Virus record (IMG/VR): IMGVR_UViG_3300020045_003743
Coordinates: 1-41,397 of that record
Reading direction: 5' to 3' (one strand)
DNA: 41,397 nt
DNA from: a virus
Taxonomy: Duplodnaviria; Caudoviricetes
Positions 1 to 41,397 of the stretch are shown in pieces. Made by a program: the position numbers and the translations under genes. Within the stretch, counting starts at the first letter, position 1. Each line of letters starts with the position of its first letter. The notes under the pieces are model-generated. The model did no database searches. It saw nothing but the letters and a program-made list of their open reading frames with translations, and was not told where the DNA came from.

Positions 1-31
1 AAGAAAGTAAAGCAAAATTGATTGAAGCATT
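1..31 (+). repeat. 31-bp direct terminal repeat (identical to 41367-41397); circular assembly overlap
   Basis: AAGAAAGTAAAGCAAAATTGATTGAAGCATT at both ends; an ORF reads in frame across the join. Confidence 0.95.
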
Positions 32-86
32 GAAAAACTCGAATACAGCTGATTTAAGTAATGACCTGTATTTTGGCTTGGATTAG
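1..86 (+). CDS. 3' end of the nucleotidyltransferase-like CDS that starts at 40856 and wraps the origin
   Basis: In-frame continuation ...ESKAKLIEALKNSNTADLSNDLYFGLD* with stop TAG at 84-86. Confidence 0.85.
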   Translation, partial: ESKAKLIEALKNSNTADLSNDLYFGLD

Positions 87-107
87 TTCTTATGAATGAT
101 AATCGAG

Positions 108-121
108 CAATGCACCATAAC
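108..121 (+). repeat. Right inverted end of cassette 5 (CAATGCACCATAAC)
   Basis: Complementary to GTTATGGTGCGTTG at 40817-40830 with one G.T pair; no hairpin follows. Confidence 0.8.
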
Positions 122-152
122 TATTAGCTTGGACTTATAAATGTATTACAAA

Positions 153-335
153 ATGGCTAAGATACTAACAAAAACAAAGGTTATACGTATTTCAGAAAGT
201 CAGTTAAAAACGCTGCAAAAAATGAAGTATTACAATGTTGATGTAGGGCATTTCATTAGAGAGGCTATCGCTGAGAAAATTAAACGAGAATACAGCGATC
301 TTATCCCGAAAGTTAAAAATGAATGCCCGTTTTGA
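153..335 (+). CDS. Small DNA-binding protein, ribbon-helix-helix-like
   Basis: TKVIRIS strand followed by helices (HFIREAIAEKIKRE); ATG at 153 or 141. Confidence 0.5.
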   Translation: MAKILTKTKVIRISESQLKTLQKMKYYNVDVGHFIREAIAEKIKREYSDLIPKVKNECPF

Positions 336-347
336 AATATATTAAAA

Positions 348-383
348 TTACGTTGGTGTATTAGTTTTATTTTCGTACTTTTG
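348..383 (+). promoter_or_regulatory. TTACGTT-N3-GTATTA site plus Bacteroidota -7 element TACTTTTG (terminase promoter)
   Basis: Motif at 348-363; TAnnTTTG at 376-383, 5 nt before ATG 389. Confidence 0.65.
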
Positions 384-388
384 TGATT

Positions 389-844
389 ATGGCATACAGT
401 ACGGAAGATAAAGAAAGAATATTTAAAAGCATCATTTCAGAAATTGAGAATGGTGCTTCTTTGCGTTCTGTTTTATCAAAAGAAGGTATGCCAGCTAGAT
501 CAACTTTCTTCGAATGGCTAAAGGAAAGTGAAGAAAAATCGAACCACTACGCGAAGTCAATTGAAGCGAGAGCAGATTCAATGTTTGATGAAATGTTAGA
601 AATAGCATATACAACCGAATCAGGCGAAACTGTTAAAACTACATTAAACGGAATAGAAACCACAGCAGGCGATATGTTAGGGCATCGTAAATTAAAAATA
701 GATACTATCAAATGGATATTATCACGAATGAATCCTAAGAAGTTCGGGGATAAAATGGATATGACTACTGGAGGCGAAAAACTAAACGCAACCCCAAATG
801 TTATAAAGGTGAAAATCATTGAAAGTAATGACGATGATGAGTAA
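389..844 (+). CDS. terS: Terminase small subunit
   Basis: HTH-type N-terminus (GASLRSVL...MPARSTFFEWL), KIDTIKWILSRMNPKKFGDK motif, immediately upstream of TerL. Confidence 0.88.
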   Translation: MAYSTEDKERIFKSIISEIENGASLRSVLSKEGMPARSTFFEWLKESEEKSNHYAKSIEARADSMFDEMLEIAYTTESGETVKTTLNGIETTAGDMLGHRKLKIDTIKWILSRMNPKKFGDKMDMTTGGEKLNATPNVIKVKIIESNDDDE

Positions 845-2222
845 TGAAATAAACTTCTTAGCTACTAAAGTTTTTAAGGACATTTGGGAAGCTACACAAT
901 CTAAAAAATACAAATTAATAGTTGAGGAGGGAAGTAGCAGGAGTAGTAAAACTTGGAGTGATTTCCAAGTTTTGTTTTTAGACTTATACGAAAATCCTTT
1001 AACTACCTGCACTATTTTACGAGACACTCAAAAGAGTTGCAGGGATATTGTAGAGGTTGACTGGGTTAAATGGCTATCCGATCCGATGGGTAGAAAAAAG
1101 GAGTTAGAGGACAAACTAATAACAGTTACTCAATTTGATGAGTATTTAAAAACCGAAAGCCTTTTAAAATATTTCCTTAGAAACAAAACTAATCATACTT
1201 GGACATTCTTACATAATAACTCTTTTATTCGATTTACCGGGTTAGACGATGAGGATGATGCAATGGGAATGACGCAAGATATTTGTTGGATTAATGAGCC
1301 TTATAACTTCTCTCACGAGGTTTACAAACAATTAAGCCAAAGGACAGCAAAGTATATTATTTTTGACTGGAATCCAAAACAAAAACACTGGGTAAATGAG
1401 GAAAAGAAAAAAGAAAATACAATTACTTTGTTTTCTACTTTCTTAGATAATCCGTTTTGTCCTATTGAATCTAAAATACAAATACAGTCTTACCAACCTT
1501 TATCTTATTGTAGCACTGTTTTAAATGGTAAATTAAGTGAGAATGATGCTTATCTATACAATACAGAAACAAACGTCTTAAACTTAACTAAAAAAGAAAT
1601 AAACGAGCTTAAAAGATGCCTATACAATGAATCTGTTGATAGTGCTAGTGTTTACCATCATTTAGTATTTGCTTTAGGTAAAAAATCAGAGAAACCAAAC
1701 AAAATATTTAAAGGCTGGATTAAAATTTTAGATGCAGAGTTTGACGATTTATTACTCCCGTCTTATTACTGTTTAGACTTTGGAAGCACGAACCCGTCAG
1801 CAGTATCTGAAATAAAATATAGTGATGGCAATTTCTTTATTAAAGAGAGATTGTATAAGCCAATTTCTAAAATGGCTAATAGTTTACCGCAGGAATTAGA
1901 AAGTATCGGAATAAACAAGAAACTGCCTTTAATTTGTGATAGTGCCGATCCTTTGAGAATATCGGAATTAATTGCCAACGGTTTTAATGCTATTCCTGCA
2001 ATGAAAGGATCAGGAAGCGTTAAGGCTGGGATTGATTTTATCAACGGTAAACGAATACACTACACCCAGAGCAGCACAAACCTAGAAAGCGAATACGAAA
2101 ATTACGAATGGGAGATAGTTTCAGGGGTAAACTTGGAACGACCATTAAAGAAAGACGACCATATTCTGGATGCTACAAGGTACGGTATTCAGTTTATGCA
2201 GTTTTATTTAGGTATTTTATAA
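837..2222 (+). CDS. terL: Terminase large subunit (PBSX-like)
   Basis: Walker A variant EGSSRSSKT, Walker B CWINE, DWNP motif, nuclease motifs LDFG...DSA...DDHILDATRY; start could be 828-837. Confidence 0.93.
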   Translation: MSNEINFLATKVFKDIWEATQSKKYKLIVEEGSSRSSKTWSDFQVLFLDLYENPLTTCTILRDTQKSCRDIVEVDWVKWLSDPMGRKKELEDKLITVTQFDEYLKTESLLKYFLRNKTNHTWTFLHNNSFIRFTGLDDEDDAMGMTQDICWINEPYNFSHEVYKQLSQRTAKYIIFDWNPKQKHWVNEEKKKENTITLFSTFLDNPFCPIESKIQIQSYQPLSYCSTVLNGKLSENDAYLYNTETNVLNLTKKEINELKRCLYNESVDSASVYHHLVFALGKKSEKPNKIFKGWIKILDAEFDDLLLPSYYCLDFGSTNPSAVSEIKYSDGNFFIKERLYKPISKMANSLPQELESIGINKKLPLICDSADPLRISELIANGFNAIPAMKGSGSVKAGIDFINGKRIHYTQSSTNLESEYENYEWEIVSGVNLERPLKKDDHILDATRYGIQFMQFYLGIL

Positions 2223-2367
2223 GCTGTCAAGTCAACAAAACCGAGCCAAATGTTAAAGTTACGTTCTTAACGTAAAATAATTAGATAAAATGTATTGTTT
2301 ATACAGATATACGTTGTATATTTACAGTGTTGAAAGGAACAAACCACAACACTAAAATATAGGAATT

Positions 2368-2514
2368 ATGAAAACAGCTTCTCAACTTTACAAAACTCAA
2401 AAAGAAACAATCAAACAATTATTTGAATTAGGATTGATTTCAGATGTTGAAAGAATCGCTAAAAACGTTCAAAACAAATATTTGTATGTTACTCAATTAA
2501 GAGATTCAGAATAA
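2368..2514 (+). CDS. Moron small protein, 48 aa (not in ORF track)
   Basis: ATG after A-rich leader; MKTASQLYKTQK...LRDSE*. Confidence 0.55.
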   Translation: MKTASQLYKTQKETIKQLFELGLISDVERIAKNVQNKYLYVTQLRDSE

Positions 2515-2544
2515 TAAAAACAACCAATTATAAAAACAAACGTT

Positions 2545-2685
2545 ATGAAAAATTCAATAAAATTAATTATCGCAATCGCTTCTTTTATTATTCTTTTTGT
2601 TTCAGCAGTTACATATCTTCCTAAAGGAAATGATTTTGTTAAATATGAAAACGATATGAAAAAAATTGAACAATTTAATAAATAG
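2545..2685 (+). CDS. Moron small membrane protein, 46 aa (not in ORF track)
   Basis: MKNSIKLIIAIASFIILFVSAVTYLP: one hydrophobic helix. Confidence 0.55.
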   Translation: MKNSIKLIIAIASFIILFVSAVTYLPKGNDFVKYENDMKKIEQFNK

Positions 2686-2857
2686 GGTTGTGATCCGACA
2701 AAACATAATAGTATTCATTCAAGGTAATAGAATAGAAACCTACGGCAACTTAAAGAAATGTTGCGATGCTGAAACGTTGCCATACCACACGTTATCACGT
2801 TTAAAGTTCCCAATACACCATAAAGATATAATATTACATAAAACAGTCTTTAAATAG
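2666..2857 (+). CDS. Moron hypothetical protein
   Basis: 63-aa ORF ending just before a terminator. Confidence 0.5.
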   Translation: MNNLINRVVIRQNIIVFIQGNRIETYGNLKKCCDAETLPYHTLSRLKFPIHHKDIILHKTVFK

Positions 2858-2863
2858 ACAAAT

Positions 2864-2889
2864 AAAGCCACTTTAACAGTGGTTTTTTT
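2864..2889 (+). terminator. Intrinsic terminator closing the moron
   Basis: AAGCCACT-ttaac-AGTGGTT followed by T run. Confidence 0.75.
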
Positions 2890-2918
2890 ATGCTTAAAAA
2901 TAAATATCGATTAATTTC

Positions 2919-2959
2919 TTACGTTATTGTATTAGTTAATCTTTTTTTACTTATCTTTG
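2919..2959 (+). promoter_or_regulatory. Portal/head operon promoter with TTACGTT site
   Basis: TTACGTT-att-GTATTA then TATCTTTG (2952-2959). Confidence 0.65.
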
Positions 2960-2987
2960 TAATTATTATAAACTAATGTCGTGAGAT

Positions 2988-4199
2988 ATGGGGATATTCA
3001 GTAACCTTTTCGGGGGTTCGAGTTTTAATGTAGAGCGAACGAAAGACGGCTCATTTTCTTATTTTTTAGACAACAACGGATTTGGGAACGAAAAAGACTT
3101 TATTAAATGGTCTTTATCTAATCCAGTCCTTTTTTCCGTTATATCAACTAGGGCAAAAGTATTCTCTCAGATGCACATTTCCTGCATTAATTCAGCAGGC
3201 GAAACGGTAGAGAACAACGAAATCGTTAATCTATTATCAAAACCAAATTACTTTCAATCTCAATCGGACTTCCTTTATCAATATATGTGGTTCTTGTCTA
3301 CTCAGGGAGAAAACTTCATTTATAAAATACAGCCTTTATCTACTCAAAATATTAAAGCAATTTACAATCTTGTTCCCAATGAATTGGATTTTAAAGAAGT
3401 GATGAAGTTAAAAAAGTTTATCCATACTAAACAGGATATTAACGAACTTGAAAGAAAAGTAATTGAATACAACTTAGATGGCGAAACTAAAAAACTGCCT
3501 TTAAAAGACGTAATTCCTTTCTTTGATATTGCCAATGGTTTGCGATCAAACAGTCTTTTATCGTCTCCAAGCCGTGTTAAATCTATTTCTGGAGTATTGG
3601 AAAACATAGAGGAAAACATCAAGAGCAAAAACATAAATCTTAAGTTTTCCCAAAAATATTTAGCCACCAATAAGAACGCAGTTCAAGGAGTGGCTACTCA
3701 AATTAAGGCAGAAGATAGAGAGTCGATTGATAAAATACTACAATCAAAGTCTTTACAAATCACAAACGGAGACGTACAAGTTACGCATTTAGTTACCGAC
3801 TTAAAGAAACTGTTTTTAGATGAGCAGTTTGCAAGTGATGCCAACACGGTTGCAATAGCTTTTGAAATGAACAACGATATTATTAATTATTTCTTAGGCA
3901 AATCTTCCACATTTTCAAACCAAGAGCAAGGAATTATCAGGTTTATTCAAAACTCCATTCAATCAATGGCTGACAACTTTTGCAACAGCTTGACTAATTC
4001 AATGGGATTGGAAGAACAAGGCTTAAAACTTCAAGCCTCATACAATCATTTACCCGTAATGCAGGGCGTAATTAAAACCAAGTTAGAAACATTTAAGTTA
4101 ATGCAGGAAACAATCAAAATAGGTATTGAAAGTGGCACTATTGACGTTGCAGAAGCAAAAGAAATGACAAGTAAACTTAAAAATGATTTAGGGATATGA
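2988..4199 (+). CDS. Portal protein
   Basis: 403 aa; LLSKPNYFQS...GENFIY and STFSNQEQ resemble HK97-family portal motifs; synteny. Confidence 0.88.
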   Translation: MGIFSNLFGGSSFNVERTKDGSFSYFLDNNGFGNEKDFIKWSLSNPVLFSVISTRAKVFSQMHISCINSAGETVENNEIVNLLSKPNYFQSQSDFLYQYMWFLSTQGENFIYKIQPLSTQNIKAIYNLVPNELDFKEVMKLKKFIHTKQDINELERKVIEYNLDGETKKLPLKDVIPFFDIANGLRSNSLLSSPSRVKSISGVLENIEENIKSKNINLKFSQKYLATNKNAVQGVATQIKAEDRESIDKILQSKSLQITNGDVQVTHLVTDLKKLFLDEQFASDANTVAIAFEMNNDIINYFLGKSSTFSNQEQGIIRFIQNSIQSMADNFCNSLTNSMGLEEQGLKLQASYNHLPVMQGVIKTKLETFKLMQETIKIGIESGTIDVAEAKEMTSKLKNDLGI

Positions 4200-4348
4200 A
4201 TTTAGAAAACATTTTTATAGCAATCGATAAAGAAATTTATATAGATGAATTGATGCTCTTTTTAGAACAAAGAAAAGAAAAAGGGTACGGAAAAATAAAG
4301 CCAGTTATTAACGAAAAAGTAATAGAATTTATTTGTTATGAAAACTAA
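4196..4348 (+). CDS. Hypothetical 50-aa protein
   Basis: ATGA overlap with the portal stop codon. Confidence 0.4.
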   Translation: MNLENIFIAIDKEIYIDELMLFLEQRKEKGYGKIKPVINEKVIEFICYEN

Positions 4349-4451
4349 AAAACTAACAGCCGAGCAAGTCAAGGACTTTGAGGACAAACTTCGAGAAGAA
4401 ATAATAGCAAAGAAAGCACAATTGAACAATAAAGAAATCATAAAGAAATGA
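4338..4451 (+). CDS. Hypothetical 37-aa protein
   Basis: ATGA overlap with the protease start codon. Confidence 0.4.
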   Translation: MKTKKLTAEQVKDFEDKLREEIIAKKAQLNNKEIIKK

Positions 4452-5260
4452 TAGTAGTAAAAGAGTTTCCGGACAAAGAATTTGCCACAAAAGAGGATTT
4501 GTTTACCGCTTTGCGTGAAAATAAGTCTTTGTTGATTGCTCAAAAGAAAATGATTACCAAGCAAGCGGATTCTGCTTTTCATTACGTTGGGATTGAAAAC
4601 GAAAAAGGCGAAATTATAAAAGCGGAATTAACAAACGAAGCTGATATAAGCAAGTTAAAAGGCGTTTTGGTAATCAATACCACAAACCTATTAGACAGTC
4701 ACGGAGACGTTCATTTAAAAGGTATTTGGAAGAAATCGGTAAAAGAGCAAAAGAACATTCTTTTATTGCAAGAACATAAAATGACTTTCGATCACATTAT
4801 TTCTGATTCTGTTAGTGCGAAAGTAAAAACAATGAACTGGAAAGACTTGGGTTTTGAATTAGAAGGAGACACCGAAGCACTGATTTTTGATACCGAAATA
4901 GATAAAAACCGCAATGAGTTTATGTTTAGCCAATATTCAAAAGGATATGTTAAGGAGCACTCAGTCGGGATGCGATATGTAAAACTAGAATTAGCCATTA
5001 ATTCAGAATCCAAATGGGATGTAGAAGAAAAAGCAGCGTGGGATAAATACTATCCCGAAATCGCAAACAAAGAATTAGCAGACCAAAGAATGTATTTCTG
5101 GGCAGTACCGGAAGCAAAAGTAATAGAGGGAAGCGCAGTTGTTAAAGGTTCAAACTTTGCAACTCCAACAATATCAATTTCAGCCGTCAAAGACACTGCA
5201 ATAGAAACGCAAGAGCCGACAAACGAAGTCACTCAAATCAAAAGAAGAAGGAATATTTAA
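4448..5260 (+). CDS. Prohead maturation protease
   Basis: DSHGD, LLQEH, EHSVG and IEGSAV motifs resemble HK97-type proteases; between portal and capsid. Confidence 0.8.
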   Translation: MIVVKEFPDKEFATKEDLFTALRENKSLLIAQKKMITKQADSAFHYVGIENEKGEIIKAELTNEADISKLKGVLVINTTNLLDSHGDVHLKGIWKKSVKEQKNILLLQEHKMTFDHIISDSVSAKVKTMNWKDLGFELEGDTEALIFDTEIDKNRNEFMFSQYSKGYVKEHSVGMRYVKLELAINSESKWDVEEKAAWDKYYPEIANKELADQRMYFWAVPEAKVIEGSAVVKGSNFATPTISISAVKDTAIETQEPTNEVTQIKRRRNI

Positions 5261-5280
5261 TTAATTTAAAACAAAAAACT

Positions 5281-6528
5281 ATGTTTAAGTACAAAACAGA
5301 CGCAGAAGTTCAGGCAATGACCGAACAAGAAGCAAACGATTACGCAGTGGCAAAAAGAGCCTTTGAAGCTGATTTGCAAACAAAAGCTATTGATTTAGCC
5401 GTTAAAGGAGCGAAAGACGATTTAAACGCAGAGCTTAAAAAAGCAAACGATAGCGTTGGAGAATTAGCCGCTAAAGTGTTGGAATTAGAAACTAAAGGAG
5501 GAGAATCGGTTTTATCGGTTGACGCTCAATTGAAATCTTTTCTAAAAGACAACGAAAGCAAAATACAGGAAATGTATAAAGCCGGGAGCGGTTCGGTAGA
5601 ATTGGTTTTAAAAGTGGTTGGGGATATTTCAACAGCTAACGGAACTAATACAGCAGCACCATCAATCACGGGAACGCAACAAGCCGCAATCGGTAACGTA
5701 GGTTACAGAGATTTTGACATTACCGGATTGACTACAAATGTAAATACCTCTTTGGCTGCATATCCTTACACGGAATCAGTGCCTAAAGACGGGGATTACG
5801 CTTTTTTGGCAGAGGGGCAAATTAAACCTCAAACAGATTTTACTTGGGAAACCAACTATGCAAAGCCAGTTAAAGCGGCTGCGTGGGTTCGTTTGACAGA
5901 GGAAAGCATTAAAGACGTTGCGGGACTTCAATCGGTTGCAAATGATTTGCTTGTTAAAAAACACGCTATCAAAAAAGCAAAAGGTATTCTTTACGGCGAC
6001 GGAATCTCTCCAAACCCAAAAGGGGCAACAACTTACGGACGTGCATTTTCCGCAGGTGCTTTGGCTTTAGCGGTTACAAATCCTAATTTTATGGATGTGG
6101 TTAATGCTTGTATCACTGATATCGCAACTACCCACAACTTCGAGGATGAAATCCCGTTTATGGCAAATCTTGTTATGGTTAATCCTAACGACTTTTATAT
6201 CCAAATGGTTTCAGCCAAAGATGCAAACGGATTGCCTTTATATCCACAAGCGAGTTTGTTCAATCAGGTTGTTATCGGTGGCGTGACCATCAAGCCAGAG
6301 GAAACAATCCCTGCAGGAAAAATCTTTGTTGCTGATATGGCAAAATACAACACTACTAATTACGTGCCTTACAGCGTTCGTATCGGTTGGGTAAATGATG
6401 ATTTCATTAAAAACCAGTTTGTCGTTTTAGCAGAATCAAGATTTCACGCATTTGTTAAAAAATTAGATGCACAAGCGTTTATCTATGACACATTTGCAAC
6501 AGTGAAAGCAGCGATCACAAAAGCATAA
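5281..6528 (+). CDS. Major capsid protein (HK97 fold, N-terminal coiled-coil scaffold)
   Basis: 415 aa; AEGQIKP, ILYGDG...PKG and DDFIKNQFVVLAESR motifs; synteny. Confidence 0.9.
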   Translation: MFKYKTDAEVQAMTEQEANDYAVAKRAFEADLQTKAIDLAVKGAKDDLNAELKKANDSVGELAAKVLELETKGGESVLSVDAQLKSFLKDNESKIQEMYKAGSGSVELVLKVVGDISTANGTNTAAPSITGTQQAAIGNVGYRDFDITGLTTNVNTSLAAYPYTESVPKDGDYAFLAEGQIKPQTDFTWETNYAKPVKAAAWVRLTEESIKDVAGLQSVANDLLVKKHAIKKAKGILYGDGISPNPKGATTYGRAFSAGALALAVTNPNFMDVVNACITDIATTHNFEDEIPFMANLVMVNPNDFYIQMVSAKDANGLPLYPQASLFNQVVIGGVTIKPEETIPAGKIFVADMAKYNTTNYVPYSVRIGWVNDDFIKNQFVVLAESRFHAFVKKLDAQAFIYDTFATVKAAITKA

Positions 6529-6670
6529 TGAAAGTTAGTTTATTAAAAGATTGGGCGGGTTTCAAAAAATCCGCCTTAATCGAAATAACGGACGAAGCGG
6601 TTTTGAAAGAGGGTTTTAAAACCAAACTCTTTGAAGAAGTGAAAGAGGTTAAACCCAAAAAATAACAACA

Positions 6671-7303
6671 ATGCAAATAATAGATACAACTTTCTTTATA
6701 AATGAGCTTTATATTCCATTAGCGGTTGCGACTGTTTCGGGCTCTGCAAGCGCAGCAACACCCAACAACAACGGAGTTTTAAACTCTCTAATTGTTGAAG
6801 TGGAGAAAGATATTTTATTAAGTGCGTTAGGTTTGACTAATTACAACTTATTGCAAACGGCTTTAGCTGATTTGCCAAACGCTGACCAGAAATGGAAAGA
6901 CTTGGTTAATGGCAAAGAGTATGGGGAATATATTTGGGAGGGTTTGAAAAGTCCGAAAGGATGTTTGGTTAACGGGATTTATTACACTTTCATATATCAA
7001 AACAGCGAGTATCTTACAGCGTTGGGAGTTTCAAAACCCAATACTGAAAATGCCGTCAATGTTTCTCCATTCGCAAAGTTGGCTAACAGTTGGCAGAAGT
7101 TCACGAACAAGTATCAGGGTGGGTGTTTGTTAAATCCTTTGACTTCGATGAGTAACGGTTATTCCTTTGTTGATTGGTATGGAGCGCAGGAAAATGTACA
7201 ACGTTCTTTATATCAGTATTTGAATGACAATGCGGTAACGTATGGTTTTGATGCTTCCAAGTTCCAGACTTTCGATGATAACGTAAACTCTTTTGGTTTA
7301 TGA
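6671..7303 (+). CDS. Putative head-tail connector/adaptor
   Basis: Position downstream of the capsid gene; size. Confidence 0.5.
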   Translation: MQIIDTTFFINELYIPLAVATVSGSASAATPNNNGVLNSLIVEVEKDILLSALGLTNYNLLQTALADLPNADQKWKDLVNGKEYGEYIWEGLKSPKGCLVNGIYYTFIYQNSEYLTALGVSKPNTENAVNVSPFAKLANSWQKFTNKYQGGCLLNPLTSMSNGYSFVDWYGAQENVQRSLYQYLNDNAVTYGFDASKFQTFDDNVNSFGL

Positions 7304-7809
7304 TAGTCTTTGAAGAAAAGTTAGGGGAAATTTTAGATTTGTTGCCGGGTATCATTGATGCAAACGGCAATACTTTCAAACCATTCTTTAATTGGGGAAC
7401 ACAGGACATTTTAAACAAGTATTTGACCTTACCAAAGAATCAGGACACATATCCTTTAATTTGGTTAGTTCCGGCATCAGATGAGGCAAAAACAAATAAC
7501 ACCTCAGTTGTTAGGGATGTAGAGTTAATACTTGCAATGCACTCAGATAAACAAGATTATTTTAATCCCGAAATATACCAAACTGATTATAAGGTGGTTT
7601 TAAACCCGCTTTTGGAAAACGTTATAAAAGCGTTGGAAAAATCAGGAGTAAGCGAAGTTCAAGATTTAAAGTATAAATATGACAAACATCCTAATTATTC
7701 TGTAACCATACAAGGCGAAAAGACAAAAACAGTTGATGTGTGGAATGTAATAGTTTTGAAGTGTAAGTTACGATTGAAAGACGGCGCAATTAATCAAATA
7801 ATATTCTAA
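7300..7809 (+). CDS. Putative tail terminator/completion protein
   Basis: YPLIWLV motif; directly upstream of the tail tube gene. Confidence 0.5.
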   Translation: MIVFEEKLGEILDLLPGIIDANGNTFKPFFNWGTQDILNKYLTLPKNQDTYPLIWLVPASDEAKTNNTSVVRDVELILAMHSDKQDYFNPEIYQTDYKVVLNPLLENVIKALEKSGVSEVQDLKYKYDKHPNYSVTIQGEKTKTVDVWNVIVLKCKLRLKDGAINQIIF

Positions 7810-7950
7810 TGGCAAAACAAAGAGCAATACAAACGTTTACGGTACTTATTGAATTTACCTATGACAGACTTTACCGGGTTAATGAATCCATAGAGTTAAG
7901 CGATTACAAAACAATACAAAAATTATTAATTAATAAAATCATAAAATAAT

Positions 7951-8865
7951 ATGGCTGCAATAGACCAATTAAATTTAGTAGACAGTTCTGGAATTTCCGC
8001 AGGGGGCACAGGATTGGCAGGCAACAAGATAGACCGTGACAGAATAGTGGCTATTGGTTTGCTTACAAAAGGACACGTTTTCACGGGAACGGTAGACAAG
8101 GCATATATTCAAGGCTTGCAACAAGCAGGAACGTTAGTATATCTTAAAGGAGTTACCGAAATGGCAGACAAAACACCTGACCATAATTACAGAACTGCAA
8201 CAGGATCAGGATTGAAATCGGTAACGGGTAAAAATCCGTATGAATATGACGTAACTTTTGAGAATGGAGCTGCTTTTTCTAAAGCACTAAACTCTTTGGA
8301 GGGTAACGGAAACTTTGACCTTATTTTCTGGGATAAGAATGACGTTATTTGGTTAACCCAAAACAAAGCTGGAGATATTAAAGGTTTCACTTTGGGGATG
8401 CACGCAGTAGGAAACTATAAAGGCGATGACGGAACAAATGGAGCGACTAATATGATGATGCTTCAATTGAAAGACCGTAACGAAGTTGATTTGCGTCAAG
8501 GATGGATTAAACCTGATGATTTCGCGGCAGAAGATTTGGACGGTGTGAATGATATTGCATTTACTATTGCTCCAGTAGCAGCCGCAGCCACTTCTTTAAC
8601 GTTTAAAGCGTTGTTGAACGACAAAGTTAGTTTTGTTTCAGGTCTTACTTTAGCCAAGTTGAGAGTGACTAAAAACGGTGTTGACATTACCCCAACGGCA
8701 ATTTCTTCTAGTTCAAGTGTTAAGACGTATACTTTGACTATTCCAGCAGCAGTAGCGGCAGACATTTTCACGGTAGAAACTTATGACAGCGTGGCAACTT
8801 CTGAGATTATAAACCTTACAAGCGTGTTGTATAATTCAAATAAAGCGACCGTAACGGTAGTCTAA
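7951..8865 (+). CDS. Major tail (tube) protein with C-terminal Ig-like domain
   Basis: 304 aa; Thr/Ala/Val-rich beta-type C-terminus; followed by a terminator. Confidence 0.7.
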   Translation: MAAIDQLNLVDSSGISAGGTGLAGNKIDRDRIVAIGLLTKGHVFTGTVDKAYIQGLQQAGTLVYLKGVTEMADKTPDHNYRTATGSGLKSVTGKNPYEYDVTFENGAAFSKALNSLEGNGNFDLIFWDKNDVIWLTQNKAGDIKGFTLGMHAVGNYKGDDGTNGATNMMMLQLKDRNEVDLRQGWIKPDDFAAEDLDGVNDIAFTIAPVAAAATSLTFKALLNDKVSFVSGLTLAKLRVTKNGVDITPTAISSSSSVKTYTLTIPAAVAADIFTVETYDSVATSEIINLTSVLYNSNKATVTVV

Positions 8866-8884
8866 TTGAATGATTAAAATAATT

Positions 8885-8917
8885 AAGCCGTAATATTAAT
8901 TTATTGCGGCTTTTTTT
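8885..8917 (+). terminator. Intrinsic terminator after the major tail gene, abutting a TAACTTTG promoter element (8919-8926)
   Basis: AAGCCGTAATA...TATTGCGGCTT followed by T run. Confidence 0.8.
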
Positions 8918-8931
8918 GTAACTTTGTAAGT

Positions 8932-9396
8932 ATGAGTATTACCATCAAAGACTATTTGAATAAAGCTAAATTCGTCAGGGATAACATCTTGGACGAACAG
9001 GAAAGAATTGTATTGAAAAATGAAAATGCCATAGTAAATCTGAACATTAACCAAATCGAAAACAGTCAAGGTAGTGACGGCAAACAGTTAAAAAACACGG
9101 ATACAAGGTTTAAAGGTGTTTACACGTTATCCACTCAAATGATTAATCCACGAAAAATAGCGGGTAATCCTTATGACTTCTTTGAAACGGGTAATTTCTT
9201 AAGAGGCTTTGAGTTAAGTATCGCTGACAACTTAAGTAAAATTAATATTTTTAGTACAGGAACAGGAGGTAATTTAAAAGCTAATTTCTTTAAGGGATAT
9301 ACTAATATTTTCGGATTAAACCGAGACAACCAACTAAAATTAAACGATAAAATTATATTGCCAGAGCTTCAACTATTTATAAAAAAGTATTTATGA
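8932..9396 (+). CDS. Putative neck/tail morphogenesis protein
   Basis: ETGNFLRGF motif resembling gp10-like proteins; synteny. Confidence 0.45.
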   Translation: MSITIKDYLNKAKFVRDNILDEQERIVLKNENAIVNLNINQIENSQGSDGKQLKNTDTRFKGVYTLSTQMINPRKIAGNPYDFFETGNFLRGFELSIADNLSKINIFSTGTGGNLKANFFKGYTNIFGLNRDNQLKLNDKIILPELQLFIKKYL

Positions 9397-9599
9397 TGGA
9401 TAAACAGGATGAAACATTAGAAAAAACAGCGGAGTTGTGGAATAGTTTTTTAGATATTCCAATTAATGAAAAACACCCAGACGATGTGAATGACTTTAGA
9501 TTTCATATACACGCATTACAAAATATTTTATTTACTCAAAAGTATAAAAAATCACAAATAACCAAAGACGATGAAACCAACCACGATACAATACTATAA
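9393..9599 (+). CDS. Hypothetical protein
   Basis: 68-aa ORF overlapping both neighbours. Confidence 0.5.
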   Translation: MMDKQDETLEKTAELWNSFLDIPINEKHPDDVNDFRFHIHALQNILFTQKYKKSQITKDDETNHDTIL

Positions 9600-10194
9600 C
9601 AGCATTGAAACGCTCCCTTTGTACAATTGGGATAAATACCTTTCGACAAAGGATTTAAACTGGTTTATAATAGGTTTTGACGGGAGACAGGCTAAGGTAG
9701 TTAATGATGATTTGCCACACATCGAAGTCAAAATTCAAGACGAATATCTTTTGGTTGTAAAAGACAGGGTTTTTAATTCTAAACTGCAAAAATGGGCGAA
9801 AATTGAAAGTCTAACCACAAAATACAACATAGTTTGTTTGCTTATTAAAGTTCTTTGGGATGGTTTCGCTCCTACTCAAATGGAAATGAGGTATAAATTT
9901 ATTGAAAAATTAGGTTTATTAGGTTTTCCAATGGAGAAAATAAACACCTTAGACGGGGATAAAGAGGAATTATTAAGAATTAACGTAGAAGTTGAGGGAA
10001 TAAAAAACAAAATTATCTTATTGCAAAATGAGTTAAAAGACGATAGCAAAAAAGAAACGAGTTCATTACAACGACAAATACAAATAGTTACTTTAGGACT
10101 TGGTTATAATTACCGTTTAGATCCAAAAGAAATAACTTTATCCGAGTGGTTGGAAATGTGTAAATTAATGGAAGAAAAATCTAAAAGTAATTAA
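9571..10194 (+). CDS. Putative tail assembly chaperone
   Basis: Immediately upstream of the tape measure gene; LDPKEITLSEW C-terminal motif. Confidence 0.45.
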   Translation: MKPTTIQYYNSIETLPLYNWDKYLSTKDLNWFIIGFDGRQAKVVNDDLPHIEVKIQDEYLLVVKDRVFNSKLQKWAKIESLTTKYNIVCLLIKVLWDGFAPTQMEMRYKFIEKLGLLGFPMEKINTLDGDKEELLRINVEVEGIKNKIILLQNELKDDSKKETSSLQRQIQIVTLGLGYNYRLDPKEITLSEWLEMCKLMEEKSKSN

Positions 10195-10196
10195 TT

Positions 10197-12968
10197 ATGC
10201 CAAATAATAATAGTATTGATTTAATCGTTGGAAAGCAAGCGATTGAGGGATTAGAGCAGCTTATTTCTAAGTTAGGAATGGGACAAGAAGCTATATTAAA
10301 AATGGCAGACGCTTATTTAATTTTAGATAAAAATTCTAAAATAAACACAAAATCAGCATCAACAGCTAATACGGCTGCAATGTCTCAAATGAATAAAGAG
10401 ATACAAGAGCAGGCGGTGGCTTATAATGCAGTTGGAACGGCTATAACCAAAGTAACGGCAGTTAGAAAAGTAAACAACAAACTAACGGCAGAAGAAAGCG
10501 TAAACCAAGCTATACTTAATAAAAACGCAATAGAACACGCTAAGAGTGTTTCTCAAATGGTAGGAAACTATCAAAAATTAAACATAGAACGCAGAAAAGC
10601 ACAAACAGTATTAGCCGATTTACTGAGTGCCGAAAATAGAAATTCAGCAGCGATAAAACAAGCGCAAAAAGACTTTGATTTATTAGATAAAAAAGTAAAA
10701 GCGGTTAATGCTTCAACTAAAAACTTTTCTTTAAATGTAGGGAATTATAGGAGTGCATTTAACGGGATAGGCAGTAGTATGACTTCTTTTGCTAGTGCGT
10801 TTGGAATTATTGGCGGTGCGGCTGGTTTAGCAATGGTTACAAAGGATATGTTTGAGCAAACAAAGGCTTTAGAGTCTTTGGATTTTGCATTAAAAACAGT
10901 TACCGGAACACAGCAAAACTTTACAGAAACACAATCCTTTTTAAGTAGGATTTCAGAACAATACGGGGGCGAAATAAATACCTTAACGAGTTCTTACATT
11001 CAATTTTACGCTTCGGCTAAAAACAAACTAGCAGGAAAAGAAATACAGGATATTTTTGAGAGTATTTCAAAAAGTGCTGGAGTTTTAGGATTAAGCACTG
11101 AAAGACAAGGAAAAGCTTTTTTAGCCTTAAACCAAATGATGTCAAAAGGCACTATTCAAGCGGAGGAATTAAGAGGTCAATTGTCAGAGGCATTACCTAA
11201 TGCAATGGGTATAATGAAAAATGCAGTTCAGGTATTAAATCCTGAAATGAAAGTAACCGAAAAGTTAATCGGTGAAATGATGAAAAAAGGCGAGCTTTTA
11301 AGTGCGGAAGTATTGCCAGAGTTTGCCCGTCAAATGGAAAAATCATACGGGATTGAAAATGTAACCAAAGTAAATACTTTAAATGCTTCGGTTGCAAGGT
11401 TAAGCAATGGATATAAAGAGTTTGTGCGTAGTTTTAGTGAGGGCGAAGGAGGTATTAAAACATTCTTTCAGTTCTTAGTTGATGGGGCAAAAGACGCACT
11501 AAGCCAACTTACAAGATTAAATAGTTCTTGGGATACCTTATTTAAAAAGGCAGGAATGAAAGGGCAAGAGTCAGGTAAAAGTATATTTCAACAAAGACTG
11601 GAGCAAGGAAAAGGAACAGGAACGGATGCGGAAATAGCAGCATCAATCAGGGCGGTAGCTGAAAGAGACTACAAAATAATAAAAGGCGCGTACAACGAAA
11701 ACGAAAAGAAAATTAGAGAGTTTAATCCTTATGCTATCAATTTTGGAGAAAGCGGAAAAGATTTAAAATTAAAAAAAGAGGAATTAAACAGACAATTACA
11801 AGAACAGGCTGCAATAATTAGAGAGTCAAGAAGTGCTGGAGTTGTCACCTCGGTTAGTCCAGTTGAAGTAGTGGTAGAAGAAACAAAAGCTATAAAAGAC
11901 AACACAAAAGCAGTAAAAGAAAACAAAAGGGAAAAAGTTGAGGGCGTTGGAATGGTTGGAACGGTTGACGTAAAAGATAGCGCACTGGAACGCCTTAAAA
12001 TGCTTAAAACGGCTTTAGAGAAAACAAGAGACGAAACGGCAAAAAATGCCACTGAATTTGTACAGTTTAATAAATCTATTGACGATGTAAACGAAGCTAT
12101 TGACGTATTAACAAAACCTATCACGGTTGATATTGATATTAAAACACCTACTGCAAAATTAGACAAAGTTAAAACGGATTACAAAGATACATTTGATGCA
12201 ATAGCGGAAGCGGCACAAAAAGGAGCTGCAATAATCGCAGACTTCAACGATATGAATTTTAACAATGAATATCAAAGATTGTCAGACCAAAAAGATATGG
12301 CTTTAAAATTCGCTGGAGACAGTGCAGAAGCTAAATTAAAAATAGAAGCAGACTATGAAAAGAAGCGTAAAGAAATAGCTAATAGAGAAAACAAAGCGAA
12401 ACAAAAACAGGCTATTTTTAATATTGCTATTGATACAGCTCAGGCAATTATGGCAACGGTTGGTAAAACTGGTTTTATGGGATTGCCTTTGGCTTTAATA
12501 TTAGGTGCGTTAGGTGCGGCACAAATCGCAATGGTAGCAGCTCAAAAGATACCACAATATTTTAAAGGAGGTACTCACGACGGGGGTTTAATGCTTGTTA
12601 ATGACGCCAAAGGTTCTAACTATCAGGAAACTATTGTAACTCCAGACGGTAAGATAATGCAACCAACGGAAAGAAACGTCTTAATGGATGCTCCAAGCGG
12701 TACGCAAATTTTCACGCCTGAACAATGGCACGAAAAACAACTGTTTGAAATGATGCAGGGTAAAGGAATTGCAATGACAAACAATTACGCTAAAAGCAAC
12801 GGTTTGACTTATGAGCAAATGGACGCCATTATAGGTAAACACTTTGCAAACATCACGACAAACACAACTATATTAGATAAAAACGGGTTTCAGTCTTTCA
12901 GCTCAAAACGTGGTAATATCACGATACAGAACAATAATAGAAGTCAAGGGATCGGATTTAGTGTTTAA
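10197..12968 (+). CDS. Tape measure protein
   Basis: 923 aa, helical; ALNQMMSKGTIQAEELRGQLSEALP tape-measure domain motif; hydrophobic segments. Confidence 0.93.
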   Translation: MPNNNSIDLIVGKQAIEGLEQLISKLGMGQEAILKMADAYLILDKNSKINTKSASTANTAAMSQMNKEIQEQAVAYNAVGTAITKVTAVRKVNNKLTAEESVNQAILNKNAIEHAKSVSQMVGNYQKLNIERRKAQTVLADLLSAENRNSAAIKQAQKDFDLLDKKVKAVNASTKNFSLNVGNYRSAFNGIGSSMTSFASAFGIIGGAAGLAMVTKDMFEQTKALESLDFALKTVTGTQQNFTETQSFLSRISEQYGGEINTLTSSYIQFYASAKNKLAGKEIQDIFESISKSAGVLGLSTERQGKAFLALNQMMSKGTIQAEELRGQLSEALPNAMGIMKNAVQVLNPEMKVTEKLIGEMMKKGELLSAEVLPEFARQMEKSYGIENVTKVNTLNASVARLSNGYKEFVRSFSEGEGGIKTFFQFLVDGAKDALSQLTRLNSSWDTLFKKAGMKGQESGKSIFQQRLEQGKGTGTDAEIAASIRAVAERDYKIIKGAYNENEKKIREFNPYAINFGESGKDLKLKKEELNRQLQEQAAIIRESRSAGVVTSVSPVEVVVEETKAIKDNTKAVKENKREKVEGVGMVGTVDVKDSALERLKMLKTALEKTRDETAKNATEFVQFNKSIDDVNEAIDVLTKPITVDIDIKTPTAKLDKVKTDYKDTFDAIAEAAQKGAAIIADFNDMNFNNEYQRLSDQKDMALKFAGDSAEAKLKIEADYEKKRKEIANRENKAKQKQAIFNIAIDTAQAIMATVGKTGFMGLPLALILGALGAAQIAMVAAQKIPQYFKGGTHDGGLMLVNDAKGSNYQETIVTPDGKIMQPTERNVLMDAPSGTQIFTPEQWHEKQLFEMMQGKGIAMTNNYAKSNGLTYEQMDAIIGKHFANITTNTTILDKNGFQSFSSKRGNITIQNNNRSQGIGFSV

Positions 12969-13192
12969 TCGCAGCAACAAAAAGAGGTTACTGAATGTGA
13001 TTTCTTAATGCTTTCGATAGTTTCTGCACTTGGCTCGTTTGTTTCGCAATCAATGGGAACATTAGTGATTTTGGCTAAAAAGTAAGATCCATCAGTAGCG
13101 GTTTTAGCAAACGAACAAGTTGATTTACATACTTCTTTATCAGTTGAGCAACTTGACAAAATAATTACGAATAATAATAGTATCTTTTTCAT
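12965..13192 (-). CDS. Antisense Cys-rich lipoprotein, 75 aa (candidate superinfection exclusion)
   Basis: MKKILLLFVIILSSC lipobox; own TATCTTTG element at 13204-13197; fills the intergenic gap exactly. Confidence 0.7.
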   Translation of the reverse strand: MKKILLLFVIILSSCSTDKEVCKSTCSFAKTATDGSYFLAKITNVPIDCETNEPSAETIESIKKSHSVTSFCCCD

Positions 13193-13219
13193 TAACCAAA
13201 GATATAATAAAAATAACAA

Positions 13220-15706
13220 ATGGGCGAAAAATTTTATTTAGATTTTAAAAGTGATAATTTCGGATTAGTAGAAATTAATGAGCCTATCGGTTACGCTTCG
13301 ATTGACTTCAATTTAAACCAAAAAGACAAGGGAATGGGGCGAGACGTTTCTTTCAACGGGGGAGAAACACAGTTCGAGTTTGTCGATTATCGCAACCATT
13401 ATTTAGAACAACTTTTATATTATGCGCATTACTTTGGTTTTGAGGCAAAAGTAAACTTAATCATTGAAAAAGCAGGAATAAGCAACATTATAGGAGAGTT
13501 AGATTTTGCCACTTCTATTACAGATGATTTAAAGTATTTTAAATGCAAGGTGATGCAGGAAAGTAACTTACAGATTATTAAGCGTAGAAAAGCGGTTAAA
13601 GTAGATTTGTTGAGTAATAAAGACGCAGACGGTAACGCTATAACTCCATTATTACCAGAGAATATATTAATGATTAGCAAGCCGGTTGTCCAAAAATCAG
13701 AGTGGAAAAGTTCGTTTACCGGAGTTGATCCAAATAATTATTTTAATCCTTGCCAAAACTTAGTATCAACAGGAATTGAAGATAGCACCACATTTTTTCA
13801 AGTAGGCGTAAAGGACAAAACTTTTTACACTTCTGGAGTTGACATAAACGAACACTTTCAATTAATAAAAGCAAAAAACGCACTTAAAAACATTAAAATA
13901 TCATTAAAAGGTATTGAAATGGACACCACAATAAGAAATCAATTGATTATAGTTTACGGTGGCGTAAAAGTAGTTTTAAAATCGCTTACAAAATTACAAT
14001 CTTTTTACGGAGACATAGATTATAACATTGATTCGCTGGATCGGGACGCTATGATAAGCATCTACTTTTTTAGTGAGGGTTTTTGCGCCCGTAAATTGGA
14101 CAGCATTACGATAACAGTTGAAAGCACTTCTTATAATTCTATTACCCCATCATTTAGATTAATCGACGTAATGAGCCAAGTCGTTAAATCAATATCAGGA
14201 TTAACAATAAACGCTCCAAGATACGCAAATTTAGGGCAGTTTTACGACAATAGATTGTTTAATGGTAACTTTCTTAGGAATGTAAAAGATAAGTCTTTTT
14301 ATGTGAGTTTAGAAGATATTGAAAAGTCTATAACTGAAATGAATGCAGATTACGAGATAGACACAAACGGAAACGTATTTTTTGGGATTGAGCAGGATTT
14401 CTACACTTCAACAGAAAGCGGTTTCTTTGACAATACCCAATTTAGCGGAATGAGTAAAGGATTTAATCCCAAATATTCTGTGAATGAATTTAACTACTCT
14501 TATAAAAATTATCAATCGTTAAAAGAAAAAGAAGAACTAAATTCAGCCGACACCATACACGGAGAAAGTAGATGGGTATTGTTTAACAAAATGGTAGAAA
14601 ACAAAAAAGAGGTTTCTATCGAATGGACAAGAGATGCTTTTTTAATCGAGGCAACACGAAGAAAAGCCTTAGAAATTACGGAAGAAACAGCATCGCAGGA
14701 AGATAACAGCTTGTTTATAATTGACACCATCAACACGACAGCGGAACAGAAATTAACGGAAGTTACAAGCCTAAACCATACTTTTAACAAGGACGCAAAC
14801 AGACTGACTTTACAAAGTGATGGAAGCGTTAATTTTATTGTTTTAGGTATTGAGTTAGGAAGTGTATTTACTATCAATCCAAGCCATTTAAATGCAGGGA
14901 ATTATACAGTATTCGCAATCGCTAACAATACCTTAGAATTAACTAGAACGAGCGCAGGAGCTATCAGTATTGCGGGAGACGGTATAAAAGTAACTAATTA
15001 CACTTATACGTTAAACTTGGTTAGTATTCCTTACACAAATTACACCAATCAGGGATTTACGGCTATCAACAACTTGAACACTTCGGACAGATACAGCAAT
15101 TTAAGATATTCAGTAAGGCGAAACATAGAAAACTATTATCAGTCTTATTTAGCTACTTGTAATTTATATTGGAAAAACAAACCAATTATAAACACTTGGT
15201 ATAAAAATAATGGGGATTGTTCCACAACTTACTTGGGTAAAACGTTGGTAGAAAAAAGTAATTTAACACCGGTTAATCCAATAGTAACTCCTTTTATGTA
15301 TGATAACGTAATATTTGCAAATGTGGAGTTTGAGGATTTCATTACATTACAAAACAACATAAGAAGTCAAAGGGGATATATTCGTACAATAGACAATAAT
15401 AATCAGGTTGTAAAGTTGTACCCCGTAACAATGAAGTACGAAAATTTAAGTAAAGAATTAACCATTAAAGGCGAAGAAAAATACGAACCTGTTACAATGG
15501 CAATCGTTAAAAACAACGGTGTAATAACTATTAATAACGAAACGCAAATACATAAAATCATTTATGAGTTAAAAGATGAGAAAGTATTTGTTTATGATAG
15601 TAATAGACAAAGACTGTATAACGGTTGTTTCTGGAGCTTAGTAAGCGTAAACGGTGCAACAGCTTCAAGTATTGACGAATTGGATAACTGGCTAACTTTA
15701 TTATAA
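13220..15706 (+). CDS. Tail tip/hub protein
   Basis: 828 aa, directly after the tape measure gene. Confidence 0.6.
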   Translation: MGEKFYLDFKSDNFGLVEINEPIGYASIDFNLNQKDKGMGRDVSFNGGETQFEFVDYRNHYLEQLLYYAHYFGFEAKVNLIIEKAGISNIIGELDFATSITDDLKYFKCKVMQESNLQIIKRRKAVKVDLLSNKDADGNAITPLLPENILMISKPVVQKSEWKSSFTGVDPNNYFNPCQNLVSTGIEDSTTFFQVGVKDKTFYTSGVDINEHFQLIKAKNALKNIKISLKGIEMDTTIRNQLIIVYGGVKVVLKSLTKLQSFYGDIDYNIDSLDRDAMISIYFFSEGFCARKLDSITITVESTSYNSITPSFRLIDVMSQVVKSISGLTINAPRYANLGQFYDNRLFNGNFLRNVKDKSFYVSLEDIEKSITEMNADYEIDTNGNVFFGIEQDFYTSTESGFFDNTQFSGMSKGFNPKYSVNEFNYSYKNYQSLKEKEELNSADTIHGESRWVLFNKMVENKKEVSIEWTRDAFLIEATRRKALEITEETASQEDNSLFIIDTINTTAEQKLTEVTSLNHTFNKDANRLTLQSDGSVNFIVLGIELGSVFTINPSHLNAGNYTVFAIANNTLELTRTSAGAISIAGDGIKVTNYTYTLNLVSIPYTNYTNQGFTAINNLNTSDRYSNLRYSVRRNIENYYQSYLATCNLYWKNKPIINTWYKNNGDCSTTYLGKTLVEKSNLTPVNPIVTPFMYDNVIFANVEFEDFITLQNNIRSQRGYIRTIDNNNQVVKLYPVTMKYENLSKELTIKGEEKYEPVTMAIVKNNGVITINNETQIHKIIYELKDEKVFVYDSNRQRLYNGCFWSLVSVNGATASSIDELDNWLTLL

Positions 15707-15924
15707 TGGAAGAAGATGATCCAATTTATAACGATATGGAATACGAACAAAGCGACACCCGTTATGAGGTGGTTTCAATTTGTAACCAAGCTTTAAATGC
15801 GGTTGAGGGAATTAATATAATGAGCAAAGAAGATAATTACAGGGTTTCAGAGATTAAAAGAAAGTCTTTGCGGCTAATAGAATACCATATTAATATGCTA
15901 TATGATGAAAATTTTGAAGATTAA
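15706..15924 (+). CDS. Hypothetical acidic protein
   Basis: TAATG coupling to the upstream gene. Confidence 0.55.
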   Translation: MEEDDPIYNDMEYEQSDTRYEVVSICNQALNAVEGINIMSKEDNYRVSEIKRKSLRLIEYHINMLYDENFED

Positions 15925-15931
15925 TTAAAAA

Positions 15932-15965
15932 TTACGTTGTGGTATTAAATTAATTTGTATATTTG
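15932..15965 (+). promoter_or_regulatory. Moron promoter with TTACGTT site
   Basis: TTACGTT-gtg-GTATTA then TATATTTG (15958-15965). Confidence 0.65.
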
Positions 15966-16023
15966 TGACTGAATGATTCAAGATTACACGTGTGAAGTTG
16001 CACGATGACTATTTAAAAACTCA

Positions 16024-16053
16024 AAGACCTTGCTTAATTGTGAGGTCTTTTTT
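16024..16053 (+). terminator. Leader terminator/attenuator
   Basis: AAAGACCTTGC-ttaatt-GTGAGGTCTTT followed by T run, upstream of the first moron ORF. Confidence 0.65.
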
Positions 16054-16067
16054 AATTTAATAAAGTT

Positions 16068-16277
16068 ATGAAAAAAATACCCGATTTGGAAATAATAGGA
16101 AACACAGACGATTTAGTCGCAAAAATACACTTATATTTATTAGAACGTGGCGAAGAAATACACACACATTATGTTGTTGGATATGAAAATGATGATTTTG
16201 TTAAAAACATAACAAGAGTTAGGTTTTATCCAGAAAAAGGACTTGAAGAAATAAAATCACTTAAATATAAAAGATAA
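16068..16277 (+). CDS. Moron hypothetical protein
   Basis: ORF with TAAAGTTATG start context, shared with the next gene. Confidence 0.6.
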   Translation: MKKIPDLEIIGNTDDLVAKIHLYLLERGEEIHTHYVVGYENDDFVKNITRVRFYPEKGLEEIKSLKYKR

Positions 16278-16286
16278 ATTAAAGTT

Positions 16287-16697
16287 ATGGAAGCAAATGA
16301 ATTAAGAATTGGAAATTATATTTTAAAATCATTAAAAAGCGGTAATGGAAGAAAAATAAACGATAAAATTGGAGTTCAAGATATTGTTAGAATTTATGAA
16401 AACACAGGTTCTTTTAATTATGAGTCTATCCCATTAACAGAAGAATGGCTATTAAAGTTTGGGTTTAAAATAATTGATGATAATCCAAAACAAAAACCAC
16501 AATACAAAGGAGATATTATATTTAAAATATTAGATTTTGAATTTTCTAATTCAGACAAATCAAATAATAATAACGGTTTTTATTGTTATGAAATTAATAA
16601 CGGAGATACAATAATAAACTATGTTAATCAACTTCAAAACCTATATTTCGCATTAACAGGCGAAGAATTATTAATAACCAACACAAACAACTTATGA
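16287..16697 (+). CDS. Hypothetical protein (ELRIGN...LQNLYFALTGEEL type), paralog of 36196-36555
   Basis: Three conserved blocks shared with 36196-36555. Confidence 0.75.
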   Translation: MEANELRIGNYILKSLKSGNGRKINDKIGVQDIVRIYENTGSFNYESIPLTEEWLLKFGFKIIDDNPKQKPQYKGDIIFKILDFEFSNSDKSNNNNGFYCYEINNGDTIINYVNQLQNLYFALTGEELLITNTNNL

Positions 16698-16733
16698 CAA
16701 AAAAAAGTTAATCATTAATTCTACGATACAAAT

Positions 16734-16762
16734 AACCGCTAATCCTAAAGGCGGTTTTTTTA
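16734..16762 (+). terminator. Intrinsic terminator closing the moron
   Basis: AACCGCT...GGCGGTT followed by T run. Confidence 0.7.
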
Positions 16763-16782
16763 TACAATAAATTTATTTATAC

Positions 16783-16817
16783 TTACGTTAAAGTATTAGT
16801 TTATTTTCTTATCTTTG
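16783..16817 (+). promoter_or_regulatory. Tail-fibre operon promoter with TTACGTT site
   Basis: TTACGTT-aaa-GTATTA then TATCTTTG (16810-16817); downstream sequence resembles the portal promoter. Confidence 0.65.
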
Positions 16818-16857
16818 TAATTATTAACTATTGTCGTGATGACAGAGGTAAAATTAT

Positions 16858-17694
16858 ATGACTGCACCCGTTATAAACCTATTCCGTTCCAAAGATGAGG
16901 CGTTGTACTTCAAAAACAGCCAGCTAAACGGATTCTACGTTTTTACGGGTGTGCAGTTGTTGCCAAACAATCCTATTTCTTACGTACAAATTACGGACAC
17001 TCCAGACGGTTTAAACATCGAGGACTGGACAGTTAAAGCCGTTACCCTATACAAAGGAACGCAAACCGACATTACGCCCTATTTTAATGTAGACAGTTTA
17101 ACCAATTCCCTAAGCGGAAACCCACAATTATTCTGGTCTTTAACAGACGTTCCTTTTGACTTTGGCAGTAATCTAATTTACTTGGAAATAAACCAAACTT
17201 TAGGTGAGACATTCTACTCACAACCTTTTTTACTCACTGATTATGAAAACGAGAAAGTTACGCAGTTTCATTACAAAGATAAAAGAACGGATATTTATCA
17301 GTCTATTGGGTTTCAAAGTTGGTTTAGGCAATCTGATAAAAAAACGAAATTAACGTCTTATTACGAGGCTTCAACACGCAACACGGTAACACAGGCGGTT
17401 GAAACCAACAAAACTGAAAAACACGTTTCGGAAGATATGAGTATCGATACCCTGATACAGTTTACCGACATTCTCGAAAGTCCTTATTTATATGTTAATC
17501 AAATAAGATGCAGTCTTTTTGAGGCGGTTAACGTGCCGGAACTTACCCAACAGGAAAATTTTGGAAACATAACCTTTGTACTTTCTCCCAACAAAAACGA
17601 CGTGTATAGCGGTAATTATGTAGCTCCCATAATCGTAACTACACCAGATTACTCTCCTTTAGATTATTCAGCAACAGATTATAAAACAACATAG
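16858..17694 (+). CDS. Putative minor tail/baseplate protein
   Basis: 278 aa in the tail region. Confidence 0.5.
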   Translation: MTAPVINLFRSKDEALYFKNSQLNGFYVFTGVQLLPNNPISYVQITDTPDGLNIEDWTVKAVTLYKGTQTDITPYFNVDSLTNSLSGNPQLFWSLTDVPFDFGSNLIYLEINQTLGETFYSQPFLLTDYENEKVTQFHYKDKRTDIYQSIGFQSWFRQSDKKTKLTSYYEASTRNTVTQAVETNKTEKHVSEDMSIDTLIQFTDILESPYLYVNQIRCSLFEAVNVPELTQQENFGNITFVLSPNKNDVYSGNYVAPIIVTTPDYSPLDYSATDYKTT

Positions 17695-17696
17695 CA

Positions 17697-18170
17697 ATGA
17701 CAGCAACAGAAATAAGAGACTTAATAACAAACTACTTAGGCAGTGCATCAAGCATCACGGCAGTAGAACACAAAGCAATCGAAAACGCTTTGATTGACTA
17801 TGCAGAAGCAACGCAAACACAAGCCACAAATTTAGCAGCTTCTTTGTTGGCTTCATTTCCTAAAAACGTTGGTTTTATATCGGGTTTGAATTTTCCGGTA
17901 ACAAGTGGCAGCGTAACGTGTGGAGGAAACATAACAACCGCAACAGGTTCGTCTAGCGGTATTTTATGCACAATGGCAAACGCAATGCCAAGTACAAATT
18001 ATATTGTTAAATGCCAATTCGAGAGTTTGGGAACAAACACGTTAGACGGTCAAATAGCCGCCCCAATGTTCAAGAAAGTATCTACAACGCAATTTTATTT
18101 TATCGCAGTAGAAACCAACAATGCAACTCAAAATTTAAAAGTACACTTTGAAGTTAAAAGTTTAGACTAA
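17697..18170 (+). CDS. Putative minor tail/fibre-associated protein
   Basis: Helical N-terminus with Thr-rich beta-type C-terminus (MANAMPSTNYIV). Confidence 0.5.
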   Translation: MTATEIRDLITNYLGSASSITAVEHKAIENALIDYAEATQTQATNLAASLLASFPKNVGFISGLNFPVTSGSVTCGGNITTATGSSSGILCTMANAMPSTNYIVKCQFESLGTNTLDGQIAAPMFKKVSTTQFYFIAVETNNATQNLKVHFEVKSLD

Positions 18171-21160
18171 TGGCAAACACTTTATTAATAACAAAAGAAA
18201 CGGGCGGTTACTTCACTTTTTTACTTACTAAAAATGGAGTACCTCAATTACCTATACAATCAATCAGGAATGACTTGTTGGTTTATGGGGAACAATGCCA
18301 TTTCAAGACCGGAAGCGGTGCAAACATCATAAAGGAACAGTTTATACTACCTACTGATATAACGGTGGTTTCAAGCGGTACTTTTACGTTTACAACGGTT
18401 TCGCAGCTTTGGGCTAAACTTATCGAGGTTGGCTATTTCGATTGGTTAAGCTCTGGAACTGGAGGAACTGGAGTAGATAGGTTTGATGATTTATTGGACA
18501 CGTTTAAATACATTGGGAATAATGGGTGCGCGGTTGTTGTGAACGAAAGTGAGCAGAAATTAACGGCAGTGCCTTTTTTTAATTACAGTAGATTTACAGA
18601 TTTAAATGACACGCCAGATACTTTAGTGGCTAATAAAATGGTGGTTGTAAACGCAACGGGTGACGCTTTAACATTAAAAGAGCAGCCCAATATTACGCCT
18701 CCATCTTTAACGTCGGTTGGATCATTTCATTACGTAGATTTAGCCACGCAAACAACACCTTTAAATGTTGTTGCAGCAGTTGAAAAGAAAATAACGAACG
18801 ACACGGCAGACACTTCTACAAACGTTTTAAATGCTCCCTATGGCATTAGTTCGATGTGGGATATTGCGGCAAATCAATTAGACTTTTCTCAAACAGCAGT
18901 AGGGGATTTAGTCACTGTAATTCCTGCAATAGAAGTAACGACAACGGCAGCAAATCAAAACGTAAATATCTATATTAAGTTAGGTATCGGGTCGAGTAAT
19001 CCAACAACTAAACAAGTTTTCAACAGTCCTATTAAAGCGATTGGAAGCGTTATAATTAATCCTACAAGTGATTTTGTTGTGGATACTTTAGATATTAAAG
19101 ACTATCCGGCTGAAATTTACATCTTGTCAGATGATGCGGCAACCGTAAAAAGTGGCGCATTAGACATTAAAGTAGTACGTAAAAATATTAACGTTGTTTC
19201 GGTTGTTATAGATGTAAACCAAATAGCGGCAGCAAATCACGCAGCATTTAACAAAACTTCTTTAGTAGATGCAGACGAATTTAACGGCACTGATTCTGAC
19301 GCAGATTGGTCTTTAATTCGTGTTTCTTGTTTAAATCTTTGGAACTACATAAAAAGCAAAGCGGCTTCTGTATTTCAATATAAACTAACTGCAGGCACAA
19401 ACATAACCATTGATAATACTGATCCTTTAAATCCGGTTATTTCATCAAGTGGCGGGGGTGCAGGTGCGGTTTCTTCCGTAAACACATTAACAGGCGCGGT
19501 TGCTTTAACACAAGACACTATTGGAGACGGTACAACTTACAAACAATATTCTACAACTGAAAAAAGCAAACTTGCCTCTATAACCGAAATATTCACGACT
19601 GCTTTAAAAGCCGCTTATGATGGCGTTGTAAGTGATTTAGCCATATTATTAGCAACGGGTTCAAGATTAATCTCAAGCGGGGAAATAACAAAACTTAGTA
19701 ATACAACTAACACCAACACGGGCGACGAAACAACAGAAACCATTCAAGCAAAAAGACCTTTAAAAACAATTAACGGCAATACTTTAGATGGAAGTGGGGA
19801 TATTACGATTAGTGGAGGAAGTTCGGGCGCGATAATTTACAACGTTAAAGATTACGGAGCGTTAGGTGATGGAATTACTGATGATACGGTTAAAATACAA
19901 GATGCCATTAACGCTTGTTTTTCAGCAGGTGGCGGGGTTGTTTATTTACCTAAAGGGGTTTATATTATTGGCGGTGCTTTACAAAATGCGGTTGGAGCAG
20001 GAAGCGTTAATTATAATTCACAGCTTTATATACCACAAGAAAATCTAACAGCTTCAACACGGCGAACAATAGAGTTAAGAGGTGAAGTTGCTCCGAATTT
20101 ATTTCAAACATTAGGGATAGGCACTTATACACCACCAAATTCAGGGGTAATATTACGTTCAACTATTCAAGGAAGCGGAACAAGACCGAGTGTAATATGT
20201 AATCGTGGTGCAGCTTCTAATTATTCTGAATTTAGTTATACAACATCATTCTTTAAGAATTTTTCTATTCAAATTACACCAAACGGAAGTTCTAAAATAA
20301 CTATGGGCGGTATAAATTGCGAATACGCTACGCTTGCAAATTTTGAGAATGTTACTTGTTTTCCTTATAACTTGAATTTAGTAAGTAGTGGTAAACCTGA
20401 CGTGATTGATGTTGTAGGAATTGCAATGCCAAGAATAAATTGTGAGCATATCAACACTTTAAAAAACTGTTCAGTGGGTGGTTTTACACAAGGTTATTTA
20501 TTAGGAGAGCATACTTCTGCTTATGATGCTGTTGCTATTTGTTGTGTAAACGGCTATCATCAAACAGCGAATTACCATTTAGGAAATTATGAAAAGATTT
20601 CTGCTTTTTGGTGTAGTGTGGATTTTATAGTAACAGGAGCTTCTTATTTTAATGTGGCTAATTTACAAACAGAATGGACTGTTGCCGGAAAATGGTATGA
20701 TGCAGTAACTACTTTAAGCGATGTTTCAAACTATGGTAAAGGTAGGTTTAACTTTAACATTATCGAAGCGATGGTTGGCTTTAATAATGAGAAATTCACA
20801 AAGATAGGCGGTACAGGAATTGATGTTAAACCTATTTCATTACCTGCTTTAGTAAATGCTCAAACAGGAACTACTTATGCTTTTAAATATTCGGATGCCC
20901 ATCGTTTAAATTCATTTTCAAATGCTGCTGATGCAACGGTAACAATACCTCCAAATTCAAGTGTTTCTTATGATATAAACGCACGTATTTTAATAAAAAG
21001 AAAAGGTGCAGGACGTGTTATAATCGCGGCAGGGGCAGGAGTTACTTTTGAATATCCAACAGGATTTTCTTTAGAAATAAACGCTCAATATGATGCAGTA
21101 GAGTTAGTGCAGGAATCAATCAATACGTGGGGAATTTTTGGAGCATTAAAACCAGTATAA
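18170..21160 (+). CDS. Tailspike/tail fibre with pectate-lyase-3-like beta-helix (putative depolymerase)
   Basis: YNVKDYGALGDGITDDT...AINAC...GGVVYLPKGVY signature; modular, Gly-rich linkers. Confidence 0.85.
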   Translation: MANTLLITKETGGYFTFLLTKNGVPQLPIQSIRNDLLVYGEQCHFKTGSGANIIKEQFILPTDITVVSSGTFTFTTVSQLWAKLIEVGYFDWLSSGTGGTGVDRFDDLLDTFKYIGNNGCAVVVNESEQKLTAVPFFNYSRFTDLNDTPDTLVANKMVVVNATGDALTLKEQPNITPPSLTSVGSFHYVDLATQTTPLNVVAAVEKKITNDTADTSTNVLNAPYGISSMWDIAANQLDFSQTAVGDLVTVIPAIEVTTTAANQNVNIYIKLGIGSSNPTTKQVFNSPIKAIGSVIINPTSDFVVDTLDIKDYPAEIYILSDDAATVKSGALDIKVVRKNINVVSVVIDVNQIAAANHAAFNKTSLVDADEFNGTDSDADWSLIRVSCLNLWNYIKSKAASVFQYKLTAGTNITIDNTDPLNPVISSSGGGAGAVSSVNTLTGAVALTQDTIGDGTTYKQYSTTEKSKLASITEIFTTALKAAYDGVVSDLAILLATGSRLISSGEITKLSNTTNTNTGDETTETIQAKRPLKTINGNTLDGSGDITISGGSSGAIIYNVKDYGALGDGITDDTVKIQDAINACFSAGGGVVYLPKGVYIIGGALQNAVGAGSVNYNSQLYIPQENLTASTRRTIELRGEVAPNLFQTLGIGTYTPPNSGVILRSTIQGSGTRPSVICNRGAASNYSEFSYTTSFFKNFSIQITPNGSSKITMGGINCEYATLANFENVTCFPYNLNLVSSGKPDVIDVVGIAMPRINCEHINTLKNCSVGGFTQGYLLGEHTSAYDAVAICCVNGYHQTANYHLGNYEKISAFWCSVDFIVTGASYFNVANLQTEWTVAGKWYDAVTTLSDVSNYGKGRFNFNIIEAMVGFNNEKFTKIGGTGIDVKPISLPALVNAQTGTTYAFKYSDAHRLNSFSNAADATVTIPPNSSVSYDINARILIKRKGAGRVIIAAGAGVTFEYPTGFSLEINAQYDAVELVQESINTWGIFGALKPV

Positions 21161-22704
21161 TGATAGGAATATTAGAAAAAAACACAGCAATTTTCTATAA
21201 CACATTTATTGGTGGTATTTCGCCTGTAACTAATACTACCGCTTTACTTGCTACTAAGTTAGGTATTTCAGTGGGTAATATTTCAAATTTCACCATTGTA
21301 GGAGCTGATGTTAAATGTAAAATTATTGGAAGTTATTTTATTCCTGCAAGTGCTTTTCAAGGTAATACTGCAATTACTTATTATAATGACGCAGGAGGAT
21401 TGGTTACGGAATTAAGGGCATATTCATTTTATGGAGCGACTGCCTTTAAATGGTTTGTTTTTAATAATGTGACTTCTGTTTTGATTGATGCCTTGCAAAA
21501 TACATTACTTACTACAATATATTTGCCGTCGTTAACAAGTTGCGCAAATGCCGCATTTAGAAGTATAAACTTATTTAAACAAAAAATATTTATACCGAAT
21601 TGCGCTACTTTGGGTAGTAATGTAAATGTGAATGAAGATGTTTTCTTTGGTGTTGCGTTAAATTCAAAAATATATGCAAAACCAAGTTTAGCCACTATAA
21701 ATTTAGGAGGTGTTGAAGCAGATTTAGCTTTTGCGACTACTAATTTATCGACTGTTAAATATGTTTCATCAACGGCAATCCCAAACGCAATAACTGATTT
21801 AGCAGCAGGAACAATTTATGATACTGCAATACAGTTAAATTTTACAGCACCAACAGGAAGTACAAATGCAATTGAGCATTATGAAGTTTATGTAAATGGT
21901 GTTTATTATTCAGATATAAAACGAGGTGGATGGGTTTCAAAATTAACAATTAACACGGCTTACTCTTTTACCGTTTATGCTCGTGATATTTATTATAATC
22001 AATCTTTAGTTAGTAATTCAGTAAGTGCATCTACAACAAACACAAGCGTTGTTTCTTTAAATGAAAAGACTATTGCCGCATATCATTTACTAACTGATTC
22101 TTTAGATTCAAAAGGAACTAATGATGCTTACAATGGTTCGTCTTTGACTTTTAGTTCTGGGGCGGTATTTACAAGTGTTGCAAATTCTTATATCGAACTA
22201 AATCACGACAATGATTTATCTTTTGTAAATGGAAGCACTGAAAAGGCTTTTAGTATAAGCGGTTGGGCGAAATGGACGGCAAATTTTCATATAATTTCAA
22301 AAGGAAGAAATGATTACAACACAGCCGAAGAATGGGTGATGATGACAAATGCAGGAAATCTGTATTTTAGATTAACAGATAAGGCTACTAATGGTGTTTA
22401 TTTAAGATTTTCAATTACAAATCCATTCACCACAACATACAAACATTTTGCAATCACTTATGATGGTTCAAAAACTATTGCAGGATTAAAATTATACATA
22501 AACGGAACACTTCAAACTGTTACAAATGCAAGCGCAGGAACTTATACAGGAATGAAAAAGGGTGTTTTGCCGGTTGTATTAGGTTCAACCAGCGGCAGCA
22601 AATCGTTAAATTTTGCAGGGGCATTAAAAGAGGTTCATTTTTTTAATGCAGAATTAACATCAGGCGATGTTACAACATTACAGACAACAAATTTTCCTTT
22701 TTAG
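21160..22704 (+). CDS. Putative receptor-binding/structural protein with BspA-like LRR, FN3 and LamG/ConA domains
   Basis: IPASAF/IYLPSLTS repeats, YEVYVNG...YSFTVYARD, FSISGW...HFAITYDG...KLYING; TAATG start at 21160. Confidence 0.75.
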   Translation: MIGILEKNTAIFYNTFIGGISPVTNTTALLATKLGISVGNISNFTIVGADVKCKIIGSYFIPASAFQGNTAITYYNDAGGLVTELRAYSFYGATAFKWFVFNNVTSVLIDALQNTLLTTIYLPSLTSCANAAFRSINLFKQKIFIPNCATLGSNVNVNEDVFFGVALNSKIYAKPSLATINLGGVEADLAFATTNLSTVKYVSSTAIPNAITDLAAGTIYDTAIQLNFTAPTGSTNAIEHYEVYVNGVYYSDIKRGGWVSKLTINTAYSFTVYARDIYYNQSLVSNSVSASTTNTSVVSLNEKTIAAYHLLTDSLDSKGTNDAYNGSSLTFSSGAVFTSVANSYIELNHDNDLSFVNGSTEKAFSISGWAKWTANFHIISKGRNDYNTAEEWVMMTNAGNLYFRLTDKATNGVYLRFSITNPFTTTYKHFAITYDGSKTIAGLKLYINGTLQTVTNASAGTYTGMKKGVLPVVLGSTSGSKSLNFAGALKEVHFFNAELTSGDVTTLQTTNFPF

Positions 22705-23115
22705 ATGAAAAAATTAATCCTTTGCCTATTATTTTTTTCCTGTTCAAATGTTGAGGAAAAATACATGCCACAAGAGATAATTATAACCGACACAATCACT
22801 AAAATAATAAACGATGAACGGAGGAACAGGGGTTTAAACGAATTGAAATCTGAAAAGCTACTTACCGAGTTAAGCAGACAAAAAGCAATCCAAATGGAAA
22901 GCAACAAACAAGTCAATCATAATGGATTTACGGCTTTAGAACTTCATTCAGAATCGTATGGACAGATTGTAGGATATGGCTTTAAAAGCGAAGTAAGTTT
23001 GTTCAACAATTACATGAACAGCGAAGCACATAAGAACGTCATTTTAGGAAATTACACCCATATCGGGAGCTATACATTCAAATCGTATAACTGCATATTG
23101 TTTGCAAAATATTAA
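22705..23115 (+). CDS. CAP/SCP-domain lipoprotein
   Basis: Lipobox FFSC; INDERRNRGLNEL...A..M...H...MNSEAHKNVILGNYTHIG. Confidence 0.8.
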   Translation: MKKLILCLLFFSCSNVEEKYMPQEIIITDTITKIINDERRNRGLNELKSEKLLTELSRQKAIQMESNKQVNHNGFTALELHSESYGQIVGYGFKSEVSLFNNYMNSEAHKNVILGNYTHIGSYTFKSYNCILFAKY

Positions 23116-23126
23116 AAAAAGAATAA

Positions 23127-23585
23127 ATGAATAATTACAGTTGGATTGAAATAATAGGGGGTAGTACTATTTTCGGAGCATTAACAACGGCAGTAGGTTG
23201 GTTGTTAGGAGGTCGAAGTAAACAAAAACAAGAATTAAAATCGGGTGTCATAGACAATGAAATTAAAGAAATCGACTATGCTGAAAAAGTACGGGATTTA
23301 TACGAAAGCATTTTATTAAAAAAAGATGCCGAAATAAAATATTTATTAGACCAAGCAAAAGAAGATCGTGATTACTTTAGAACGGAAATAAACCCATTAA
23401 GAGAAGAAGTACAATCGTTAAGAAAAAAAGCAAACGAGCAAGACAAACAAATTGCAGAATTAAGTTTAATAAATGCAATCACGAAAGAGGCTGCTGAAAG
23501 CTGGGAAACCAAGTTTAATGACTTGCAAAAAGAACACGATGCTTTGAAAAAATCCTTTGACGCATTAAAAAAATCAATGAAATGA
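23127..23585 (+). CDS. Membrane-anchored coiled-coil lysis-module protein (holin-like)
   Basis: One N-terminal hydrophobic helix plus long coiled coil; ATGA overlap with the endolysin. Confidence 0.5.
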   Translation: MNNYSWIEIIGGSTIFGALTTAVGWLLGGRSKQKQELKSGVIDNEIKEIDYAEKVRDLYESILLKKDAEIKYLLDQAKEDRDYFRTEINPLREEVQSLRKKANEQDKQIAELSLINAITKEAAESWETKFNDLQKEHDALKKSFDALKKSMK

Positions 23586-24016
23586 GATTAGACGAAAACG
23601 GATACAACGCACTACATTTAAGAGAGGGTTTGAAATTAAAACCCTATTTAGATACTAAAGGAATACCAACTATTGCAATGGGCAACACTTACTATGTAGG
23701 AGGTCGTAAAGTAACAATGAACGACAAGTCTTTGTCTTTGTTAGAGGCTCAAAACTTAGCTAAAATAGTAGCGGATGACTTCGCTAAAAACGTATTTAAA
23801 GTAATAAAATCAAAAGTAAATCAAAATCAATTTAATGCTTTAGTTTCTTTGGCTTATAATATTGGAATTAATGGATTTACAGGTTCGACTGTATTAAAAC
23901 TTGTAAATATTAACCCTAATAACGTATCTATTGCAAGTGCTTTTATGATGTGGACTAAAAATAAAGAGTTAATAGGTCGCAGAAAATCAGAAGTTTTACA
24001 GTATTTCCTAAAATAG
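23582..24016 (+). CDS. Endolysin, phage lysozyme (GH24)
   Basis: EGLKLKPYLDTKGIPTIAMG catalytic E-D-T motif; QFNALVSLAYNIG; RRKSE. Confidence 0.93.
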   Translation: MRLDENGYNALHLREGLKLKPYLDTKGIPTIAMGNTYYVGGRKVTMNDKSLSLLEAQNLAKIVADDFAKNVFKVIKSKVNQNQFNALVSLAYNIGINGFTGSTVLKLVNINPNNVSIASAFMMWTKNKELIGRRKSEVLQYFLK

Positions 24017-24322
24017 TTACGTTAATATAGTAGTTTTTAAAGTTTTATAGTTATATTTGACAAACTAAAAAACTACAAATGAAAAGATTAACCTATTTTC
24101 AAGTACATAAAAACAAAACCCCGAAGAAACTCCCTTTTTTTATTAGTCAAAAATTAATTGCTAAATGTGTTGCTGATATGTTTACACGTTTTGAGTTATT
24201 TAAAATTATGGAAGAAAGTAACGGACACTTTTAAACCTATGAAATATGATACAATCACTTTTATTAATGGCTTTAATAATGACTTTGTTAATTGATTTGA
24301 CAAACGATAATAACAATCTGAA

Positions 24323-24787
24323 ATGAAAAAACTAATCCTATTACTGCTATTGTTCACGCTTGTATCTTGTAGCACAAGAAAAGTTCAAAAATCTTCAACC
24401 AAAGAAGAAGCTAAAACAGAACAAGCCACAACCGAAAAGAAAGATATTACAGCCGAAAAGGAAGCAAAGACGGTTATCAATGACGAAAGCAACGAAATGG
24501 AAATCACCCCAATCGACACGGCAAAAGTTTTAATTATAAACGGAAAAACGTTTAAAAACGCTAAAGTTAAAATCTTACACCGCAAAACTGCAACGAATAT
24601 CACAGCAAAAGAAACGGTTAAAGACAAAACTAAAAGCGAAAATAAAGCGATTACAGCCGTTAAAAAGCAAGCTACGACAAAAGATATAGAAAAGAAAAGC
24701 AATCCTTTTTTACCGTTGTTGTGGTTGCTTATTCCTGCTGGCATTTATTTAGTTTGGAAGTATAAATATAAAATTATTGGGTTATGA
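24323..24787 (+). CDS. Putative unimolecular spanin
   Basis: N-terminal lipobox LVSC plus C-terminal TM helix with basic tail; near the endolysin. Confidence 0.65.
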   Translation: MKKLILLLLLFTLVSCSTRKVQKSSTKEEAKTEQATTEKKDITAEKEAKTVINDESNEMEITPIDTAKVLIINGKTFKNAKVKILHRKTATNITAKETVKDKTKSENKAITAVKKQATTKDIEKKSNPFLPLLWLLIPAGIYLVWKYKYKIIGL

Positions 24788-24902
24788 AAGCATTAAAATA
24801 TATTATAATATCCTTGAAATTTACCTTATGCCTTTTCGCATTACTTTTTGTATTTGCGTTTGTGTTTTTTGGTGCTTTTTTACTTATAAATAATTAATAA
24901 TT

Positions 24903-25286
24903 ATGAATTTAGAAACCCAACAAAAACACTTTACCGAGATTACCGAGCAAATGAAATCTATAATGTTTTCAAAAGGCAACGACTATGCAAACGAGGACAG
25001 ATTGTCTAATTTTAAACTTGCAGGACAAATAGCAGGATTAACACCGGAATTAAACTGTTTGTCATTAATAGCTACAAAGGTAGCGCGTTTAGGGGTGCTT
25101 TTAAACAACAATAACACACCAAATAACGAAAGTATTCAAGATAGTGTTTTAGACCTTGCAAACTACTCTTTATTGCTTAGTATGTTATTAAAAGATAAAG
25201 AAAGTAAATCTATTCTCAAAGATTACCCACAAACTCAAAATAAAACTTGTTTTGCCACATTCGGACAACCAACCAAAACCTACTAA
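24903..25286 (+). CDS. DUF1599/nucleotide-modification-associated domain-like protein
   Basis: KGNDYA...SNF...K..RL...NESIQDSVLDLANY motif. Confidence 0.65.
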   Translation: MNLETQQKHFTEITEQMKSIMFSKGNDYANEDRLSNFKLAGQIAGLTPELNCLSLIATKVARLGVLLNNNNTPNNESIQDSVLDLANYSLLLSMLLKDKESKSILKDYPQTQNKTCFATFGQPTKTY

Positions 25287-25288
25287 TT

Positions 25289-26176
25289 ATGAGTAAATAC
25301 GACAGCTTTAACCAAGCCATATTACCACATTTAGAATTTATATCAAACAATACACATATAGCTGAAAAGATTTATCCAGAGGGTAGGCCAAACGAAATAG
25401 ACAGATTAAGAAAACACATAGCGATAATTAGAAAATACGGACTTCCAACCGTTACAGACGTTCCAATTTTTAGCGGTCAAACAGCAAAGAAAAGTTTGGC
25501 TTTAGAAGTTTTTCACGGTGGTAATCCTGATAATATTTTAGTCATTGGAGATTTACACGCTCCTTTTACATTGCCTAAGTATTTAAAGTTTTGTCGTGAG
25601 CAACAAGAAATACACGATTGCGGAACTGTAATATTTATAGGCGATATTATTGATAATCATTATTCAAGTTATCACGAATCAGATCCAGACGGTTATGGTG
25701 CGGGCGAGGAATTAGATAGGGCGATAGATATGATTTCCGATTGGTATCATACATTCCCTAAAGCGACTGTTATTATAGGCAATCACGATAGGTTAGTTTA
25801 TCGTAAAGCTTTTAGTTCTGGAGTATCAAAGAAGTGGATAAGGGAGTATAAAGACGTACTTAATACTTCGGGTTGGGATTTCGTGGAAAATATAGAGTTG
25901 TTTGACATTAATTTCAATCATGGCGAGGGTGGAACGGCACGAAATAGAATGAAAACAGAATTGCAATCACAAGTACAAGGACATTTACACACGCAATTAT
26001 ATGTTGATTATGCAGTAGGGGCAAACTTCATTGTGTTTGGTATGCAAGTGGCTTGCGGTGTAGATATAAAGAGTTACGCTATGGCTTACGGCAAGAACTA
26101 TAAAAAAAGTGCAATAGGTTGCGGTGTGGTTTTAAACAAAGGAACGTTACCTATTGCTATTCCTATGAAAATGTAA
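25289..26176 (+). CDS. Calcineurin-like metallophosphoesterase
   Basis: GDLH, GDIID, GNHD, HG and GHLH motifs; ATG at 25289. Confidence 0.88.
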   Translation: MSKYDSFNQAILPHLEFISNNTHIAEKIYPEGRPNEIDRLRKHIAIIRKYGLPTVTDVPIFSGQTAKKSLALEVFHGGNPDNILVIGDLHAPFTLPKYLKFCREQQEIHDCGTVIFIGDIIDNHYSSYHESDPDGYGAGEELDRAIDMISDWYHTFPKATVIIGNHDRLVYRKAFSSGVSKKWIREYKDVLNTSGWDFVENIELFDINFNHGEGGTARNRMKTELQSQVQGHLHTQLYVDYAVGANFIVFGMQVACGVDIKSYAMAYGKNYKKSAIGCGVVLNKGTLPIAIPMKM

Positions 26177-26293
26177 TAATAATTAATGTTAAAATGTCCA
26201 GTTTTTAGCACTATAAACTGGACAATATGTAAAAGCATATAACATATTACGTTAAGTCAATAAATACGTTAACAACAATAGTAAAAGCATATA

Positions 26294-26461
26294 ATGGAAA
26301 ATAAAGAATGTTTCTTAAAATTTGAAGCGTGGGGCGAAAGCATAACAATCACGAAAGATCACAGTGATATTACAGCAGAAGATTTTTATTTAATGTGCCG
26401 ACAAATAAGCACGTCACAATTTGGAGAAAAGAACACAAAAGAGTATTTCGGTAAATTATAA
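26294..26461 (+). CDS. Hypothetical 55-aa protein (not in ORF track)
   Basis: MENKECFLKFEAWG...YFGKL*. Confidence 0.45.
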   Translation: MENKECFLKFEAWGESITITKDHSDITAEDFYLMCRQISTSQFGEKNTKEYFGKL

Positions 26462-26598
26462 GGCAAATCGTACCAGTGCAACAAGGTTTTAATCCCTTGT
26501 TTTAGACAAAAATAAATAGTTCAGCAGCGAACTTGCTTTTTTTAAATGTTTAATAATTTGGTTTTAGTTGATTGCAGGGGTGGTTTCCTGCTGAAATT

Positions 26599-26633
26599 TC
26601 CCTCTTGGCTGATAAGGCGTTGAGGGTTTTTTT
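26599..26633 (+). terminator. Terminator at the end of the rightward late transcript
   Basis: CCCTC...GAGGG followed by T run, at the convergence with minus-strand genes. Confidence 0.55.
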
Positions 26634-26796
26634 ATTCCCTTAACCACTTTACAACTATTTGATTTGACAAGCACCAATTTTTACCATTCCAAAGACATTC
26701 TAATCTTTGAACATTACCCATTGTTGTTTTAGTTTCAACAACATACTTTCCTATATTGTCAGGTTTTATTCCTGCATCTATCCATTTAATTTCCAT
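26632..26796 (-). CDS. DUF551-like small protein
   Basis: MEIKWI...PD...W...VVKW pattern; TATATTTG element on the minus strand at 26817-26810. Confidence 0.55.
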   Translation of the reverse strand: MEIKWIDAGIKPDNIGKYVVETKTTMGNVQRLECLWNGKNWCLSNQIVVKWLRE

Positions 26797-26828
26797 ATCT
26801 TTTTTTTTACAAATATACATTTTTAATT

Positions 26829-26871
26829 AAAAGTGTTTAAAAAAAGTGTTTAAAAGTATTTAAAAGTGTTT
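26829..26871. repeat. Four copies of the 10-mer AAAAGTRTTT
   Basis: Copies at 26829, 26842, 26852 and 26862. Confidence 0.8.
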
Positions 26872-26881
26872 AAAAATCCGT

Positions 26882-28048
26882 TTACAAATCAGGACTTTTA
26901 TCCATTATTTCCTTTCTGTTTATTTCGTTTTGTTTAGTGACATAAATCAAAGTAGTTTCTTTTTTTGAATGTCCAAAAACTCCCTGTATAGCATCTAAAC
27001 TTATCCCGGCTTCATACTTTTTATTAGATCCAAATTTCTTCATTGAATACATTGTAATTTCTTTAAATCCAAGTCCTTTTTTTACGATAGTTTCCCATCT
27101 TCTTGTTGCTGTATCTCGGTTTATGTGTGTAGGTGCGGGGAGAAAGTCGGGCAAAAACTGATTTTTACCCCTGTTACCGATTGCAGGCTCTTTGAAACTC
27201 CCAAATAAATAATAATCTTTAGGCAGTTTGTCGAATTGCATATTAATTAAATGCTCTTTTAGATACTTGTTTATGGGTAATGTCCTGTATTTTTTTCTAC
27301 CCTTTGTATTTTTTGGCAATAACTGAATTATGTTATTATCCATATCAATCATATTTAATTGAATATCTAATATTTCAGTCGGTCTGATCCCTAAATCAAA
27401 AATCAATCTAATGTAATTGTAAAAATTAGGATGGTTTTCTATTAATTCCTTTTTAATAACTTCCATCTGTTTGTCACTTGCAGGAACGTGCGCAATACTT
27501 TCCTCAACACGTAAATTTTTAACTTTAAACGCTGGGTTATCTTCTATTATATCGAACTGGATTAACTCGCTTAAAATGGCTTTAAAATGATTCAAATGTT
27601 TATTGTGTGCCTTGTTGCTCCAGCTATTTAACTCTTTCGCTTTTTCCATTATCAACTTAATATGGATTCTTTTCGTGTCGACAATATTCAAGTGCGAAAG
27701 TCCGATATTTTTAATAGCGGTTTCTAAAAAGTTTAACGATCCGTTATAACCGGAATATGTTTTGTTAGATATGTTTGGTTTCTTCTTTTCTAAAGCAAAT
27801 TTTAAAGCATCTATTAAATTTAGATCACTTTGCTTTTTTATGATTTCGGGAATGTTTGGATTCCAGCCTGATTTCAACCTGTCGTGGTACACATCACATA
27901 AAATCAAAAATTGCCTTTCACGTTCTTTGAGGTCGTGTATTCTGTTAAGTTCGTTTTTGCGTTGGTATAGTTTGCCGTTGTATCTGAAAAACACAAACCA
28001 AGTACTAGAAGATTTTGAAAGTTTGGGAACTGTAAATTTAGCTTTCAT
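26882..28048 (-). CDS. int: Tyrosine integrase
   Basis: GIRPTEI, YSMKK (HxxR variant), FGHS...TLIY; N-terminal arm-binding and core-binding regions; adjacent attP. Confidence 0.92.
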   Translation of the reverse strand: MKAKFTVPKLSKSSSTWFVFFRYNGKLYQRKNELNRIHDLKERERQFLILCDVYHDRLKSGWNPNIPEIIKKQSDLNLIDALKFALEKKKPNISNKTYSGYNGSLNFLETAIKNIGLSHLNIVDTKRIHIKLIMEKAKELNSWSNKAHNKHLNHFKAILSELIQFDIIEDNPAFKVKNLRVEESIAHVPASDKQMEVIKKELIENHPNFYNYIRLIFDLGIRPTEILDIQLNMIDMDNNIIQLLPKNTKGRKKYRTLPINKYLKEHLINMQFDKLPKDYYLFGSFKEPAIGNRGKNQFLPDFLPAPTHINRDTATRRWETIVKKGLGFKEITMYSMKKFGSNKKYEAGISLDAIQGVFGHSKKETTLIYVTKQNEINRKEIMDKSPDL

Positions 28049-28244
28049 TTTGTTTGCGGTTTGTTATCGGTTAGGACAAAAAAAATCGGGAGAACCTTTA
28101 TTTATTAGGGTTTCCCGATTCAAGCGGAGAAAGAGGGAAACGGGGGAGCGTATATTTTAAAAATTTACCCCAGTGTTTATAGGGGTTCACGTTTTCTAAA
28201 TTGCCGTTTTTAAGTCGATTTTGTTAACGGTTTGTTTGCGGTTT
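28049..28244 (-). mobile_element. attP: core resembling a tRNA-Ser 3' end, flanked by arm-type repeats
   Basis: 28124-28138 reverse-complements to TCCCTCTTTCTCCGC; TGTTWNCGGTT tandem pairs at 28051/28062 and 28222/28233. Confidence 0.75.
28078..28120 (-). terminator. Terminator downstream of the tRNA 3' end restored on integration
   Basis: AATCGGGA...TCCCGATT stem with an A run on the plus strand. Confidence 0.7.
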
Positions 28245-28534
28245 TTATGTGGTTTTATAAACAGGTTTTCTTCTGTACCTATAATCCAATTGGCGTTAAT
28301 TGAATAGAATAGACAAACGTTTGCAACGTGGTTAATGGTAAAATGATTGCGCCCCATCTTTATATTATAAAGGTTTTGTTCTGGAAGTCCACAAGCATAA
28401 GCAAATTCTCTCTTATACTTTAACATACCTTTTGATTTGAGAATATCAAACAAGGTAAACATAGTCCTGTCAAGTGCATCAATCTCTTTCATAATGTTAA
28501 ATTTTAGTAAAATGTGGTTTCCCGTAAAAAGCAA
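28196..28534 (-). CDS. XRE/HTH-type regulator (likely start at 28492)
   Basis: REFAYACGLPEQNLYNIKMGR helix-turn-helix; INANWIIG. Confidence 0.75.
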   Translation of the reverse strand: MLFTGNHILLKFNIMKEIDALDRTMFTLFDILKSKGMLKYKREFAYACGLPEQNLYNIKMGRNHFTINHVANVCLFYSINANWIIGTEENLFIKPHKNRKQTVNKIDLKTAI

Positions 28535-28643
28535 TAATTTATTATTAATAAATTTGAGTTATAAATTAATCAATACCCCAAATACTCAATGATTCTATTA
28601 TTTTACAAACACCTACTTATCAATTACGGATTAAAACTAATTA

Positions 28644-28985
28644 TTATTTGTTTAAAGTCTTTAAAAGCTCTCTTACTGTTTCTTTCAAAAATTCATTTTC
28701 ATTAATTAAAAAAGCAACCCTTTCTTGTGTAAACCCTTCGCTATTTTGTTGAGGGTTTTTTGTTTCCGGTTTAAATTCAAAATTACTCGTATCGATGTTA
28801 AACGCTTCTTCAAACTTCTTTATAAAATTAGACGATACCGATTTCTTATTATTAAGATACGATGAGATATTACCCTTATCCATATTCATTTTCTCGGCTA
28901 TTTCCACAACGGGAAACTCTAACCGTAAATAATTTACAGCCTTAATAAGTTTTTCGTTGTTTGTATTGCGTTTAATTTCAGTCAT
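28644..28985 (-). CDS. CI-like repressor (XRE HTH)
   Basis: EIAEKMNMDKGNISSYLNNKK; divergent from the Cro-like gene. Confidence 0.8.
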   Translation of the reverse strand: MTEIKRNTNNEKLIKAVNYLRLEFPVVEIAEKMNMDKGNISSYLNNKKSVSSNFIKKFEEAFNIDTSNFEFKPETKNPQQNSEGFTQERVAFLINENEFLKETVRELLKTLNK

Positions 28986-29016
28986 TTGTGATTAATATGT
29001 AAAATAGTTGTATTTA

Positions 29017-29058
29017 TATTTGTGGTTTTCGATTAGTTGTAATATATTTGCTATATCA
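29017..29058 (+). promoter_or_regulatory. Early rightward promoter (TTTG-N20-TATATTTG), copy 1
   Basis: Bacteroidota -33/-7 consensus; 34/42 identical to 29861-29902. Confidence 0.75.
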
Positions 29059-29105
29059 TTTCGATATATCAAAATTAAAACAATTTAATCTAATAAAAAA
29101 AATTT

Positions 29106-29318
29106 ATGAAAGTAAAACAGCAAATTTTTAACACTTTACGTAAAAAATACAGTTTACGAAAGATAATTTCTGACAGTTTAAATGTTAAAGAAATAAATGT
29201 TTACCTCTGGGCTTACAGAAAACAGCATAATAAAGTAGGTGATTCCTTAGTAACTGAAATTTTAAAACGTGAATTACAAATAACTGATTCCGAAATCTTT
29301 GAGCCTTTAAACTCTTAA
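29106..29318 (+). CDS. Cro-like protein
   Basis: 70-aa basic HTH-like ORF (ISDSLNVKEINVYLW), divergent from the repressor. Confidence 0.6.
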   Translation: MKVKQQIFNTLRKKYSLRKIISDSLNVKEINVYLWAYRKQHNKVGDSLVTEILKRELQITDSEIFEPLNS

Positions 29319-29442
29319 TTATGACCTATCAACAAAAAAGAGAATTAGACCGAACTTATAGAATGGGCGGTTACGTTTTAACAGTTTGCGGCTTTATGGC
29401 AATTGTGGTTGTAACAATATTAATATTTAAATAAAAATAAAA

Positions 29443-29667
29443 ATGGAAAAATTACAAATTACATATTCAGAATTAGCTTTTATAATGCAAGAAGAAGTTG
29501 GTTTTTGCAAAGACATTTTCTTAAAAATAAAAGAAGAAGATAAGGTAAAAGCCATTTTTTATAAAATATGCTTGGCGGAACAAATAAAACACGCTGAACA
29601 ATGTTTAAACGCCTCTTTTAAGTTTTTATATCCAAAAGGTTTGAATCCTAAAAAAGCAATATCGTGA
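29443..29667 (+). CDS. Hypothetical early protein
   Basis: ORF with A-rich start context. Confidence 0.55.
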   Translation: MEKLQITYSELAFIMQEEVGFCKDIFLKIKEEDKVKAIFYKICLAEQIKHAEQCLNASFKFLYPKGLNPKKAIS

Positions 29668-29860
29668 CCGACACTCAAAAACTCGAAGCAATGCGGTTAT
29701 TATTAGGAGATAATAACAATGTTTTAATCCTAGATCAACCCAAACGCAAAGAAACACGAAAAGAAACGTACAACAGACTTTATAAACAAGTCAATGAATA
29801 CGAAGCCTTACGGACTATTAAAAAAAATTTGCGTTAATGGTTGTAAAAAATGTGTATTTT

Positions 29861-29902
29861 TATTTGCGGTTGTCAATAAGTTGTATTACTTTTGATATAT
29901 CA
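29861..29902 (+). promoter_or_regulatory. Early rightward promoter, copy 2 (TTTG-N20-TACTTTTG)
   Basis: Near-duplicate of 29017-29058. Confidence 0.75.
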
Positions 29903-29933
29903 AATAAGATAAACCAACTAAAAAATAGAAATT

Positions 29934-30191
29934 ATGACAAGATTAAAAACTTTACAAAATCGTTACGACAGATTACTTGAAGCGAATAATACACATCATT
30001 TCACGCAGTCTGGTAACGTTAGGATTGACAAATACTATGCTTGTTTACTTTATATCAAACGTCAAATTTCAAACGAGCAAATGAAAGTTATTACAGTTAA
30101 CAACAATCTTAAATCTAAAGTTCGTCAAGGGTTTTTAAATCCTCAAAACGGATTTACAATGTCAGATTTAAGGCTTTTAACACAGCCGTAA
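29934..30191 (+). CDS. Hypothetical early protein
   Basis: First ORF after the promoter. Confidence 0.6.
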   Translation: MTRLKTLQNRYDRLLEANNTHHFTQSGNVRIDKYYACLLYIKRQISNEQMKVITVNNNLKSKVRQGFLNPQNGFTMSDLRLLTQP

Positions 30192-30330
30192 TGAGAGCCT
30201 TTTTATATGTGGTATCAAACTACCCAATTAAAAAAATAACGGTCTTAACACCGTATGAAAGCAGAAACCAAATTAACAAAGATTCCTTTATGATAGGAAT
30301 GTGGAAAATTAAACAACTAAAAAAATAATT

Positions 30331-30552
30331 ATGAAAACAGCAGTAAGACAATTAATTGAAAAGTTAGAAAGCGAATTTAGTAACTCATCAATTAAAACCA
30401 TCATAAGCCTGATAAAGAGTTATGAATCCGTGCAAGATGAGTATATCAAAACAGCTTATTTACACGGAAAAATAAACGGGAGAATTTCCGCATTAGGAAA
30501 TATAACAAGTATAGGAAGTGACGAGTATTTTGATGAAAATTGGAACAATTAA
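30331..30552 (+). CDS. Hypothetical protein
   Basis: ORF with AAAAAATAATTATG start context. Confidence 0.6.
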   Translation: MKTAVRQLIEKLESEFSNSSIKTIISLIKSYESVQDEYIKTAYLHGKINGRISALGNITSIGSDEYFDENWNN

Positions 30553-30655
30553 TTATGAGTAACTGGATTTACACAACGCAAAAAGAACAACGAGCCGAAG
30601 CACTTAAAGCATTGGCAAAAGCAAAAGAATTAGACAACCTTAAAAAACTAAAGAA

Positions 30656-30889
30656 ATGAAAAACACACTTACAAAATTAATGCAGGATTTGACTTTCAAC
30701 AGATTGTTAATTAACGCGGGAATCGAACCAGCACCACTTTTCGACATTGACGTAGTCGATGCTGAAATAGTAACTAATGAAGAAGCTAATTTTAGATTAT
30801 GGTTTTTCAATTTAGGAGGAAACAAAAATTTTACAGACGAACAAATAACAATAGGTTATCAAAATCACTTAAACAAATGGAAGCAATAA
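30656..30889 (+). CDS. Hypothetical protein
   Basis: ORF in the early operon. Confidence 0.55.
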   Translation: MKNTLTKLMQDLTFNRLLINAGIEPAPLFDIDVVDAEIVTNEEANFRLWFFNLGGNKNFTDEQITIGYQNHLNKWKQ

Positions 30890-30999
30890 AAAGGAATTTC
30901 GGATTAGCAGTTTTAATAACATTTTTCGCCTCGTTATTAATACTTGTCATTATGTATGGCGATATGAAAGGATAAATTAACTAATTAAATAAATCGATT

Positions 31000-31611
31000 A
31001 TGAAAACAATTTATCAAAAATTACTAACCATTCAACAGCGAGTTAATGGATTAGGAAAAGACAAAAGCACATACAATTATAAGTATGTGACGGGTGATAA
31101 GCTTCTAGGAGAGGTTAAGCCAATGATGAACGAATTAGGATTGCTTTTAAAACAAGAAGTTTTAAGCATAGAAAATACCCGACAAGATTACGTTACTAAA
31201 TCAGGTTCTAAATCTGAAATCCTATCTAAAGTAATGATGAAATTCACTTGGATAGACACAGAAAGCGGAGAAAAAGACGAAAATCTTTTCGGGGCAAACG
31301 GTCAAAACGATTGGGAAAAAGGTTTGGGTAGTGCCTTGACTTATGCAGAAAGATACTTCTTATTAAAGTATTTCCATATCGCAACCGATGAGGATGATAT
31401 TGACAACGACCAACGCAAAACAACGGCTGCAATCCCGGTTAAAGTTGAGCCTACAATTGACACGCAAAGACTTGAAACAAGATTACAAGCCACTATTACA
31501 GTTGAAGAATTAGGAACGGTTTATAAATCGTTTTCTAAAGCAGAACAAGAAGCTACTAAGGCTATTGCTACAAGATTAAAAAATGAATTAACCTTATTAA
31601 AATCAGCGTAA
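31000..31611 (+). CDS. ERF-family single-strand annealing protein
   Basis: YNYKY...VKP...GLLL.Q and KGLGSALTYAERYFL motifs. Confidence 0.85.
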   Translation: MKTIYQKLLTIQQRVNGLGKDKSTYNYKYVTGDKLLGEVKPMMNELGLLLKQEVLSIENTRQDYVTKSGSKSEILSKVMMKFTWIDTESGEKDENLFGANGQNDWEKGLGSALTYAERYFLLKYFHIATDEDDIDNDQRKTTAAIPVKVEPTIDTQRLETRLQATITVEELGTVYKSFSKAEQEATKAIATRLKNELTLLKSA

Positions 31612-31796
31612 TGGATTGCTTAAAAATTGGAAACGTAACAGTTGAGGGAATAGATTACAACGACCACCCAGACTATGTAGATGCCTTTATTTCTTATGCG
31701 GAATATGATGGCGAGATTATGACGGATTATCAGTTAAACGAACTGAATGAAGATAGCGATTTTATTTACGAATGTGTAATGGAAAAAATATTTTAA
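31611..31796 (+). CDS. Hypothetical acidic protein
   Basis: TAATG-coupled ORF (DHPDYVDAFI). Confidence 0.6.
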   Translation: MDCLKIGNVTVEGIDYNDHPDYVDAFISYAEYDGEIMTDYQLNELNEDSDFIYECVMEKIF

Positions 31797-31797
31797 G

Positions 31798-32034
31798 ATG
31801 GGAGCAACCGGAGAAATGTTTTTAAGGATGCGGGAAGCAGACTATAACGAACTATCAGAGCAACAAAGAAGCGTTTTTACATACGCTGAAAAGTTTGAGG
31901 TAAACGAATACGAACTACATAAAGATGATGCTTATTACATCGCTCTTTACAAGGCTAAGAGATTAGCAACGGATAAATTAAAAGCGTATTTATTCGATAA
32001 ACGACACGAAACAATTAAACAATTAAATAAATAA
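31798..32034 (+). CDS. Hypothetical protein
   Basis: Tightly packed ORF. Confidence 0.6.
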   Translation: MGATGEMFLRMREADYNELSEQQRSVFTYAEKFEVNEYELHKDDAYYIALYKAKRLATDKLKAYLFDKRHETIKQLNK

Positions 32035-32044
32035 AAACAGAATT

Positions 32045-32404
32045 ATGGAAGTAGTAGGAAAAATTAAAGTATTGAAAGCAACACAAGTTGTTAGCGACAA
32101 ATTTCAAAAACGTGAGTTAGTAGTCGTAACAGACGAACAATATCCTCAATCGATTTTAATCGAGTTTGCGCAAGATAAATGCTCAATCCTTGACAGGTAT
32201 TCAGTCGGTCAAGATGTAACGGTAGGAATCAATTTAAGAGGCCTGGAATGGGTTAATCCACAAGGAGAAACTAAATACTTCAATCAAATACAAGGTTGGA
32301 ATATTAAAGCAACGGATGCTACTAAACAATCGCCAGAGCCAAACACTCAAAATTTTGAAACCGTAACGGTATTGAATGAAGAACCGGATGACCTGCCATT
32401 TTGA
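32045..32404 (+). CDS. DUF3127-family ssDNA-binding-like protein
   Basis: FQKRELVV...QYPQ.I..EF.QDK...W.I motif; acidic DDLPF tail. Confidence 0.85.
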   Translation: MEVVGKIKVLKATQVVSDKFQKRELVVVTDEQYPQSILIEFAQDKCSILDRYSVGQDVTVGINLRGLEWVNPQGETKYFNQIQGWNIKATDATKQSPEPNTQNFETVTVLNEEPDDLPF

Positions 32405-32487
32405 GAGAAACCCGGATTAAAATTATTAGTAAAACAGTTCGATTTAATAACACCCCTTTAATTAGGGGTTTTTAAAACACTAAAATT

Positions 32488-32700
32488 ATGAGTAAAGAGA
32501 TTAAAAAAGGAGATTTATTTGTTTGTATAAAAACAGTAAAAATGAATGAATTAAATAAACCAATTAGATACAGAAAAGGGTTTGTTTATAAGTCAGAAGA
32601 AAAAGAATGTATTACAAATGATAATCACGAAACCGACCATAGCTGGACTAAATATGGAAAAGATACTAAAAAATATTTCTTAAGAATTAAAACTAACTAA
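32488..32700 (+). CDS. Hypothetical protein
   Basis: ORF with A-rich start context. Confidence 0.55.
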   Translation: MSKEIKKGDLFVCIKTVKMNELNKPIRYRKGFVYKSEEKECITNDNHETDHSWTKYGKDTKKYFLRIKTN

Positions 32701-33135
32701 ATGAAAAAATTTGAGTCAATCACATCGGTATCAAACGGTAAGTTTACACGCAATAGAACAATCATTTTACAAGCCATTAAATCCTTTGAGAATTCCGATG
32801 TGGTACTCACTTTAGAAAAGCCAAAAAAGAAGCGTAGCAACAACCAAAATCGTTTTTATTGGGGTGTATTAATCCCTTTAATGCAGTCAGGAGCTAAAGA
32901 CTTATGGGGCGAAGTTTGGAGCATAGACAAAGCGCATAAACACCTATCAAATAAATTCGTATTCCACGAAAGCATAAACGAAAAAACGGGCGAAATAAGT
33001 AACACGCCAAAGAGTACAACTGAATTAACAACTACAGGCTGGGAGGTTTATATGACCGAAATCAGGATTTACTTATTAGAAGATTTTGATATAAATGCAC
33101 CGTCTCCAAATGAGGAAATTAGATTAGAAATTTAA
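32701..33135 (+). CDS. NinB-like protein
   Basis: KRSNNQNRFYWG and STTELTT motifs. Confidence 0.65.
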   Translation: MKKFESITSVSNGKFTRNRTIILQAIKSFENSDVVLTLEKPKKKRSNNQNRFYWGVLIPLMQSGAKDLWGEVWSIDKAHKHLSNKFVFHESINEKTGEISNTPKSTTELTTTGWEVYMTEIRIYLLEDFDINAPSPNEEIRLEI

Positions 33136-33180
33136 CATAAAAACTAATATTATAACGTAACTTTTTTGTATCTTTACAGG

Positions 33181-33268
33181 GTTAATAATTGCGCTATTAA
33201 CATCAAAGAAATTAATTTAATCTAAATGTTAGTAGGTGCGCAATACCGAAAGCATTTAGATTTTTTTT
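33181..33268 (+). ncRNA. Kissing-loop terminator leader A
   Basis: Hairpin loop ATTGCGC is complementary to terminator loop GCGCAAT. Confidence 0.6.
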
Positions 33269-33271
33269 GTT

Positions 33272-33823
33272 ATGGAAATTTGGAAAGACATTGTAGGTTA
33301 TGAGGGTTTGTATCAGGTAAGTAGTTTAGGCAGGGTTAAAAGTCTATTAAAAAGTGTTAGATATGAACACTGTAAAACAAAAGAAGAACACTTTAAGATT
33401 AATAAGGAAATTATTAAAAAGCCATCAACTTGTAAAGGATATACGTCAATATCATTAAGTAAAGATAATAAAACATCGACTAAAAGGATGTGTAGATTGG
33501 TTGCTATTGCATTTATTCCTAATCCAGAAAATAAACCACAAGTAAACCATATTGACGGAAATAAAGAAAATGACAATGTAGAAAATTTAGAATGGAATAC
33601 ATGTGGTGAGAATGTTAATCACGCAATTAAAAATAAATTAATAGTGCATAAAAAAGGATCTGATTGGTATAAGAGCAGAAAAGTTAAATGTTTGATAAGT
33701 GGAAACATATTTGATACAATTAATGATTTTGCTAAATATAAAAATATAGACGCTTCAAATATATCAAGGGCTCTTAGTGGTAGATATAGAAATAATCATA
33801 ATGTAGAATATTACAATTTATGA
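33272..33823 (+). CDS. NUMOD4-HNH homing endonuclease
   Basis: EIWKDIVGYEGLYQVSSLGRVKS; RLVAIAFIPNPENKPQVNHIDGNKENDNVENLEW. Confidence 0.92.
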   Translation: MEIWKDIVGYEGLYQVSSLGRVKSLLKSVRYEHCKTKEEHFKINKEIIKKPSTCKGYTSISLSKDNKTSTKRMCRLVAIAFIPNPENKPQVNHIDGNKENDNVENLEWNTCGENVNHAIKNKLIVHKKGSDWYKSRKVKCLISGNIFDTINDFAKYKNIDASNISRALSGRYRNNHNVEYYNL

Positions 33824-34419
33824 TACAAATAAAACCAAAACCCTGCAACGGAACAGGAAAAGCATTTGGATTTGATGGATGTAAAACTATAACACTAAAA
33901 AGAACAAACGGACTTTGTGATAGTTGTTTATATGACTTTTATATTAATGACGAAAGAGGAAAAATTATATTTCAAAAGAGGAAAATAGAAATTAGAAACA
34001 AAAACAACAAAATAGAAAAAGCAGTTTTAAAAGACAAATTAAAAACTTTAGGACAATATGAGGCAGAAGCAAAGAAATCGTTTCAAAAGTGGGTACGATT
34101 GCGTGACGAGGGTTTAAATTGTATTTCCTGCAATGGTAATGATAAAGACCTTTGGGATGGAGGGCATTTTAAAAAAGCTGAAATCTATTCTGGTGTAATT
34201 TTTAACCCTGATAACTGCCATAAACAATGCCGGAAATGCAATAGATTTTTAAACGGTAACGAGTTAATGTATCGTTTAGGATTAATTGAAAGATACGGAA
34301 TTGAATACACAGAAAATATTGAACGGTTAGCAAATGAAACCCGACAATACAAATACACAAAAGCGGAATTAATCGCTAAAAAACTACAATACGATATTTT
34401 AATAAAAGAAATGAAATGA
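33820..34419 (+). CDS. NinG/Rap-like endonuclease
   Basis: FQKWVRLRD...CISC...DGGHF...NCHKQCRKCN. Confidence 0.88.
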   Translation: MIQIKPKPCNGTGKAFGFDGCKTITLKRTNGLCDSCLYDFYINDERGKIIFQKRKIEIRNKNNKIEKAVLKDKLKTLGQYEAEAKKSFQKWVRLRDEGLNCISCNGNDKDLWDGGHFKKAEIYSGVIFNPDNCHKQCRKCNRFLNGNELMYRLGLIERYGIEYTENIERLANETRQYKYTKAELIAKKLQYDILIKEMK

Positions 34420-34769
34420 CAGTCAGAGAAATAGCAAAAAACAATCAATTAACAATTATGCAAGTCAGGGCAAGGATTTATAGAATGGATTTAAAACGGA
34501 TAAACAACGACAAAAAAGATGCTCGCTTTAGTGAAATTGATATAGAAAAGATATTAACTTTTAAAGGCAGGAGATTTGTAAGGGGTTGTTATACTTCTAA
34601 AGTTTCTGAACGTAAAAAGATAATGATAATTGAGTATTATTTAAAATATCCCAGACTATCACTTCAACAATTTTCAGATATTTTATTAACCGATAAATAC
34701 ACAATTCAATCAATTATAGTTGATTGGAGGCAAAACGATAAATTTTTAATAATACAATCAAAACTATAA
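34416..34769 (+). CDS. Putative HTH DNA-binding protein
   Basis: MTVREIAK...; basic composition. Confidence 0.5.
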   Translation: MTVREIAKNNQLTIMQVRARIYRMDLKRINNDKKDARFSEIDIEKILTFKGRRFVRGCYTSKVSERKKIMIIEYYLKYPRLSLQQFSDILLTDKYTIQSIIVDWRQNDKFLIIQSKL

Positions 34770-34951
34770 TGACAACCAAAACCAAAACAGATCCAGCAGC
34801 TAAACTATTATTATGCTATCAATGGAGGAATAGGCTTTATAAAAAAGGAGGCAACGACGAACGTTTAAACGATAAAATAAGGCGGTTACAGTTTGAAACC
34901 AACTATAAAATCATAGATGTTTTAGGCAAAGAAAAAATAACTGAAAAATAA
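34769..34951 (+). CDS. Hypothetical protein
   Basis: TAATG-coupled ORF. Confidence 0.5.
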   Translation: MTTKTKTDPAAKLLLCYQWRNRLYKKGGNDERLNDKIRRLQFETNYKIIDVLGKEKITEK

Positions 34952-34997
34952 TTGAAAAAAGTAACGCTTATAACGTAACAATTTATTATATTTGTAT

Positions 34998-35090
34998 TTG
35001 TAATGTTTGGTAGAGAACTCATTGCAATTAAAGACATTTTTTTAAGCTCTATGGTGCGGAACTCTACTTCCAATCCATAGAGCATTTTTT
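34998..35090 (+). ncRNA. Kissing-loop terminator leader B
   Basis: Loop GTAGAG is complementary to terminator loop CTCTAC; follows TATATTTG at 34987-34994. Confidence 0.6.
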
Positions 35091-35110
35091 ATTACCCAAA
35101 TCTAAATTTT

Positions 35111-35695
35111 ATGGCAGTAGGTAAAAAATCATTTGTAGCTTATGCAGATTGGAAAAACACATTTGACGAGTTGCCAAATGAAGAAGCAGGAGCATTAATA
35201 AAACACATTTTCGCATACGTAAACGATGAAAACCCGGAGAGTGATAGTGTTCTAATAAGAGCAATATTTGCTAACATAAAAGCCACTTTAAAACGTGATT
35301 TAGATAAGTGGGAAAATCAATTACAACAAAGAAGTGAGGCAGGAAAGAAAAGCGCAGAAATACGAGCGTTAAACAAAATCAACGAGCGTTCAACGGTCGT
35401 TGACGAATACGTACGAAATTCAACTGATAGTGTAAGTGTTAGTGTAAGTGATAGTATAATAACATCAACACAGATAATAAAATTTGATGATGCTGTTAAA
35501 ATTTGTCTTTTTGATGATGAATATTCTAAAGATATAGAAAGAGCTTATAAAATACCAAGAGATAAAGTTAGATATGCTTTAACAGACTTTCAAAACCATT
35601 GTAAAACAACGGGAGATAATCAAGATAAAACACTAAACCAATTTAAAAAACATTTTACAAATTGGGTACGAGTTAAAAAAACAATGACAACGTGA
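35111..35695 (+). CDS. Replication initiator-like protein (DUF6291-type N-terminus)
   Basis: KKSFVAY.DW...L..EEAG.LIK.IF.Y...RSEAGKKS, SVSVSVS linker, HFTNW C-terminus. Confidence 0.75.
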   Translation: MAVGKKSFVAYADWKNTFDELPNEEAGALIKHIFAYVNDENPESDSVLIRAIFANIKATLKRDLDKWENQLQQRSEAGKKSAEIRALNKINERSTVVDEYVRNSTDSVSVSVSDSIITSTQIIKFDDAVKICLFDDEYSKDIERAYKIPRDKVRYALTDFQNHCKTTGDNQDKTLNQFKKHFTNWVRVKKTMTT

Positions 35696-36189
35696 GCTGG
35701 TCAACCGATAACGCAGTAAAAAGGATTTTTAACTCTTTTAAACGATTAAAAAATCAAATCTTTGAGCAAGATATAGAAGCATTGAAATTATTGAATGATG
35801 AGTTAATAAACAACCAAAAAAACTATGTTAATGATAATATTCTATTTGCTAAATTATTAAGCCACGTTTTAAGAAACGAATTAAAAAATCAAGGTAGTAT
35901 GAAAATGGCAATTAAAAACATTGATAGTATTTTAAAAGTTCCCATTACACATCATACCGAGTTTTTAAGAATGGAATTAAATAACAAAGATTTTTTAGAA
36001 TATGTAGAAAGTTTAGGAATTGAAACCGATCACTTAAACCACAAAGAAAATAATAATGATTTAATTTTAAATGACAATCAAAAAGAGGTTAAAGATAAAT
36101 TGTTAAACTTCTGGAACTACGACAAAGTAGAAAAATCATTTTATAACAGCGCAAACGAATTTTTAAAAGATATTAATAACTATAACTAA
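35692..36189 (+). CDS. Hypothetical replication-region protein
   Basis: GTGA overlap with the initiator gene. Confidence 0.6.
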   Translation: MSWSTDNAVKRIFNSFKRLKNQIFEQDIEALKLLNDELINNQKNYVNDNILFAKLLSHVLRNELKNQGSMKMAIKNIDSILKVPITHHTEFLRMELNNKDFLEYVESLGIETDHLNHKENNNDLILNDNQKEVKDKLLNFWNYDKVEKSFYNSANEFLKDINNYN

Positions 36190-36195
36190 AATATT

Positions 36196-36555
36196 ATGAT
36201 AAAAGTAAATGAATTAAGATTAGGAAATTTAACAAGCGCAGGAGTTGTAAATGAAATACTCCAAGACTGTTTTTATGTTCACGATGGAGAAAGTAGTTTA
36301 AAAAACACTTGGTTTAATATACAGCCTCTTCCAATATCTAAAGAGTGGCTGTTGAAGTTTGGATTTTTTGAAAATATAAATCATAATCCATCTTGGCAAT
36401 TAGATGTAAAATTAGGTTTTTCTATTTGGGGTAGAATCGGAAAAGGATTTAATGTTTTTGTAGATTCAGACGAAATAGGTAATCCAATAAAATACGTTCA
36501 TCAATTACAAAACCTATATTTTTCATTAACAGGCGAAGAATTAACAACTAACTAA
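36196..36555 (+). CDS. Hypothetical protein, paralog of 16287-16697
   Basis: NELRLGN, EWLLKFGF and YVHQLQNLYFSLTGEEL blocks. Confidence 0.75.
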   Translation: MIKVNELRLGNLTSAGVVNEILQDCFYVHDGESSLKNTWFNIQPLPISKEWLLKFGFFENINHNPSWQLDVKLGFSIWGRIGKGFNVFVDSDEIGNPIKYVHQLQNLYFSLTGEELTTN

Positions 36556-37416
36556 ATGGATTTAGATTTCTCATTACTCGACAAAACAACACAATCCGAA
36601 ACGGTTTTAGATTTTAAAGCAATACACGAAAAAGCATTAATCGATTTAGATGTAGTTTATGATAGACCGCCTTTGGTTATTTCAATAGGCAGGGATGATA
36701 AAGCATACAATGGTGTAAATTATCCTTTACGTTTCGGAACGGCTGGAAATATATCAATGATTAAAGGCGAAGAAAAAGCAAGGAAATCATTTTTAAAATC
36801 TTTAATATTAGGATGCTCGTTTGGAGGAAACTCAAATCTATACACAAATTCAATTGACATACTAGGACACGATTTAAAAGATAAATGGATAGTAGACATA
36901 GATACTGAACAAGACGATTACGATAGTTGGTTAAACGCTATTAGGATTCCAAAATTAGTAGGTATTAAACCCGATAATTATATGGCAATTAAATTACGTG
37001 ATAAAACACCAAACGAACGATTGCAATATGTTGAATGGTTGTTTATGGAAAGCGAGTTTAAGGATAAATTAGGTCTTGTTTCTATTGACGGCTATGTTGA
37101 TTTAATCAATGACTTTAACAATCAATTAGAATCATCTGAATTAACGCAAAAATTAATGAAATGGTCAAGTATTTCAAAAGCGCACATTACAGGGGTTCTC
37201 CACTTAAACCCAAACAGTGATAAAGCGAGAGGGCATTTAGGCACGATCTTACAACAGAAATGTGAAACCGTTGTAATTATAGCAGACAAAGGAGATTATA
37301 GCTTAGTGACTTGCCAACGTGGACGGGGCAAGAAGTTTAGGGAGTTTTGCATATCGGTTAACAATGAATGGCTGCCAGAAATAATAGACAATCCAGATGG
37401 CGAAAGCTGGGTTTAA
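36556..37416 (+). CDS. P-loop ATPase/RecA-like replicative helicase candidate
   Basis: GEEKARKS Walker A variant, IDTEQ, VSIDG, VLHLN and RGHLG motifs. Confidence 0.75.
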   Translation: MDLDFSLLDKTTQSETVLDFKAIHEKALIDLDVVYDRPPLVISIGRDDKAYNGVNYPLRFGTAGNISMIKGEEKARKSFLKSLILGCSFGGNSNLYTNSIDILGHDLKDKWIVDIDTEQDDYDSWLNAIRIPKLVGIKPDNYMAIKLRDKTPNERLQYVEWLFMESEFKDKLGLVSIDGYVDLINDFNNQLESSELTQKLMKWSSISKAHITGVLHLNPNSDKARGHLGTILQQKCETVVIIADKGDYSLVTCQRGRGKKFREFCISVNNEWLPEIIDNPDGESWV

Positions 37417-37443
37417 TAATTTAACAAACTAAAAAACAATATT

Positions 37444-37683
37444 ATGACACATAAATTAAAGATTAAACGAGAATACGCAATAGAATATTATGCAGGAAAT
37501 AAGCCTTGGGAATTACGAAAAAACGATAGGTATTTTAAAGTAGGTGATACGATAAATTTCACAATCATTGAAACGGGGTGTAAATACAGTAGGGATATAA
37601 TCTATATTTTTGAGGGTGGACAATACGGACTTGAAAAGGGATTTTGTATTTTAACTATGTCAGGATATAATTATTATTTATAG
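37444..37683 (+). CDS. ASCH/DUF3850-domain protein
   Basis: HKLKI...GNKPWELRKNDRYFKVGD. Confidence 0.8.
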   Translation: MTHKLKIKREYAIEYYAGNKPWELRKNDRYFKVGDTINFTIIETGCKYSRDIIYIFEGGQYGLEKGFCILTMSGYNYYL

Positions 37684-37739
37684 AAAACTTTAACATAAAA
37701 AGTTACGTTCATATATTATTTTTACTTAAATTTACAAGA

Positions 37740-37798
37740 AATCCGGCAAGATTGAATTTATCCCCCTTGTCACTTGCCGGTACTTGGGGGTTTTTTTT
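37740..37798 (+). ncRNA. Kissing-loop terminator leader C, upstream of the cassette array
   Basis: Loop CGGCAA is complementary to terminator loop TTGCCG. Confidence 0.6.
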
Positions 37799-37868
37799 AT
37801 TTCGGCTGCTGAAATATAGCTGTTGTTATATTCTCGGCTTTTTTTACTAACAAATAAAAATATATAAT

Positions 37869-38030
37869 ATGGAAGCACTATTAATTTTATCGATATTGGT
37901 AATTGGATTGTTAATTTATTTTGCAATAAATAACTGCAAAATAGAATTAAGATATAGAAATATACTACTAGAAGAACAAAATAAAATACTTAAAAACATA
38001 CAAAATGAAAACACTAAAAGAGCAAATTGA
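37869..38030 (+). CDS. Cassette 1: 53-aa membrane protein (not in ORF track)
   Basis: MEALLILSILVIGLLIYFAI hydrophobic helix. Confidence 0.55.
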   Translation: MEALLILSILVIGLLIYFAINNCKIELRYRNILLEEQNKILKNIQNENTKRAN

Positions 38031-38226
38031 GGAAGTAGATTTAATCCAAACAGGTTATGAAGATTTTTATATGAATTCTGATAAAATAGTTGAAGTGACA
38101 GAAAACTATTTAAATGAAAAAATAGATAAATTAATACAAAAAATAGAAGGAGAAACTTTAGCTCATTATGCTTATGAAGCAGTTATAGGTATGCTTGAAG
38201 ATTTAAAATATCAAGAACAAGAGTAG
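38005..38226 (+). CDS. Cassette 1: acidic hypothetical protein
   Basis: 73-aa ORF ending just before the cassette right end. Confidence 0.6.
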   Translation: MKTLKEQIEEVDLIQTGYEDFYMNSDKIVEVTENYLNEKIDKLIQKIEGETLAHYAYEAVIGMLEDLKYQEQE

Positions 38227-38254
38227 CTTTGGTTACAAAGTTGCTCAAGCTGGA

Positions 38255-38385
38255 ATATAACGTCCTGCGGCTTTGTGCAGGCGGGAAAATAAAACCCGAA
38301 TAATTAAATTAATCAATAATAATAAAAATATACCAAATGACTGAATTAAAAACTGATGCCCGCTTGCTAAAAACCGCTGTTATGC
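38255..38385 (+). repeat. attC-like site 1
   Basis: ATATAAC-gtcct-stem 38267-38285/38359-38377-t-GTTATGC. Confidence 0.8.
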
Positions 38386-38642
38386 CTCGTTTTTTTTGCA
38401 AAATATGTAATACGCACACAGGATGTAGTTATTATAATTTTGGTGTTTTGTGTGACGAAGAATTAAAATTTAAAAATAAAATTATGGAAACTTTTTACAG
38501 TAAGATTGATAGAAGATTGAAAGAGTTAAAACAAAAAAGAGAATTAGTAAAAAAATCTAATTTTTTAAACATTAACAAATCAGTTGAATTAAGAATATTA
38601 GACAGATGTATTGATGAATTAAACAATTTATTAGATAAATAA
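38337..38642 (+). CDS. Cassette 2 ORF starting inside attC-like site 1 (alternative start 38484)
   Basis: ATG 42 nt before GTT; CxxC...C...C segment. Confidence 0.55.
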   Translation: MTELKTDARLLKTAVMPRFFCKICNTHTGCSYYNFGVLCDEELKFKNKIMETFYSKIDRRLKELKQKRELVKKSNFLNINKSVELRILDRCIDELNNLLDK

Positions 38643-38645
38643 TTT

Positions 38646-39521
38646 ATGAAATTACAAGATAATAAAAATATATTTTGCTCCGTTTCGGCAGGTTATTCAA
38701 GCGTAATGATGGCAATTAAGATAAAAGAGTGGTATCCAGACCATAATATTATTTATGCAATGGCTAACGTATCAAAAGAAAGATCGGAAAGTTTAGATTT
38801 TATGAATAAATGTGATAAGTATTTCGGATTAAATATGACTTGGATAGAAGCTGTTTTTAATATGAAAAGCGGGGACGGTGTGGATTTTAAAATAGTTTAT
38901 TATGATGAATTAAAAAGAGATGGAGAAATATATGAGCAAGGAATAAAGAAACTAGGAATAGCATCAAAAATTAATCCTTGGTGCAATAGAGATATGAAAA
39001 TAGTACCATTGAAAAAATTCGCAGATAGCATTTTCGGATTAAATAATTATTCTATTGCGGTAGGACTTAGATCTGATGAGATGGATAGAGTAAAAGAGGC
39101 TTATCTAACTAATAATACTTTTTATCCTTTACTAGACAACGGAATCACAACTAAGGATAGAAATAAATTTTGGAAAGACAAACCAATACAAATAACAATT
39201 CCGGCTTATAAAGGTAATTGTGATATGTGCTTTAAGAAGTCAAACAGAAAGTTAATGACAATATTAAATGAAGAACCAAATATTATTGATTGGTGGGAAG
39301 AAATGACTATTAAGTATTCTAAAATTCCAATAGAAGGGAAAGACGCATATAATTATTATGCAGAAAATGGAGGAATGAATTTTTTCAGGAGCAATCTAAG
39401 TATTCCAGAATTAGTTAATATGGCAAGTGAGCCATTTAGAAAAGCAAATGACGAATACGTTTATGAAAATGATTTGTTTGATGTTGAGGAAGATTGCGGT
39501 TCTGGATGTGTAATTTTTTAG
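38646..39521 (+). CDS. Cassette 2: PAPS-reductase-like (PP-loop) protein
   Basis: SVSAGYSS, WCNRDMK, GLRSDE..R, GNCDMC and C-terminal CGSGC motifs. Confidence 0.8.
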   Translation: MKLQDNKNIFCSVSAGYSSVMMAIKIKEWYPDHNIIYAMANVSKERSESLDFMNKCDKYFGLNMTWIEAVFNMKSGDGVDFKIVYYDELKRDGEIYEQGIKKLGIASKINPWCNRDMKIVPLKKFADSIFGLNNYSIAVGLRSDEMDRVKEAYLTNNTFYPLLDNGITTKDRNKFWKDKPIQITIPAYKGNCDMCFKKSNRKLMTILNEEPNIIDWWEEMTIKYSKIPIEGKDAYNYYAENGGMNFFRSNLSIPELVNMASEPFRKANDEYVYENDLFDVEEDCGSGCVIF

Positions 39522-39543
39522 CACATAATTTCTGTAAAATGAG

Positions 39544-39674
39544 GCATAACGTTTGTCGCTTGTGGTAGTTGGGAAAAGGAAGCCCGAAACCTCGATTAAT
39601 CACTAATTTTTAAAAGTACAAAACAATGAATAAATTAAAGACTGAAACCCAATTACCACAAGCGATTGTTAGCC
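39544..39674 (+). repeat. attC-like site 2
   Basis: GCATAAC-gtttg-18-bp stem 39556-39573/39648-39665-tt-GTTAGCC. Confidence 0.85.
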
Positions 39675-40294
39675 GTCGTTCTTTTCGGATTGGAGAGCTT
39701 GTTAAATTTAATGTTATATCAGATGATTCAGATTATGCTTCTAATTGTTTTGGAGTAGAATCACAAAATGATTGGTTTGACATACAAGTATATCCCGAAG
39801 AAGTATTTGGAGAAATAGTTAAAAGAAATACTATTGAAATCATATATACCGATGGTAAACGTTCTGGAAAATTCTTTAAAATAAAAAATGGAATAATTGA
39901 AAACGAAGTAAATAAATTACTTCAAAAAAAATCAGAATACGATATATCTCTATCTCGAATATTTGATGGTAGTGATTTGAAAACGATTAAAGATTTTAAA
40001 AAAATAACAACAATTCCATTTATACAATTAACATCTTTAAGTAATAAAGGAAGTGTAGTAAATCCACCAAAAAAGAACGTATTAGTTCAAATAAGAAGAC
40101 CTTATGAATTAGGTTCTAAATTACTAGGATATTCAAAATACGAAGACGGAAAATGGAGTGATTTAGAAGACGTAGAGAACAACAGTGAACCAAAAATAAT
40201 TGACAATAATTGCTGGTGGTTTGCTGACTACAAATATGATACAAAAAGAATTTTCATAAACGGAAAAGTTTTCGTCGAAGATAGCGGTTTTTAG
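39626..40294 (+). CDS. Cassette 3 hypothetical protein; start codon lies inside attC-like site 2
   Basis: 222 aa with no internal Met; stop codon overlaps the cassette right end. Confidence 0.7.
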   Translation: MNKLKTETQLPQAIVSRRSFRIGELVKFNVISDDSDYASNCFGVESQNDWFDIQVYPEEVFGEIVKRNTIEIIYTDGKRSGKFFKIKNGIIENEVNKLLQKKSEYDISLSRIFDGSDLKTIKDFKKITTIPFIQLTSLSNKGSVVNPPKKNVLVQIRRPYELGSKLLGYSKYEDGKWSDLEDVENNSEPKIIDNNCWWFADYKYDTKRIFINGKVFVEDSGF

Positions 40295-40300
40295 AATGAC

Positions 40301-40432
40301 GGCTAACGTTTTGCTGGTAGGCGATGTGGTGGAGTGAAAAGCCAAAATACCGAGATTCAAGACAAATCTCGCAAAATTTACCAAACTTTAAATTAAGCCG
40401 AGTGCCACCATATTGCTTACCAGCTGTTATAT
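40301..40432 (+). repeat. attC-like site 3
   Basis: GGCTAAC-gtttt-20-bp stem 40313-40332/40405-40424-t-GTTATAT. Confidence 0.85.
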
Positions 40433-40478
40433 TCTCGGCTTTTTTTCTCATAATTATTAATTAAAAATACTAAATAAA

Positions 40479-40646
40479 ATGGAAAAAATACAATACGGAC
40501 AAGTAGTAACTGCTGATTTTTCAGAAAACACAATCACATTTGAAATGGATGAATATTTTACAATTTGTGCTGGAGAATTTGCGATTGTTACCGTTAAAAC
40601 TTTAGACCAAAAAATGAAATTAGAAGCTTTTTTAGAAACGTTATAA
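40479..40646 (+). CDS. Cassette 4: 55-aa hypothetical protein (not in ORF track)
   Basis: TAAATAAAATG start context; MEKIQYGQVV...FLETL*. Confidence 0.6.
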   Translation: MEKIQYGQVVTADFSENTITFEMDEYFTICAGEFAIVTVKTLDQKMKLEAFLETL

Positions 40647-40690
40647 AAACAGCGAGAGTAGCTTTCGCCAGAAAGTTGCTCGAAGCTGGA

Positions 40691-40823
40691 ATATAACGTC
40701 CTGCGGCTATGCGATGGTCGGGAAAAATAAATCCCGAACTTCAAATTTATCCTAAAATAACCAAGTACAAACTGATAATTAAATTAAAAAACTAACCCGA
40801 CTATTGCATAACCGCTGTTATGG
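40691..40823 (+). repeat. attC-like site 4
   Basis: ATATAAC-gtcct-20-bp stem 40703-40722/40796-40815-t-GTTATGG. Confidence 0.85.
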
Positions 40824-40855
40824 TGCGTTGTGGGTCGCTAAAACAAAAAGTTGTT

Positions 40856-41397
40856 ATGAATTTTATTGAACGCCCGAAAGAAACATTTAACAAAGTACGC
40901 TTTTTAGATTATTATATGGAATGCCACAAAGGTTTTATCGCTGGGGGTTGTTTCAAAAATATATTTAAAAATCAAAAAATAAAGGATTTGGATATTTTCT
41001 TTGAGAACGAAAAAGACTTTTTAGAAGCTGTTGAACATTTTAAAAGTAATGAAAATTACATTTTATCTTATGAAAACGACAATACAATATCGTACAAAAA
41101 TAAGAACACAAATATCAGAATTGAACTAATAAGAAATACTTACGGAACCGCTGAAGAAATTATTGCGAAGTTTGATTTTAGTATTACAAAATTTGCCTAC
41201 GCAAGAAAACAAGAACCCGAAGGAGTCATTTATTACAATTTACTGGTAGATACTTTCTTTGAAGATATGACAAATAACAAACTTGTTATTGATGGAGATT
41301 TACTTTATCCTATAAGCAGTTTTGAACGTTCATACAGATACCGAACTTATGGGTTTGGATTATGCAAAGAAAGTAAAGCAAAATTGATTGAAGCATT
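40856..41397 (+). CDS. Cassette 5: Pol-beta-superfamily nucleotidyltransferase-like protein (198 aa; wraps to 86)
   Basis: FIAGGCFKNIF...KDLDIFF (GG...DxD) and FDFSI motifs resembling CCA-adding/poly(A) polymerase head domains; missed by the ORF track because of the contig break. Confidence 0.78.
   Translation, partial: MNFIERPKETFNKVRFLDYYMECHKGFIAGGCFKNIFKNQKIKDLDIFFENEKDFLEAVEHFKSNENYILSYENDNTISYKNKNTNIRIELIRNTYGTAEEIIAKFDFSITKFAYARKQEPEGVIYYNLLVDTFFEDMTNNKLVIDGDLLYPISSFERSYRYRTYGFGLCKESKAKLIEA
41367..41397 (+). repeat. 31-bp direct terminal repeat (identical to 1-31)
   Basis: Exact match to the start of the window. Confidence 0.95.

Follow-up and report, generated by a model that had tools for sequence, protein, structure and literature searches.

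The complete phage genome analyzed here (41,397 nt, referred to as the window) contains an array that is probably integron-like, with a fixed docking site and five cassettes, each of one hairpin and the gene or genes after it, that would be excised and inserted between the AA and the C of an AAC core by a Xer-like recombinase borrowed from the host, which is likely Flavobacterium. The window carries a 31-nt terminal repeat and is classed as complete, and cassette 5 is spanned across the origin by one contig of an unrelated run. The array is genuine: a genome-wide scan returned exactly four hairpins, all on the plus strand, alongside five matched cassettes, compared with a single hairpin match in total over 40 local shuffles of the sequence (table 1). 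The original prediction had described five cassettes with matched end pairs and four attC-like hairpins with AAC/GTT cores, and all of them were recovered in place. Its claim that an integron integrase is missing also holds, as the sole tyrosine recombinase reaches 31.9 bits against the IntI cut-off of 265, and neither an IntI-family integrase with the catalytic-domain insertion nor a short array-type recombinase was found in this complete genome. With four hairpins and neither enzyme, the genome resembles a CALIN in this respect (at least two attC-like sites and no integrase nearby). Judged from sequence, the docking site on the right is where the array starts, and a hairpin goes together with the gene that follows it; host arrays are reversed.

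Table 1. Features of the array and associated genes in the window
Feature	Coordinates	Strand	Remarks
Only tyrosine recombinase of the phage	26882..28048	-	388 aa, beside repressor-like genes
Broken hairpin 5, right arm only	37800..37827	+	Short, ~69-nt class; left arm and loop lost
Cassette 1 body	37825..38261	+	Frame shared with cassette 4; two ORFs without a clear family, 37869-38030 (53 aa) and 38005-38226 (73 aa)
Hairpin 1	38259..38381	+	AAC + 5 nt + stem ... stem + 1 nt + GTT
Cassette 2 body	38379..39550	+	ORF 38337-38642 (101 aa) and PAPS-reductase-like gene 38646-39521
Hairpin 2	39548..39670	+	Start codon of next gene (39626) in loop
Cassette 3 body	39668..40307	+	ORF 39626-40294 (222 aa)
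Hairpin 3	40305..40428	+	
Cassette 4 body	40426..40697	+	Frame of cassette 1, other cargo; ORF 40479-40646 (55 aa)
Hairpin 4	40695..40819	+	
Cassette 5 body, first part	40817..41397	+	Nucleotidyltransferase-like gene (198 aa) that starts at 40856 and crosses the origin to position 86
Cassette 5 body, end	32..121	+	Closes at AAC 119-121
Docking (attI-like) site	119..150	+	AAC, 5-nt spacer, GCT arm, short palindrome 142-150; not a hairpin
Small ribbon-helix-helix-like gene	153..335	+	phrog_25647; two helices predicted

Out of 15 nt compared per end pair, 14 match in cassette 2, 14 in cassette 3, and 13 in cassette 5, and in cassettes 1 and 4 the ungapped match is 11 (more with one bulged base). 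The starts of cassettes 2, 3, and 5 match their own ends best (10-11 of 12 positions vs. 3-7 for other ends), and the starts of cassettes 1 and 4, which have a common frame, match the end of either equally well. The hairpin stems measure ~14-18 bp with bulges rather than the predicted 18-20 bp, and the TAnnTTTG motif, of which no clear copy had been seen in the cassettes, is present at 38224 and 38435, with a genome-wide frequency at the chance rate (70 observed vs. 72 expected). Folding z-scores of hairpins 1-4 on the plus strand are -1.8, -3.4, -2.9, and -3.2. Among 259 phage cassettes, position 11 of the outer stem is a G.T pair in 251 and positions 5-10 run through all four pairs; computed for the coding strand, the outer stems hold 270 G.T against 3 A.C pairs, a count by which one strand would be the folded substrate, as in integrons. 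The inner-stem G.T count and the folding-energy bias (253/259) are partly built into the detector and lend no independent support. The two ends of the array differ, with a broken hairpin on the left and the docking site on the right, both of which the original prediction had overlooked. Six viral loci have short hairpins in front of this same cassette frame, and the broken hairpin can be aligned with their right arms. A partner arm for it is absent upstream and across the genome. The idea of a long hairpin whose loop contains genes was examined and rejected. Searches of Rfam and BLAST searches against annotated phages gave no match for the array, and a terminase-based scan returned mostly distant phages with few arrays.

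The docking site folds poorly, and its motif stands before 48 out of 53 homologues of the small ribbon-helix-helix-like gene. At these 48 loci the sequence right of the AAC is conserved and the sequence left of it is variable, with 38 different upstream ends among the docking-motif loci, and a matched cassette start lies at the docking site in 33 out of 43 loci with room for one, compared with 8 out of 192 controls. The comparison shows a putative docking site that stays constant next to a variable cassette, and the array is headed by a nonhairpin site in the manner of the primary site (attI) of an integron. CopG/Arc-type matches of the small gene in fold searches are weak (all E > 1); the small predicted DNA-binding protein probably binds the docking-site palindrome. 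In some phages the position of this gene is occupied by a short recombinase, which follows the docking site in four loci (L119, L132, L136, and L169).

According to the original prediction, related phages should differ in gene content at this locus and break at the cassette cores, and both expectations were borne out. The closest relatives, two loci with upstream proteins 92% and 90% identical to that of the window (L001 and L002), carry wholly different cassettes of the same build. Public contigs from unrelated runs break at the AAC cores (38258, 39546, 40308, 40692, 117, and 121); one contig of run X9 carries cassette 3 and diverges after 40308, and in the same run cassette 5 is followed by a hairpin arm in place of the docking site, with the break at 121. 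The phage itself was in none of the runs searched, and these joints come from frames shared by other genomes and are not evidence of excision. Where the same body occurs in two phages, the left hairpin is kept in six out of seven pairs and the right hairpin in none, and among chromosomal duplicates the left hairpin is 99-100% kept in 32 out of 32 pairs and the right one 57-97%, the pairs being mostly from one genome and not independent. These comparisons show an apparent moving unit that begins with the C of an AAC, includes the hairpin and the gene, and stops after the AA of the next core, that is, one gene unit plus one hairpin with a crossover at the core, as in integrons.

For 187 pairs of neighboring hairpins, the 7 nt that follow GTT were compared with the next cassette end and with their own hairpin; the mean match was higher with the former (5.3) than with the latter (3.0). 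Hairpin 1 has a 91% identical copy with other flanks (L132), a hairpin 94% identical to hairpin 3 lies between other cassettes (L004), and overall 186 out of 210 near-identical hairpin pairs have neither flank in common and only 20 share the downstream flank, indicating that hairpins also acquire new bodies at GTT. This change of partners is not accounted for by simple cassette movement. The loci were gathered using patterns and proteins of this window, and the locus counts are therefore biased toward similar arrays.

Flavobacterium chromosomes contain long arrays of these hairpins next to a Xer-like recombinase without the IntI insertion, which agrees with the original expectation that a recombinase would co-occur with host copies of the site. 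By sequence comparison, the same putative sites adjoin a predicted recombinase of 340-350 aa in these chromosomes, with a docking-like site 92-174 nt from its stop codon in 17 out of 22 cases; the GCT arm of the phage docking site is unlike the usual host arm. Close homologues of the recombinase occur in 39 of the 61 sampled Flavobacterium genomes, and the genomes that carry it contain more hairpin-pattern matches (median 4 vs. 1, p 6e-7, a value inflated by kin genomes). It is an extra enzyme beside cassette arrays, additional to the XerC/D-like proteins, for which the Flavobacterium genomes give separate, weaker matches (E ~1e-41 to 1e-53). The host link rests on this genome search and not on a recombinase scan of genome contigs, in which the matches listed were mostly Xer proteins without hairpins; one strict pattern gave no match in G001. 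The polarity is opposite in the two settings: cargo lies on the predicted folding strand, the strand with conserved pairing, in 248 out of 259 phage cassettes (including all cassettes of the window) and on the other strand in 53 out of 58 chromosomal cassettes. No full cassette body was common to 63 chromosomal and 259 phage cassettes.

The mechanism could be as proposed and this particular array frozen, a product of an ancestral phage or of an earlier host that is now inherited unshuffled. The phage lacks the short recombinase, 22 of the 61 sampled Flavobacterium genomes gave no close match to it, and the leftmost hairpin is already broken, all of which fit a frozen array. We consider it unlikely, as the four hairpins, all outer stems, and the docking site are intact, and the occurrence of cassettes 3 and 5 in other contigs (>90% identity) with different neighbors suggests recent movement.

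A different explanation is that the hairpins are regulatory repeats (a terminator or leader) between which genes are swapped by homologous recombination, as in the published exchange mediated by the PeSLs of T4-type phages (PMC4122927, in its accessible part). The recurrence of near-identical hairpins between unrelated genes would agree with this, as would the reading frames that start inside the hairpin in 116 out of 259 cassettes (the start codon at 38337, for example, sits in the loop of hairpin 1). The explanation is nevertheless improbable, since it does not account for body ends that pair with each other across as much as 1.1 kb and include a fixed G.T pair, for the nonhairpin docking site and its neighboring recombinase, or for the sharp breaks at AAC, and the four hairpins of the window have no long direct repeat in common.

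The recombinases bear on two further alternatives. The array could be an ordinary CALIN whose attC cassettes came out of an integron of the host and are recombined by a canonical IntI, in keeping with the AAC/GTT cores, the self-matched ends, and the phage CALINs described in the accessible text of PMC9892861, one of them in a Polaribacter phage. Against this very doubtful reading, the array-linked enzymes score 116-169 bits with the IntI profile (cut-off 265) and have ~34 residues where IntI4 has ~81 (~47 fewer), and three chromosomal enzymes in the alignment also lack the insertion, which is called essential to integron function in the available part of PMC8138268. The short enzyme matches best to the profile NF040815 (155-196 bits, cut-off 220) and, in the structure-sequence search, to PDB 4a8e (E 8e-36). 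IntegronFinder 2.0, in the portion of PMC9024848 available, reports integrons to be scarce in Bacteroidetes, and attC1 of phage P12002L, a published site of the same build, was not integrated by IntI1 according to the same part of PMC9892861; the latter result argues against IntI and shows no activity either. The phage's own integrase, the sole tyrosine recombinase encoded here and one with a close homologue in L001, could double as the shuffler of the array. This is likewise very improbable, as it is only ~25% identical to the array-linked enzymes, lies 11 kb from the array beside repressor-like genes, has close homologues in only three of the fetched loci (with limited flanks), and is likely a lysogeny integrase outside the array system.

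The preferred reading retains the earlier proposal of a gene capture and shuffling platform worked in trans, supported by the differing relatives, the AAC breaks, and the co-occurring recombinase, and narrows its "host or phage" enzyme to a host Xer-like recombinase as the most likely candidate, rather than the lysogeny integrase or IntI. The coding strand, when single-stranded, would fold into the hairpin, the Xer-like enzyme would cut between AA and C, the docking site would serve as the entry point for new cassettes, and replication would resolve the junction, as in integrons. Early transcription may pass through the array toward the docking site, with start codons that the hairpin loop could supply. 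Phage and host would have the enzyme in common and would keep largely separate, oppositely facing gene pools.

Among the cargo, the PAPS-reductase-like gene of cassette 2 matches phrog_424 (E 3e-36) and SspD (E 2e-12) and has an 83% identical copy within another frame (L306), and five out of six of its homologues lie outside matched cassettes, an outcome that the original prediction had listed as counting against it. The nucleotidyltransferase-like gene of cassette 5 matches phrog_4400 (E 1e-52) and phrog_1614 (E 8e-10), with no solved relative found for its protein, and the cassette 3 protein matched no family across four libraries (Atlas scores <=0.80). In one cassette frame 34 different interiors were counted, and one gene occurs in two frames as well as outside any frame. 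A tentative and rather doubtful wider reading is that the Bacteroidota possess a second, independently built integron with a Xer-like enzyme, which phages parasitize with reversed arrays and in which hairpins, frames, and cargo are exchanged separately. This separate exchange would arise because a two-armed site can be cut at either end, and empty or reusable frames would in turn be loaded with ordinary phage genes. If so, the 34 interiors of one frame and the gene found in two frames and in none would represent cassette genesis caught in the act. Under the preferred reading itself, hairpin recombination would be shown to need no IntI insertion, phage accessory-gene mosaicism would have a site-specific route via a host enzyme, and the reused frames make the origin of cassettes testable with short, defined substrates. 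Integrons are reported to be scarce in Bacteroidetes and phages (PMC9024848 and PMC9892861, accessible parts), and yet sites of this build are plentiful in the chromosomes of Flavobacterium and in many contigs of phages; standard detectors may thus miss a whole gene-capture system.

In the literature searched, which included few subscription papers, the system is undescribed apart from one such phage site that the available text of PMC9892861 presents as an ordinary attC. The PeSLs of T4-type phages (PMC4122927 and PMC2839356, in part) likewise place stem-loops between small, exchangeable genes of a variable part of the phage genome, but are described there as repeats with a promoter and a terminator that are swapped by homologous recombination. 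Here, gene units have ends that pair with each other, a docking site and a linked site-specific recombinase exist, no long repeat is shared, the promoter motif occurs at the chance rate, and breaks fall at a 3-nt core. In profile and structure-sequence searches the short enzyme comes closest to XerA, XerC, and XerD; it differs in being additional to the XerC/D-like proteins of Flavobacterium. The phage CALINs of PMC9892861 (accessible part) share a hairpin cluster in a phage without an integrase. In P12002L (NC_028924), attC1 is a hairpin of exactly this build (30009-30055), attC2, taken from the opposite strand, corresponds to the nonhairpin array end, and the genome contains at least ten hairpins of this build; that text treats the two sites as ordinary attC sites of divergent direction, one of this build having been predicted by HattCI, and mentions neither a dedicated recombinase or docking site nor arrays in Flavobacterium.

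The array would work like an integron yet is not one. It shares with integrons the AAC/GTT cores, the matching ends of each cassette, a hairpin that travels with one gene unit, one strand predicted to fold better, a nonhairpin docking site that heads the array, and, in host chromosomes, an adjoining tyrosine recombinase. In an integron cassette the gene points away from attI and the hairpin comes behind it. This orientation is found in the chromosomal arrays and reversed in the phages, whose genes follow their hairpins and point to the docking site. It further differs in a linked enzyme without the IntI insertion and in hairpins with a 5/1 bulge by the core and a fixed G.T pair per arm.

The phage genome is complete and circular, with a 31-nt terminal repeat, and carries terminase, portal, capsid, tape-measure, ERF, NinG and replication genes as well as an integrase gene adjoining repressor-like genes. 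The array is flanked by the replication genes on one side and by the small terminase gene on the other. A scan of the whole circle recovered exactly the four attC-like hairpins of the original prediction, all on the plus strand, and 40 shuffled sequences yielded a single match in total. Each hairpin is built of AAC, five nucleotides and a stem, closed by the second stem arm, one or two nucleotides and GTT, and the proposed self-matching of cassette ends holds for all five bodies. The sequence to the left of cassette 1 is the right arm of a hairpin belonging to a short class; the left arm has been lost, which explains why five cassettes are accompanied by four hairpins; rightward of cassette 5, a non-hairpin site precedes the gene for a 60-aa protein. 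The host was probably of the Flavobacterium type, because the hairpin pattern matches Flavobacterium genomes and short matches to Cellulophaga and Olleya phages were found.

Positions of the array and associated features (window coordinates unless another sequence is named)
Feature	Position	Remark
Cassette array	37825..41397 and 32..121	Crosses the origin
Hairpins between cassettes	38259-38381, 39548-39670, 40305-40428, 40695-40819	Plus strand
Docking (attI-like) site	119-150	
Gene for 60-aa protein	153..335	Two helices predicted; weak CopG/Arc-type matches
Palindrome	142-150	At a guess, bound by the 60-aa protein
Starts of pieces in public-run contigs	38258, 39546, 40692	
End of cassette 3 in public-run contigs	40308	
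Hairpin after cassette 5 in public-run contigs	From 121 on	
Starts of docking-site pieces in public-run contigs	116-118	
Cargo gene	38646-39521	PAPS-reductase-like, weak SspD match; may serve DNA modification or counter-defence
Region just before the array	37681-37798	Possible promoter in a stretch common to L001 (84% over 70 nt), then a possible terminator or attenuator made of two overlapping stems and a T run
Lone sequence resembling a left hairpin arm, after cro-like gene	29370-29420	AAC, 5 nt, GCGGCT; without visible partner arm; either a remnant or a regulatory element
Phage integrase gene	26882-28048	Product about 25% identical to the array-linked recombinases
Two cassettes of L001 (related phage)	11660-13930 of L001	Resemble DNA methyltransferase genes, judged by eye
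Array of P12002L	29150-40950 of NC_028924	Minus strand; at least 10 hairpins of the window's build
End sites of P12002L	Near 29200 and 37250 of NC_028924	Same site twice
Chromosomal array L401	G021:C1:195000-207000	Docking-like end; genome without close recombinase match

Cassette content was expected to differ among related phages, and L001 and L002, whose upstream replication proteins are 92% and 90% identical to that of the window, have other cassettes here, built in the same way; both arrays terminate in a similar non-hairpin site. Breakpoints related to GTT/AAC were expected as well, and contigs of four public runs place parts of the window beside other sequence at AAC. Six viral scans together with P12002L and the window gave 391 hairpins; the 259 matched cassettes from this collection come from 110 loci (identical sequences were merged, and contigs sometimes bear overlapping loci). 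For 187 adjacent pairs of an earlier subset, the match to the next cassette end was 5.3 out of 7 nt versus 3.0 to the own hairpin. Downstream, arrays frequently terminate in a conserved non-hairpin site, and their upstream ends mostly resemble hairpin arms. The docking site is present at 48 out of 53 homologues of the 60-aa gene, with 38 different sequences to the left of its AAC, and a matched cassette closes at this AAC in 33 out of 43 loci with enough room versus 8 out of 192 control AACs. Another docking site occurs in viral locus L363.

Where the same body was found in two phages, the left hairpin was common to six out of seven pairs and the right flank to one pair, in which both members have the docking site. 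The left hairpin was also common to all 32 pairs of chromosomal duplicates, most of which come from one genome and are not independent. Since the left hairpin stays with the body and the right does not, the comparison argues for a moving unit that consists of a hairpin and the following gene, cut at AA|C. Two window genes begin within the loop of their left hairpin, and only a hairpin-first polarity leaves them intact. Cassettes 1 and 4 have the same two ends around different cargo; their start was identified in 54 viral loci (38 distinct bodies closed within range, 15 starts unclosed), and the 38 viral bodies and the two window copies of this frame form 34 interior clusters. Homologous cargo was expected to carry matched ends, and on this point the evidence runs mostly against the prediction: the cassette-2 gene lies within another frame in viral locus L306, but five other phages have it outside any matched cassette. 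Near-identical hairpins formed 210 pairs: the two members differ on both sides in 186, agree only downstream in 20 and agree on both sides in four; no pair agrees only upstream. Two explanations would fit: assembly of new cassettes out of shared parts, or occasional cutting at the opposite end of the site.

Position 11 of the outer stem is a G.T pair in 251 out of 259 cassettes, including all five of the window (past a one-base bulge in cassettes 1 and 4). On the coding strand the outer stem displays 270 G.T versus 3 A.C, and positions 5-10 take all four pairs; the count was not built in, because the end match tolerated any two mismatches. The inner arm shows a comparable pattern at ten bases from its own core, which gives the site two arms that resemble each other. 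The longest ORF lies on the folding strand in 248 out of 259 phage cassettes (nine opposite, two without ORF), whereas in six genomes 53 out of 58 chromosomal cassettes have it on the opposite strand. The host arrangement thus resembles that of ordinary integrons, and phage arrays are flipped. No whole body was common to 63 chromosomal and 259 phage cassettes. One chromosomal cassette of 326 nt, in a Flavobacterium array of locus L399 (minus strand, position 1455), has the polarity and the type of frame seen in phages.

Four viral loci (L119, L132, L136, and L169) contain a tyrosine recombinase gene 43-52 nt past the docking site, encoding 266-276 aa (the L132 copy is cut off). Six such short recombinases score best with XerA; their IntI match is under the cut-off and split in two stretches, and about 47 residues are missing relative to IntI4. 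The complete window genome lacks a short recombinase gene. Co-occurrence of a recombinase with host copies of the site had been proposed, and of 61 sampled genomes that belong to the genus of one Flavobacterium bin, 39 contain a close homologue (E 1e-68 or better); these 39 also have more hairpin-pattern matches. In 17 out of 22 chromosomal recombinase genes a docking-like site is located 92-174 nt beyond the stop codon; behind it stand arrays of these 125-nt hairpins, where position 11 is G.T in 57 out of 58 cases. Bin G001 has two short phage-type recombinases (contigs C28 and C8) besides the longer chromosomal one. Loci L395 and L402 (genome G030) hold short cassettes (313-407 nt) that lack a clear ORF and recur several times in one chromosome.

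In integrons a single strand folds, is cut at the core and inserts at an attI-type site. For the present arrays, comparison among genomes shows the moving unit and its breakpoints, the docking site, the bias to one strand, the linked enzyme and the polarity; by analogy with integrons, one strand would fold when single-stranded, the folded site would be cut at AA|C, the cassette would insert at the docking site and the host would supply the enzyme to the phage array. The analogy for folded-strand recognition draws on passages of PMC8618304. Within the accessible literature, no description of this array system was found. Qi et al. (2023, PMC9892861) report 17 phage CALINs, among them that of the cultured Polaribacter phage P12002L, whose attC1 failed with IntI1. 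Several hairpins of P12002L have a small ORF in the loop, its cargo includes a methyltransferase, and the phage offers a ready test system. Its attC1 is a hairpin of the window's build, and its attC2 is the end site of the array. The window array is a real and well-supported integron-like array of distinct build, outside the integron family and of putative activity.

Follow-up and report, generated by a model that had tools for sequence, protein, structure and literature searches.

Whether a recombination site can supply the start codon of the gene that follows it, and whether the order of genes in an array would then act as an expression switch, as an earlier note on this DNA had proposed, is the question raised by a cluster of small genes in a phage genome. 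The window analysed here is the whole phage record IMGVR_UViG_3300020045_003743 (41,397 nt), which encodes terminase, portal, capsid, tape-measure and integrase, and whose terminal overlap of 31 nt indicates that the record is circular. The phage is temperate and Flavobacterium-type, and we infer a host from the phylum Bacteroidota, because like sites occur mostly in Bacteroidota genomes among the matches listed. The reading that we regard as highly probable is that of an integron-like array in a temperate phage, in which the unit would be a site plus the following gene, with the predicted start codon in the loop of the site and the first ~15 residues in its right arm.

The array belongs to a run of small accessory genes ending the rightward gene block and contains four attC-like hairpin sites of 125–127 nt each, which begin with TAACG and end with TGTTA (Table 1). 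Before the leftmost body, A, lies a site-like right arm whose left counterpart is absent, and ORF E crosses the 31-nt terminal overlap to reach its stop at window 84–86. We infer that TAACTATTAG (118–127) after body E is the insertion (attI-like) end of the array; the ORF found after it in the window is a 60-aa frame (153–335), and no recombinase is encoded there. Upstream of the array, window 37743–37822 holds nested inverted repeats with a G-run and a T-tract, which are terminator-like or resemble a regulatory RNA, and the ORF at 35111 is preceded by a similar inverted repeat. Two copies of phrog_10066 are located far apart in the genome, at window 16287–16697 and 36196–36555.

Table 1. Features of the cassette array and the phage integrase, in window coordinates.
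Feature	Position	Strand	Description
Leftmost body A	37813..38261	+	two ORFs, 37869-38030 and 38005-38226; body D has related ends
Site S1, head of cassette B	38258..38382	+	attC-like hairpin, TAACG...TGTTA
ORF B1, 101 aa	38337..38642	+	predicted start at S1-loop ATG; second ATG 38382
Body B 5' terminal inverted repeat	38379..38393	+	14/15 complementary to 39536-39550
ORF B2, 291 aa, second gene of cassette B	38646..39521	+	PAPS-reductase-like (phrog_424)
Body B 3' terminal inverted repeat	39536..39550	+	ends in S2 TAAC (putative crossover end)
Site S2, head of cassette C	39547..39671	+	loop with A-rich initiation region, ATG 39626
ORF C, 222 aa, single Met	39626..40294	+	residues 1-15 from S2
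Body C 5' terminal inverted repeat	39668..39682	+	14/15 complementary to 40293-40307
Body C 3' terminal inverted repeat	40293..40307	+	overlaps stop codon; ends in S3 TAAC
Site S3, head of cassette D	40304..40429	+	AAC, without loop ATG at -42
ORF D, 55 aa	40479..40646	+	own ATG, strong context
Site S4, head of cassette E	40694..40820	+	ATA at -42; frame closed by TAA
ORF E	40820..41397	+	phrog_4400, weak nucleotidyltransferase match
Body E 3' terminal repeat (13/15), then TAACTATTAG	107..127	+	non-hairpin DNA
Phage integrase	26882..28048	-	context; outside the array-associated recombinase family

The comparison set was collected with search patterns built from the sites of this window, which over-represents the site families of this phage; viral contigs yielded 75 + 43 loci in two pattern scans, and a pattern scan of genome contigs gave at least 128 stretches (126 loci) of ~370 estimated. 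A structure-only detector reported 572 sites in 245 sequences (1.77 Mb), compared with 1 site in 482 kb of shuffled DNA. After exclusion of duplicates and of sites outside the length or bulge ranges, 442 sites were retained, 258 viral and 184 genomic, the genomic ones among the matches listed, with short sites (~50–80 nt) outside the set. Independent viral cassettes numbered 226. Gene orientation was called with a crude test that miscalls short genes and that called window S3 antisense.

Site S1 displays a 4-nt bulge after the left TAAC, a stem of ~19 bp and an A-rich loop, and its + strand corresponds to the bottom strand of attC. Folded as DNA, the + strand beats the − strand in 4/4 sites (z −1.7 to −3.6), and S2 folded as RNA reaches z −4.5 with its ATG in the loop of the centroid structure. 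The TAAC and GTTA cores pair in the hairpin on stems of ~19 bp and match the R/Y consensus (RYYYAAC / GTTRRRY) loosely; neither extrahelical bases near L'' nor an unpaired central spacer of ~5/6 nt appeared in these folds, whose dominant geometry is 5 versus 1 unpaired bases on an uninterrupted stem. The loops are 46% A. The bodies are bounded by 15-bp inverted repeats with 11, 14, 14, 11 and 13 of 15 positions matching in A to E, respectively; in viral and genome loci, these gene-specific repeats reach 11 nt past the core (match 0.55–0.88) and then fall to background. Position 7 of the repeat is a near-invariant mismatch, G opposite T on the + strand, with a match of 0.01 in 144 viral bodies and of 0.00 in 67 genomic bodies (among the matches listed). 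The stop codon of the preceding gene often falls at the TAA of TAAC (70 of 231 viral sites) or at −12, the edge of the terminal repeat (54 of 231). An Rfam search returned 0 matches, and a blastn search of S1 and S2 against 50,697 GenBank phages returned none. A promoter within the loop was considered and rejected, the motif TAnnTTTG being present on the gene strand of 5 of 258 viral sites. Short site forms (~45–80 nt) were also observed in L281 (NC_028924), at 30012–30056, 38035–38090 and 38879–38936, and in L275, at 2872–2951, each of which precedes a gene with its own start.

An integron cassette consists of a gene followed by its attC site and is moved by IntI. The downstream gene was sense to the TAACG→TGTTA direction at 190 of 249 viral sites (16 antisense, 43 unclear), whereas it was antisense at 120 of 141 genomic sites (12 sense, 9 unclear; among the matches listed), so that the site lies downstream of its gene on the coding strand in chromosomes, and the arrangement is reversed in phages. 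Viral pairs with a common downstream but not a common upstream flank kept the same site loop in 25 of 34 cases, and genomic pairs of this kind in 15 of 21, as against 0 of 7 viral and 0 of 4 genomic pairs with a common upstream flank (genomic pairs among the matches listed), while 1.2% of random pairs reach the threshold. Counted as independent viral clusters, the site was kept with the downstream gene in 16 of 19 and with the upstream gene in 0 of 7. The array ends, located by their terminal repeats and examined with a profile test, are likewise asymmetric: a site-like arm stands before 144 of 146 body 5' ends but after only 152 of 194 body 3' ends, the other 42 of 194 running into plain DNA. 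The array of the window also has its plain end on the right, where body E ends at the TAAC of 118–121 with non-site DNA beyond. Linkage and array-end asymmetry together argue that site and following gene form the unit, with exchange at the left TAAC, and the linkage data show a gene and one site moving together, as in a gene cassette.

Further copies place the boundary more closely. In locus L263, gene C (91% protein identity) has an S2-like site in front, while the left flank and the next site differ, and contigs of runs X9 and X14 (one study) link the loop of S2 to gene C and depart from the window sequence beyond 40308. Shares in the sequencing runs were at most 0.10, the runs listed included no RNA run, and the runs examined held no contig spanning the whole array of this phage. 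Site identity to the downstream partner is ~0.97 from position 11 and is at background upstream of TAAC; positions 5–10 after the left TAAC match the downstream partner at 0.57–0.89 and the upstream partner at 0.36–0.64, which could be heteroduplex overlap or a mutation hot spot, and since they follow neither flank fully, the crossover is placed near the left TAAC, not to the base. The breakpoint therefore maps from the left TAAC up to +10, and the GTT at the right end, at first labelled the crossover, is not where the cassette-moving exchange maps. This position is compatible with recombination at the bottom-strand 5'-AAC-3', the place of attC recombination according to the portion of PMC5027507 available, and the forward oligos given for bottom strands in the available part of PMC9892861, those of the aadA7 control and of three phage sites, have the form TAACG...TGTTA. 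The phage layout would then be the classical attC rule viewed from the other strand.

A smaller number of events involve the other end of the site. The same gene stands behind a different site in 4 of 19 viral clusters (9 of 34 viral pairs), and in these swapped pairs identity breaks exactly at TGTTA. Among 43 viral site pairs that are at least 95% identical, the downstream DNA is different in 24 and the same in 19, and the upstream DNA is the same in 1; near-identical sites with different genes, together with the swapped pairs, indicate that the GTTA junction is not fixed. The frame is preserved in both swapped gene families with long frames from the site ATG. Site swaps at GTT appear to replace leaders and to be rarer than cassette moves, and, as read from these alignments, they would be the surviving part of the order-switch idea, acting on an evolutionary and not a switching time scale. 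Sites 96–98% identical were seen between viral L077, L101 and L081 and chromosomal L141, L160, L204 and L219, with the genes of the viral copies antisense, which would mean either that host and phage arrays have exchanged DNA or that the viral contigs include host sequence.

We put forward more tentatively, as a possibility we would not bet on, that the hairpin is a reusable start-codon adaptor of a non-IntI, XerA-like cassette system, in which a second reaction at GTTA joins the site to unrelated genes, removes or bypasses their native start and writes the 15-bp repeats; if so, the arrays would record cassette creation in the act and offer a direct assay for integron-type cassette making. Another reading, in which both site ends recombine at comparable rates, sites are free adaptors, bodies are separate modules and later selection accounts for the frame match, would explain the gene-specific terminal repeats with their near-invariant position-7 mismatch, the occurrence of one site before many genes and the swapped clusters, but it is improbable in view of the strongly asymmetric linkage (16 of 19 versus 0 of 7) and the asymmetric array ends.

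With the unit thus taken as a site plus the following gene, the start codons can be considered. The ATGs at 38337 and 39626 each lie 42 nt before the G of GTT (38379 and 39668) and give the leaders MTELKTDARLLKTAV and MNKLKTETQLPQAIV, and the 222-aa ORF C translates with no other Met, all as the earlier note had described; the first 60 codons of ORF C contain no in-frame GTG, TTG or CTG, with ATT at codons 14 and 22 and ATA at codons 31 and 53. The gene after S1 has an extra ATG at 38382, directly past GTT and in a weak context. The −42 position was rightly given as AAC in S3 and ATA in S4, while the in-frame TAA of S4, described as following directly, comes six codons later. The cassettes after S3 and S4 do carry ATGs of their own, at 40479 for D and at 40820 (weak context) and 40856 for E. 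Gene D lies outside the GTT frame, and an S3 ATG at 40324, in the stem/left arm, opens a 46-aa frame through GTT (40324–40464) that ends 15 nt before gene D.

Across the 226 independent viral cassettes, 129 have a frame open for at least 60 codons from GTT and 97 have no long frame through it. An in-frame site ATG is present in 87 of the 129 open frames, compared with 57 of 258 control frames (Fisher p 6e-18), which leaves 42 open frames without one. Bodies lacking an ATG in their first 30 codons number 39 of 129, some of which are related methylases, and 36 of the 39 are supplied with an in-frame site ATG, against the 26% expected from a viral site drawn at random. On the coding strand of chromosomal arrays, the in-frame site ATG is found in 4 of 29 cases versus 7 of 58 control frames (among the matches listed). 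Eight different genes follow the ten sites most similar to S1, and a 1-nt indel within this family tracks the gene frame in 10 of 10, with the ATG at 42 nt for frame 0 (6 sites) and at 41 nt for frame 1 (4 sites); one of three looser members fits the rule and two do not, and all ten genes also have an ATG within 1–15 codons. DNA-methyltransferase-like N-termini, as judged by eye, are frequent among the site-led viral genes.

On an initiation profile trained on 420 ordinary viral starts, whose own median score is 2.8, in-frame site ATGs reached a median of 3.9 (taking the best of each site, n = 82) and out-of-frame loop ATGs one of 0.7 (n = 60); the S1 and S2 ATGs rank at the 84th and 80th percentiles, and the ATGs directly after GTT at the 22nd and 9th. 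Flavobacterium johnsoniae is described, in the excerpt of PMC6847099 available, as initiating without Shine-Dalgarno pairing and preferring A at −3, −6, −12 and −13, and S2 has all four of these (A at −14 to −11, −6 and −3) and S1 two. In L263 (25–148, 103–771), the site ATG is ATC with a stop upstream and gene C intact, so that the ATG is lost in some copies or another codon can take its place; this gene C may be a silent copy or use a non-ATG start. Taken together, the site likely supplies the start codon and the first ~14–20 residues. That cassettes may be start-less holds in so far as many bodies lack a start of their own and probably take one from the site; dependence on whichever site is shuffled in does not, because a site that is part of the cassette of its downstream gene carries the start codon along on reordering.

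The homologs of ORF C fit this reading, since leaders of the site type vary and the conserved sequence begins after Val/Leu, the pattern that the earlier note had proposed to look for. Of 16 homologs, judged on protein sequence alone, nine have leaders with site-like endings, in two frames, two have other short starts and five begin at a Met at about position 19–20; in three phage homologs (40–43% identity) with their own Met at ~19–20, no site was detected nearby. Ordinary phage genes occur both free, with their own Met, and as cassettes with a site leader. Leaders of the B1 homologs also vary before VMPRFF. The structure model of ORF C has pLDDT 68.5 overall, with residues 1–17 below 50 and predicted to be unstructured. 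The family has no Pfam or PHROG match, Foldseek gave no viral match for the model at E ≤ 0.001, and the best ESM Atlas value was 0.80, with a sub-threshold ADP-ribosyltransferase lead at 0.76–0.77.

The idea of a crossover at the right GTT, by which each gene would carry off the site downstream of it, take its start from the preceding one and be switched by array order, draws on several true observations, namely that the site ATGs are real, that near-identical sites precede different genes in 24 of 43 viral pairs, that swapped pairs break exactly at TGTTA and that ORF C and B1 homologs carry many leaders. It is nevertheless very unlikely, and order as a switch should be dropped: the site stays with the downstream gene (16 of 19 versus 0 of 7 clusters) and follows the upstream gene in 0 of 11 pairs and in 1 of 43 near-identical viral pairs, the site-less array end is on the right and not the left, and a random site would serve 26% of the start-less bodies against the 36 of 39 actually served. 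The single frame after GTT that such a switch had been expected to leave was not found either, three frames being used 63, 48 and 18 times in the 129 viral cassettes. As remote is the explanation that loop ATGs are unused, that translation begins at an ATG or another codon within the gene (in ORF C, the ATT of codon 14 or 22) and that A/T-rich loops yield the leaders as by-products, for which the ATC of L263, the unconserved leader with its low-confidence model and the A-rich loops speak, but against which stand the 36 of 39 start-less bodies served where 26% would be expected, the frame-tracking indel, the strong initiation scores of in-frame and not out-of-frame loop ATGs, and the control-like level of coding-strand site ATGs in chromosomal arrays (among the matches listed).

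No protein in five Bacteroidota genomes passes the TIGR02249 cut-off (265). The host recombinases associated with arrays score 201–222 bits, have 20 residues in a span where IntI4 has ~62 and are ~42 residues short relative to IntI4, and have NF040815/XerA as their nearest family; the available parts of PMC8138268 and PMC4889954 take this stretch, inserted in the catalytic domain, as diagnostic of IntI. In three of eight host regions fetched around the best matches (L255, L258 and L261, the last with an array of 16 sites and a recombinase at 10228–11268), genes reading in the same direction come after the recombinase, each with a site behind it, and no site at threshold was found in the examined part of L256, L257, L259, L260 and L262, some of which ended at a contig edge. 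Viral contigs encode relatives too (34–43% identity): in each of 12 loci, spread over 11 contigs, the gene stands at the right-hand array end and shares the strand of the cassette genes, and genome-locus matches lie on the same side in 10 of 11 (among the matches listed). The phages that encode such a XerA-like enzyme themselves, beside the right array end, are L001, L008, L014/L082, L016, L023 and L035, as well as L048, L052, L069, L079 and L092. Adjacency thus points to a XerA-like tyrosine recombinase without the IntI insertion as the likely enzyme. A tblastn search (E<1e-20) found no relative of it in the window, which is therefore no complete integron with IntI, and a host enzyme acting in trans or a lost gene would account for this. 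With four attC-like sites and no IntI-like gene, judged independently of IntegronFinder's covariance model, the array has the composition of a CALIN.

The integrase of the window is an ordinary phage integrase with no tblastn match (E<1e-20) to the array-associated family and is an unlikely cassette enzyme. TAACTATTA stands directly before the recombinase in four of five viral loci inspected, and it lies at the end of 4 of 41 arrays (background 31 of 7218), but most array ends differ. A Pc promoter reading from the attI end is not apparent, as the genes point toward the insertion end and a sigma-70 scan, whose model does not cover Bacteroidota promoters, stayed at chance level (20 versus 21.7).

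Under the preferred reading, cassettes would leave and enter arrays through recombination of single-strand hairpins, at the left TAAC or a little within it, with a XerA-like recombinase lacking the IntI insertion supplied in trans by the host, and new cassettes would enter at the right, promoter-distal end. Read-through transcription of the phage would cover the array, and ribosomes would start in the unstructured A-rich loop without Shine-Dalgarno pairing, as in this phylum. Site and gene would travel together, so that order leaves the start unchanged, and a rarer exchange at the GTTA end would join a site to a new gene, only joins with an in-frame start persisting.

Compared with integrons, as presented in the accessible parts of PMC5027507 and PMC4889954, the phage array likewise has genes between imperfect TAAC/GTTA palindromes of which one strand folds better, sites that travel with one neighbouring gene, and probable growth from one end, the end beside which a tyrosine recombinase lies in related arrays. 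It differs in that the gene is antisense to the classical polarity, so that the site precedes it, the folds have a 4-nt bulge in place of single extrahelical bases, complementarity of the body ends extends 11 nt past the core, and the recombinase lacks the IntI insertion. Site-borne starts have been described, in the portion of PMC8876359 available, for ORF-11, ORF-17 and ORF-18 of attI1 and for short attC ORFs, which aid cassettes without good signals; the phage sites resemble them in carrying a translation start within a recombination site. Those known ORFs help the next cassette through coupling or re-initiation, in a position-dependent way (same portion of PMC8876359), whereas the start in phage sites is fused in frame to their own gene and is independent of position; the S1 and S2 frames enter the gene without a stop, so that coupling of the ORF-11 type is not seen.

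Phage CALINs, which are attC-like clusters without an integrase, often with DNA methyltransferases, are reported in excerpts of PMC9892861, including Polaribacter phage P12002L. P12002L_attC1 has the same TAACG-bulge-stem-TGTTA plan in a short form and precedes a methyltransferase gene, and, as the one site of this plan with a published assay, it was the only one of six that IntI1 failed to recombine according to those excerpts, which make no mention of start codons in sites or of gene inversion. Protein-coding attC sites have been engineered as linkers (PMC7439510, consulted in part), and the phage sites, like these, fold as DNA and encode a peptide, with the difference that they are natural and include the initiation region. 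The mostly open-access literature searched yielded no account of inverted cassettes starting in their own site, or of this Bacteroidota system.

Site-borne starts, phage CALINs and engineered coding attC sites are thus known already, and what is added here is the indel that tracks the gene frame, the asymmetry of the array ends, the 15-bp repeats of the bodies and their fixed mismatch, the free and cassette forms of one gene, and the test rejecting the order switch. The genesis of cassettes is a long-standing open question, and one site family heading at least eight genes with matching frame, together with the free and cassette gene forms, offers a handle on it. Annotators should be warned that such N-termini may be site-derived. 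A start built into the site means that the same DNA has to serve as a folded recombination substrate, as a ribosome-recruiting region and as coding sequence. Set beside the known integrons, a large Bacteroidota family would appear, on sequence grounds, to use a simpler recombinase, and its phages to reverse the gene and build the start into the site.
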